A DNA stretch of 64,000 nt from the NCBI GenBank assembly GCA_030265395.1, contig JARFYF010000007.1, positions 21,564,564 through 21,628,563 of the forward strand. Direction: 5' to 3'. Position 1 is the stretch's first letter. Each line of letters starts with the position of its first letter. The notes below the pieces were generated by a model. It did not search any database and was not told the DNA's origin. It saw only the letters and a list, made by a program, of their open reading frames with translations. Shown one piece after another: positions 1 through 64,000 of the stretch. Made by a program: the position numbers and the translations under genes. The stretch comes from Rhina ancylostomus. Its lineage: Eukaryota.

Positions 1-625
1 AACGAGCGCTGAGCCCACCCGAGGTGATGCGTGTATTTATCAGACCAAAACCATTGCTTGGATTTTTACCGCAAACACTTGCTTTGCCTCCTTTCTGCAA
101 TGTGGCAACTCCGTGGCTGAGCAAAGCTACTCCCAACCTTGCAATTATATTTGACCTAAATTCAGCTTCAGACCATGTACCTAATTACAATCTTCCAATT
201 CAATTTTGATCACTTCACATTGACACCTTCAGCTATCTTAATTCCAAGTTATGGTGTACCCTCCCTGAATATCTTGCTCTGTGCTTCTTCCTGTTTTAAG
301 GGATTCCCTAGAAAGTTTATCTTTCTCCGGGCTTTTGGCTGTCCTGATATGTCCTTTTGTGGATTGATGTTGTTCTTTGTGACTACTACTACAAAACATC
401 TTGGCACGTTTTACTATGTTGAAATTGCTATATAAATAAAAATTGTCGTTGTAATGAGGAAAAGAAATTACTAAACAGTTTCAAAGGCTCTCTGGTGTAT
501 TACAAAGCCACAGAAAATGCATGAACCTTTTAAGACTTAGTATGGCCCCTTTACCTATTTAATTACCCAAAATGATGTCTGTTCTATTATTTATTTGGTT
601 TAAAACAGTACAGCTTTGTTTTTAA

Positions 626-808
<183 letters not shown>

Positions 809-1419
809 TAAGTAAAGTTTTTGGTGTTGATATTCTGTTGTTGTTCCCAAACTCCTCTTCCTCTTTCTCCTAATTAATGCTATGGAATTATTATAGCACA
901 TTTCAGCACATCCTTGGTATACTATGATTTGAACTTTGCAGAGGAAGAACCCAGTCTAATAAACCCTATCAGAACTAATCAATGGTTGAGACTAAGATTA
1001 TTCCCTGTTATTATTCTGGGATAGAAGCTGAAATCTGGGTATTCTAAAGGTTCCAGCTTTTGAACAAGCCATGAGCTTTGAGTTCTTACAATTAGGCTTT
1101 CTACTGAGCTTTATCCTCCAGTTAGGGGAATAAAGAGGCAATGATGATGAACTGCAGGCATACCTTGTTTCACCAAAAGGAAATAATTTAAGTGAGACCA
1201 GCTGCAGAACATCAATTTTTACTGCTTAAACAGAACTACTTTTGTAATACCACGTTACTTAAAATGGGGGCACAAAATAGTTCCCATGGTCCACTTTAAT
1301 TTAGCCTCCCCTATCTAAATTAGAATTATGAAAAAAGATTTTGAATATGCAATTATATTCTGTTTACTGGTTATTAATGTTTTGTCATTTTAAGAATCCA
1401 TTTTGGCTATTTTCAATAG

Positions 1420-1576
1420 GAATATGAAGCGGTATTCACGACCAGCATTGAACAAACAGCAAGAGATAGCACAGTGCACACCATCACCTCACCTTAAGTT
1501 GTTCGATTATTTACAAAAGAGAAAGGAAAGAAAGCCAGTGTTACCTGTTGACCTTAAAATTTCAAGAGCTGGAAAC
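1420..1576 (+). CDS. SUPT20H: SUPT20H exon: NMKRYSRPALNKQQEIAQCTPSPHLKLFDYLQKRKERKPVLPVDLKISRAGN
   Basis: tag| and |gtatgt; 157 nt, phase 2 to 0; resembles human KRYSRSSLNRQQ...LQKRKERK...DLKISKAGN. Confidence 0.95.
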
Positions 1577-1677
1577 GTATGTTCCTTTTATTTTTTAAAC
1601 ANNNNNCTCTTCTGAACTATTGTTTTCAACTGGCATATGGTTCTAACACAATTTCCTCTCGCCTTTACTCGTGGCAG

Positions 1678-1734
1678 TGTGTTGATATGTGGAAGCAGAA
1701 TCCTTGCCAGCTCACAGTGCCATCTGAAATTGAT
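1678..1734 (+). CDS. SUPT20H: SUPT20H exon: CVDMWKQNPCQLTVPSEID
   Basis: cag| and |gtaagt; 57 nt; resembles human CVDMWKRSPCNLAIPSEVD. Confidence 0.95.
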
Positions 1735-2916
1735 GTAAGTCTTTCTTTCTTTATAGAATATCAAGAATATTGTATCAAAAAAAAATCTCTCAGAAATCAT
1801 TGAAATTAGTTTATGGCATTGTCATTATTAGTGTGTTTTTAAAAAGAAAGAGCATACTTTGAGGCAATGAAGAGCCACTTCATGAGCTTATGTTCACCAC
1901 AGATGCTGGACTGTTTGCTGTCAGAATCAGTAAAACAAAAAAAAACTAATGCTTTTCCTTCAGCTTTCCAAACATTTATTATGAAAAGGGTAGATTTGTG
2001 TCATTATGAGTTAATCTCACTGAAGCTGCTTTAGAATTGGTGATTCATGTTACAAGGTGAAATCTGAAATATTTTTGATCCTGAAATGTCATTAAACAAT
2101 GGGAGTTCAAAACTAGAAAATCATTTTTCTAGAACGGTACCTTGTTTATAAATATATGTATGTGTCTATACATGTGTCCCTTTTCTCACAATGCACTTTT
2201 ATTTTCTCTATTTATGTTTCTGGATCAAATATGGCTCTAATTCACCATACTTCAGAATTATTTGGCCTACTTTTGCACTTTCCTTAAATATCAGTAATTA
2301 TAGACCATTGGGCCTGAGATTCATTAGGCTTCAAATCCCCAGTTGAAGTTTACATGGAATTAACAATTTGCATTTCCAACAGTTGGCAACACAAAAATAA
2401 CAAACAAATCTTGCCATTTGCTGTAGGATGTGCCACAGCAATGTATTGAAAATGGGTATGAAAGTTATTAAGAATGTTTCAGAAATGCGTTACAAAAATA
2501 TTTTCAAACTAAGCAGCAATTGGTACCAGTATAAATAGTGTTTGAAATGTCTCTACACAGGTTTCATGTGCCAGAAGAAATAACAAGTACCTTAATTTCC
2601 TAATTTCTAACCCAAGTAGTGGCATAACCTGAGAAATTTAACAATGTAAAATCTAGTGTACTCTTTGCAATGGGATCTTGCATAAACCATGTGTATTTCT
2701 ATACTTTGTTGACCAACTAACCTACTGGACCTTGGATTCTTTCGCTTTGAGTACTTTAACTTCCTTGAATGTGTTTTTGTGAATTTTAATTGATAGTTTT
2801 TTTACTTTTTCTGGGGGTGGTGTTAGGTGAATAACTCATTTACCCAGTAAAGCTAATAGTGTGAAAAGCTCTTTTGTATTTTTGTTAATTTTAGTTTCAA
2901 ATTTATACTTGTCCAG

Positions 2917-2988
2917 GTGGAAAAGTATGCAAAAGTGGAAAAATTTATCAGATCTGATGACTTGCAAACAGTAATCTGGCCACCCCAT
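2917..2988 (+). CDS. SUPT20H: SUPT20H exon: [24 protein letters not shown]
   Basis: cag| and |gtaagt; 72 nt; resembles human [24 protein letters not shown]. Confidence 0.95.
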
Positions 2989-4049
2989 GTAAGTACTACA
3001 GTTCTTGGACTACTTCATTCAAATGCCTTGTGGGACCTCTTCAGACACCAGAGTTTATTTCCAATTGCAGCTCTAACTACAGCAATTTACTTGACTGAGA
3101 ATGTAGAACATTGTAAACTTTCTCATCTAATTTAGATGTTAGGATTTTTTGGAAGTAAATTTTCAAAATTATTTCAAGTCACTTAAACCATCAACAAATC
3201 GCAATCTGTTTGAAAATAAATCTATTCATTCCATTTAATGAAAATGAAACTGAAATTACAAATTTGAAGGCAATAAATATTATTAAAAATGAGAAGCAGT
3301 TAGAAGCATGTGATTGCCATTTAGTTGATTGCTAATGTTCAGTTTAACAGCTGATTACATCACAAGTATATATTGGATCAACATTCATGGTTTGTATCTG
3401 ACAGAAATCGATACATTTTCAGACATGAATTTGTGTAACACATACACCACAGAAACAGGCCATTCAGCCTAGCCAGTCCTTGCCAACATTTAATCAGTTG
3501 TTTCCTTCTGTCCTTTGAAATATAACCCTATCAGCATGGCTCTCTATTCCCTTTACCCTTTTTCTAGCTTTTCCTTAAATGCCTCAGCTACAATGATGAT
3601 AGGGGGTTTCACTTTCTTGCTACTCTGGGATTCTTCTGAATTCTCTTTCTTGGTGATTACCTCATACAGGTGACCTTAAGTTTTAATCTTTTCTACATGT
3701 GGAAATAATACCACCCTGCCTACTCTACTGTATACTCTACCTAAAACTTTGTTAATGTGGAAGACCTGAGCCAGGTCAGGAGAAAGGCTCTTCATCCATC
3801 ATTGGTACCTTTAATTTTTGGTATCAAACTTATTAAATCTTTTCAGCTTCTCAAGTGTCCAATATCCTTTTAAATAATCTGATTGGAAAATAATTAAAAC
3901 TGCTAGAATCTGAAACAAAAACAGAAATGTTGGAAGAACTCAGCCAGTCAAGCAGCATCTGTGGAAAAAGAAATCAGTCATCATTTTGACCCAAAACTGA
4001 CTTTGATGCAATTTTGTGCTTGTTGTGTTGGGACTCCCTATTTTATCTA

Positions 4050-4950
4050 CTCCTCCATTTTTATTTCCCAAGTAACATTTGACCTGATTTCCTCTATCTT
4101 TCATCAGTGCTAAAATTCATTATGTCTTTATTCTACAAATTAAAAACATGTAAATTGCTGCATTTCTCCTAACCAATAATTATTCTTCCAAATTTCATGT
4201 TGTCTATATTAAGAAATGGGCTTTTGATTTCAAAAGATAAATTATTAACATAAATCGGCTTTAGTCTCTGCTTTCTGTCTGCTAGCCAGCAAACTCTCCA
4301 TTCTGCTATTTGAACTGTGTTCCATGTGTTTACTTCCTTTTGGTCTATAAAGTAGCGATTCATCATTGTATTTTGGAAGACTTGAAGGCAATGCAGCATA
4401 AGCATTTCGTCTACACTTTCTCTTAGTTCTTCAAGGAGTTCATTGAGGTTCAAACAGTTTTTTTTCCCCTTTTGAGTTCTATGTTGACTGTTCATTATAC
4501 TTTTATAATCTAGATGTTTGTTTCATTTTCACCTTTGGTAGGGTTCCATAGTTTCTCTCTCATTGCGAATACTAAGCTGACTATCTCTTTTAAATACTTT
4601 GGCTGTGTACTAAACCTCTTGACACTACATTTTTACCACTGTACTAAATATATGCAACAGTGTGTCTATTAATTATTTTGGTTCTTTGAAAATATAAGCA
4701 AGCAATCTATCCATCCAGAGATTTCTCTGCTTTGACTTTGATGAGCTAATTAATTGTCTCTCCCCATCTTATTCTAAATATTGTTTTATCATTTCAAGAT
4801 GATCTAATGTCTTGGCTGTTTGATCCATCTTGCTGGTAAATATTGAATGAAATACTTAATATTACAGCAAATTTTCTGTTCCTTCTAATGGTTATATCCT
4901 TTCTATACCGGAATAGCCCTTTTGTTCGCTGAATTATCTTTCTCTTGATT
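4050..4950 (-). mobile_element. Highly decayed CR1-like LINE
   Basis: General resemblance to the CR1 endonuclease-RT linker; no intact frame. Confidence 0.4.
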
Positions 4951-6996
4951 TTGGAATAAGTCATCATGGGAAGCATTTTTATTCAGAGACTTAAGTAAAA
5001 GACTTTTCTAAAATTATTATCAAATGAATATTGATGATTTTTCTTGTACACCATTATCATATTAGGAAGGATGTGTTGTGCTAACTAGATATTATGGTCA
5101 GTTATGATCTAATGAATAACTATTCTGTAAGTTCTCACAGAATGTACAGAGAATTAAGTCTGCTAAGCAAGAAGAGTTTGAAATTTGGCCTTAATATTGG
5201 GATAAATGTACTGGAATGTTTATTACACTTTGGTGTTAATTTATTATACAATACTAGTAGGTGTTTAATAGCTGTTTAAACTTGTTTATTTGGTGTATTA
5301 CCTGGGAACAAGTTTGAGCTAGGAAAAGATTCAGTAACTGACTTCATATGTGATTGTTTTTCTCCTATGTGGGTATTGAAGTATTAGTTAAAATGTGAGA
5401 AGTTTGAGATAAGCAAGCAAATTTTTCAACAATAAATCAGCAGGAATTTGGTTTGCATTCAAATTATTAAGAATCATAATTTGTTTTATCTTGAAGAGGA
5501 AATAGTTCAGTTTTGTCTTAAGAAAACTTTGATGCTTCTTGTATTCCAACCAAATGTTTGAGTGCCTTTAGTTATTGTACTCAAGTTCAAGGTTTCTGGT
5601 ACAATACATCCATATAGAATGTTTAAGAGTGCCAGGATTCCATGTTCCAAGATATAGTCATCTGTAAGCAGAAGGAGTCAGTGAAAAAGGGAAGTGGATA
5701 ACTGTTAAGGGGGTGATGGTGAATTTGCAAATCAGTTTTCTGTGTTGTTATAATGATAGTAATTTAAAACTGCAACATAACTTACTCCATCATGTCCCAT
5801 CTCACAAGGGAAGTTGAAGTACTGAAATGACTCAGAAATTAAATGGATTTCATTGCTTTTAAATCAAGTTAATAGTATTCAGATAATGCAAAAGGACATT
5901 TAGAAGTTAGGAAACAGGTTTTTAAAAAAGCTCTCAAGAGTAGTAAGCATTAGATTACAATTTATACCCAGTTTAGGAATAGCAAGAAAAAGAAGGTTAA
6001 ATGCATATTGATGTGAATATTTAAATTATTGGGGTACTGGGACCAGTTTTGGATTAGAAAGTCTGTATGGTATGAATGGCTTCAAGCTTGCACAAGATTA
6101 GGCCAGGTGTCATTTTTGCAAGAGTAGCCATTCCTGCGGGAGTGGAGTTAAAGTATGGCAAGTGGAGAGATTAAACAAGATAACAATTTCAAATAAAAGT
6201 GAATGACCCAACAGTAGAGCAAGATCTTTTCAATAAATTGGAGAAATTTGCAAGAGTAGTGATATACTAATTGGGTGATTGTTCTAAAGACACACTGGAA
6301 TCGTGATCAAAATAAGATGCTTTTTCTTCTTTAAAAAAATGTTCCCAGTTGCTTCCTAGATGTCTATTCTTTTAGTAATCCAATACGGCGAGAATTGAGT
6401 ATTAAGTACCTAATATGAGAATAAGAATGCAATTGATAAAATGGAAACACAATGGATTGCAGATGCTGGAATCTGGAGCAGAAAACAAACTGCTAGAGGA
6501 ACTCGGTGGGTTGAGCAGCATCCATGAGGGAGAGGAAAAGGAACTGTTAACATTTGAGGTCCAGACCATGTATCAGGACTGAGAGTGGAGAGGGGGACGA
6601 TATTCCCTTTAAATTCACTGGGGATCTGTTTCCCACACTGCCTTTAAACTCACCCTGTCCTATTTTGCACACTCCCTTTCAACAGCTCCTTGTTTACTGT
6701 GCTTCCTTTACACTAATCAAGTTAACTGGAAAATTTGTTATACTCTTGTGTAACATCTAAGAACAAAGTGAGTTAAGTATATTGGGGTATTAATAGGAGT
6801 AATATCTAATAGCCCAAAAATCTGCCAGTCTGGCATCACCAAAGTTCCAAGGGTGTCGGATGTTTGGGATATTGGATGTTGGTAGAAGAGCAAGAGATTT
6901 TTGTTTATTGGTAAAATTTGCATTTGTATCTGATTTTTGATATATTGTTTTCTTTAAGTCATTAAAAGCTGATGCATAATTATTGAACTCTTTCAG

Positions 6997-7163
6997 GAAA
7001 CAAATGATGAGTACATTTTTGAGTGGGAAGGGACAGATCAAGTTCATGCATCCAAATTAACAATCTACCAGTCACCAGATGACCCCCTGTTTTATGGTAA
7101 GATACAAATGATGAAGGACCCCAAACCAGAGGAAGAGAACAGACATTTGATTACTCACATCCC
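6997..7163 (+). CDS. SUPT20H: SUPT20H exon: ETNDEYIFEWEGTDQVHASKLTIYQSPDDPLFYGKIQMMKDPKPEEENRHLITHIP
   Basis: tttcag| and |gtaagt; phase 0 to 2; resembles human DDYVFEC...KLTILQSLGDPLYYGKIQ. Confidence 0.92.
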
Positions 7164-7789
7164 GTAAGTAGAAATGAATAGGTAGAGGATTCAAAGTGGA
7201 AGTTGTGTGAATGCAAGATAAATGTTTTGGAGTGGAACTTTTTGTGCCCCATGTTCATAACCAGTGACCCCAAAGTAATAGCTTAAACAATGAATATTTT
7301 CTTTATGATATAGAATTATATGAAAAGCAGTTGGTCAAATTTAGTTTTCATCAATTAAACCATGAAATTAGATCATGTACATCTTCTGTAGAATTGTTAA
7401 TAATACTTGCAATAGTTGAATGATAAAAAAAAAGCTGAACAACACAAAGGCTGAAATTTAATACCCTTCTATTCATGTTTTGAGTTATTTCAGTTCCAAG
7501 ATGGTGATACTATATTTGTCAGTTTCTGCACTCCAAAGCCAACATTGCTCAGAGGCTTGGCTGGGAATTTTTAGGTTATAGTCTCAATAGTTTTAGTCTC
7601 AATACTGAATTTACTAGCCATGGAAACTGTGTGTATGATCCCCAAGCATTTTTAATGTTTTTCAAAATTCAACAGTAAAAACAAAGTTCAGCATAAAAAC
7701 AGACTTGATGATGTTGGGTCTGCTGGCTCTGGAAAATTTGAAGAAAACTTGCATTTCTTCAGGCATGCCTCAAGGATTATGGAGAGATT

Positions 7790-8790
7790 ATGGAGACACA
7801 AAACACTGCAGATGGGGGAATGCAAACTGCTGGAGGAATGCAGTGGGTTAAGCTGCATCTGTGGCGGGGGAAGGAGTTGTTGATGTTTCGGCTGAGACCC
7901 TGCAACAAGACTGAGAGTGGAGAGGAAAGACAGCAAGCTTAGAGAGGAGAAGGGGAGAGGTTGAGAGGTCAGACAGGAGCCTGCAAGTGATAGGTGGACT
8001 GAGGAAGGGTGAACGATGACAGGCAGGTGAGGGAGGGGTGGAATTAGGAGGTAGAAGTGGATGGGTGATAGGCTGAAGCAAACGAGAAAATAAAAAGGGC
8101 CAGGTTGGGGGGAAGTAATGGTTAATGTGGAGGCAGAAGGTGATAAGTGGGGACAAAGACTGCCATTGCTGGAATCTNNNNNNNNNNGGGACAGGTGAAG
8201 GGCAGATGGGGGAGAGGATATAGCGGATGAAGTGTGTGGGTAGTAGATGGATGGAACCAGGAAGGGTCAAAAATCAGTGATGAGTCACAGAAGATGGGTG
8301 TGGGGGTTATTGGAAAGGGAACAAAAATGGGAGGACCAGAGGTAGATCGGAAAGGCAGAGAGGGGAGCACAGGAGGTAAGGGCTGTCTGAAAGTGGAAAA
8401 TTCAAGTTTTACTATCATTGGGTTGTAGACTACCTGGGCAGATTATAAGGTGTAGATCCTCATTTTTGCATTGGGCCTCAGCCTTACAGTGGCGAAGGCT
8501 GAGGATGGACAGGTTGGTGTGGAAATGGTGAGGANNNNNNNNNNNNNNNNNNNNNNNNNNNNNNNNNNNNNNNNTGAGGACAGAGCACAGGTGCTCTGCA
8601 AACCGGATGCCTAGTCTCCACTTGGTCTTGCTGATGTAGAGGAGGTCACATCAAAGGCACTGAATGCAGTAGGAGAGGTTGTAGTAGAAGCATGTGAATC
8701 TTTACCTCACTTGGAAGGGCTGTTTAAGTCCCTGGATAGCAGTGAGGAAAGAGGTGTTGGAACAGGTGTTGCACGTCCTACAGTTGGGAA
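7790..8790 (-). mobile_element. Penelope-like retroelement 3' portion with terminal repeat
   Basis: MIVKLEFSTFR-type end (GMN.EFS.F motif after the GIY-YIG region), purine-rich tract, and the aaactgctggaggaa...gcatctgtgg terminus shared with other copies. Confidence 0.7.
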
Positions 8791-10672
8791 GAGTTTTTCT
8801 TATCTTGTTTTCTTATTAAGCATAGATATAATATAATCTACAGGGGAAAGGAAAATCAAGTTTTTGACTTGGCATGTTTACAGTTAGTCTGGGTAATTTG
8901 GTATGAGAGGTATGACAAACACAGCTGATCATGAACCTGAAGTTGACAAGTGCCCTTAGTTTCTACATCCCTGCTACTTTGGATGTCCCTTCTCTCCAGA
9001 AATTTGAAATACATTTTTTGTGATATTGAGGGTATGGGGGAGAAATTTGAGAGCGGATTAGGTCCCATTCTCAAGCTAACGCATGTTATAGATTATCATG
9101 TTCATTTAGTAAAAATGTGAAATAATAGTAAAACCTTTGATTACTACTATCCATAGCAAAGTCCAAGTATTAATTTGCAGCCAATAATGAGTGTGACCAC
9201 ATCAAGCAATTACTTTGCATTCATTTTTTGTGTAGTAAATGCATGTGAGGGTGCGAAGGAAGGTTGGAATGCCATCTGCCTCCTTCACGTCTCCAATCTG
9301 TGCCTAAGTAATGCAAATCCTCTGCAAGAGGGAAAACCAGTGTATGCAGCAAAATGCTCAGTAATGCACACTCTTGGAAGATGTGGTTGGCTACTCAATA
9401 ACCTTGCCTCACATGATATTGTTGTTAACTGCTTTCTGAACGAGCAATGCATGGTGTTGGTTATGGTGGGACTGAATGATAGTCTTCTCCTTGGGTACGT
9501 TATCCATGTTCATCTGGCAATCTTCTTCCCCCTCACTCTTTTGCGCCATTTACATCAAAGTGATGTGCCTTGTAAACCTGCTGGTCAATTATTCGAGTAT
9601 ATTTATATTTCTTAATTCCCTATTTCTCCTGCCTCCCCAGCACTGCCCAATTGAGTGCATTCTCACCGAAAGGACAGGAGCAGCAAGTGTATGAGATTAT
9701 AATCACTATCCTGACTTAATAAATATATTATCATTCCTGACATATTACCTAATTTGAAAATATATAGTATACAGCATCTCTTATTCGGTTTTCCCTTTCT
9801 TTATCAATGTCATGGTCATCCTTTGCTGAATTCTAAAACACTCCCAATCCTTTTTGGGCTTTTTAGCATTTTTCCATGTTGGACTTTTAACCTACTTAGT
9901 TTAGTTTAGGCTTTAGAAAGTGTAGTTCTTCCTTGTAATTCAGTCATGAGCAAAGAATATTCCCCATAATGTCACAAGGAAGAGTTGTAAATCAATGCAT
10001 GTTGCCACATTAAATTCAAATGACAATTTAAATTAAGCAAGGAGACTATATATGGATACAGATTAATACATCCTTTTAAAATGTTCAAAATAATTATTAA
10101 TTTTTTCCATTGGGAAGTGCTGTATTTTGTTCAGAAATTTGGTAAAAATGGTAGGTCTCAGGAATACACAACAATTTTCCAGCAATACAAAACCTCTTAT
10201 AAAAATTACCTAAGTGCTTAATATTTGCAAATACAATTTAAATGAAAGAAAAAAAAAATTTGTTTAATGAAATGTTTTGTGGTTAATGTTTACTTCTGAA
10301 ATGTAACCACCAATAGTCAGTTTGCCCCACGTACATAAAACAGTGAATGACTAGTTTTTTGCGGTGTTAGTTGAGAAAAGAATGTTCGCCAGCATTCCAA
10401 CTTTAATCATCATCAAAGATCTTTAAGATCTTTTAAGTTCATATGACCTGGTATATGGGCTATCAGTTTATAATTGGATTTGAAAGTTTGCATCACAGCA
10501 CCGAACTAAAATGTTGGCTTTAGATAAGTGCTAGTGTTGTAACAAGGCTTTGAATCACAGCATTTTACGTGTGCGTTGAACTTCATACATGTTCACATAT
10601 AAGTCATTTATGTCTGTAACATCTGTACTGATCTCCTGAATCTGAACTATAAAATGTTGTTTTGTACACCAG

Positions 10673-10705
10673 GTTCCCTATAGGTACAAAAGCAGAAGCT
10701 GACAG
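10673..10705 (+). CDS. SUPT20H: SUPT20H 33-nt exon: FPIGTKAEADR
   Basis: cag| and |gtgagt; phase 2 to 2; resembles human FIIGSKTDAER. Confidence 0.9.
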
Positions 10706-10799
10706 GTGAGTGCCCTTGGTTTTCTTCTCCTCCACTTACTGTACATAACATTTTTTCATAAGGATTTAATGTTTTAAAATGCATCTTGTTAAACTGCAG

Positions 10800-10917
10800 G
10801 TTTGTAAAGCAGTATTTTGAGGTTTTGCAGCAGGATACCAAGTGTCCAGTGAAGATTTCCCATAATTCAGCTGGCTCAGTGAGTCAGAGTCACTTGTCTC
10901 CTGGGAAAGAAATTGAG
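10800..10917 (+). CDS. SUPT20H: SUPT20H exon: [39 protein letters not shown]
   Basis: cag| and |gtgggt; phase 2 to 0; resembles human [26 protein letters not shown]...SPGKE. Confidence 0.93.
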
Positions 10918-11489
10918 GTGGGTACACAGTAGTATGTTTTAATTTTGGATGGATGTTCAGAATTACTTTTTTAAAATCTCCCCATTTTCTTTATTGAATT
11001 CTTAATATCTTTACCCATTGCATATGTGGCCCCACTGTATTAAATGGTGGATTTTATTGCTTTACATTTTTGATAATAATAATTCAAACGATTTCATAAA
11101 TATAATTTATTATTTTAAGTAATTGAATCTCAAGTGATCAGCTTCCCAACTTCTGTCCTCCAAGGATCTATATTTGCAAAGAAGCTAAACAAAAAGTAAT
11201 GTTATAAGTACCCCATACAAGATTTTAATACCACTGGTGACCTTGGTAATTGCAGTCAGACTAAAATGCTTTTGCCAACTAAAATAAAAATTCATCACTA
11301 ATTTCATTTCAGAAGTTTGTCTTCTCAGTATTAATTAATGTGCTGAAATTGTTACCTAATCAATAAAATGACAAAATGGGTGATAATCAGAGAAAGTACT
11401 TTTCTTTAGGCCAAATAATGTTTAGGCTGATATTGTTCTACACACTGGTGAAAACCAATATTACAATAAAGTAAATATTTTCCAATAAA

Positions 11490-12990
11490 GCAAAAAGTGG
11501 AAGAAATACTCAGCAAGTTAAGCAGCATCTGTGGAATGAGAAATAGAGTTAATATTTTACGTCAATGACCTTTCCTCTGAACAGGCTAAAATGTTGAGTA
11601 CTGAAGGTGTGATGTGCCAAGTTAGATGAGGTGCTGTCCTTGACCTTAGGGCATTATTACAAAAGTGTAGGGGGCCAAGGAAAGAGAAGTCAGAAATGGG
11701 ACAGAATGGGATGCAGAATTAAAATAACAAACAACTGGAAGCTCGGGGTCACCCTTGTGGGCTTGAAGGAGATGTCCTGCAGAAAAGTCCAGTTGAAGTT
11801 TGGTTTCTCTGATGTAGAAGATTCTACACTGTGAGCAGCAAAAGCAATATATTTCCTGCATTAATTTTTTTCACACTCTCTTCTGATATTTGAGACTTCT
11901 CAGCTCCTCTTTGGATCTACTGTAGACACGGTTTTCATCAGCATGTATTGGCAGATAACATTATCACTTGTCTTCTGGTCTCTATCCTATCAAATACCTT
12001 CACTTTTGTTCTCACTGCCCTTCCCTTATTTATGTTTCTTTAACATTTTTCCCAGTTCTCAAGGAGTCATAGAATTGTAAGCATAGAAACAGGCCCGTCG
12101 GTCCACTGTGTCTATACCAACCATCGTGCTTATCTGTACCTATTCCATATCCCTCTATTGATTATTCATTCAAGTACCTGTCCAGATGCCTCTTAAATGT
12201 TGCTGTTGCTGCCTCCACCATCTCCTCTGGTAGCTCATTTCAGATATTATCTACTCTTTGTATGGAAATATTTACCACTCATATCCCCTTTAAACCTCAT
12301 CCCTCTCACCTTAAGGTTATGCCCTCTAGCTTTAGAGATCTCTATCATGGAAAACATAGTCCAGCTATCTACCCTATCTGTACCTCTCAATTTTATATAC
12401 ATTTGTCATTTTCACCTCTCAGCCTTCTTCAGACCCAGCCTATCCAATCTCTGCTTATAACACAAGCACTCCAATCCCCAGATAACCTCCTTGGGAATCT
12501 TTTCTGCATCCTCTAGCTTAATTGCATCTTTCCTGTAGTGTGGCAACCAGAACTGCACTCAATACTCGATACTCCAAGTGCAGCCTAACCAGTATTTTGT
12601 ACAACTGTAACATGATGTCCTAACTCCTGTATCAGTGCCTCAGCCAGTGCAGGCAAGTGTGCCATACACCACCCTATCTGTCTGTGTTGCCACTTTCAGG
12701 GAACTATGTACTTGTACCCCAAGACTTCTCTGTTTAACAACACTACCCAGGGCCCTGCCATTCACACCCTATGTCCTGCCCTGATTAAACTTCCCAAAAT
12801 GCATCACTTCATGTTTGTCTGAATTAAATTCCACCTGCCATTCCTTGCCCACTTTCCCAGTCTATCTCTATCCTGTTGTAACCTTCTGATGGAAGGTCAT
12901 TGACCTGAAACATTAACACTGTTAGTCTCTCCACAGAAGCTGCCAACATGAATATTTCCAGGATTTTCTGTTTTTATTTCAGATTTTCAG
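11490..12990. mobile_element. Penelope-like element with inverted termini, split by a CR1 insertion
   Basis: 11500-11580 (aatactcagc...gcagcatctgtggaatgagaaatagagttaat) is complementary to 12886-12990. Confidence 0.65.
12068..12885 (-). mobile_element. CR1 LINE 3' fragment inserted into a Penelope-like element
   Basis: Colinear with the 32130-32917 copy (aacttcccaaaatgcatcacttca, accagaactgca). Confidence 0.85.
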
Positions 12991-13288
12991 CATGTGTATC
13001 TTGCATTTGAAGAACTGCTCCAGTGTTAATTGGCTAATACTGAGTTTTGTTGCTCATTTTTCAAATCACAGCAGACTTAATACCAAAAGGCATGCTGTGT
13101 GCAGGGAATGGAAATAATTGGATTAAAGGTGCTCCATTTACATGGTATGACTTACGATGTTGAAACTAATTTTAAACACATAGGGTCTTTGTTTAAAAAA
13201 TACCATACTTCTTTTTAAAATCTGATTCTATATAATCTATATATTCTATACCAATTAAACTTTGATCAGCCATGCCTTTTCTTTGTAG

Positions 13289-13397
13289 CAATCTGAAGAA
13301 ATTTCCGGATCCGTCCAGTCTTCTGTACTGGGGAAGGGCGTAAAGCACAGACCTCCACCCATTAAGCTCCCTAGTGGCTCCAGTGCCAGTTCTTCAG
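13289..13397 (+). CDS. SUPT20H: SUPT20H exon: [36 protein letters not shown]
   Basis: tag| and |gtaaat; phase 0 to 1; [22 protein letters not shown] matches the remembered human sequence. Confidence 0.95.
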
Positions 13398-14742
13398 GTA
13401 AATCCTTTAGATTGAATTGTTCAGAGATCAACTTCATTATCATCTCTTCTGATTGTGCACGTGACCACGTGAAGCTATTGTACCTGGGAAGAATGGTTTT
13501 AACACATTTGGCAAACATTTATTACTAAAGTGGAATGTAGGTTTATAGTTTCATGTGGCTCTGTTAAATATCAAACCTTGTAATTTCGCCTTTATTCATT
13601 TACTGTATTTGCTGCTAAGTTGTTACCTTTAAATTCTGTCTTGATTGCAGATCTTTTCTGATTTTAATTACTGTTGCTGCTCATACAAATCCAGATATTT
13701 CTTAGCATTGTTTAAGACAGTGGTACCTTTGCAGGTCATTGTCACCTCCACTAATGACCACCATGGCACAAATATAATATGTGATAGTTCTCTATGACTT
13801 AGCAACAATGCTTATGGCCTGAATTGTTTTGATGTTATCTCATACATGTGGTTCTTCGAAAGGGAAGCCCAATAAATGAGATTATTTGTAAAATGGCATT
13901 GTTTTAGGAGTATTTGCTATTAATATATTTCTTTCCTTGTAATGTCGTTAACATTCTACATGCAAAATAAATGAGTGTAAAATAACAAGTGTTTTTCTTT
14001 GCAGATCTCTAAAGGTTGCTTTACTACATTTTATGTTGCAGCCTGTTTGGAAAGAATTTGTTTTCTGATTAAGTAAAGGGTTTTTAAGAGTTGGCTTGTA
14101 TCTTTCACTAAGACACAGAGGTATGAAGATTCACACAGACATTAGTATTCGTCAAAGCAGGAATGTTTTTTGTTGAGCTATCTTGCCAAATGCTGAATTA
14201 TGTCTTGTCAGGCTACTGCATTGACAGCTTGTCCAAGGATCAGTACCATTCTGTCCTTGAATTATAAAAGTTAAACAAAATACCCCCATGAGTAAAGTAC
14301 TGGCTTTAAAATTAATCAACCTTTTCAACAAATGTCACATAATTTGTGTAGTCTGGCTGTCAAAAGTGTTGGAGTGATATTAAGAAGAAAAAACAATTTT
14401 GCAGATGTGTTTTATGACAAAGGAGAGATGGTAAGGTAAGCAATAAGGTGAGAAAATAAATGGGAGAAAGAAGATAAAACAGATTTATTAGGCCAAATAG
14501 TTTATTTCTGTTAATTAAGTTTCCTTTGTGCCCATCTTGTAACAACACAGAACAAAGAATGAAAGGCCAAGAAATGGATCCATCTGTTTATTTTCTCATG
14601 GAGGAAATAATGCTTTGGTTGTCCTGAAGAAGGATGCCCAAGAGAAGACCAGAAGTAAAAATGGGGAACAGAAAACTAAGGGATTATTTTGCGCAATGTT
14701 TTTGAGTGTTGGACTGAAATATATTTGTGCTCTTTATTTTAG

Positions 14743-14898
14743 GAAATGTTTTTGGTCCATTGCAACCAAGTGGCCATCTGAAGTCCACAACTCCCCCTCC
14801 TCCCACTACCAAAAGTGCTAACCTGTCTAGAAAGCATTCAGTGGATCAAGTGAACATGCTCTCACCACCTGCCATGTCTCCTGTGGGCTCATCGCAAA
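14743..14898 (+). CDS. SUPT20H: SUPT20H exon: [52 protein letters not shown]
   Basis: tag| and |gtgagt; 156 nt, phase 1 to 1; resembles human LKSPTPPP...RKSSVD...MLSPAALSPASSSQ. Confidence 0.93.
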
Positions 14899-16915
14899 GT
14901 GAGTGGAATAACTAGCAACATATATGTGGCTAGTTCACTGTTAATGATGTACATAGGCATCAAGAAGCTAAATTGTTTAAAATGGCTCTTCCTTAAGAAT
15001 AATTTCCTTGTGATTGATGTGTGCCAGATTTAACTGTATAATTTACTTAACTTTGATGTATATAATTGTACAATACAGCTTTTGAATGTTTGTGTACTCA
15101 GAACAGTTAAAGTGAAAATAAACGAGTGCTGTAGTTGACAAATTAAGCTTTTACACATATTGATATAGTGAAATATGTAAAATAACTGATAGCAAGAATC
15201 ACATCACTTGAGTTTACAAGCTTAAGATCTCTTATAGTAAAACAGGATTGGTGCATTAATTCCGTAAATAACTACAACTGTTGGAAACAAATTAATTCTC
15301 AGAATTAACAAAATGTATTCTATACTTGAATTGGAATTATTTAATATGCCCAGAACAAATGTCAACAACATGTTTATTTAGCATCTTCAGCATAGTAAAA
15401 TATTGCAGGACATTTATCAGGTTGTATTGACTCCAGGCCACATGTGATGGCAGGACTGTTAGGTTTTTAAGGAGTATATTAAAGGTGACAGGAGAAATTG
15501 AGAGAGAAAGAAAAATAAAGAATTTGAAACTATTTTAAGTACATAACCTTGGAGTGATAAAAAATCAGGAAAGCACAAAAGGCTGGAAGTAGAGGAGCCC
15601 AGTGATCACAGGATTGTAGAACATGATGAGGTCACTGAGGTAGGGAGGGGCAAAGAATTGAAGAGACTTGAAAACATGGATGAGTATTTTAAAATGAGGT
15701 GTTGTTGGACTAGGAGTCACTGAAATCAGCAAGCACTGTGGATTTGAGTTACTGGGAATTAGTGCAAATTAGGATGCAACTTGAATCAATTGTAGTACTT
15801 TTGTTTGTATTTCATGACAGGGTGAAACTGGTGCAGTTCTGTGGGTTTGAGGCATTGGATGGGATTCTTTAGAATGTTTTATCTATCCATTCCAGTAGGT
15901 CAAGTTCAAGTGAACATTAATAGGTTCAAAGGAACTGCTTGACTAAGAATGAGTCAAAATTACTCCCTCAACCAGTGCCAGCTAAAATCGTATTTGATTG
16001 TTTGTAGAATATTAGTAGAGAATGGCTACCATAATTATCATTGCACATCGTGGTAGTTCACAGTGCAGTGCTTTGCAGTGTTTAGGCATGAATAGTGCTA
16101 TATAAATTCACTGATTTATTTCATTGTAAATATTTTATAGCTAATATGATCATTCTTTATTTCATTTCTGTTTCGATGAACTTGTAAGTCACTGTACTTT
16201 CACACAATTGTGATAACTGCATCAAACTCCTCTATAATATACCAATTCAGTTAATAAAGAAACATTAAAATCAGGGCTGTCAATTAATTATCATTAATGC
16301 TTGCGAATAAGGTGATCAGAAATTAACACATTAATTTTTTTAACATGTTAATCGCATGCATTAATGCAAAATAATAATTGCACTGGAGTTTTCAGAAATG
16401 TATGTCATTTCACACGATACCTTTCACAGACTAGATGTGGACCATCACATTGCCTTGTATGTCACATTTTTTTCCATCCTGGCTGCTGGCTCTACAACTC
16501 TCTCTATCAAGTCCCATTGCCTCCCACATCAACTCCAATCCAGACTCCTATTGACTGACCATTTCCATGCACTGCATCTTCTAGACCTAAGTAGCAGTCC
16601 ATTTCACCTCCTACTTCCACTGCCTTGATAGACTGCAGAAGGATGAAGGGAGAACCCACCTGATCCTAAACTGCCAAAATCTAGAGCTGCTGGTAACAAG
16701 CATAACTCTAACTTCTGCTGCCATGTGAACTGCCAGGCAGCAGGACCACCTGCGAAAAAGAGGGCAGAGGGAGAGGAGTGGAAGAAAGATGGGTAGTATA
16801 GAATTGGATGAGAAAGAAAAGGGGAAATGTACAGAGGAGAAGCAGCATCTGACCACTCCATAAAGTCAAGATTCCTTTAGCTGATATCCATGGCACTCTC
16901 TCTTGCACCCCCCTA

Positions 16916-16916
<1 letters not shown>

Positions 16917-16949
<33 letters not shown>
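16917..16949. repeat. (CA)n microsatellite
   Basis: Read directly from the sequence. Confidence 0.95.
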
Positions 16950-16952
<3 letters not shown>

Positions 16953-17899
16953 CCCCCCNNNNNNNNNNNNNNNNNNNNNNNNNNNNNNNNNNNNNNNNNN
17001 NNNNNNNNNNNNNNNNNNNNNNNNNNNNNNNNNNNNNNNNNNNNNNNNNNNNNNNNNNTCACCTTCCAGAAAAAACATTCTTGTTAAGAAAAGCAACTTC
17101 TAAGATTATTCCTCAATTGGTCCAATCTGTCTCCCAAAATACTTATTTCAAATTCCCTGATTAAATATACATAAATCATGAACATGGGAATTTCATATCT
17201 ATAGTTAGAGATAGCCTCATGTTTAACACATTAACCTCGATTCCACGTGGCCAGTGTGGAATCTCAGCCTTTCTCTGTCTCAAAGAAAAGAAATAAAAGA
17301 ACATAAATTAAAATACAGGTAAGAAAAATGAAATCCATGCTTGCACTGTTCTTGTTTTAGAACCTTTACAAATAACTGAAAAACCTAGAATAAATAGCTA
17401 GTTTCCACAGTGGAAAACTTTAACACATATTGCAACAAATAAAGGAAAAGAAAAGATGGATGGTTGAGTGGGACACCATAGAACTGGCACACTCACATAG
17501 CTGCTTAAAGACACACTGCCTCTTAAAATATAAAGTAGCAAAATCTTTCCCTTGGTTACATCCTGTTTCCCTTAAGAGTAGGATTAATATTTAAATATCT
17601 TACAAGCACAGATTTAACAAACGTGATAACCTTTTAACTCACTCATTCACTCACACATTTTCTCTCTCTCCTTGTGCAAATCAGAATGAATTCACAAGTT
17701 GCCACACCTCAGGCAACATTTTAAAAATCACAGACCATTCACACATTAAACCATTTCAGAAAACAACTTAGTCTCAAGGATTAACTGTTTGATCAAACAG
17801 TTTAATCACACACACTTTACAGAACCTTTTAAACTTTAAGGTTTTAGAACAAAAGAATGCTGGAAATTATTGGTCATGGAGAAGCAAATATTCACACAT

Positions 17900-19650
17900 C
17901 CCCACATCAACTAAAATTCCAACAACTTCCAAGCTTTTCGACATTCCAATTTCCGATCTGTGATGGAACTTGGATTATATGATCTGGTTTACCTTGCAGT
18001 TTGAGCAATGTGTCCCTCTTTAGAACAATTAAAACCCGTCCTTCCAGGACATCCTATATTTAAGACCTTTGTTTCCAATTACGTCTGGAATGTATCCTAA
18101 GCGGCCTATTCTGATCTGTTCATAGTCGTCTTTGAGTTTGGTCCATATCCCTGGGAACTGCTGACATAATCCATACATATTATCTTGGTTTCAGTCCTTG
18201 CTGTTTGGGACTGCTGCAGCTACGTAGGCCATATTGTCTGCTTTGTAGGCTGAATGTGTTTGTTGACCCTGACTTGTTCATCTAATCTCTCCCTTCTGTG
18301 AGTCTATAACAGCAACTTCCTCCCTAAGTATATCTATTCCCAGGATGGTCTGCTCATTGTTTGGGCATACACAGAGTTCCACTGATAGATGTACTCTCTC
18401 TATCTCAAATACCCGAGACTCACTTCTCTCTGTCCTCATTATTTTACCTCCTACACTTGTTGTCTAGATACTGTCTCCAGCAGTTTGGAAAGGTAGGTCA
18501 GTTATCGATACTCATGCTCCGTTTCCATGAACATGTCACTTTGTTGGTCTCCTCACAATGCTATCGATAAACTGACCTGGATGCTGTTTTTACTAGTTCT
18601 ATAATATGTGCAGTGAATGTGGACAAATAGGGTTCTGCTGTGCTTTCTGCCTGTTTTGGTGGTTGACTTTCATGCCGCCTTCCCTTGTTAGGATATTGCC
18701 TCCAACCATGGCCAGGAGGCCACAGCTGTCACTTATCATCTCCTTTGCTCTTCTGTCTCCAGTGCAGCAGTCCCTTAGTAAGTGCATGGTCAGTGGCACA
18801 CAAGCAAATTCTCCCTGCCTTCACTACAGCTGCAACCACTGCAGTCACCTTGTGACCTTTCTTCCCTCTCCAGTCTATCTCCTGGCACCCAACCCTTGAT
18901 GCTCCTGTGGAGTAAGTGGATCCCACTGCTGTCTCAAAGTCTAAGACCTCTTGGTGGGCCAAGCTCAGACCTTCCTTGATCATTTTCAGGATGATTGGAT
19001 CATCTTGCCTTGGATTGTCTCCTGACAAACGTTCCTCATAGGTGTGTTTGTGTGTGTGTTTGGGGATGGGGGGGGAGCAGAATCTTTGAATCAATAGTGT
19101 AAAGAAGGGAGCACCACTTTATAAAGAGGTGTTTGAATTAATAAGGAATTAATAATCTGTAAAGAAGGGATAACCTCTCCAAATACTTCCCTATTGCTTC
19201 AAACACACTGTTTTTGTTCTGCATAGTCACGTTCAGAAGGTTCATCGACCTTCTGAACAACACGCATTATCATCCCCCATTTATCCACATGCCCCAGTTG
19301 TTGTCTCCATTGCCCTTTAAAGTTTCAATAACTCTCATTACTGGTGTACCAGCTGGTCATCGATATACTATTCTGCAACTCTGGGCAATACTGTCCCACA
19401 TATTTCTCAATCATTTATCCGTAATCAAAATGTGTATGTCTTTAGGTGCATTTTGTGAATTCTATTTCTTTTAACATGCCAAAACTCTGCATTTCCACAA
19501 ATATGTGAGAGCAATTTGGACAGAAGTCTCTCCTTCTCCCTTGGGGTGAAGGGTTTACGGATGATTGGAATGAGTGTGAGTGGCTGGTTGGGATCATCAG
19601 GGTTCTGAGCCTGGTGTTGCCTAACCTCTGACTGCTACCTCAACAGGCTT
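17900..19650 (-). mobile_element. Degenerate ERV-like LTR retroelement: gag, protease and start of RT
   Basis: In order on -: RKPFTP (about 19550), decayed zinc knuckle FAC.....HLLRDC (about 18810-18770), frameshifted DTGA-like protease motif (18540-18500), ILGIDIL (18350-18326), LCQQFPGIWTK (about 18170-18135). Confidence 0.65.
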
Positions 19651-19863
19651 TGCTGAGGATAACCTCTCCAAATACTTTCCTATTAATTTCAATAACAAAC
19701 AAAAGACAAGGAGAAAAATAAAAGAGCACATACAGAGGAGTTCTTCCCCCTTGTACCACTAAGTTCGTGATACCTGCTGTGCTCCCTTCTTTATAGAATA
19801 TTAAATGTTCCTACACTATTGCCCCTCCTGGCATTTGATTCAAAGGTTCTCTTACACCCCCTA

Positions 19864-19864
<1 letters not shown>

Positions 19865-19933
<69 letters not shown>
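19865..19933. repeat. (CA)n microsatellite, about 34 units
   Basis: Read directly from the sequence. Confidence 0.95.
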
Positions 19934-19936
<3 letters not shown>

Positions 19937-21644
19937 CCCACCTCCCTCCTCCCTCTCCCTCCCTCCCCCCCCCATTCTTCCTCTCCCTACCCCTGATAAA
20001 TAAACTGTTTTCATGTGGACCTTTCAAAAATACTCCTTTACAATCATATTTTAACAAAGCTATCAATGTGTGTTGTTAAGTAGTGCCATTAATCACAGTT
20101 GTTGGACAGCCCTATTCAAAACAGAGAAATGTCTAATGCTTGAGCACACCCTTGTGAAAATACATGTGACACTCGTTAAAAGAAATTGTCCTATGGGAAG
20201 TTTATTTTAAGAATTCAGTGCAGTACAGTACAAGGTATTGAATTGTCATAATCTCTATTTATAGGGCTACAGTTTACGCATTGATGTAATTGCATGTTAA
20301 TTTTGTGACATCCAATGTGTGCGTGCCCTTAGATGTTTAGTTTATTTCTACACCAGAGTGGAAAACAAGTACAATTTTCCCCTAATATAACTATTCTGTT
20401 TAGGGTCATGCTCTTTCATATGACTATTCAAATCTTCATCATTTCTATAGAGCAATGCAATTACAAGTGCTTTGTGGAATTAGTGAGAAGGGAGTTAAAT
20501 ACATTAAAATTGGAAGGAACATTGTCATAAGTGTCCAGTGTTTGATTTGTTTTAAAATGTTGCTAAGTGTTATTAAACTAAGCATTTAAAAGGTTATTTT
20601 CTCAGTAATTAGTTTGAAGAGAAACCGATGTTGCAAGTGTCTTGAGCATTAGTCAGCATTAGTCCTTCGATAACTTTGTATTCTTGATTTATAAATACCA
20701 TGAGTATTGCTGTTTTTGCAACCTTATACTTCCACTCAACCATTTGGACCTTGTGAGGCAGGTGAACATGACAGTAGAAAGGCTTTGTTAAATGTTACAG
20801 GATCGTATCAATTTTAAAATTAAAGACTATATTTACTATTGGACTCGGATTGATGTAATCTTCAAAAATATTCTTGGGCATCTTAAATACATTGTATAAG
20901 ATTTGACACACTAGGTACATTGATTATTTCAATTTTCTCATGTTCAGTCTCCCAGGTTGTTACTACCAGACACCTAAACCAGTTCACTCACAGAATTTCC
21001 CTACTCTTTTAAAAGATTCTGGATGAGACAACATAGGCTTTCTTGAATACATGGTAGCACATCCATGGCATAGGTGAATGTTTTTGAAAATTGGTTGTTG
21101 AGAATTTCCGTGCTCTAATTTACATGCACTGAAGTGCCGAAAAAGCTGAATCAAGGAAAAGTTAACATAACATTTAAAACAATCTATATTTTTTTCCATA
21201 AATTTTCTTTCAAAACTTTGTGCACAAATAATATAAGGAACTCTTCCTGAGAATTTACTCATAACATTAACATATGCTATAAATTGTATCTTCAATAAAC
21301 ATTTTCCATAGTTAGATATGATATTATATCTTCCATTATAACTTATGCCTTATTTTACTTTGCGATAATTTTTAAAATTTATGTGTGACTTATACTAATG
21401 TAGCTACATAAGTATATGAGATGTACAGAATAAAAACTGTTGGATGCAATATCTACATCCCTGCGGTTACATTAATTGTAACTCATTTTTGTTTTCCCAG
21501 TTCTTGTGTAACTAGATGGGTACAAACTAGGGTTTAATTACCTTTATTCAGTTTGCTAGCTAAGCTCAATTTACACTGAGTGGAGCAAGCTTTTAACAAA
21601 GTGGCCTTCAGTAGCAGATTTTCTTCAGATTACTCAGCGACAAC

Positions 21645-21816
21645 TTTGGTTCCATAGTGAAGAAATAAGATAACTTTTATCCTAAAAAAAACCTTACCTC
21701 CTAGTGCTAACCCTAATGAGCACATACAGCAATTCCAGTGATTTTGTCCACATTACTATGAACAGTTGCTAAATATATCAAACAACTGCACAGATTTCTT
21801 CTGCTATGGAACCAAA
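21645..21816. repeat. Small inverted-repeat (MITE-like) element
   Basis: tttggttccatagtgaagaaat (21645-21666) pairs with atttcttctgctatggaaccaaa (21794-21816). Confidence 0.65.
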
Positions 21817-24729
21817 TTGCCTCGTGCAAATTTAATTGCTTTGAAATAGTTAGATATGCACTCAAAAAATGAATGTTCATCTCAAATAAATTGTTTCATA
21901 TGTTTTCTTTGTTAATATGACAAAGTTATAGTTAATGTTAATGTTCTGTCATTTTCTCCTGGCACCAAGATGCATTGTAGAGCATGTTGTGGATACTCCA
22001 ATGGTGGAACCAATTTGGGTTCAATTGTCCAAATGACATTTACTCATCTGCGCAGTTGTTTGATATACTTAGCAACTGTTCATAGTACATGGACAAAATC
22101 AGTGGGATTGGTTTTTGTGTTCATTAGGGTTTCGACTAGGAAGTAAGGTTTTTTTTAAGGATAAAAATTATCTTTTGTCTTCAAAGAGTGTGTGTTTGTA
22201 GTCCCCTCTTGACATTTGGTATCAATGGTTTTAATCAGACCATGTGTCAGAAAGGAAGTATACTGAGCACATTGAATGCAAAATATTTCTTTAGTGCTCA
22301 CTTGGCACCAAAAACTAATATCAATTCCCCATCTCTAAGTAGAATTTGGACACTTTTCAAGATTTGCTAAGTACATTTGCTGACCATGACTTAAAAAAAA
22401 ATATCCTGTAAATCTCTCCAAGCATAATGACCTCAGTTTTGCAGGATCGGCTGTTCAAAATTTGCCATCCTGTGATACTGTGTAGAGTAAATTATTAAGA
22501 AAATATTTACCACTTGATGCAAGAGCCCATCATTCTTTAAATGAAAATAGACTCAGAGAATCAATTCTTTTGATGTCCTCCCTCCAGCCCTGCTTTAGGG
22601 CACTTCTTCATTTTCTGCAACTTGATTTATCTGTTTCTGTCAACTAAATACATTCTTTTAAAATACTTTGTTTGATTTGTAGGTTAAATAGCTTTACACT
22701 GCTTCATGCACAATGGAAAGAATATTGAGGGAATTGTTGATTACTTTCAAACTTTTTTTTTGTATTCCATATAAATGGACTATTACTGTTTGTAGAAGCC
22801 CTTGTAAAATGCATTAGTATTGCAAGTGACTGAGTCAAAATACCATACTTGCATGTCAGTCACATCTTGTGACTTTCCACTTTGGATTTTCAGGCTGTCA
22901 ATGATTAGCTCTGACACCTGAGGAAACCTTAACCTGAGATTCTCAGAGCATCTGATCAATCGTTTTTTGAATTTTGGATCTTGTAATACTTGCTAGAGCC
23001 AGGTATTTCACTGTTTAATTATCAAATCTCATGCCATTAGAATTTGTGTTTTATGAAAATTTGCTTCAAATGGCTTTTATAAGTATGACTACATTTTCTT
23101 ACGGTAAGAACTAAAAAAGAGAGATGGGAAAGGCAATAACAATGTTGTCTGGTGATACAAAAGCTATGAAAAATAATCTTTGTGTTCATCCATTGCACAA
23201 GAATACATTGTTTTCATTATAATTAGTTAACTTGCTGATTTTTTTTTCTTGAATAATATATTGATCTTGTTAACATAATTCCATGTAAAAGCCAAAAAAA
23301 ACTGAAGCAAAAACAGAAGATACTAAAAAATCTGGAGCAAATCTGTCAGCATCTGTAGAGGGATTAGAGATTAATCTTTTTGGAACAGATCCTTTTTCAG
23401 AATTGAGATGTAAGCAGGTGAACATATTAATACATCCATAAAAAACAGGAATGTGGAAATGTCTAGAGTACAGTTGCTTATGTCTCACAACAATTGACAG
23501 TGATTGGAAATTACATCAGTCTTGCATATGTACCAATTCCAAATTTCTGTCTGTCTAAATGCACCTAAAATTGGATTTATAGTTACGGCACTTCAAAACA
23601 ATTGCTAAGGCGCTGAAAGGAGCTAAGGTAAATACCCTGTACATCCTTCTGCCTAGAGTCTTTTGAGCACGTAGTCAAACAGGTCACAGATGATATATTG
23701 GTTTGTAGAGTTAACTTACCACAGGCATCAGCGAACCTCCTTATTTCACCCACTGTATAGAATTAAAGGAATACCTTTTGAATCCCCATAGAAGCATTTT
23801 AGCAATGACAGCAAGGGCACTAAAAAATGGCATGAATCCTCTTTTAGTTAATGTTGACATGACACTGCTTTTAAATGATGCAAATTTTTGTTCAGATCTC
23901 TTTTAAAGTTAGTATATTTGTAAACTTTAAATCTAAACAGATTGATTCCTTTGTTATTAAAATATATCACAAAGAATACAAACTTTGCATGTTAGTCTAT
24001 GATCCTAAGTAAAATTTGAGTACATATGGTCCTTGCATTTTAGAAGTAAAATTTGGAAGAGCTTTAGTAAGCTTGATATGTGCAATCATTGTTAAAAATG
24101 TATTCTTATCTATGGTACAAGTTGTTCTCAACAGTAATCTGTAAAATTATATTAATTTTATAATCACTAAAATTTATCAGTAGTGCACATAGGACATTTT
24201 GCTTCTTTTGCATGTATGACCACTACGGGATATGTAATAACTGCAAGATTGCCATTTGGGAGAGTGTGTAAGTCTTTTTAACCCAATAGTGTTTATTTAA
24301 TGTATGGCAAGTAAAATATTAAAAAGTATAATCATATAAAACCATATGCTCGCTATTAAATATTCAATTATTTCAATGTGCATAGGCAAAGCATAAAAGT
24401 TGCAGTTGTTGAATTAGATTTGGCATTTTTTTTCTGAAGCAGTGTAAGATGTTTTCAAAGAACAGCTTTCTAAGTTGTATACTGCAACTATAATGTGCAA
24501 AACTATTGTATCACTCAAAATAAATGGAAAATGTTTTGATTTACAGTTTGCATATGGCCTCAATGTACTTGACAGCCATGCAATTGCGGGTCACTGTATC
24601 TATTCATTTGAAACACTTTTCCTCCCTCAGTATTAACATTAAATGCTTTTTGTTTTGCACAGTTTTGCATAAAATCTTTACTCAGTTTTAAAGTAATAAC
24701 CTGGCACTTTTTCTTTTCTTAATGAGCAG

Positions 24730-24962
24730 GATCTGGGACACCCAAGCCATCTACCCCTACACCAACCAACACCCCTTCATCAACTCCACACCCTTCTGAT
24801 GTTCAAACCCCAACATCTACAGCCACTCCCACTGCTACCCCTTCTATACAAGAATCAGGCAGACTCTTTTAACCCCTTTTGCCCAACAGCAGTTGGCTAT
24901 TAGTCAAGCTCTGCCAGTAATGACCATTCCTCTTTCCACCGTGGTAACTTCCATTACAACAG
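24730..24962 (+). CDS. SUPT20H: SUPT20H 5' extension of an alternatively spliced exon (S/T/P-rich long form), frameshifted as assembled near 24860 with TAA at 24870-24872
   Basis: cag| at 24729; reads RSGTPKPSTPTPTNTPSSTPHPSDVQ...QESG, then homology continues in another frame as QTLLTPFAQQQLAISQALPVMTIPLSTVVTSIT. Confidence 0.7.
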
Positions 24963-25032
24963 GGAGTTCATCCACCCAGGTGATGACAAACCCAGCGGGT
25001 CTCAACTTCATCAATGTAGTGGGCTCTGTTTG
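24963..25032 (+). CDS. SUPT20H: SUPT20H exon, short form from an internal acceptor: [24 protein letters not shown]
   Basis: acaacag| at 24962 and |gtaaga; 70 nt, phase 1 to 2, in frame with both neighbours; resembles human [20 protein letters not shown]. Confidence 0.88.
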
Positions 25033-28000
25033 GTAAGAAAATTTAAATCTTTTAAGCATTTCATGAGCATTTTAACTATTATTGACAGTATTGAAGTGAA
25101 ATTTTCTTTATATTCAGTAATGTAAACTTTTATTGTGCCTCATTCTAACAATATGCTGGTTAACCACCAAGCGTTTAAATTCATGCAGCACAGGAACACA
25201 TCCAGAAATAAATACACTGCATTTGTCTTTAAAGACTCCTTTCATTGCTTTAATAACACATAGCAGTCATACCACATTGTTCAAAGCTACTTTATGTTTA
25301 TAGCATTTAATCTTTCATGATCAGTCTAATAATTTTTCTCGAGTTTTGTTTTGGTTTTGTCTTTTGTTTTGGTAACTTCAAAGTTGTAATGAAAAGTTTG
25401 ATTTTTTAGTTGCATGAAGGGATCCTCTCTGTCGCTAGTCATAAAATCCATCCCAAAGTGTAAGCAAATTTGCACTCACACTCCATTAGATAGCTTTGTG
25501 TGTTCTATTTTGTGTACCACACAATGTCATGTTTCAGTCTATCATAGCCATTTTTCACAAACTCTACAAAATCATTTTCCACAAATAATCTTTTAAGGAA
25601 TAGGCCAAGAAATACAGTTAGTTTAAAAGGCTATCAACAGCTTCTTCAGACCTGAAATAGCTTGCATGGGAATTAATTTTCTCCATCACCTTGCCATTAC
25701 AACAGATACCTTTATTGGTTCAAGACATTGGGCTGAACACTAAAAGTACATTCTGCATGCAATACTGGCCAATCCCAGAGCTGTGTTATCTATCATCACA
25801 GCTGTTTTTCAAGCAATTTCCCCATTGCTCTAGAGTTTTATTACACAACTAGAATAGATCCAAACTTTTTAATCAGAAATTGCCTCCACATATAGCTCAA
25901 CACTGATACTTTCTATGAGCAGCATGTGGGCTTTGTGGCAAAGATAGAGGGTCTCAGAGTGACGCTTTCCTTTCTCTATCCCCTTCACCCACCCCTTTTT
26001 TTTAACTTTCCACCCATCTGCCTAACATCTCTATTTCTCATTTAACAGCATGTGGCTAATTTCCTACCATAACTATCAAACATTTCTTCTCTATCAGTCC
26101 CACCATTTGCTCTTATGTGGTATTTCTAAAGTAGCTCATAACTACCAACTCCCACTTCTCAACATATACTCACCAATAAAATCTAAAAAGTTTTGTTTCA
26201 TTGCTGTGTACTGATACAAATCCCCAAGAACATATGGTATGTGTGAAACTCTGTCTCTCCCTTTCCTGTAGTTCTATTTCTTCCATGCAGCTTTTCAAAT
26301 AGATTCTTGTCCCAGGCTCAAGTAGTCAGTTTTGCTGTATCTCAGATTTCCACTGTTATTTCAGTAATTGTATCCTACACTTGTTAACATTTACAAGAAC
26401 TGGGTCAACTTACTGTTATGTTGCCTGTCCACCAGCAAATACATTGTTTGTTGCAGTAGTTTCTAAGTGACTGTATATATTGGGTTTTTAACTCATTTTC
26501 CTTCAGCTCAACATTGGCAAAATGAAGGCTATTAAGCTTAGTTCTTTTGCTGTCTGTGGACTAACGTATTTCAATGAACTGCCAAGTGCAACCACATTTT
26601 CCAGTGTAACAGTGGCTGAACTTTTAACTTAGCATATTTTCCATTGCTATGAACATGTTCTTTTAGTTCTGGAATGTTCCTTTATTATGCCCCTACTACC
26701 TTGCTGGAGGTGCTGAAACTTCTCTACACACCTTTAAACATGTGGAGGTGTGATTTATTATGCTTTTTTACTGCACGGTTTTATGCGTCATAGTTGCCTA
26801 GAAATCTTTACATATTGGTTTACTACTTTACATATTGGTTGTTGAATGTCACTAGATATCCATGCCCCGATGAATTAAATCCATCTCCTTGTCACAAAAA
26901 AGATAAAAAGCAGGAAACCACTCAGTGGATCAGATGGATTCTGTGGATGGAGAAAGACAGTAAATGTTCCAAGTCAATGAGCTTGGATCAGAATTTGTTA
27001 GATGCTGCCTGATCTGAGTCTTTTCCAGGATTTTCAGTTCTGTTTCAAATTTCCAGTATGTGCAGTACTTTCCAATGTTTTGGCATTCAGTTGTTGTGTT
27101 TCAGATTACTTAGTTCTTATTCCACTGTATCTTAGCTGTCTTCTGCAGCTATTCAACACACTGTCCATGGTACCATCAAACATTGATCATCCCTTATGCC
27201 TTCAGCCTCTCAAATACTTCCCCCAAAGCCAATAATTATTTCCTGGTTGTGTTCAACAAAGTTGCTTTGGACTTTGTTGAGTGGCAACCTGGATTTATTG
27301 AGTTGCAGCCTGGACCATACTGTTACTCTACATTGTTTAGGTTTAGCTTTGATGATGTTCAGTTGTTCTTAAGGTATTTAATGTAGCCCAAGAAAAGATG
27401 CACTTTTCCCCCTGAATATCATTATTAAATCTTTTAATTAGTTCTCTTTTGCTTGGAAAAAATATATTATCGAAAGTTTATGCCAAGCAACTATAATAAA
27501 ATTTTTTTTTTTAAAAATACACATTTCCATTCAAGTTTACAGATAATTTTAAAAATCAAATGATCTCTTATTAGACTTCAGGGGACGATGATTGAGGAAG
27601 GTTAGATTACTTGTACATTACCCCCTTATTTAAAGATTTTCCATATCGTAAGATCTCATGGACTTCCTTTCAGAAGTGATTTAGGAGTCAGTGCGGTACA
27701 GTATGAAAAGCCATAGAGCATAAGATAGAAAAATTATTTTTGTACTGCCTATTCATGCAATTCAAGGATTTGCAGTTAACATGATAGCAAATTGTCAATG
27801 CATGCCATTGTTACTGTGTGAAACCTTCTGAAGTTTGTGCATGCATGGTTAAACTCAGAAATCTAGAAATTGTTGTCATTGACACCCTACTTGTTCACAG
27901 GGNNNNNNNNNATGCAGTCTTTGTAGGTATAATCAGTGCAGAATTGGTGATTTGACTTCAACTTGCTCTCCATTATCCTTGCTGTAAAAACCACTAAAAA

Positions 28001-28752
28001 TGTTAAAAAAAATCTCTGAATAAGATTTTAATGACATACCAAATCTTAATTATTGTTGACTATCTATGACATTATGAATAGGTGTGCTTAATTTTAAGCA
28101 TTTAATTTCATTATTTAAAAACAATTGCATATACAAGTTTAATTGATACCAGTATTCCTTTATTTGAAAACAGTGATGTGAAGATTTTTAATGTCATATG
28201 CAGTCACTACACCTTGATCATTTTTATAATGTCATTTTAAAATATATATAAATATCAGGTGAAGTTTGGTAATTGTTCTGCAACTTTTGAGATAATAGTG
28301 TTCATAGAAGTTGTTGTTAAACAGAAAATAAATCCAGGTTTCATGGATCTATCTGATGTTTGCTCTTCCCTGAAAAATTACATTTACTGTATATTCTAAA
28401 GTGTGATGATTGCATTTACTGCCTTGAATGATCTTAGTAATTTTTTTGAATGGTTTTCTTCCTCTGAAAGGCATTCTTTGATTCTAATGATGCACCCAGC
28501 ACTCCCTTTCTGATTGCTACTAATAGTACCCTGCATTAAGGTGACATTGCTACTGGTCAGTTTTCACTTAATGTTTTTCATGATTTATAGCGGGATTTAT
28601 TTTCTGTAACCATATAAGATTTGAAATTTCCTGCTTCTTCAACTGTACAGTATATAGCACGCTTATTCCAAAACCAATGCTGAAAAAGTGGTTGAATAGC
28701 TGAAGGGAATAAGAGACATACAGACAATGCTCTTGTTTTTCTTTCCTTCCAG

Positions 28753-28904
28753 TGGAGCACAGACACTAAGTGGTTCAAACCCCATGCTGGGGAGCAATTC
28801 TGGTGCCATAACCCCTACTGGTATAAATCTAAGCAGCATTATACCACCAGCAGGACTGGTGCCAAGCTCTCTCCCAGCTGCTATGCAATCTGCAGCCCAA
28901 GCAG
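28753..28904 (+). CDS. SUPT20H: SUPT20H exon: [50 protein letters not shown]
   Basis: Polypyrimidine tract with cag| and |gtcagt; phase 2 to 1; resembles human [28 protein letters not shown]. Confidence 0.94.
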
Positions 28905-29127
28905 GTCAGTACAAAATAAGATTACACAGTTAATAAAATATTTTGAACAATTAACATCCTGCTCTGGTTATCTGTGTTTTCTGTATATTTCAGGAGTGTT
29001 TGTCCAGGGTATGCGCTTCTTTCTCAGGAAACAGACTTGTATGAAGTAAATAAAGGAAAAAAGAATGCAAAATTTGTTTGATATTAATTTTAAAGATGGT
29101 TGCCTTGTGTTATCCTTTGCCACATTT

Positions 29128-30159
29128 GAAAGTACATATAGACATCATTATGACATAACACATAGAAGACAGCTCCTTTGGTCCCATACCCCATTTAATA
29201 TAAAGCCCCAAGACCTGTATGACTTAGTCAAAAAAACACCTGAAACTAACAAGTTAACAACTTAGTCAAAAACAGTTAAAACTAACCTCTCACCCTACTA
29301 TCCCATATAGTAGTATAAATTTATGGGAAGACCAGTACCAGACTCTTCTTACCTGTAGTCATATTACGTTGTTAACTCTCAACAATATTCCTCTGCAAAG
29401 TTGTGAAAACCATTTTGTATCGACAGTGCTACCTCGGCAATTCTATCAATTAAAAACTGAGTAGGTATGGAATGTTCTTGAAAAGCAAAAAAGAAGTAGT
29501 AAGTGCTGGAAATCTGTAGTAAAAGCAGAGAAAGATGGAAATACTCAGCAGATCCAGTGGCATCTGATGGAGGATGCCAGACCTGAGTATTTCCAGCATG
29601 CCATAATGTTTTTATTAGATATATGTTCTGAGGCCTGTGTTGTTACTTCTCTCATACAATATATTAGAAAATCTCAATAGTAATTTGTGTCCCATCTTCA
29701 AGTGTTCGAGCCAAGTTGACTACAAAGCAGCTGATGGACAGTTCATGAACAGGTATATTCTCCGTTACCGTCAGCTCACAAGGAAGAAGCCCTGTTGAAT
29801 GGTTAAACAGAATTCTACCATTTCCATACCTGCTCTCAGGACACCTACTCAGTTTTTAATTGATAGTATTGCCGAGGCACCACTGTTGATACAAAATGGT
29901 TTTCACAATTTTGCAGAGGAATACTGTTGAGATTTAACAACGCAATATGACTACAGGTAAAAAGGGTCTGATACTGGTCTTCTTGTAAATTTATGCTACT
30001 ATATGGGATAGTAGGGAGAGAGGTTAGTTTTAACTCTTTGGTTTCAGGTGTTTTTTTGACTAGGTCATACAGGTCTTGGGGTTTTGTGTTAAATGGGGTA
30101 TGGTGCCAAAGGAGCTGTCTTCTATGTGTTATGTCATAGTGATGTCTATATGTACTTTC
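29128..30159. repeat. Long inverted repeat: arms 29128-29466 and 29843-30159, spacer about 376 nt
   Basis: Manual alignment of the left arm with the reverse complement of the right arm gives about 92% identity plus one ~22-nt indel. Confidence 0.95.
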
Positions 30160-31326
30160 TAATGAAATTCTAAACTGTACTCTGTTCAAAAAAGACCGTG
30201 TCAGTTAGGTAATCAGTGTTCTATAAAATGATTTCTTCTTGCACAGTTGATTATGACTAAGTGGTTTGTGAAAGCAAAGCAGAATGATAATTGCAACTGA
30301 AAGGATTAAAAGATGAGCACAGATTTCATTGGCTATCTTTGCATACCATTAAATAATGCAGATTAGGAGATGATCTAATTCATGTATGTAAGATGATAAA
30401 GGGATTTGATAGGGGAGATATTGATAAGCTTCATCCTTTGGTGAGGGAGCCCTGAAGAAAAGGACATAATACTGAAATCAGAATTCCCACATTAGGCATG
30501 AAATTAGGATGCACCTTTGAACATAGAGTGGTAGAAATCTGAAACACTGGCCTTCAAAAGGCTGCTGAGTTTAGCTTAATTAACCAAGATCAGTAAATTT
30601 TTGTTAGTTAAGAGCATTGAGAGATATTGAACAAAGATGGGTAAATGGAGTTGAGGCATGGATCAGCCATGAACTAATTGAATAGGAGTGATATTCTGAT
30701 GTTCTAAAAAGTTAATCCAGACCAGACTACTTCCTGACTACCTCCAACTCGGAGCAGAGAGCTAAAAGCTGTTGAAATTTATGACAGCTTTTAGTTTGTT
30801 TCTATGGCAGTTATTCAGTGAAGTTAGCTGAATATCTGGATAATTGACTGCAGCATTTTGGTTATTGTAAATATATAGAAAGTGCCTAAACTGGATAAGC
30901 TTTAGCTTATTAATGCAAGACTCAAGAGTTCAGTTTTCAGTTTTTTTTTGAAGTTCAAGTTAAGGTGTACACATTTTCAGATATCTTTTAAAATTACAGC
31001 AAGTTGATACTTTCAAAACAATCTTCAAGTGAAGGAGTTCTAAATAGCTGTTTTAAGTCTGTCTAGATTTCTAATTCTTGATTGATTAAATAATGTGCCT
31101 AATCTGAAAAACACAATAAAGTGTAATATTTAACATACTGCCCAATTACGAAAAGTATGCCTGACAGTTGAGTGAAGGGTCTATTTCCATGTTGTTGCAT
31201 CCAAGACTATGTCTGAATCGACACAATTTTTGGTCTGGACCTTGCAGTTGACAACTACTTCTGGTCCACTTACGAATAGTAAAGTATAGAAATTAATAAA
31301 AAGTGAAATGTTAATTTCCTATATTT

Positions 31327-31330
<4 letters not shown>

Positions 31331-31368
<38 letters not shown>
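31331..31368. repeat. (TA)n microsatellite
   Basis: Read directly from the sequence; repeated across the adjacent N gap. Confidence 0.9.
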
Positions 31369-31372
<4 letters not shown>

Positions 31373-31959
31373 GAGTTTAAAAAAAAACGTTGCAGTTTTC
31401 AANNNNNNNNNNNNNNNNNNNNNNNNNNNNNNNNNNNNNNNNNNNNNNNNNNNNNNNNNNNNNNNNNNNNNNNNNNNNNNNNNNNNNNNNNNNNNNNNNN
31501 NNTATATATATATATATATATATATATAAAAAGAGTTTAAAAAAAAACGTTCCAGTTTTCAATTTCCTGCTTTCCTCTCTGAGAATTCTTCATTGTGATT
31601 GGGTGCCTAACCTATTCGATATCATCACTGTTACTGAATACCAAAAATCCGCAATGGCTGATGCCAGAATAAAATCAACACCGAAAGAGAACACAAAACC
31701 TATGTTCAAGTCAGCAGTCAATTCACATCATAACCTATAATGTTTAATATAACTGTCTAAAATTTGCATCCAGATTGAATGATTCTGATTTTTGGATCCA
31801 ATTGTATTTCTTTTTCAAAGCAGCAAAATTTATATTTTATATTTGGGAAATACAATCCTTTGACACTTGTCAGCAGAAGAAGCACTCTGATGAGGGGCCT
31901 CTTGTCATAAATTTTCTGATCCTGTATTTTTCAAGTAAGAAGGCATAATTTCTTCCTCA

Positions 31960-32917
31960 GCTGTATGTCATACAGTTATTTAGCATGGAAACTCGTCCAT
32001 GCTGACCAAAGTGCCTTCCTGAGCTAATNNNNNNNNNNNNNNNNNNNNNNNNNNNNNNNNNNNNNNNNNNNNNNNNNNNNNNNNNNNNNNNNNNNNNNNN
32101 NNNNNNNNNNNNNNNNNNNNNNNNNNNNAGCATGGAAACTCGTCCATGCTGACCAAAGTGCCTTCCTGAGCTAATCCCATTTACCTTCATTTGGCCCATA
32201 TACCTCTTAGCCTTCCCTATTCATGAATCTGTCAAAATGTCTTCTAAATATTGTAATTGTACCTGCTTCGACCACTTCCTCTGGCAACTCGTTCTATAGA
32301 TCCACAGATCCCCTTTAATTCTTCCCCCTCTCACTTTAAACCTATGCCCTCTAGTTTTAGACTCCCCTATCTTGGGAAAAGGACTGTGACCATCCACCTT
32401 ATCCATGCTCTTCATGATTATGAACCTCGATAAAATCACTGCTCAGCCTTCTGCACAGCAGCAAAAACAAACCTAGCCCATCCAGTCTTTCCTTATAACT
32501 CAGGCTCTCCAGTCCTGGTAACATCTGTGTGAATCTTTTCGGCACCCTCTCTAGCTTAAGCACATCCTTCCTATAGCATGGCAACTAGAAATGTCCACAA
32601 TATTCTAGATGTGGTCTATAACCAACATTCTGTACAGCTGTAACATGACCTCTCAACTCTTGTATTCATTGTCCTGACTGATGAACGCAAGTGTGCCTTA
32701 TCCCTTCTTCACCACTTGGTCTACCTGTGTCACCACTTTCGGGGATGTGTGTACGTGTACCCCAAGGTCTCTCTGTTTTACAACACTCTCCAGGACCTGC
32801 CATTTACTCTGTATGTCGTGCCCTGATTTAACTTCCCAAAATGCATCACTTCAAACGTCTGAGTTAAATTCTATCTGTCATTCCTTTGCCCGCTTTCCAA
32901 GTTGATCCAGATCCCTT
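31960..32917 (-). mobile_element. CR1-family LINE 3' fragment
   Basis: YRKDVLKLERVPKRFTQMLPGLESLSYKERLDGLGLF and ESKTRGHRFKVRG are typical of the CR1 ORF2 C-terminus. Confidence 0.9.
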
Positions 32918-33379
32918 ACCGTAGCTTTAATATCAGAAGTGTCACCCATTTGGCTTCAATTATGACATTTCTATTATCCATTGCAACTATCCCCAATGCG
33001 AAAACTTGTTTTTTAAAAGCACTGATTTACTTGTTTTGATCACAATATATAAGAGTTTGGAGCATAGATTATAGATCTTAGCTAAATCAACTTGCTTGGA
33101 TTTATATGTGGTGAGATGAACTGGCCTAGAATACCTACCTAACTCCTTGTAGTTTTAGGTTCCAGGTGAATGGTTGAATTCCTCTCAAAGCCATGTTTTA
33201 GATAATAAAAATATACCAAATTCAGCATGTCAAACTATTTAGAATTACTCTGAAGTAAATAGGTTGAGGAAAATACATGTAACTGCACATTGAAGAAGGC
33301 CTTGCTTCTGAACATAAAAGTGCTTTTGAATCATGTAACTTAATTCATTGTACCTAATATGTCACTGTTTTCTCTGTAG

Positions 33380-33438
33380 GTGGTTCATTTGTTGGCTTAA
33401 AAAATGCTCCTGGTTTCAGACCTCTGAACTTGCTTCAG
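33380..33438 (+). CDS. SUPT20H: SUPT20H exon: GGSFVGLKNAPGFRPLNLLQ
   Basis: tag| and |gtaggg; phase 1 to 0; resembles human GVPFGLKNTSSLRPLNLLQ. Confidence 0.9.
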
Positions 33439-35849
33439 GTAGGGTTCCTTTATTATGGCGTCTTCCATTACTTTCATTCGTCATCTTCTGAAATAATCTT
33501 CATTATTCTGGTTATCGTACCATAACATATCTGAAGCATTTCATGTTTCTAGCTAGTATTTTTGAAATGCAGAATAAGGCATGCTTATAATGGCAAATAA
33601 AGTATCAGTTCTGGTCTGCAATTAACCCTTAACTTGAAATTCAGAATTCCTAATAGTACCATTATGTTCTTGTTAATCTTACATTTGTCTTGATTTGAAC
33701 ATTTTACCAGAACACATGAGAATAAGACTTGAACTTCAAATACATCTCCTCCCATTATTCCTATTTCCAAAACGTGGTGCGCACTTCTGATTGTATAATG
33801 TGGATAAGACCATCTTCTATTGACCTCCAGTTTGTGCTTGTAAATTTCATAACATTATAGTCAGTTAAATGCCCTTGCCAACACCATTCTTATTCTAATG
33901 ATTTAAAATCCTAAATCTAAAATGTCCATTCACATAAATAATCTGTATTTACCACATGTAGTTAACTTTATCCATGAAACCAATTTCAAATTTAGCAAAT
34001 CCTGCAAACAACTTTCTTGAAATTCCTGAAATGGGATAATAAGGTCATGGATTTATCATTTGTGATTGGACCTTAAGAGGTCCACATCCATTTTTTGACA
34101 TTGTTTTTTGCTACTATTCCATTCAAGAATCATATTATTTGTGACTTATTCTCAGGTAATTCCTTCTTCACATTCAAGTTGCCTCATACATTTTTGTCAG
34201 AGAACTGTTCTGATAAAATTAAAACTTGTTCTCACATTGTTCTTACTTGGATCACCCTGCCACATCTGACAGAGGTGTGGTTGGTTTGGAACATATGAAA
34301 AAAATCACATGCTAGAAATAATATACAAAATTTCCTATCCAAGTGTCCCAGTGTCCTCCCATCTAATGATGTCATATGTGAGGTTACGTTAGAACAAATG
34401 AACCTAAACTCAATGGTACATAATCTAACATTGTAAAGCCTTTTCAAGGAAAATAAGTCCATCTCAAGGCCTTTTCCAGAACTTTCATTGTTACTTTAAC
34501 AACAGGATGACACTTGCCTACATGTGCATACTATTATCAGAGTATATAAAGTCTTGAATATGAGCCAGCAGATCCAAAATAGAAAATATCTGTGTAGCTT
34601 TTCCTCGCCAAGATGGTGTTCTTTAGTAGTTTACTGACCATGTCAGTGATTCTGCTTTTTAGAATGGTACACTGACATGCTTTGTTTTTAATCATATTTT
34701 AACTCTTTATTAATTAAAGATTCCACAGTTTATTGATCTTCACAATTTTTGTACATAACCTGAAAAAATGTATGTACACAAAGAACAAACCAGTTGGTTG
34801 TTTTTGCTGTACATTGCCATTCCTGGCACAGAGTAAAGTATATTTATTCTTCTGTGAAATGTGAACATCACTGACAAGGTCAGCGTTATAATTCATGATA
34901 TACTTACATTGAGGCCTCTTTATCTGCATGGGATAGGGGCATAACTTTCCACAAATAAGAGAAAAAGTATTTTGTACCCTTTACCCGTGCCCCGCCCCAG
35001 TAAACATTAATATGCCCTACAAAGTTCTAAAAGCATTAACACACATTAATGTTAAATGTTTAAATACTTAGAATGTTTAAATACTTAAAGAAAATGTTAT
35101 TTGCTAAGAAACTACTTCCATTGATACCTACAAGCAATGATTTTTTTTAATTCAGAAGGTGCATCAGTATATACAAAGATTGCTCTATTAGAACAGTGCA
35201 CAACAGGGCCACCAGCACAAGTGTGTGGAAACTGATTACAGACAATGATTTATTCCTCGATATGAACATGTATGTAGATATATTTGATAGAAAAATTTGA
35301 AGGTGGGGTGCAGGGCCAAATTTGCAAGTACCCAGATCTACAGATAGCAATCAGTGGATAACGAGGACTGAGTGTATTTCAAAATTTTTTTCATTGTGTT
35401 TTTTAAATATAATTTGTACATTCCTTGTACTTTTCCAAAAATTGCATTAGCTCAAAATGAATTTTCTCCATAAACACCATACAGCATGCGATTAAATACA
35501 TATAATGTTCAGGTTAGGTAAGCTGCAAATGGTTATGTCAGGTTTCAATTCTACAAACAGAAAAATTTGGAGCAGGAGTTGGACATTTGTGCCCCCATGG
35601 AAAACATTTTAACATTATTGCAGTCATTAACACTTTTTCCTACTGATTGATCAGGAACCTCAGAATAATTACAATGTAATATTAACTTTCTAGAAGAGAA
35701 CCCTGACAACTCCTTTAATACTATGTTTCTCTGCCTGTAGTGTCTTTGGAATGCATTAAGACACACCACGTATATATCTGAAGAGGTCATGTTTGTTTAC
35801 AGGACAGCACAATTATTATTTAACATGTTGAAACCTAAGCTGTGGCTGC

Positions 35850-38750
35850 AAAACTTTGTGTTCTACACAATGTGTGAAACTGTCCCATTGTCTGCAGCGT
35901 AATAGGATCACATTACAAAGGTACACACCGATACAGAAAACAAAATGCTTAAAAATGCATTACACTCGGCTCTCTTTTTAAAGCAACAGTAAAATACAAT
36001 ATACACATTTAAAGAATAACAACAACAAATTTAGTTTAGAGATTCTGATTTCCTTACAGTTTTTGGTGTTGAATCCATTTTTAGACTGATTCTAGAACTG
36101 AATTGAAAGAAGGTTCTGTTTCTTTATTTGGATTTGATGGTTCACTTCACGGATTTATACCGGATCCAACTTAGACATGATTTCATGTTCAAAATCTCAA
36201 CTTGGTTCAGCTTTACTAGAGATCATTTATTTGAACTAAGTGAACCCTTTGGATTTTGCCACCAATTTCAACCAAATATCTCTTGGCTTCGCATACCTCT
36301 TCTATGGTTCCTACTTCCTGTTAGTGTGAGCTCAGCTTGCGAGGTGGCGTAAGGACATAAGCATGCTCATTTTGCATGAAACTGCTTTCTTTCTGATTAG
36401 TGCTACTTTTAATTCAACAACTTCTGTTCAGCTCCAGAAAGAAAATTTGTTGAATGAGTCTTAAGCATGTTTTGAATCTTCTCATCAAGAGCTCTATGGT
36501 TGGTTTTATTCAGAGCTGATCTCTACTAACCTAGAAATCGTTCAAACAGTGTTTCAGGCTGAGTTTTGAATACCCCTGCAACATTTGCTTCTTGAGCCAT
36601 TATTTCTGGCTTATTCTTGGCTATTTAAAGCCAAAAGATGTGAAGGAGCAAGAATAAAGCTTGCAAACTGAATACATCACAGTTGAGGGCCATTGTCTGA
36701 CACATGCTCTTCAGATAAAGTCTGACATCTACACACGTTGTACATGGATCCATATGCTTCATTTCACTTTGAGTGACTATTGATCAGTACCAGGCAGTTG
36801 TTACTCCATTTTTCTCAAAAGTCTGCATGTGGTCTCTGAAAAGGTTGAAGAGGCCCTTTGCATGACTGCAAAGGAGCTTATGGTGGTTTATTTGTACATC
36901 TATGGCAAAATCTAGTTTGCATAGCACTGACTTTAGGTCAGTAAGCAAAGCTTCTTGCAGTTTGCTTTCTTGCTGTCTATTCCTGTGTATTTGGTATGAA
37001 GTTCGGCCAAAATCTTTTTCTTTCCAAATGTAGAGGTATTGCCTCTCTATGACCACATCCCCCAACTCTACCATCACCTATTCACACAGTTATTGCAACA
37101 GTTACAGAATGGTTTTGTCTGTGTATTGGTCACATTCTGTCCATGCTATCAGTACCTGTTCATGGACTTCTTACAAGCTTAATTCTGACTGGATCTTGTG
37201 TGTGAATTCAGACATAATTACTGGAAAGTAATTATGGACATTGTTAACATTGTAGATCCTTCTGTTACTTCCAACATTAGAGCTGCAACAGCAACTGCAA
37301 TGAGGATCTGCTTGGAATTCCTGTACTTGATTTAGTTTATAGATTCTGATTTCCTTACAGTTTTTGGTGTTGAATCCATATTTAGACTGATTCTAGAACT
37401 GAACTGAAAGAAGGTTTTTGTATAATTTTTCTTGCCTACACAAGCAACAGTCTACCGCTATAAGATTTTATCAATGATGTCCTAGAACATCTTGCGTGAA
37501 GACTGGACTCCACAGGGTATCCTTGTATTTTGGAAGAGTCCTTTGTGTGAATTGTTGATTAGGTACTATTGATAGTCTATGTTGGCCTCACTTTTGCCAA
37601 GGCAAGGAAGAGATCCATTTTGTGAACACAGTTGATCCTGCACTTGTGAAGTGGGGAATGGATATTGTTTGTCATCAACAGTTTGACAGTGTGACTCTAG
37701 TCACTGCACAACTACGCTGACTTGAATTGAGGCACAACCACAATTTCACAAACACGCCATTCTGTTCTAGCCTATCAAGTTCCTTTTTATGTTGACTCTT
37801 TAAAGCACACGAGACTGGTCTTGGCTTGCAATAAACAGATTTCACATCTGCTCTGATGCAGATGTTCAAATTGTATCCTGTCATGTCACTGGAGTCCACT
37901 TTGAATGTAATGACATACCTTTCCAATGCTGTGACAATGTACGACGTCAAAGTATCAGCAGTGAAATCTACCACAAGTTGTATCAACTAGTTCTTTCTCA
38001 TTAAATTTGTCCTGTTTCCATAGATTGCCATGATGATTGGTTGATTATAGTGGATCAGTTGTTGATCTACCAATCAACGCACAAAACCATTGCATAAGGC
38101 ACAATACAAGAAGGCACAAAATTGCAATGCATGGATAAGCTTTTTAATGAAATCCTGTATTCATCTCACTTCTAGCTCATTGTACCAATATTACAGATTT
38201 CAGGTGTTTTGAACAGCTTTGATAAAGTAATCTTCCAGTTTCTGCATAACATTTTTAAACAAGGCTTTTATTTTGTCTTGCACAGTGCAAGAAGATTTTC
38301 CACTGTGCCATTTGTTTCTGGCCCAATCTCCAGCACAAGCTTTAATACTATATGCCTGCATACAGCATCATTTTGAACTCTCATGATATCTTGGATATTG
38401 TTCACTTTCAAAAATTTGACCATTCATCCGATGTAGAAAATGAATGGTTCCGAGCTCAGTCATACATGTCTAGAACCCAGTGACATTGTTGTCCTCCTAT
38501 TTAGCAATGTCATGGTTAAACATGGTGTATGGGATAGTCCAGTGATAAATCAAGGACTTCAGCAAAGGAGATTCCACTTGAAAACTCAGTTTTGTGTCCA
38601 AACACTTAAAATTTGCCACATGAGAATGCATAGTGGCACAATAAATATATATCCAAAGAAATAATGTTCATTTGCAAAACAACACACTTGCTAATATTCA
38701 TTGAATCCTGTCAATGAAAGATGTTTCATACTGTCTGAAAATTGTTACAT
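35850..38750 (-). mobile_element. Degenerate Gypsy/Ty3 LTR retrotransposon
   Basis: CKPRPVSCALKSQHKKELDRLEQNGV (about 37830-37755) and INNSHKGLFQNTRIPCGVQSS (about 37560-37500) match Gypsy RT motifs; many stops and frameshifts. Confidence 0.8.
36029..37416 (+). repeat. 87-bp direct repeat (36029-36115 and 37330-37416), about 95% identical
   Basis: atttagttta.agattctgatttccttacagtttttggtgttgaatccat.tttagactgattctagaactgaa.tgaaagaaggtt occurs twice. Confidence 0.9.
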
Positions 38751-39109
38751 TGTTCTGCTATCCAATATCATTACGGTATAAAATATATACACAGAAACAC
38801 ATGTTCCTTGCTTAATGATATTACTTAATTTTGATCGAGTGGCAAGTATAATGACGATTAATTATGTAATTATCTTTTCCACTAACGGTAACCTTTGACA
38901 TACTCCAGTTTGCAAAGTGGAGTATACAGGAACTACTTGTATTGTTCCACTGATTATACATGTGTACACTTAATAACTTGAAATCCATTTTTTAAGCATG
39001 TAATCATAATTATATTAACTAATGTAAGAGCAACACACTTCACACTAAGTACTAAGGAATGAACAAAAGGAAGTTTCTTTTTCAAATTTTGTTGTGACTG
39101 TCCTCAAGA

Positions 39110-40330
39110 ATTGCAGGAAAGATAGAAAAGTGGGGAAACAGTAGTGATAAAATTGATAAAAGGTACTGGAAAGAGCTAATGTAGGTGGACTGCTAGGCTG
39201 ATGGATGTCTACTACAGGCCATTATTTAATGGGAAATGGTGATCACATTAAATGGAAGGTTTTCGATAGGAGATTGCAATGTTCCTTTCTCCCCTGTGCA
39301 AATGTGCCTGCACAAAACAAAGTAAGTGATTAAAGATGTAGAGATTTATATGAAACAAAGTGAAATTCATAATAATGCAGAACCAAACTGAAAACACAAA
39401 GTACAATTGAAAAAGGAAGTAATAAAAGTGATGGCATGGAAGTAGGTTAGCTGGTAACAAAACAAATGCAAATGTCTTCTATAAACAAATAAATGGTAAA
39501 AACTTAATGAGAGGAAAGTTTAAGTTCATTAGAGAACAAAAATATGATTTTGTGACAGGAGCAAGTGTGATTTGTTTCTGTGTACTTCAAATACAGAATA
39601 TTTCCAATGATCGGTAGAGGTACAAGAGAAATTAATAAGATAAAACAGAATAAAAGGGAGTGCTTAAAAGATCTGCAGTGTTCAATATAAAAATAAATAA
39701 TGTTGTTCAGCAAGGAGACATCCTCCATTGCCAAGGCTCTGGCCACTATCTTCCGATTCTCCTTGGATAGGGATGTAGTGCTGGAGACTAGAGTTTACAA
39801 ATGTCCAGTCAACCTAACCCAATACAAGACAAAACTAATTTGAAGTCAGTAATATATGGGTCAATAAAGAATTTAGTTACGTCATCAAGTTTTTATTCAT
39901 CAGCAGACAAATCAGATTGTTGATAAGATTTCAGGATTGGTAGAGGTAATCAAATTTGATATCCATAATGTTGCTTTGCAATGAAAATAGAATACTTTAC
40001 TGAGGTGTAGCAAACAAAAAACTGTTGGCTTCGCAAAGCATTCTGAACAGTCTGCCTTTCTCAGAGGATCTGAGTTAGTGTGGCAAAGCCCAGCCAAAAA
40101 TAATTCAGTGATCAGGATCTGACAAGAGGTTATTTGATTTACACATTTCATGTGCGATTGAAATATTACCTGTTCTACAGTGAGGCCCAGCACTTTGTTC
40201 AGAAGATGTTATAGGGTTCATTAGTAGAAGCTTAAGTTGAATCTTATAGGTAGTGACGAGGGCATTCCACCATTCAACAAGACTATTGTGCCTCAAACAT
40301 GCTTAAATAAATTTACATATATTGAAAGAC
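39110..40330 (+). mobile_element. Old CR1 LINE ORF2 remnant
   Basis: ctggccactatcttccgattctccttggatagggatgtagtgctggagac resembles the CR1 IF..SL..G.VP.DW segment. Confidence 0.6.
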
Positions 40331-41149
40331 TAATGTTAGCTCGATTGTAATTGCTCATATATGAAACTTCAGATACGTAACCAAAGAACAAAGGAAGTCT
40401 ATTCTGGGGGGAGAAATGCATCATTCCTTTTAACTATTTCTTTGGTAACCTGTGGCAGCTTTAGGATTTAAGAACATGCATCCCTTCTCTGAAAAGTGAA
40501 TATTTGTGAAATGATTACACAAAACATACACACCTGTCGCCACAGAAACAAAAGTGATATAACATCCTGTAGAGGGTATGGTACTGACTAGCAAGTTGGA
40601 GATCACGAGTTCGTATCCCATCATGAAGAGCTGTGAGGTTGAAATTACCAACGTGCCTTTAGAAGACGGATGTTACTAAACAACTGATTCACTAATAACA
40701 GCAGAAATGCTGGAAGAACTCAGACAGGCAAGCAGCATCAGTGGAAAGAGTAACGAGTTAACATTCAGGTCAGTGACCCTTCCTCAGAACTAGACACGAT
40801 TCACTAATATCCTTCCAGCTGGTCTAACCCAAGTAAGACTGTCCCCTACCGTTTACTCTCTGCTGCCTTCTGAGATGTCTGCAAGCCACCTATTTCAGGG
40901 CAAGTAGGATTGGGAAGTAAATCTATCCGAGTTGCCGTCACAAACCTTAAAAACTTTTTGATAAACTCACAGTAGAATGGCCTTGTCTATTGCTGGGCGC
41001 TTCAAAATATGGTAATAATTTGTTTTATATATGGATTCTTAATAAAGCACTTCTGTGCCAAAAAGGGCTGTAGTTATGTAGATAATACCGTATAATCCAA
41101 ATTTAGATAGTGGTTTTGTCTTTATTTTACATTTTTAATCCTATCCCAG

Positions 41150-41269
41150 CTGTCAAGTGGCCCACCAGTGATCTACAATCCACTACAGAAGCAACAGTTC
41201 ACCCAGTTTTCTCAGCTACAATCATCCCAGCAGTCTGAAACTTCCAGCCCTCAACAGCAGGGAGAACAG
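41150..41269 (+). CDS. SUPT20H: SUPT20H exon: LSSGPPVIYNPLQKQQFTQFSQLQSSQQSETSSPQQQGEQ
   Basis: cag| and |gtgcat; 120 nt; resembles human LPGGSLIFNTLQQQ...SPQQPGEQ. Confidence 0.88.
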
Positions 41270-44092
41270 GTGCATTTTCTTTATGTTACAACGCAAGTAA
41301 ATCAAGTCACTTATACTTAACGAACAGACCACAGGACACAGTTGAAGAATGCAGATGAATTTCTTTTTAAAATGCCAATGTTGAACCAGTGATTATTGAA
41401 ATTATTAGGCTGCCAGAGTATAATTTTCCCCCTATTTTGTGTAACAAATAGTAAAACTGAAGCACATGTCCAGCCTAGAATTTAAAATTCCAAACAGTGA
41501 TGTTTGATCCATGGGCAGTTTCTACAATAGCTTATGGCTTGATTTGCAACATTGGTCGTAAAACATTGCCATTTGGTAATTTCATTTTATGATTACCATT
41601 CAGAAACTTGAACTTTTATTGGCATTTATATGCCTAGAAAAAATGTGATATGGGAACTTTTTTTATCCAGTTCTAAAATCTAAAAACATTGGATTAGATA
41701 TTGATCATTAAGTGTCCTAACTGGCAGTCTGTATATCCAATTACCAAGCATTGGAAGAATATTAAATAATTAAATTAATAGGATTTATGAGTTTGTAAGT
41801 TGTTCTTGCTATCAAGATTATTAATGGGAATAAATTGCAAAATATTTTTATATTTTCAGTACATATTATGTAAGTCATGTTTTTGGTTAAAATTAACCAG
41901 GGTTCTAGTCTCATTTGGTGTGATCCAGAGTGAAAGTTGGCCTTCAAATACTAAACACTTCTAGATAGTGACACAATACAGGCTTTGATTTATTCCTTTT
42001 GCTTGTGTTCAAAGGCACAACAATGTCTTCATTGACATGGTTTAGAATGTAGCAAAACCATTATTAATTCTGAAGATATCACAGTAAATATTTTTAAAGT
42101 ATCATGCAACATAATTAAGCTGACATTTTTCAATTTCTATTGACGACCAAAGACCAACTTTTTTATCTACGCATCAATAAAATTGTTGGTAATATACAAT
42201 ATATTATGTCATTTCAAGCATTTTAGTTTCAGAATTTGGTTTTCAAAATTCAGATGTTGTGCATAAACTATTGACCAATCAGATTTGTGAGCAGAGAATA
42301 TATCAGTCATAATATGAGTGGGTTGAGTTGAGAAAAGCAGCAAACTCGAATGAGTATGTTCATGAATTGCAATTGCTGAGTTTGAATATATGAGTGTTAT
42401 TTATTATCATTACTTATGTCATTGCAATTTATTTCAAAAATTGAAAGAGGATATATTTACCATTTTAAATAACTAAAAGCCCTGATTTTTGCCTAACAGT
42501 TTAAAAAAAATAAACAATCAAAAAATGAAAAATTAAACGCCAAAACATAATAGTGGCATCCATTGATACTAATTCAGTACTTTGTGCTGTGTTTATTAAT
42601 ATTAATAATGAGAACAGTACCACTTGTGTGACCATTGTGCAGATAAGTTACTTTCGCAGTTCATTTTCAGATCTGTGAACTTCTATTGAAAATGAAAAAA
42701 TATTATGAAAAATAAATGAAAAAATTTAAAAAACATTAAAATGAAATGACCAAAGGCAGCTGAAATGAAAAATTGTATTGCAAGAAAAGTTTATTGAAGC
42801 ACAAAATGTAGAATGTGATCATACAGAAGAANNNNNNNNNNNNNNNNNNNNNNNNNNNNNNNNNNNNNNNNNNNNNNNNNNNNNNNNNNNNNNNNNNNNN
42901 NNNNNNNNNNNNNNNNNNNNNNNNNNNNNNNNNNNNNNNNNNNNNNNNNNNNNNNNNNNNNNNNNNNNNNNNNNNNNNNNNNNNNNNNNNNNNNNNNNNN
43001 NNNNNNNNNNNNNNNNNNNNNNNNNNNNNNNNNNNTTTACAAGCAGAATTTTATGGCATGTTATTAAATCCACAAAAATGCAGCAGTACCAATGGCAATC
43101 TTTCAAGGCAGATAGTTGAAGCTGCTTTATTTGTGTTGGCTTGGTTAAGATGGGTTATGGTATTGCTTCATAAAATGCATGATGCTTTCTTTTTTGCCAA
43201 CTTTATTGCACATCTAGGATTGTCTCTCATGTTTCCTTCTACATTTCTCTATTCTAGAGAGCTGTGGATGCTCAGTTGTTCAGTTTATTTAAGAAGGTTG
43301 ATAGATCTTTGAATACTAAGAACATCAAGGTGTGTCCGTATTGTGCAGGAAGGTTGAGGTGGAGGACCACATGATCATATTGAATAGGCCAAATGGTCTA
43401 CTCTTTACATTCTTTCATACTGGATGAAATTTCCACAAGCCTTTCAAGTGAACTATTACTTGATATATTTAGGGTTTTGTTATACACTGTTTCCAATAAG
43501 ACTGCTTATTTCTAAGAATTCCCTTTTTTCTTCAAGTTAAAATTTTAAAATGTGTTTAAACAACATATTAATTGAACGCTTCTGTTCAATTAGGGAACTA
43601 CTTCTGTTCTGGGAAGTCTTGTCGCTTGTTGAAGCTAACCTTGGGAGAGCCAAACATGTATTACAGTTCAGAAATACATAGTACTTTAATGATCTGTTGT
43701 CTTTAGTTTATAATCGTTATTCATCAACCAAAACTGAATTGAACTATGTCTAGTTTTTGTTTCCTTTGGTAGGCATAAGGATTGGATTCATGTGTTTTAG
43801 GAAAATATTGGAAAAGAAATGGTGTATAGAATGTAGGATTGTTATCAGATTGTTCCAAATCCAGAATCTAGAAAGTTTTCCTATTGACAGCATTCTTTAA
43901 CAAAATAGCAAAGCTTTCAGGAAAATAATTTTAGGTCTCCCATCAGCAAAATCTTCCTATTTTTATGATATTGATTTTTTTTTGGTTTGGTTCACTGAGA
44001 TTGAATTTAGTCTAGAAGTTGTTGAAATATCAAATCCACAAAACTTAACACTTATGCATAGAACTCAGATATAGGAACTCTGTTCTGTCCAG

Positions 44093-44195
44093 CAGAATTC
44101 TGACCAGGCTCCAACTAGCCAGGAACAGGCTTTGACAGCTCAGCAGACTGCAGTCATCAACCTGGCAGCAGGTTTTGTGCCTCCACAGGCTGCAG
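44093..44195 (+). CDS. SUPT20H: SUPT20H exon: (Q)NSDQAPTSQEQALTAQQTAVINLAAGFVPPQAA; tandem acceptor at 44093/44096
   Basis: cag|CAG| and |gtacat; phase 0 to 1; resembles human TSQEQALSAQQAAVINL. Confidence 0.92.
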
Positions 44196-45078
44196 GTACA
44201 TGCTATAAAACTTTCATCTTCTGACTTGTGTTCCTTACTTACTTCACTTCTGTCCTGAACAACTTTCTTTCAGAACTGTCACTCACTCACTGTCTAGCTG
44301 CCTTGTTATTGCACTTCTGCTAACTACTGGTTTTTCCTTATAGTCTTATCATGGCACTTCCAGTGAGATACAGATTGCTTTGGCAAAGTGCACTATAGTA
44401 AAGGGACTGCACCAACACTTCAAAAATCTGAATGCATGTATTTATTTTGTTACATTTAACCTTTATCCCCTTGAGCTTACCCTACCTTCCACAACCCCCC
44501 CCACCCTTAAAAATGTCTGTTACTTTGGTTAACAATTCCTCTGAGTTTTAGGGAGTGCACCAATTAATTTACCTTTGTCTTTCATTTCCTAATCATATCA
44601 TTAGATCTGACCAATCAATTGATTAGCATGCATATTTTCATCAAAGTTGTACCTAGAGTGTGCATTATTTTACTGAATTGGAATTCAAATAAAACTATTA
44701 CATTCATTCAAGCACAGCATGCATTTTAAAACTAAACTGAATATAACAAACAAGTTTGCCTAAATTAAAATTGGCTCTTGTAAATTGAAACTAATGCTTC
44801 TCAATCAAATCCAGTCACTTGCAAAAAATTGGACTGAACTTCTACTAATATCCATTAGAATACTTCCAAATGAGAAAATTTGTAAATGAAATACTCAGTA
44901 TACTTGTCATAGCTTTTACTCATACTACATTCCATAAATATTTAGCTGTGTTTCTGATACAAACTACCAGGTGAATTCTACTGATCCCCTTTTGTTACAA
45001 TCTTTCCCTATCCTGATTTCTTCCCTCATTTGATCCTCTTGTTGTCCCTCCCTTTTCCCCTACCTGTCTCCCCTGTAG

Positions 45079-45203
45079 TGTTGTCTCAGCTTGGCTCTGC
45101 TGTGAACAGACCTGGGCAAAGCCTCCCTCAGCAGAGACTCCAGCTTACATCTGCCTTACAGCAGCAACAGCAACAAGCCTTGCAGCAGCAGCAACAAATA
45201 CAA
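45079..45203 (+). CDS. SUPT20H: SUPT20H penultimate cassette exon (125 nt, frame-switching): VLSQLGSAVNRPGQSLPQQRLQLTSALQQQQQQALQQQQQIQ
   Basis: Long polypyrimidine tract with tag| and |gtaatc; phase 1 to 0; resembles human VLSQLGSAENRPEQSLPQQRFQLSSAFQQQQQQIQ. Confidence 0.9.
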
Positions 45204-46079
45204 GTAATCCAGCAACTTGGCTACAGTTACATGAAATATTTAAAAAAATTCTCAGCTCCAAAATAAAGAAAGGAGAAAAGTCTGAGGTGCTGCCCAAAAA
45301 ACTAAAATTATTGGTTGTTTGAATCCAAGAGGGTTTGGCAGTTGGCAAACAAATTGGGTGATCAAGTTACAATTATCTAATCACTTTGGAGCATTGAATT
45401 TACATTGACATCCTAGCCATCCACCTCTTTCTCTTGTATTTATGCTCAAGAAGTGCTTGTGGCACATCGAAAGATAAGAACCACTGCAGGCGATGTAAGA
45501 ATACTTCCCATATCCTCGACCCAGAAAGATTTTGGCATGCCTGCAGTTGGAATAATCTTAAAAGTCAACTTGCTTATCCTTTTATACCTTCTGTATACAA
45601 AGTGAATTATGAAAATACCTTTCCAGAAAAGATCCTTGAGCTCAATGTTTTCATTACATTTTGTCATGGGCTACATTGTTTAACTTGGGATATGCCACTC
45701 CAATACAAAAATATTGAGCCAAGCACAAATGCCTCTTAGTTGCTGACTTGCTGCGGTTCTGTTACCAGCTACATCTGCATCCAACTGGAAATACTAAAGC
45801 ACTTTTAGGTCAGACATTGACTAACAAGCATGCAGTTAGCTCTGCTGGAACAACTGTTTGTGTGTCAAATTGTCTCAACTCTTCTGTGCCACTGGTGCTG
45901 CTTGACTGTAGTCATTAAGTTTGTGGGTTTAATTTTCTTTTCCTGTTTCCATCCTTAAACATTTCCAAAATGTTTAAACTGAATCATCTCGTTATGTTGA
46001 GATATCAGTTTGATTCATTTGAAAATTTTCCTTCAAGTCTTATAATTATGGTCTTCTCTTCCCCTTTCTTTCCTGACAG

Positions 46080-46180
46080 CAGTTGCGATACTTGCAGCAT
46101 CAAATGGCTATAGCAGTTCAAATTCGTCAACAGCAGCAGCAGCAGCAGCAGCAGCATTCAAGCAGCCAGTCAAAAAATAA
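46080..46180 (+). CDS. SUPT20H: SUPT20H terminal exon, frame used with the cassette skipped: AVAILAASNGYSSSNSSTAAAAAAAAFKQPVKK*
   Basis: Joining 44195 to 46080 in phase 1 gives an open frame to TAA at 46178-46180; resembles the remembered human isoform end AVAILAASNGYGSSSSTNSS...AYRQPVKK. Confidence 0.85.
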
Positions 46181-46217
46181 AAGGAAAAGAGGGACTCCAA
46201 CTCCACCAAAATCATGA
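46080..46217 (+). CDS. SUPT20H: SUPT20H terminal exon, frame used with the cassette included: QLRYLQHQMAIAVQIRQQQQQQQQQHSSSQSKNKRKRGTPTPPKS*
   Basis: cag| at 46079; TGA at 46215-46217; resembles human QLRFLQHQMAM...SQSKSKMKRGTPTTPKF. Confidence 0.9.
   Translation, partial: QLRYLQHQMAIAVQIRQQQQQQQQQHSSSQSKNKRKRGTPTPPKS
46131..46154 (+). repeat. Coding (CAG)8 repeat in the SUPT20H terminal exon
   Basis: Read directly from the sequence. Confidence 0.95.
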
Positions 46218-46386
46218 ACCCATCTCATGGTTTTACCTTTAAGGCTGCTTCTGGAACTTATATTTTGTGGTGGTGAATGTTTTTTTAAAATATTTTTAAA
46301 ATGAAACCCATCCATAGTGTATATAGTATAATCTTTCGTTCCAGTAAGAATCATTTTCTGAACATGAGTTTAAAAACATGTATATA

Positions 46387-46421
46387 TTTATTGATTTGAA
46401 AGAAAAAATAATTGGTTTATT
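46387..46421 (-). promoter_or_regulatory. Two AATAAA polyadenylation signals for EXOSC8 (46421-46416 and 46392-46387)
   Basis: tttatt occurs twice on +, about 30 and 60 nt downstream of the EXOSC8 stop. Confidence 0.6.
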
Positions 46422-46451
46422 GTACAGTCAAACTTTCACTTGCAGGTTCAA

Positions 46452-46588
46452 CTATTCTCTCTCTTTTGCATTTATAATGGGTGTTACACTCTTAATCACC
46501 TCAGTGAGCAGCTTATGAACTTCTCTGTGTCTTGTTTGTGCACGAACAATGCAGTCCTGAAGTTTTTCACTAGAGAGAACACTTCCTC
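46452..46588 (-). CDS. EXOSC8: EXOSC8 last coding exon: [44 protein letters not shown]
   Basis: Polypyrimidine tract with gag| acceptor; TAG at 46454-46452; resembles human [38 protein letters not shown]. Confidence 0.92.
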
Positions 46589-46924
46589 CTCCATATGGAA
46601 AAGAAAAAGAATTTGCAACAAAGTCAGGTTCATATGTTTTTGATGTAGAAAACATCCAAAGAATTGCATTTGTTGGATATTTTAAAGTCAGTTCTGTTAA
46701 TGGCAAAAACTGGAATAGGATACTTCAGTATTAATAGTTTGACTGCAAATCTTTTGAAGTGGTTTGAACACCTTCTTTGAAGGCTTTCTAAAACAGTGTT
46801 GAAAACCTAAAAAAATCATGTATAGATTTAAATATTGATCAACAATTATGCAATACAACTGGACTATTATTGAGACTTTTTTTAAGTCAAAATTTCTGAT
46901 GCTTAAAATAATTGCACTTGGGTG

Positions 46925-46951
46925 AATAAAAATTCTAAAAACTTGATTAAA
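46925..46951 (+). promoter_or_regulatory. First canonical poly(A) signals downstream of the SUPT20H TGA (AATAAA 46925-46930, ATTAAA 46946-46951)
   Basis: No AATAAA or ATTAAA seen on + between 46218 and 46924 by eye. Confidence 0.4.
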
Positions 46952-47956
46952 AAAACATAATTCTATTAGTCAAAGCCTAGGTTTTCTGATTGCAAATAAT
47001 TTTGCTGTCCATTTTTACCATAAGTTTTAATAGATTTTAAACAGCATGTAGTTTTCAAATAGTGCAAAATTACAAGAATCAGGAGGGGGTTTGGGGCACA
47101 CAGTAAGAATGACAATGTAAAAAGATTAATCTGTGAGCCCACCAATGAAGAGGGACAGCAGGTAAGTGAATAAAAGGGTTTAAGAAGAAAAATGTAGTAG
47201 ATCATGATCCTGATGTTTCTGCTCTGGATCAATTGATTAGGGAAGGTAGGGGGAAAAAAAAAATCAGCTAATGGATTGTGGTTTTATAAGATTGGAGAAA
47301 ATTTTTTAGTTAGGAAATAATGCCTTCAATATCAGATTCCTGGAAGATAGTGTTGAAATATCATTTTACAAAAGGATAAAAACAACATGAGCAAGATCAG
47401 ATACAATATCAAGATTGAGAGGTGCAGAACACAAGTAGAACATAGATTTTGGTAATTGACTGGAAATGAGAAATGTTCCATTAAGGATCAACTGATGCAC
47501 TGAGATTGTAAGTCAATACTTTCAGTATGAGCATGTGACTTTAAATTGCCCAGGTCATGGAAAACTTACTTTATGCTCACTTTTATTCCTTTAAGAAAGA
47601 AAAGGATATTTGTCAATACTTCATTATTTTAAAACAGATGAGGAAATACTTACTTAATTACTCAGCTAATACCTTCATCAGCCACTATTCCAGTTGCATT
47701 TCTGTGGTAACTGAAAAGTCTTATTTTTAAGATTCTACCCAGAATCATGTTCTTTCCTTAATGTGGTGCTATGATAATTTCATGCTCTTTGATAACCACT
47801 TCTGTGATTAGTAAAGGCAGATTAACCAACCAAGGCAGCTTTTGAATGACATGTGAAAGCATCTTTCATCAGCTGTATGAGATCAGACCAAAATATCCAA
47901 TGAAAGGCTCTGCTAATTTGACTACTTGCTGAAACTGGCACTTCATACAAACACAC

Positions 47957-48063
47957 CTGGTTTATGTACAGCACAAAGTCTATCATCTTCATCAGTTACT
48001 ATTGTAGCCATCCCCGATGCCAAGGCCTCCTCCTCAGCTGTAGGATCTACAATAAATATTGTG
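47957..48063 (-). CDS. EXOSC8: EXOSC8 exon: [36 protein letters not shown]
   Basis: aag| and |gtgtgt; phase 2 to 1; VDPT.EEE motif of RNase PH domain 2. Confidence 0.95.
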
Positions 48064-48929
48064 CTTTTACAAAAAAAAGAAAAAAGTTATCAGAAGGCAA
48101 TTCAAGTCAAAGGAGCCAATTCTGTATACAATGGTTCTATACCATTTGGTAACTTAATCAAGTTATCAATGATAGTATTTTAGAATATAGATAGACATAG
48201 ATGATAATATTACAAATTTATACCTTCATGGGTACATGTAAAACTCAGTGCCTTTAAAAGAATATCCATGTTAAAATATTCATTATATTGACAAACAAAT
48301 GTTTTGACAAATAAATGTTCACCAAACAGTAAAATAATATGTTATAATACCATTCATAGTTGTCTTAACAAAGTACAATAACATGCCTTGAGTGTATCTG
48401 GCATATCAATAAATCAGCAAACACACGTGGTGATTTTTGGCGGGGGAGGTGGTGGGTGGAAACCAACTGCTGTAGTAATGCAAGGTATTGTGACCTTCAA
48501 GTTTTTTTTATACTCATATTACTGAAAGAAATTAATATCTTTTCAGTGTTCTTTCAAGTGGTAAATCCTAACGTCTTTTTCATTCAGTTATACAGTTTTT
48601 AATAAAAACCATAACAATGGAGGTCAGGATTATATGCAATAATGGATGCTGGCCATTCATCTCATCCCAGATCACTCTTATAGATAAAAGAAACTTTTAT
48701 AACATAACCCATGAAACCTCAACCCATTTTCAGGTATTTAAATAGTAAAAGTAAAATATGATTTTTAAATCTCACCACTAGAAGAACCTAACAGGTTAAA
48801 AGCTGATAATATGAAGGATTGCAATGCCTGTTAAACATTGGAGGGTGGCAAAAATAGCCACACCCAAACAATAATTCTTATTCAAACAAGTCTTCAATAA
48901 TACAATCTCCACCTTCACAATCAGCAATT

Positions 48930-49700
48930 TTTCTATTGGTGTTCATATTCTTTAGTTCATTTACAGTATGGGCATTTATTACTCAGCCCATCTTGAATAA
49001 GTACAGTCCTTTTGGTGAAGGTGCTCCTGCATTTCTGTTGAGTGGGATTGTTTCAAGATTTAGATCTATCAGCAATGAAGAAACAGCAATGTATTTCCCA
49101 GTCAGGATAGTGTGTGACTTGGAAGGAAACCTGCAAGTGATGGTGTAACAATGCACTTGATGCCCTTTTTCTTTCTGGTAGTAAAAGGTTGGGATGTGGA
49201 AGGTGGTGTTGGAGTAGCCTTGTCAAATAACTAGAATGCATGTTATTAACAATACACACTGCAGCCAATGAGTCAGTGGCAGATAGACTGAATATTTAGG
49301 GTTATTAATGCAATCAACCAATCTGCTTTGCCCTAAATGGTGCAGGGCAGCTTATGTTGTTGGACCTGCACATGTCCAGGCAATAGGAGTGTATTCTGTC
49401 ATACTCATACCCCCATGTGGTGGAGAGGTTTTTGGGAGTCTGAAGGTGAGTAACTTATCACAGGATACTGTGTCCCTGACCAACTCTTCCTGCCACAGTT
49501 TTACTACAGCTGGCAACATTAAACTTCTAGCCAATGAAGACTTGGATATTGATGGTGGAGTACTCAGCGACAGTAACACTGTTGAATGACATGGATAGGG
49601 TGTATGGTAGGTATAGAACAAAATATATATGGTAGCCCAAAGCCATCAAGAGATTACTTCTGAAATCATCACTTGTCAATGTAAATAAATATAACTGATT
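48930..49700 (-). mobile_element. Decayed non-LTR retrotransposon 3' fragment (RTE-like)
   Basis: Resembles a common elasmobranch LINE (gtgtgtgacttggaaggaaacctgcaagtgatggtg); family uncertain. Confidence 0.4.
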
Positions 49701-50549
49701 TGCATACAACATGGTACTATGATAGCAAATAAATAGATGATTGGTTATTGGATGAGGAAGGCACAAAATCTACAATCATAGAAGAACCCCTGCTCCTCTA
49801 ATCTGTGCCACATTAAAATTTACCTGAAGTGTATGTTACTTCTATTTAAGTTTCATGCAATAGCAAACACTTCCACTGTGGCACATTTTTCAATGTTGCA
49901 CTAGTTTCATCCTCGATTCTAGTTTCAGATGCGTAGTGAAGTTTGAACACCCAACTTTGATTCAGTAGTGTGTGTTACCATCCGAACTAAAATGCTTTCT
50001 AGTTTGACCAACTGACTCTGTAAGATTTCTAAGAAAACACTGCAATAACAAAACTCCTCAAACAATAGTTATATTACCATATTAACCATTAAAATCCAGA
50101 TTAAATTGAGTAAAGTTTTACAAATAAATTTAAAACAATCTGTACTTTTCATTATTTTCTAACTAGCTTTATTCCTCCTGCCTTCCATTTCAAGCATTTC
50201 AAAGTAAAAGAATCTCTGCCAATCATGCAGAGTAAAATGGTAAAATTTGCTGAGATTAGTAGATTAAGTAGTGCTTGAATCTGAGGAAGCATTATAAAAA
50301 ACACCTGTATATACATATCTGTAAATGGTAATTATTTAAACCCAATGAATATTACAAAATTTGGTACAAATAGGAATAAAATTAGCTTACACAAGGTCCT
50401 TGTAGACTTAATGCTAAACATACCCACCAAGCAATAAGGTCAAAGGTACATTGAAATATGTTGATAGTGGACGGTCAAACTGTAAAGTGCATTAGATCAT
50501 TTATTCAGTAGGTGAGGCAGTATCTATGAAGGGAGATAATGGTTCAGTG

Positions 50550-51225
50550 GAGACAAAAGAGACTGCAGATGCTGGAATCTAGAGCAAAAAACAAACTGCT
50601 GGTCAGGCAACATCTGTGGAGGGAAATAGTCGATCACCTGCACCAAGTTAATGGTTTAGGTTGATGACCTTGAAACAGCTAGGAAAAGTTAGAAAGATGG
50701 AAGTTTTAAGTTGCAGAGAGTGGGAACAGAGGAAGTAAATAAAATAGAATGTCTGTGAACTGATGAAAGACCAGAGATTAAATCACAAAACATTGGTGGA
50801 GACAGCCAAAAGATTATTTGCAAAGCTAATAAATAACAAAAGCAAATAGAACACAAAAAATAGGAAATTACCAGTTCATGAAAAAAAAGCTGAATTTTGA
50901 AAATGTAAGACACAGTGCTGATTCTCTGATATCGCTGAATTCAAGGCTGAAAGGCTTACAATGTGGCTCATCAGAAATGGCAGTGTTTTTCCTCAGTCAT
51001 ATGTTGGCGTGAGCTTTATTGGAACAATATTGCCTGCTAGAGTTGGCTAGACAATTAAAGTATCTGGCAACTAGAAACTCAGGGTTACCCATTCACCCAA
51101 TCTGCATCTGGTTTCCGAAGTGTAGAAGTGACCACCTCAGAAGCACCAAATGCAGTATGCTTAAATGGAAGTGGTACAAGTAAAGCACTGTTTCTTGTGG
51201 AATGTGGTTTGGGCCCTTGACACTA
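50550..51225 (-). mobile_element. Decayed Penelope-like element
   Basis: gactgcagatgctggaatctagagcaaaaaacaaactgctgg terminus; internal segment colinear with 8400-8760. Confidence 0.6.
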
Positions 51226-51374
51226 GAAAAAGAATATTGGTTATTAAGAAAAAGGAACCAAGTCTCTAAGGAACTTCAAAGAAAAGCTACAGGCAATTAA
51301 GAGAATTCTGTGTCATCTCTCATACCTTTGAAGTGTAAAATAATACTGTAACAACCTCTTGTAAAGTAACTCAC

Positions 51375-51495
51375 TCATCGAAAATGGCAAAAGATGTAGC
51401 AACTGGGTGCTTTTTGATATTCAGTTGATTTTTCTGGTTCATGTTAACTTCTGCCAAACCTGTTTCTTCACTGATCGACACTGAAGGCAACTGGA
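51375..51495 (-). CDS. EXOSC8: EXOSC8 exon: [41 protein letters not shown]
   Basis: cag| and |gtgagt; phase 1 to 2; resembles human VQLPEVTINEETALAEVN...[12 protein letters not shown]. Confidence 0.95.
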
Positions 51496-52413
51496 CTGTG
51501 GGAAAAGAAAGGATTAACCGTCATCAATCATGCAGAATGGGATTCATTTAATGGGGAATAACATCACATTATATTGAAATTTGTGTAAACTCTGTTGTGC
51601 CTACAACAAAAAATATTATTTCAATTGCTACATTCTACCACATTGATCCAGGTTGTTCTCCAAAAGCAACGATGCAGTATAAATCATCTGCTAGCTGCCC
51701 AAGTAATTAAATATTTTTCCTGTTTAATAATTTGTGAACCACGCTGGCAGTTTGCAGCAGACAATTCCACATCCAAACCGATAAAGGCAAAAAAAATTTT
51801 CACTCGCTCTTAACAATGAATGGACTGAGGAAGTTTAAATCTTTAGAAGATAGAAAAAGATTACAGAGAAAGACACAACTCATAAGCCCTACTTCAGCAG
51901 AATTTCAATCCTGTGGAAAATAAATAATAGATGAGGTAAGTGCTCACCAAAAAAACAGTACACAATCATTTCCAAATAGTCTTAAATGGCTAACTCCACC
52001 AAACTTAACAGCTTCACAACATTAAATAACATGGCTTTTAAAAGAAAAATCATTTTGCAGAAACAGCTTAACATTTAGCTGTATTTATGAGTTTAAATAC
52101 ATTAAAAGTGAATGCAATGTTTCTATTTGCATTTCACGTGCATTTTGACATACTCCATTTAAGCACCAGTTTAATACAAGATCTTTTGCACAGCAAAATA
52201 ATAAAAGGAGGGTTGCCTGTTTTTTTAAAAAATATTGATACCTAAACATACACAAAAAAAAAGTATTTCAAGATTTCCATATTCATGTGAATTGCAGTCA
52301 TGGTGTGGATATAATATCAGGTCATCCACCTGAATGAACTCCCAAACTGCACAGCAATACATTACAAAATATATAGATTTACTTCATTTTTCTTTTCAAT
52401 TAGGTATGCTCAC

Positions 52414-52510
52414 CATTTTTTAGTGCTGCTAACAGTGCTGTTATACAGGCATCCAGTAAGTTTCCATCATAATCTAAGCACATCATGTCACAATATACAA
52501 CCCATGCAAG
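52414..52510 (-). CDS. EXOSC8: EXOSC8 exon: [32 protein letters not shown]
   Basis: cag| and |gtgagc; phase 0 to 1; RNase PH-family motif W..Y.D..CLDYDGN..DA. Confidence 0.96.
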
Positions 52511-52904
52511 CTGGAACAAAAGGAAAATAAATACATCAAAACTCAGGTTCAAAATATTTTTCTTTCCAAAGCTTTCTGTGGGCCCTTAAGTCGCTTGTGC
52601 TCCAAGTAAACTGCACGTGAAATATTAAAAATGGGATACCATAGATAGATGCAGGCAAAAAACACTAATGATGATTAAATTTCCCTAATTACTTTTAAGA
52701 CACCGGGGAAAATTAAAATGTAAGGTGTTTCTGATCCTGATAATTATCTCATAAATCCTGGTGAATTACAAGTACGGGAAACCAGACAGAACAGATCTGG
52801 ATGTAATGCCACTACAACTAAATACCCTTCATAAATGACCAGTGCTTGAGTAAGATACTCAGAAGGTTAATGCCACAGAGGCACTGGCACGTCATCCAAT
52901 AACA

Positions 52905-53222
52905 TCATGGAACCATAGAACAATACAGCACAATACAGGCCCTTCAGCCCACCGTGTTGTGCCGCCATCAAACTACACCTCCCACCATCTAACCCTTTCC
53001 TCCCGCATATCCCTCTATCCCACACTCCTCCATATGCCTATCCAACAACCTCTTGAACCCATCCAACATATCCGCCTTCACCACCACCCCAGGCAGCGCA
53101 TTCCATGCACCTACCACTCCCTGGGTGAAAAAGCTCACTCTGACATCCCCCCTGAACTTCCCCTCTATTATTTTAAACCCATGCCCTCTTGTCTTGAGCA
53201 TTGGTGCCCTATCTTCCCATTC
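52905..53222 (-). mobile_element. CR1 LINE 3' end
   Basis: KTRGHGFKIIEGKFRGDVRVSFFTQGVVGAWNALP followed by a CR1-type 3' tail. Confidence 0.9.
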
Positions 53223-54721
53223 AGAATAATTCACAAAATCCATGACTAACAAGCTACCAACCCAACACCATAAATCTCCTGCAAGCTCTTTAGATTTCAT
53301 TTTACCTTTTGGTTGCCACAAAACATTTTATTGAACAATCAGCTCTTACATTTGTCAAACTACACTCATCCCTCAATTTCTTAAAATTAATTAAACAAAA
53401 TGAATAAATCAGAACTGAGCCTCTCCGTAACAATGCTGGCTGCTCCTAATGAACACTGAACACTTTGATTGATTATATACCACTTCTTGCACATTGATAT
53501 CTAACGACTTTCCATGGCACCAAGATCAAGCTGATGATCTGCCTGTATCATTCTTCAGATATTATCAAAAGATAAAGTTGATTACCTTTATAGATAATTA
53601 TCTATTTTTAAATGGATTTTCTGATTAATATTATACCTCTTCAAAGTGAGGAAAATCAATCCTACAACTTTCAAAATGAGGAACTTTATAATGTAACTCC
53701 GCCTCTACTGCTCCATCAAACACTCACAAAACAGATCCAGCATGGGCTAGTTACAATGTAAAGGACTTTCTGCTCTGTCCCACCCAATATTCACATTACA
53801 GCAGTAGAACAGGTTAGAAACAGATTAAAACTCACTCTATTCTTTTCTCCAAACATTCCCAGGCCAAGTACTGAGTACAGCTCCCTCTCTACTATTTCAA
53901 CAAATGACTGAGCTCCAACTGAAAGTCCATCTGTAACTGTACCAGCAGAGAACTCTTCCTCCATCAATTTTCCTTCTGACTTCGTGGGATGAAACTGAAA
54001 AGTGTGGTGCTCTTTGAACAATGGACCTATTTCAAGTGAAAACTGCATTGAGATGGTCCCAAACTGTTGGAATAACTGCAACTAAAAAAAGCAACTTCTG
54101 TCTCATTGCCATGAACTGGATTGAAAACCACTGTTCAACAATACAACTGACTGCACTCCCAGTGACTACAACAGATGATTTGAGGTACTTTTAACTGTTA
54201 GTCTATTACATTTGAAAGAATAAGTCTGAATTAAAAATCATGATCTTATATTTCCTGAAACCTACTCACATTTCCTTTTCTTTGTTATTTGGATTTAGCT
54301 GTCCAACAAACACTTTTTAGAATTCTAAGTAATTAACTTGTCTTTCAAGAAGTTTATGTCACCACTATTCTATCAACTGACAACTGTGAGGAACTAGATT
54401 GGTATCCATGGTGAAGGTGCTGTGAAGATGAGAGAGATATTGACAGAACTGTTGGCTTTTTAGTTTGACAGGTGGATAAGGGAACTTACAATGGGTGGCA
54501 TAGGGATGTAGTCCTTACTGGAATCTGCATGGAGTGAGACTGAGAGGCCAATTTTCCTACAATCTCAAATAACCAGTAGTGCTCAAACAATAATATATCC
54601 ACACACACCAGAGACAAGGTCATTCGAACTTGGAGTAGGAACTGCAGATCATTTGAAGGACATTTTGGAAAGAACTGGACTATTCTAATAAATTGATGCC
54701 TACAGTTTTTTTTAATTTTTA

Positions 54722-54890
54722 AAAGTTTTATTTACAGCATGGTAACAGGCCCTTCTGGCCCAACGAGTCTGTGCCACCCATTTTTAAACCCATGTTAACC
54801 TACCTGTACATTTTTGGAATGTGGGAGGAAACCCACGCAGACACGGGGAGAATGTACCTACTCCTTACAGACAGTGACAGGAATCGAACC
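54722..54890 (-). mobile_element. V-SINE (HE1-like), second copy
   Basis: ggaatgtgggaggaaacccacgcagacacggggagaatgtac is the reverse complement of the V-domain. Confidence 0.85.
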
Positions 54891-54959
54891 ATTTTATCTT
54901 GACAGGTTGGTGGGAACTTTAGGCAATTGCCAAAGAATTTGAAAGGGTGATTAGAGTCA

Positions 54960-55560
54960 TAAAGTTATAGAGTACTACAGCACAGAAACAGGCCATTCAG
55001 CCCATGCCACTTGATCTTCTGCCTAGTCTTATCTATCCACACCTGGATCATATCCCTCCAAACCCCTCCCATCCATGTAAATATCCAAACTTCTCTTAAA
55101 TGTTACAATTGAATCCACATCTACCACTTCCACTGGCAGCTCATTCCACATTTGCACCACCCTCTGAGTGAAGAGGTTCCCCCTCAGATTCCCCTTAAAT
55201 ATGTCACCTTTCACCCTAAACCTATGTCCTCTAGTTCTAGTCACACCCAGCCTCAGGGGAGAAAGCCTGCATGCATTCACCCTATTTATACCCCTCGTTA
55301 CCTCCATAAGATCTCCCCCCATTCTCCTGCTCCAGGGAATAAATTCCTAACCTATTCAACCTTTCCCCATAACTCAGGTCCTTAAGTCCTGGTAACATCC
55401 TGGTAAATGTTCTCTGCAGTCTTTCAAGCTTATTGATATCTTTCCTGTAGGTAGGTGACCAGAACTGCACAAAATACTCAAAATTCAGCCTCACCAACGT
55501 CTTGTACAACTTCAACAGAACATTTCAACTGCTGGACTCAATGAGAAACAGAGGACTGCA
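54960..55560 (-). mobile_element. CR1-family LINE 3' fragment
   Basis: LYKTLVRLNFEYFVQFWSPTYRKDINKLERLQRTFTRMLPGL and TRGHRFRVKG...FTQRVVQMWNELP. Confidence 0.92.
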
Positions 55561-55661
55561 GNNNNNNNNNNNNNNNNNNNNNNNNNNNNNNNNNNNNNNN
55601 NNNNNNNNNNNNNNNNNNNNNNNNNNNNNNNNNNNNNNNNNNNNNNNNNNNNNNNNNNNNN

Positions 55662-56050
55662 TCTGACGATGGAGTCCCCTATTACTACCGCATATCTCTT
55701 TCCCACCCTTCCCTTCTGAGCAGCAGTACCAGTCCCAGAGCCAGAGACCTGGTTACTGCAGCTAGGCCCCTGGAGGTCATCCCCCTCAACAGCCTCCAAG
55801 GCAGAAAACCTGGTTCTGAGGAGAACAGCCTCCGGGGTTCCCTGCTCTGCCTGCCTGTCTGATTTCTTCTTTCTCTTCCCTCCCCGACAGTCACCATTCT
55901 ATCTGACACCTAAACCCCACAAGTACCTGCTCTAAGGGGCGTGACCGTCTCCTGATGCACCGTGTCTACATAACTTTCCCCCACCCTGATGCTGCGCAGC
56001 ATTTGTAGCTGGCACTCCAGCTCATCTACTCTGAGCCGAAGTTCTGCTCA
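55662..56050 (-). mobile_element. CR1 ORF1 (SGNH esterase) fragment
   Basis: AVVIGDSIVR motif next to the gap. Confidence 0.8.
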
Positions 56051-56799
56051 TCCTGCATCCTGCTCAGAAAGAAAACAGGAACTGTTGGAAACCATATGGA
56101 GAGTCTTTGTCCTGAAAGATTAACCTTGTTTCTCTTTCCACAGATGCTGCTGGTACTATTGAGTGTTTCCAGCAATTTCTGTTTTAACTTGCACAGGAAA
56201 ATAGTTAAAATTTCGGTTTAATGACCTTTTATCTTCAGAAAGGTCACTGACTTGAAACCTCAATTTTTCTTCTTTCCATACATGCTGCGTGGTTTTGAGT
56301 ATTTACAGCATCTGTAGTATTTTCCATTTGGAACCTATTCAGATTTGGGAAATAATGAGCTCACACTCACAAGCAATTTATGACTATGTACTCTCCAAGA
56401 AGACACTTGATACTTCACACAAATAATATGTGCATGAAATCACCAGTTTCTGGCAACCTGTACATTAATTCCATGAGAAAAGGCTCATAATTTCCTCATA
56501 AAAACAAGGGGTCACAGACCCTCAATATAAGTATGATGAGATTACAAGGATTTGTTAATCCCAGCAGATAATAAAACACAAGGCATATGACGTGCAAATA
56601 GCTAGCCCAAGTAGTGGGGAGAATATGCATATGCACAGGCCAGTTTTGGTCCATCATCCACCAAAACATGGAATGAAAGAATGGACAAAAAGGGGACACA
56701 CTGCTCCCTTTCTACTCAATCTTGTTTTTTTGGCAATTATCTGAAACTTAACCTTTTTGCCACATTTAACAAGATCTAAGGATTTAAATTCCTGTCAAA

Positions 56800-57390
56800 T
56801 CAAAGGCCATCTATTCATACCTCTCTAATATCATTAGACTCCAGCCTTGCATCAACTCACCTGCTGCTGAAACTCTCATACCTTTGCTCCCTCCAGGTAG
56901 ACTATTTCAATGCATTCTTCACTTGCTTACCTCATTCTACTTTACATAAGCATAAAATGCTTTCCAAAAATCAGCCACACGTGTCCTAAATCGCTCCATA
57001 TCTGGTTCACCATTCACCCGTGATCATTGACTCACAGTGGATCAAGCTTCAACAGACCTTCAATTTTTATTTCCAATCACTTGGTGGTTTCATCATTCCT
57101 TGGCTCTCTAATCTCTTCCAGTGTTGGAATTCTCCAAGTAATCCACCTCCTCCAATGTTGGACTTTTTGCACATCCCCAAATTAAATCATCCCACTATTA
57201 GAAGCCATGCATTCAGCTATAGCACAACCAAGGCACAAAGCTCTGAAATATTCCCCCACGACCCCTCCAAAATCACTGTGCCTCACTACCTTCCTTTTAG
57301 GTGCTTCTTGAAAGCACTCCTGTAGAGCATCACAGGACACTTTTGCTGCATTAATGTGCTAGTTAAATGCAAACAGTTATTACAACGTTT
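56800..57390 (+). mobile_element. L2-family LINE 3' remnant
   Basis: gctgctgaaactctcata...ctccaggtagactatttcaatgc (A.TLI...SRLDY.N motif) and an L2-like tail. Confidence 0.65.
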
Positions 57391-57956
57391 TTGTATCTTT
57401 CTGAAACTTCTTTACCCAAATTATTCCTCTCTTATAATTACATCACCAACCAAGCCAAACACCTACTTCCTAAAACTCTGAACGTTTGTCCAGTACCATG
57501 AGATCTCGGGAAGATTTTAGTTTCAATAAGCTAAGATACAGAATTATCTTATGGCTCCATAAGATCCCTCTTCAGTCTAATGAAGCATCATAATACATCA
57601 CAATTAAAGTTTAAAACATATTAACCAAAACAACAAAGTAATAGTTTCATGATTGAAATAGAACTGTATTTTCGTAATATATCTTGTAACCAATTTCTTG
57701 TTAAATCTGTAGAACTATACATATGCTTTATTCTACTTTTCCTACACTGCAATATTATTTGCACTTAAAAATTATTTTATTGTGTGTAAAGTGGTTTAAG
57801 GTGTCCTGACAACGTGAAGCCAATGATCATCTCGATGAATAGCTGTTAAAAAGATACAAATAGTGCTCTTTCAGGATTTTCAAACTGCTTATCCAGCTCA
57901 AACTGGGGGTGAAATCCAATTGTGCTAGTATCTGAAAATAGATAAAGTGGTGTCAT

Positions 57957-58200
57957 GATAGTGTGGTAGTGTAGCAGTTAGCATAACGCTACTACAGTGC
58001 TAGCAATCGGCATTCAATTCCTGCCAATGTCTGTGAGGAGTTTGTACATTCTCTCCATGATGGCGTGGGTTTCCTTTGGGTGCTCCAGTTTCCTCCCACA
58101 TTCCAAAGACATACAGGTTAGTAGGTTAACATGGGTGTAATTGGGTGGCACGAGCTTGTTGGGCTGGAAGGGCCGGTTACTGTATTGTATAAATAAAGTT
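57957..58200 (+). mobile_element. tRNA-derived V-SINE (HE1-like)
   Basis: A/B-box-like head followed by the V-domain ggagtttgtacattctctccatgatggcgtgggtttcc...gggtgctccagtttcctcccacattccaaagac. Confidence 0.85.
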
Positions 58201-58955
58201 TAAATCTACAGTGAAATACAATCGTGGTCCTAAAAGTCAAAGTTACATCTTCGGTCTCATCTACTCAAAATGGTTGAGCAGCAGATGCCGATCAGGCTTC
58301 CTATCGCATCTCACCAATTGAGGTGAATTTGAACTGGCCCAAATGCTGAGACTTATTGGCAGTGATATATGGCATTTCAGTGGAGATAGGAGGAGCACTC
58401 TAAACTATGGAAGGTTTTGCTTTATTCTGTGCATCACCTCCAGCTACCTCTGGTTTAGTTGCTTAAAACCCTGAACAATGAGGTAGAGCTGCCAGGACAC
58501 AAGATCCACCCAATTCTAACCAATTTCAATTGCAATCCTAAAGCCAGCACTGGAACTCTAATTTGAAAATACAGGGCACCTGATGCCCATTTTAGCATGC
58601 ATTTGTAACATCTGAAAGTTGCCTATTTAACAGTCAATGCATTTCTGGGGAGAATGATTTATGAAAGATGGAACCACAAATTAACCTTAAACTCCAGCCC
58701 TAATTTTTCCACACAAAAATTAGGCAAAACATAACTTGTCCCTTTTCCTGATTTTTATTTTAAATTGACATCTGAAAGCTGACAATTGTATTATTCTTAT
58801 TCTGAAAAAATTGTTTTCAGAACTTTAAATAATTGACTATTTTAATTCAAACAGTAACAAATTAAACCAATGAATTATCACATATGGAAATAATTAAAAC
58901 ATTTAAATTTACAAATACTGATAATAAACAATATCTATTATTACAATTTTCTTAC

Positions 58956-59001
58956 CTTTCCTTTCTCAATACAGAGATCCTCCTTCCGTATAATTTGTGA
59001 A
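58956..59001 (-). CDS. EXOSC8: EXOSC8 exon: SQIIRKEDLCIEKGK
   Basis: tag| and |gtaaga; 46 nt, phase 2 to 0; resembles human SQIIQKEDLCISPGK. Confidence 0.94.
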
Positions 59002-59139
59002 CTAAATTTAAGAAACAAAAACATAACTGAATTGCTACAAAGATTTTAACTTGCCATACTGCTACATTTATCAGATCTTGATTACAATTGAAAATACAAA
59101 ATTAATTTGAAAAATTAGAGGTGGAATTAGAATTCTTAC

Positions 59140-59245
59140 TTTTCTATCACATCAAAAATAAACTGACTTGCAGCTTGTGCTTGTTCCCCAGGAGGGCCAG
59201 GTCGGAATCTTGAAGAACACAAGGGTGGTAAATCTACATTTGGTA
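59140..59245 (-). CDS. EXOSC8: EXOSC8 exon: [36 protein letters not shown]
   Basis: cag| and |gtaaga; phase 1 to 2; RNase PH-like Rrp43 signature [22 protein letters not shown]. Confidence 0.96.
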
Positions 59246-60332
59246 CTGTAATGAAAAGCATTAGTTAAGTACTCTTTTTAAAGTTTAACCAAATCTATCA
59301 CACTAACATTTTGAACACAAGATTGTTCTGATTAAAAAAAGAGTAACTGTATTTCATTAAGTCACTGCCAATGAGAGGGGAGGGGTCAAAACTGGAATAA
59401 AAGATGAACTTTTTGTTTTTGAACCCTCTTATCACGAGCTCAAGGCATCTTAAAGCAATTCACATTGAATGAATTATTTCTGAAGTGCATCACTATTCAT
59501 ATCCACAGCTAAAACTACACACACGAGTTCAGTGCAGAAACCCATTGGTGGTGATGTTGATCGAGTAATAAATATTGGGGAAATCAAGGAACTCCTTGCT
59601 CTTCAGATTATGCATTCTTGAACAGGTTTACATCAAATTCATTTAATAGCTCATCTCAGCATTGGACTGCCTGACAATGAGGCCGTCCCTCAATTCTACG
59701 CTGAAACTTCAGCCTAAACCAAAAGCTCAAACTCCAGCTTTCACAACTCTGTCTCAGAACAAGAAAAATAAAGATAGATTGACAAATAAATTGGCCTTGG
59801 TAACTGTAGATATGGAAGAAATTAAACTGAAAAACTACAATTTCCTGCTAAATATGAACACTTAGATTTTGTTTTTAAAATCAGTATCAGTTACCCAACC
59901 AGCATACCAAAGAATAATTCTGCATTGGACCCAAATCAAACAGAGAAATATTAACAACAATAATTGGAATGGATCACTGCATTAATGCAACCTGTTGAAT
60001 TCATAGTAGACTCATGTAGGAATATAAAACAGAAGGCTATTCAGGTCCTCAAGACTTATATTTGACATCACGGTAGATCAGCACCAATGCCACTGAGCTG
60101 TCATAGTTCCATTTTCATTACAACTCTTATCCTATTTATTTTAAAATATTTCCAGTGGACCCAGAGTCCATAACCTCACGGACAGAGATTGTTTCCGGTT
60201 GCCATGGCTTTGTGTGTAAAGGACCATTACTATCTAGCAGTCTGTAACCGTAATATCTTTCCTCCCTGCTCTGTACTCTTTCAACAAAGTTGGTAAAGTC
60301 TCAGTACCTCTCCTACCCAACCCAATTTCCAC

Positions 60333-60525
60333 CTAGTTATGACCTTGCACCTTATTGCCTACCTGCACTCCATTTTCTCTGTAGCTGTTACACTTTATTC
60401 TGCATTCTGTTATTGTTTTACCTTGTACCACCTTAATGTACTGTGTAATGAATTGATCTGTATGAACCGTATGCAAGATTAGTTTTTCACTGTACCTCAG
60501 TACATGACAATAATAAACCAATTCA
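60333..60525 (+). mobile_element. Rex1/Babar-like LINE 3' tail
   Basis: Characteristic tail ttttcactgtacctcagtacatgacaataataaaccaatt; family assignment from memory. Confidence 0.55.
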
Positions 60526-61354
60526 ACCTTTAGAAACACCCCAATTACATTACACTTTAACCATCCAAATTCCAGGCTTAGGCAAATGCCCTTATAACTG
60601 CCCCAATGTATATTCCCCGGCTTCAATACACATTTCATGACCTTCCTTGCCCAAAATTAAGCACAGCAGGCCTTATAGTCTGTATCTATGCACCATTCTT
60701 CAAAGATTTGAACATGAATCTTTTGCTGCTCCACAGCTCCTAGTCTCTTGCTGTTTAATGCATATTCCAATTTATTTGACCTGAGGTTTATGATCTGATA
60801 CTTTCCCATATTGAACTTTATCTGTCATTAGTTTTCCCATTTATTCAGTCTGTTTATACCTTTAATAGTTTACTCCTCCCATTTGCACAACTTTCCATTC
60901 CTCTGAAATCAGTGACATCGTAAACTTGATGCTGTGAAGCCCAAGTTTTATTTCAAAATCATATAACTGATTGTGCAAATCATGTTCTGAAAACTTGTTT
61001 CCAGTTTTCTGAAGGATGCAGAACTTCATTTTCCATAATCATTGTCATTTTTAGACATTGTTACCAGTTAAAAAAAATGAAGATAAATTGAACTAAAAAA
61101 AATGCAAAGTAAACCATTTAAATATAATAGCTCTCTCTCATTGAGAATTACACATATATTGCAAAATTAATCATTCATTGCCAACTGTTTTTTGAACAGT
61201 CAATTCATAACCACAGTCAATGTCACAAAAATCAGCAGGCTTAACCATTTCACAATAAAAATAAAACACTCCACAGGAATGAAGTACCAAGCTCCAATAT
61301 ACCATGCAATGTTACAGACTGAACTACAAATTGATTTTTTAACCATTGACTCAC

Positions 61355-61400
61355 CTATATACCCTTTATCTGGAGCATCCACTGTTGGTGCTGCAAATTC
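61355..61400 (-). CDS. EXOSC8: EXOSC8 exon: EFAAPTVDAPDKGYI
   Basis: cag| and |gtgagt on -; 46 nt, phase 0 to 1; resembles human EFAAPSTDAPDKGYV. Confidence 0.93.
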
Positions 61401-62589
61401 CTGTAAAAATAAAAGTAATTTTATTATTTTGTACAACATATTCTGCTATATGGATTAAAATAGTACCTACATATCTATGAAATTTTAATTAAATACAATA
61501 ATGCTGCACAACCAATGTTAAATGTCTTTAGTCTAAACAAATTTATAACTTAATGTGATTAGAATGCATTTAGTGCTCAGTTCTCAAACCCCATTTGGCA
61601 TTTTACTTCCCCTTTTTTCTTGGGCTAGATTTTTCAGTATTTTGTTTGGAAACTAAAGTGCGGTGACACATACTCTGCAAGTCAATACATGTATTGTTTC
61701 CTTCAGTCTAAGAAGCAAATTAGCCAAATGGCTACAATTAGTGACTGGATAAGTATTCAGATGTTTCACTTCTCAAAATTTAATGTACACAAGTTATAGG
61801 TGAAAAGCCGAATACTGAAATCTCACCACTTTGATGCCACAAACGACTGTTGTATTTCCCAGCTTTACCAGTGCAGAACCATCCGCAGTTGTAATTGATC
61901 CTGAAATTAGTCAGAAAACCAACATTTTCAAACATGCTTTCTCTTAACAATTGTTTTGACCATTTAAAGCGCAAAATCCATTACAATCAGTAAAAATGTA
62001 CCATCAGGTAATGCAATTTTAATGCCATCTTGAAGGAAGTCCAGAGCACTTGCATTGTATTTTGTTGTGGAATCATCATTTCCAATGTCAAAAATAAATA
62101 GGTCTGCGAAGCTTTATCTAAGTTAAGGTCCATTAATAAAAAGTGAATTTAATAACATCAAGTGTATACTTAACGTTATTATATGTTCAAACATTGCGTT
62201 GTGCCCAAGTTTCAATGGAAATTAAAGTCACAAATACTAACATGCTTGCTAAACTTTAACTTTGTCCTCTCCACCACATACATAGCAACCTGTGCTTCTG
62301 AGCTCTAAGGTTCTCGGAAAATATCCTAATGAGAACAGTCAGGCATAACATCAATGAATAAAAGAGGTTCATTGGGCAGGGTTTCTAAAAGCCTGGTCAA
62401 GTAGGTAGTTTTTAAATGAAGGATTCTGAAAGTCCTTAATATTATTTGACTCCAAGTGTTCAATCACGAGGATGAGCAATTTAAATGTGAAACGGTTATA
62501 CTTTCAATGTTGTGTCCTTACTAAAGAAATTTATTTAGCAAATACATCATTGACAATCTTGCAAAAGTTCCAAATTTTTGAATAGTCCC

Positions 62590-63290
62590 TATTGTGATTA
62601 GGGAAGTATTATTTAATCATCGTTCAAGAAAAATGAGAAACTAGGGAACCTCTGACCAGTTAGCTTGACATCAATTGTGAAAATACTGGAATCCATTACC
62701 ATAATAAAAGTAAGAGCACTTAGTGAAACATGATATGATTAAGCACAGTCAACAAGGTTTATTAAAATGAAAGCATGTTTTACAATTTAATTTTTTTCTG
62801 TTTGAAGGTGTAACTACAGGTCTTCCCCAGGTTGTGGAAGAGTTCCCGTGAACTGTTTGTAACCCAGGCAGTTTGCAAGTCAGAATGTGGCAAGTCAAAT
62901 CCACCACCAGCCCCATGATCTCCCAAACACTGACTCGTATGTATGGGCTGTACACTAGTCTGACAGTTGGAACCTGGGGAGGACCTGTCATAGCGTAGAT
63001 AATGGAGAAGTCAGTGAAATAATCAGAAAGTGTTTTTAACAAGTACCCACACAAAAGGTTATTGTACAAATAAAGGATTCTTTGGCTTGGCGATAATATA
63101 ATTAAATGGACAGAAGATTGGTTAGAGGATAAAAATAGTGTGCAGTTCAGACCACCACAGTGAAAGAAAGATGTGTGGTGCAGAGGAGATTTAAAGGATA
63201 TTGCCAGGATTGTAAATTTGTAGCTGAGAGGAAAGATTGGATGGTAGGGTTACTTTCCCTGGAATGGGGTCTTAATTGAGGTATATAATG
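62590..63290 (+). mobile_element. Old CR1 LINE remnant interrupted at about 62820-63000
   Basis: gaccagttagcttgacatca (RPVSLTS-like), QQGF, and gtgcagttcagaccacc...gtgcagaggagattt. Confidence 0.65.
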
Positions 63291-63390
63291 ANNNNNNNNN
63301 NNNNNNNNNNNNNNNNNNNNNNNNNNNNNNNNNNNNNNNNNNNNNNNNNNNNNNNNNNNNNNNNNNNNNNNNNNNNNNNNNNNNNNNNNN

Positions 63391-63800
63391 NAATGCTGGA
63401 GGAACTCAGCAGGCCAGGCAGCATCCATTGAGAAAAGCAGGCAGTCAACATTTCAGTCAGGACCCTTCTTCAGGACTGAAGATAGGAAAAGGGGAAGCCC
63501 AATATATAGGAGAGGAAAGTAGAGCAGTGATATCTGGATAAAAGAGAGGAGGCAGGGTGGGCACAAGGTGGTGGTACCTATCCTGGTAATCCCAGAGGTC
63601 CCCATCACTATCCCTTACCTGCATCTACCCATCACAACCTTGTGCTTACCCCACCTCCCCTCTTTTGTCCACCTATCACTTCTCTGCTTTTCCCTCCTAT
63701 ATATTGGGCTTCCCTTTGTCCTGAAGAAGAGTCCTAACCCAAAAGTTGACCCTCTTTTCTCCAGAGATGTTGCCTGGCCTGCTAAGTTCCTCCAGCATCA
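63391..63800. mobile_element. Fold-back Penelope-like terminal repeat pair (about 410-nt palindrome)
   Basis: atgctggaggaactcagcaggccaggca at the left pairs with tgcctggcctgctaagttcctccagcat at the right; gggaagcccaatatataggag pairs with ctcctatatattgggcttccc. Confidence 0.85.
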
Positions 63801-64000
63801 TGGTGTTTGAATAGCCTCCTTCTCTGTCATAAAATTTCTATGAATAGGGAGAATAGGAATAATTGGGTCATTCTTAGATTGATAGATTTTTAACTAAGAT
63901 AGTGCAACAGGGATTACAGCTGGGTTCTCAGTTACTTACAATTTAATAATTATGACTTAAATGAAAGGGCAGAGTGCAATGTATCCAAGTTAGTGACAAA

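Follow-up and report, generated by a model that had tools for sequence, protein, structure and literature searches.

The last exon of jawed-vertebrate SUPT20H is open in two frames and is likely a conserved switch of the C-terminal tail

Introduction

Last exons that can be read in two frames, depending on the splicing of the exons before them, are already a described class. According to the available parts of Preussner et al. (2020; PMC7392665), splicing-accessible coding 3'UTRs occur in over 10% of genes, and the 'Ultimate' class of such events is defined by at least 20 new residues, with at least 10 beyond the stop of the other frame. Ancient dual-coding regions, comprising 105 transcript pairs from 82 genes, have been reported by Tress et al. 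(2026; bioRxiv 10.64898/2026.05.28.727796, in the available part of the preprint). The human event in SUPT20H is itself known, being tabulated in the supplements of two papers: a supplement row of Preussner et al. (2020; PMC7392665) gives RNA-seq support for skipping of the exon that is called A below, and a supplement row of PMC13247117 gives RNA-seq support for exon B as a cassette of 104 nt with 98 dual-coded nt. SUPT20H (p38IP) has been reported to bind p38, GCN5 and ATG9 (PMC6405192, available part). In a search that lay largely outside the subscription literature, no paper on the SUPT20H tails, their age or polarity was found, and neither an experiment on one of the tails nor peptide evidence for one; the supplements of PMC13160074 did not contain SUPT20H.

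Here, we have analyzed this gene in a ray, Rhina ancylostomus. The window, that is, the whole stretch of DNA analyzed, comprises 64,000 nucleotides (GenBank assembly GCA_030265395.1, contig JARFYF010000007.1, positions 21,564,564 to 21,628,563 of the forward strand), and a first-pass annotation had drawn attention to its SUPT20H last exon. On the basis of the results below, we consider it probable that this exon, with two open reading frames between which the cassettes A (+1) and B (+2) choose, is a conserved switch of the C-terminal tail.

Results

The SUPT20H locus and its terminal exons

The window contains the 3' three-quarters of SUPT20H, whose exons matched sawfish and devil-ray proteins at 77-100% (tblastn). 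The matching ray SUPT20H protein contains the Spt20 SEP domain (PF12090, Pfam) and matched human SUPT20H in PDB with an E value of 0, and Pfam had no family for either the Gln tail or the Ala tail described below. The last exon had one match in this genome and is therefore single-copy, which ruled out a retrocopy here; an artefact reading of the two-frame exon was also rejected. The 3' ends of SUPT20H and of the EXOSC8/RRP43-like gene, which lie tail to tail, may overlap, and EXOSC8 is presumably the tail-to-tail neighbour of SUPT20H in human as well. Coordinates of all features are listed in Table 1.

Table 1. Features of the SUPT20H 3' region, given as positions within the window
Feature	Positions	Strand	Description
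Upstream exon U1	41150-41269	+	120 nt, phase 0; donor of the path skipping both cassettes (tblastn, splice sites, loose contig ends)
Cassette exon A	44096-44195	+	100 nt, shift +1; GT donor after 44195
Cassette exon B	45079-45203	+	125 nt (2 mod 3, shift +2); Gln-rich; AG acceptor and GT donor
Conserved intron stretch after exon B	45204-45394	+	~190 nt; candidate splicing-regulatory element
Last exon, Gln/basic frame	46080-46217	+	45 aa; ends in KRKR cluster and TPTPPKS; stop 46215-46217
Last exon, Ala frame	46080-46180	+	Split first codon, read from 46082; 32 aa ending in KQPVKK; stop 46178-46180
(CAG)8 tract	46131-46154	+	8-unit CAG/GCA; read as Gln or as Ala depending on the frame
EXOSC8/RRP43-like exon	47946-48086	-	Tail to tail with SUPT20H

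The last exon starts at 46080, after an AG, and has 98 dual-coded nt; its third frame meets a stop at 46111-46113. Both this exon and exon A have tandem NAG-NAG acceptors (46080/46083 and 44093/44096, respectively), at which one codon is gained or lost with the frame unchanged, so that use of 44093 would add one codon. The two tails differ in composition, the Gln tail having eight Lys and Arg residues, one KRKR cluster and two Ser/Thr-Pro sites, and the Ala/Ser tail having three Lys and Arg residues. The coordinates and translations given by the first-pass annotation proved exact, including the 125-nt, non-triplet length of exon B and both last-exon frames being open to their stops. That annotation had explained the two tails by a single frame-switching cassette, exon B. 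Exon B indeed shifts the frame, but exon A is a second frame-shifting cassette, and the Gln tail can also be reached by skipping both. When all splice paths were computed, U1-last and U1-A-B-last led to the stop at 46215 and the 45-aa Gln tail, U1-A-last led to the stop at 46178 and the 32-aa Ala tail, and U1-B-last ran into an early stop (45103-45105) lying 98 nt upstream of the last junction.

It was also observed that an AATAAA hexamer (46176-46181) overlaps the stop codon of the Ala frame. In two sequencing runs of relatives (X7 and X11), a change at 46181 disrupts the hexamer and leaves the Gln-frame residue as it is, and AATAAA is therefore probably no poly(A) signal. In addition, two Mobula birostris models (P0082 and P0086) arrive at the Ala tail in the absence of exon A by translating the U1 stretch 41149-41268 in a different frame, which in the window is interrupted by a stop at 41236.

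Splice junctions and the two-exon rule

Junction evidence was taken from contigs of relatives' sequencing runs (4 of the 24 listed, from three studies), which are presumed to be RNA and carry no level information. The GT-AG junction joining exon A directly to the last exon (44195-46080, Ala frame), which the first-pass annotation had named as the skipping junction to be looked for, was present in three of the four runs (X4, X7 and X11), whereas the other two junctions that it had named for comparison, 44195-45079 and 45203-46080, were found in none of the four. The path skipping both cassettes, in which the end of U1 stands directly before the last exon (Gln frame), was seen as loose ends in two of the four runs (X1 and X7); in all, such loose ends placed the 3' end of U1 ahead of 44093 and of 46076/46080. 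No splice junction involving exon B occurred in the four runs, where B was covered only by one low-depth X7 contig extending into both introns, and this low cover is not evidence of absence.

Annotated proteins gave a wider view of the same rule. We examined 421 vertebrate proteins, a set shaped by the queries used and with tails assigned by motif, which has no bearing on isoform abundance; 36 had other ends, and of the 385 that could be classified by tail, 375 obeyed the rule set by A and B, with 10 exceptions. Those following it comprised 179 Ala tails with A only, 168 Gln tails with A and B, and 28 Gln tails with neither.

Conservation of both tails

Both tails are annotated in rays, skates, sharks, chimaera, sturgeon, paddlefish, bowfin, eels, zebrafish and other teleosts, turtles and human. 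Ala tails were further found in a caecilian, a frog, a snake and many mammals; all seven caecilian models seen had the Ala tail or another end and none had the Gln tail. The human tails that the first-pass annotation had given were right, as both occur in a paper's supplement and in two PDB entries, whose sequences have 779 and 811 aa: the Gln tail of the window matched the human 779-aa form with an E value of 8e-9, and its Ala tail matched the 811-aa isoform 3 with an E value of 5e-5.

If two tails are encoded by the same bases, a single DNA must be able to give both. Tail pairs from the same species were compatible with one DNA at a +2 offset, almost uniquely, in 25 of 26 species, the misfit being the pair from Coregonus, which probably reflects two paralogues. 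Among 600 control pairings across species, only six fitted one DNA, all of them between close kin, and when applied to the window the method returned the true codon at 33 of 33 positions. The claim that both frames have been kept across jawed vertebrates was thus borne out, with both tails occurring from cartilaginous fishes to amniotes. Early stops and non-triplet indels in one frame, which had been put forward as signs against it, were looked for as well: the overlap ranged from 28 to 41 codons among species and always differed by triplets, and the Ala stop stood at the same Gln-frame codon (a Ser/Asn-Lys codon pair) in 25 of 26 sequences, that of Conger coming one codon early.

Two further observations concern gene copies. 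Two SUPT20H paralogues occur in eels and tarpon, and the Gln tail is kept in each of them (P0430-P0441 and P0476). Diverged mammalian copies have a decayed Gln-frame tail (leopard, fruit bat and horse) or a decayed Ala tail (hamster; P0275, P0276, P0279 and P0319); these copies may be retrocopies, in which case the two kinds of tail would fit retrocopying of both mRNA forms.

Selection on the two frames

An open second frame is unremarkable by itself. When the Gln frame was recoded at random with synonymous codons, the second frame stayed open with P ~0.38 for the window and in 38-72% of recodings among sequences, and the Ala stop fell exactly at the observed codon by chance with a probability of 0.14-0.25 per lineage; conservation across species exceeds chance. 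The recoding frequencies are in line with the alternative that the Ala frame is merely an off state: selection would act on the basic tail and on splice signals, and the Ala peptide would do no harm and have no task beyond ending the protein before the basic motif.

Null tests were run in which only one frame is selected. The tests covered three alignable blocks chosen by eye (19 codons), with third positions assumed to be saturated; Salvelinus and Conger were left out, and no mammal was included because the mixed rodent tail pair did not fit one DNA. On DNA inferred from peptide pairs, with small numbers and with lineages that are not independent, seven distant lineages were compared with the window. 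Where the Gln frame permits alternatives, they kept the Ala residue at 12-15 of 13-16 sites (expected 5.8-7.0; P 4e-6 to 9e-4); where the Ala frame permits alternatives, they kept the Gln-frame residue at 11-15 of 15-17 sites (expected 5.1-5.8; P 7e-7 to 5e-3). Both single-frame nulls were rejected in all seven lineages (P 7e-7 to 5e-3), a result that nucleotide-level constraint would give too. Position 2 of the Gln frame, which is the wobble position of the Ala frame, was variable in 8 of 19 columns, compared with 4 of 19 for position 1; codon position 2 is normally the most rigid.

The 31 distinct alleles bear on the off-state reading from both sides, since nine altered the Ala residue and spared the Gln frame, as that reading would allow, but seven altered the Gln frame and spared the Ala residue; both were changed by the remaining 15. 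It is also in line with an off state that the conserved N-terminal block adjoins the acceptor, a place where splicing enhancers are expected. However, the NG[YH] and [KR]QxxxK blocks are found 7 and ~25 codons from the exon start and have persisted despite indels in the interval, and the Ala junction was the commonest in the relatives' runs examined. We therefore regard a mere off state as unlikely, and infer from these comparisons that neither frame alone accounts for the conservation and that both peptides are under selection.

Exon B, its downstream intron and NMD

Since both tails end in the last exon, the first-pass annotation had expected no NMD. The position rule behind this expectation holds for the two paths that it named, but not for B without A, whose early stop is a predicted NMD trigger; the chimaera RefSeq model X7 ends at exactly this stop. 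In human, the B event changed on UPF1 loss: in the available part of PMC13247117, depletion of UPF1 in HCT116 was accompanied by a dPSI of 0.30 (a positive value meaning more inclusion by the worm convention of that paper) and a gene log2FC of 0.93, and the event was classed as NMD-sensitive. B-without-A transcripts and an indirect effect are both candidate explanations of this change.

Ray and chimaera share conserved sequence in the intron following exon B, with breaks of frame, as expected beside a regulated exon: a chimaera read-through model gave matches to it of 34.3 and 26.6 bits in two different frames, compared with at most 22.7 bits for 40 control stretches. The first codons of this intron recur in teleost and pangolin read-through models. 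In skates, three RefSeq models (P0116, P0118 and P0123) include B but not A, and their reading passes into the last exon in its third frame (46081-46113; window stop 46111), where a triple-coded stretch may exist.

These features raise the alternative that the system serves dosage control by splicing-coupled decay, with exon B and its downstream intron acting as a conditional poison exon and the tails being secondary. The early stop of B without A, the response of the human B event and of the gene to UPF1 depletion (PMC13247117), the conserved intron and the steady-state contigs without spliced B are all as such a poison exon would have them. Nevertheless, it leaves the conservation of both last-exon peptides unexplained, the annotated skate models read B alone into the third frame without that stop, and the UPF1 effect may be indirect; as the main role of the locus, decay appears rather improbable to us.

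The CAG tract

The first-pass annotation had also proposed that the CAG tract changes length in both frames at once. In rays and sharks this stands, the longest Gln and Ala runs being Q9/A8 in the window, Q7/A6 in sawfish and Q3/A3 in Narcine and chimaera, but the tract itself is not conserved. The longest runs were Q9/A3 in the basking shark (Cetorhinus) and Q2/A2 in turtles; turtles have an Ala run (up to 5) in the Gln frame, as does human, neither with a CAG tract, and in teleosts the run is placed before the NGY block, not after it. A conserved poly-Gln/poly-Ala switch was rejected on the absence of the tract from turtles and human. That the tract is a functional element setting poly-Gln and poly-Ala length jointly is very hard to credit, since the co-variation in rays and sharks is what a shared triplet repeat must give, turtles and human do without it, long shark Gln runs yield mixed Thr/Ala and the teleost run lies elsewhere. 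We infer that it is a variable, lineage-specific and tolerated spacer between conserved blocks.

Which frame came first

The polarity of the two frames was surveyed in 150 representatives of the SPT20 family, 20 of which were looked up by name. A basic cluster with a TPTPP end, resembling the Gln frame, was found in SPT20 of amphioxus, starfish, chiton, oyster, clam and pond snail; at the very end, the Gln tail and amphioxus SPT20 were identical at 12 of 17 positions, and the nemertean protein kept only the basic cluster. The Ala motif occurred in none of the 10 proteins of non-vertebrate type that were checked (7 of them named), and Ala-like matches among the 150 representatives were confined to a hamster, a snake, a frog and one fish-like protein. 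Neither lamprey nor hagfish was recognized among the matches, 20 of the 150 representatives having been looked up by name. Because the basic TPTPPK end is present in amphioxus, starfish and molluscs and the Ala motif was not seen there, it is likely, from a sparse sampling of invertebrate isoform sets, that the basic tail is the ancestral SPT20 end and that the Ala frame was overprinted after the split from amphioxus and before the jawed-vertebrate ancestor.

Discussion

In the switch that we favour, transcripts with both cassettes or with neither would end in the basic tail, A alone would give the Ala/Ser tail, and B alone would lead to the early stop. The basic tail would be the ancestral end, with the Ala frame overprinted on it before jawed vertebrates diverged, and regulated splicing would replace a basic end with Thr-Pro sites by one that is short and neutral, at the terminus of a long, low-complexity tail predicted to be disordered. 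In the available parts of the SAGA structure papers, isoform differences of SUPT20H lie mainly in disordered regions and the tail is outside the parts that bind the SAGA core and TRRAP, so that assembly of SAGA should be unaffected by the exchange. The swap could alter partner binding, phosphorylation or turnover of SUPT20H. Import is unlikely to depend on the basic tail alone, because a predicted NLS around Lys25, near the N-terminus, is common to both human forms (PMC6405192, available part).

It should be noted that the forms used in SAGA and p38IP work, the reference 779-aa form and the 811-aa form modelled in HeLa SAGA, end in different frames and differ by a conserved terminal motif. Mass spectrometry of HeLa SAGA listed isoforms 3, 2 and R4GND2 and not the 779-aa form, without peptide detail (PMC8660637, available part of supplement 1). 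The 733-aa p38IP model named in PMC6405192 probably has the Ala tail, since the 733-aa mammalian proteins in our comparison do. Variants in the SUPT20H last exon carry two protein readings.

More tentatively, and with considerable doubt, we suggest as a possibility that a basic, Thr-Pro-rich SPT20 end as old as bilaterians was made optional in jawed vertebrates by an overprinted frame together with two frame-shifting exons, which would now determine its presence on this scaffold subunit of SAGA. If this is true, the studied forms (733-aa p38IP and HeLa isoform 3) appear to be motif-less Ala forms, and the function of the ancestral motif would be unexplored and switchable by tissue.

The closest known system is the human gene itself. 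The human 779-aa protein (PDB 8H7G chain D) and isoform 3 of 811 aa (PDB 7KTR chain C) have the same two tails, the same order of A, B and last exon and the same phases as the ray. Exons A and B measure 106 and 104 nt in human and 100 and 125 nt in the ray, whereas the two frames are identical in length in both (135 and 98 nt). In contrast to the ray, the middle segment of the human exon shows an Ala run when read in the Gln frame and a Ser run when read in the Ala frame; the CAG tract is missing, and the basic cluster is KMKR.

Compared with the class of Preussner et al. (2020; PMC7392665), the ray locus is alike in that skipping of a penultimate exon shifts the frame and both stops lie in the last exon; its exons fall within the skip and length limits of the 'Ultimate' events (A 100 nt, B 125 nt, 45 residues in the Gln tail, of which 11 run past the Ala-frame stop). 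In the available part of that work, human SUPT20H stands in the human table, its row covers the exon-A skip only, the mouse sheet is without SUPT20H, and conservation is treated among mammals only. Unlike that class, the long frame here is likely ancestral and not a 3'UTR novelty, and it is not proline-rich overall. The genes of Tress et al. (2026; 10.64898/2026.05.28.727796) resemble SUPT20H in C-terminal dual coding across jawed vertebrates with selection on both frames, and two of the properties required there were found here too, with both frames and stops kept (25 of 26) and purifying selection on both suggested by the inferred DNA. According to the available part of that preprint, however, those genes are mostly neuronal, whereas SUPT20H is a subunit of a general transcription co-activator; SUPT20H is not named in its main text and may stand in its figures or supplements. 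PMC13247117, in its available part, lists the human 104-nt cassette as NMD-sensitive and so outside its NMD-resistant dual-coding class: the 98 dual-coded nt exceed the threshold of at least 60, but the PSI change of 0.30 is above the limit of less than 10% on NMD loss.

Such exons have been catalogued by the dozen, and SUPT20H represents no new class. What is new is the logic of two exons in a ray, the fit of both frames to one DNA across vertebrates, and the basic tail as the likely ancestral end. SUPT20H offers a clean example of overprinting that can be dated and that affects a core transcription co-activator; its polarity can be read from invertebrates.
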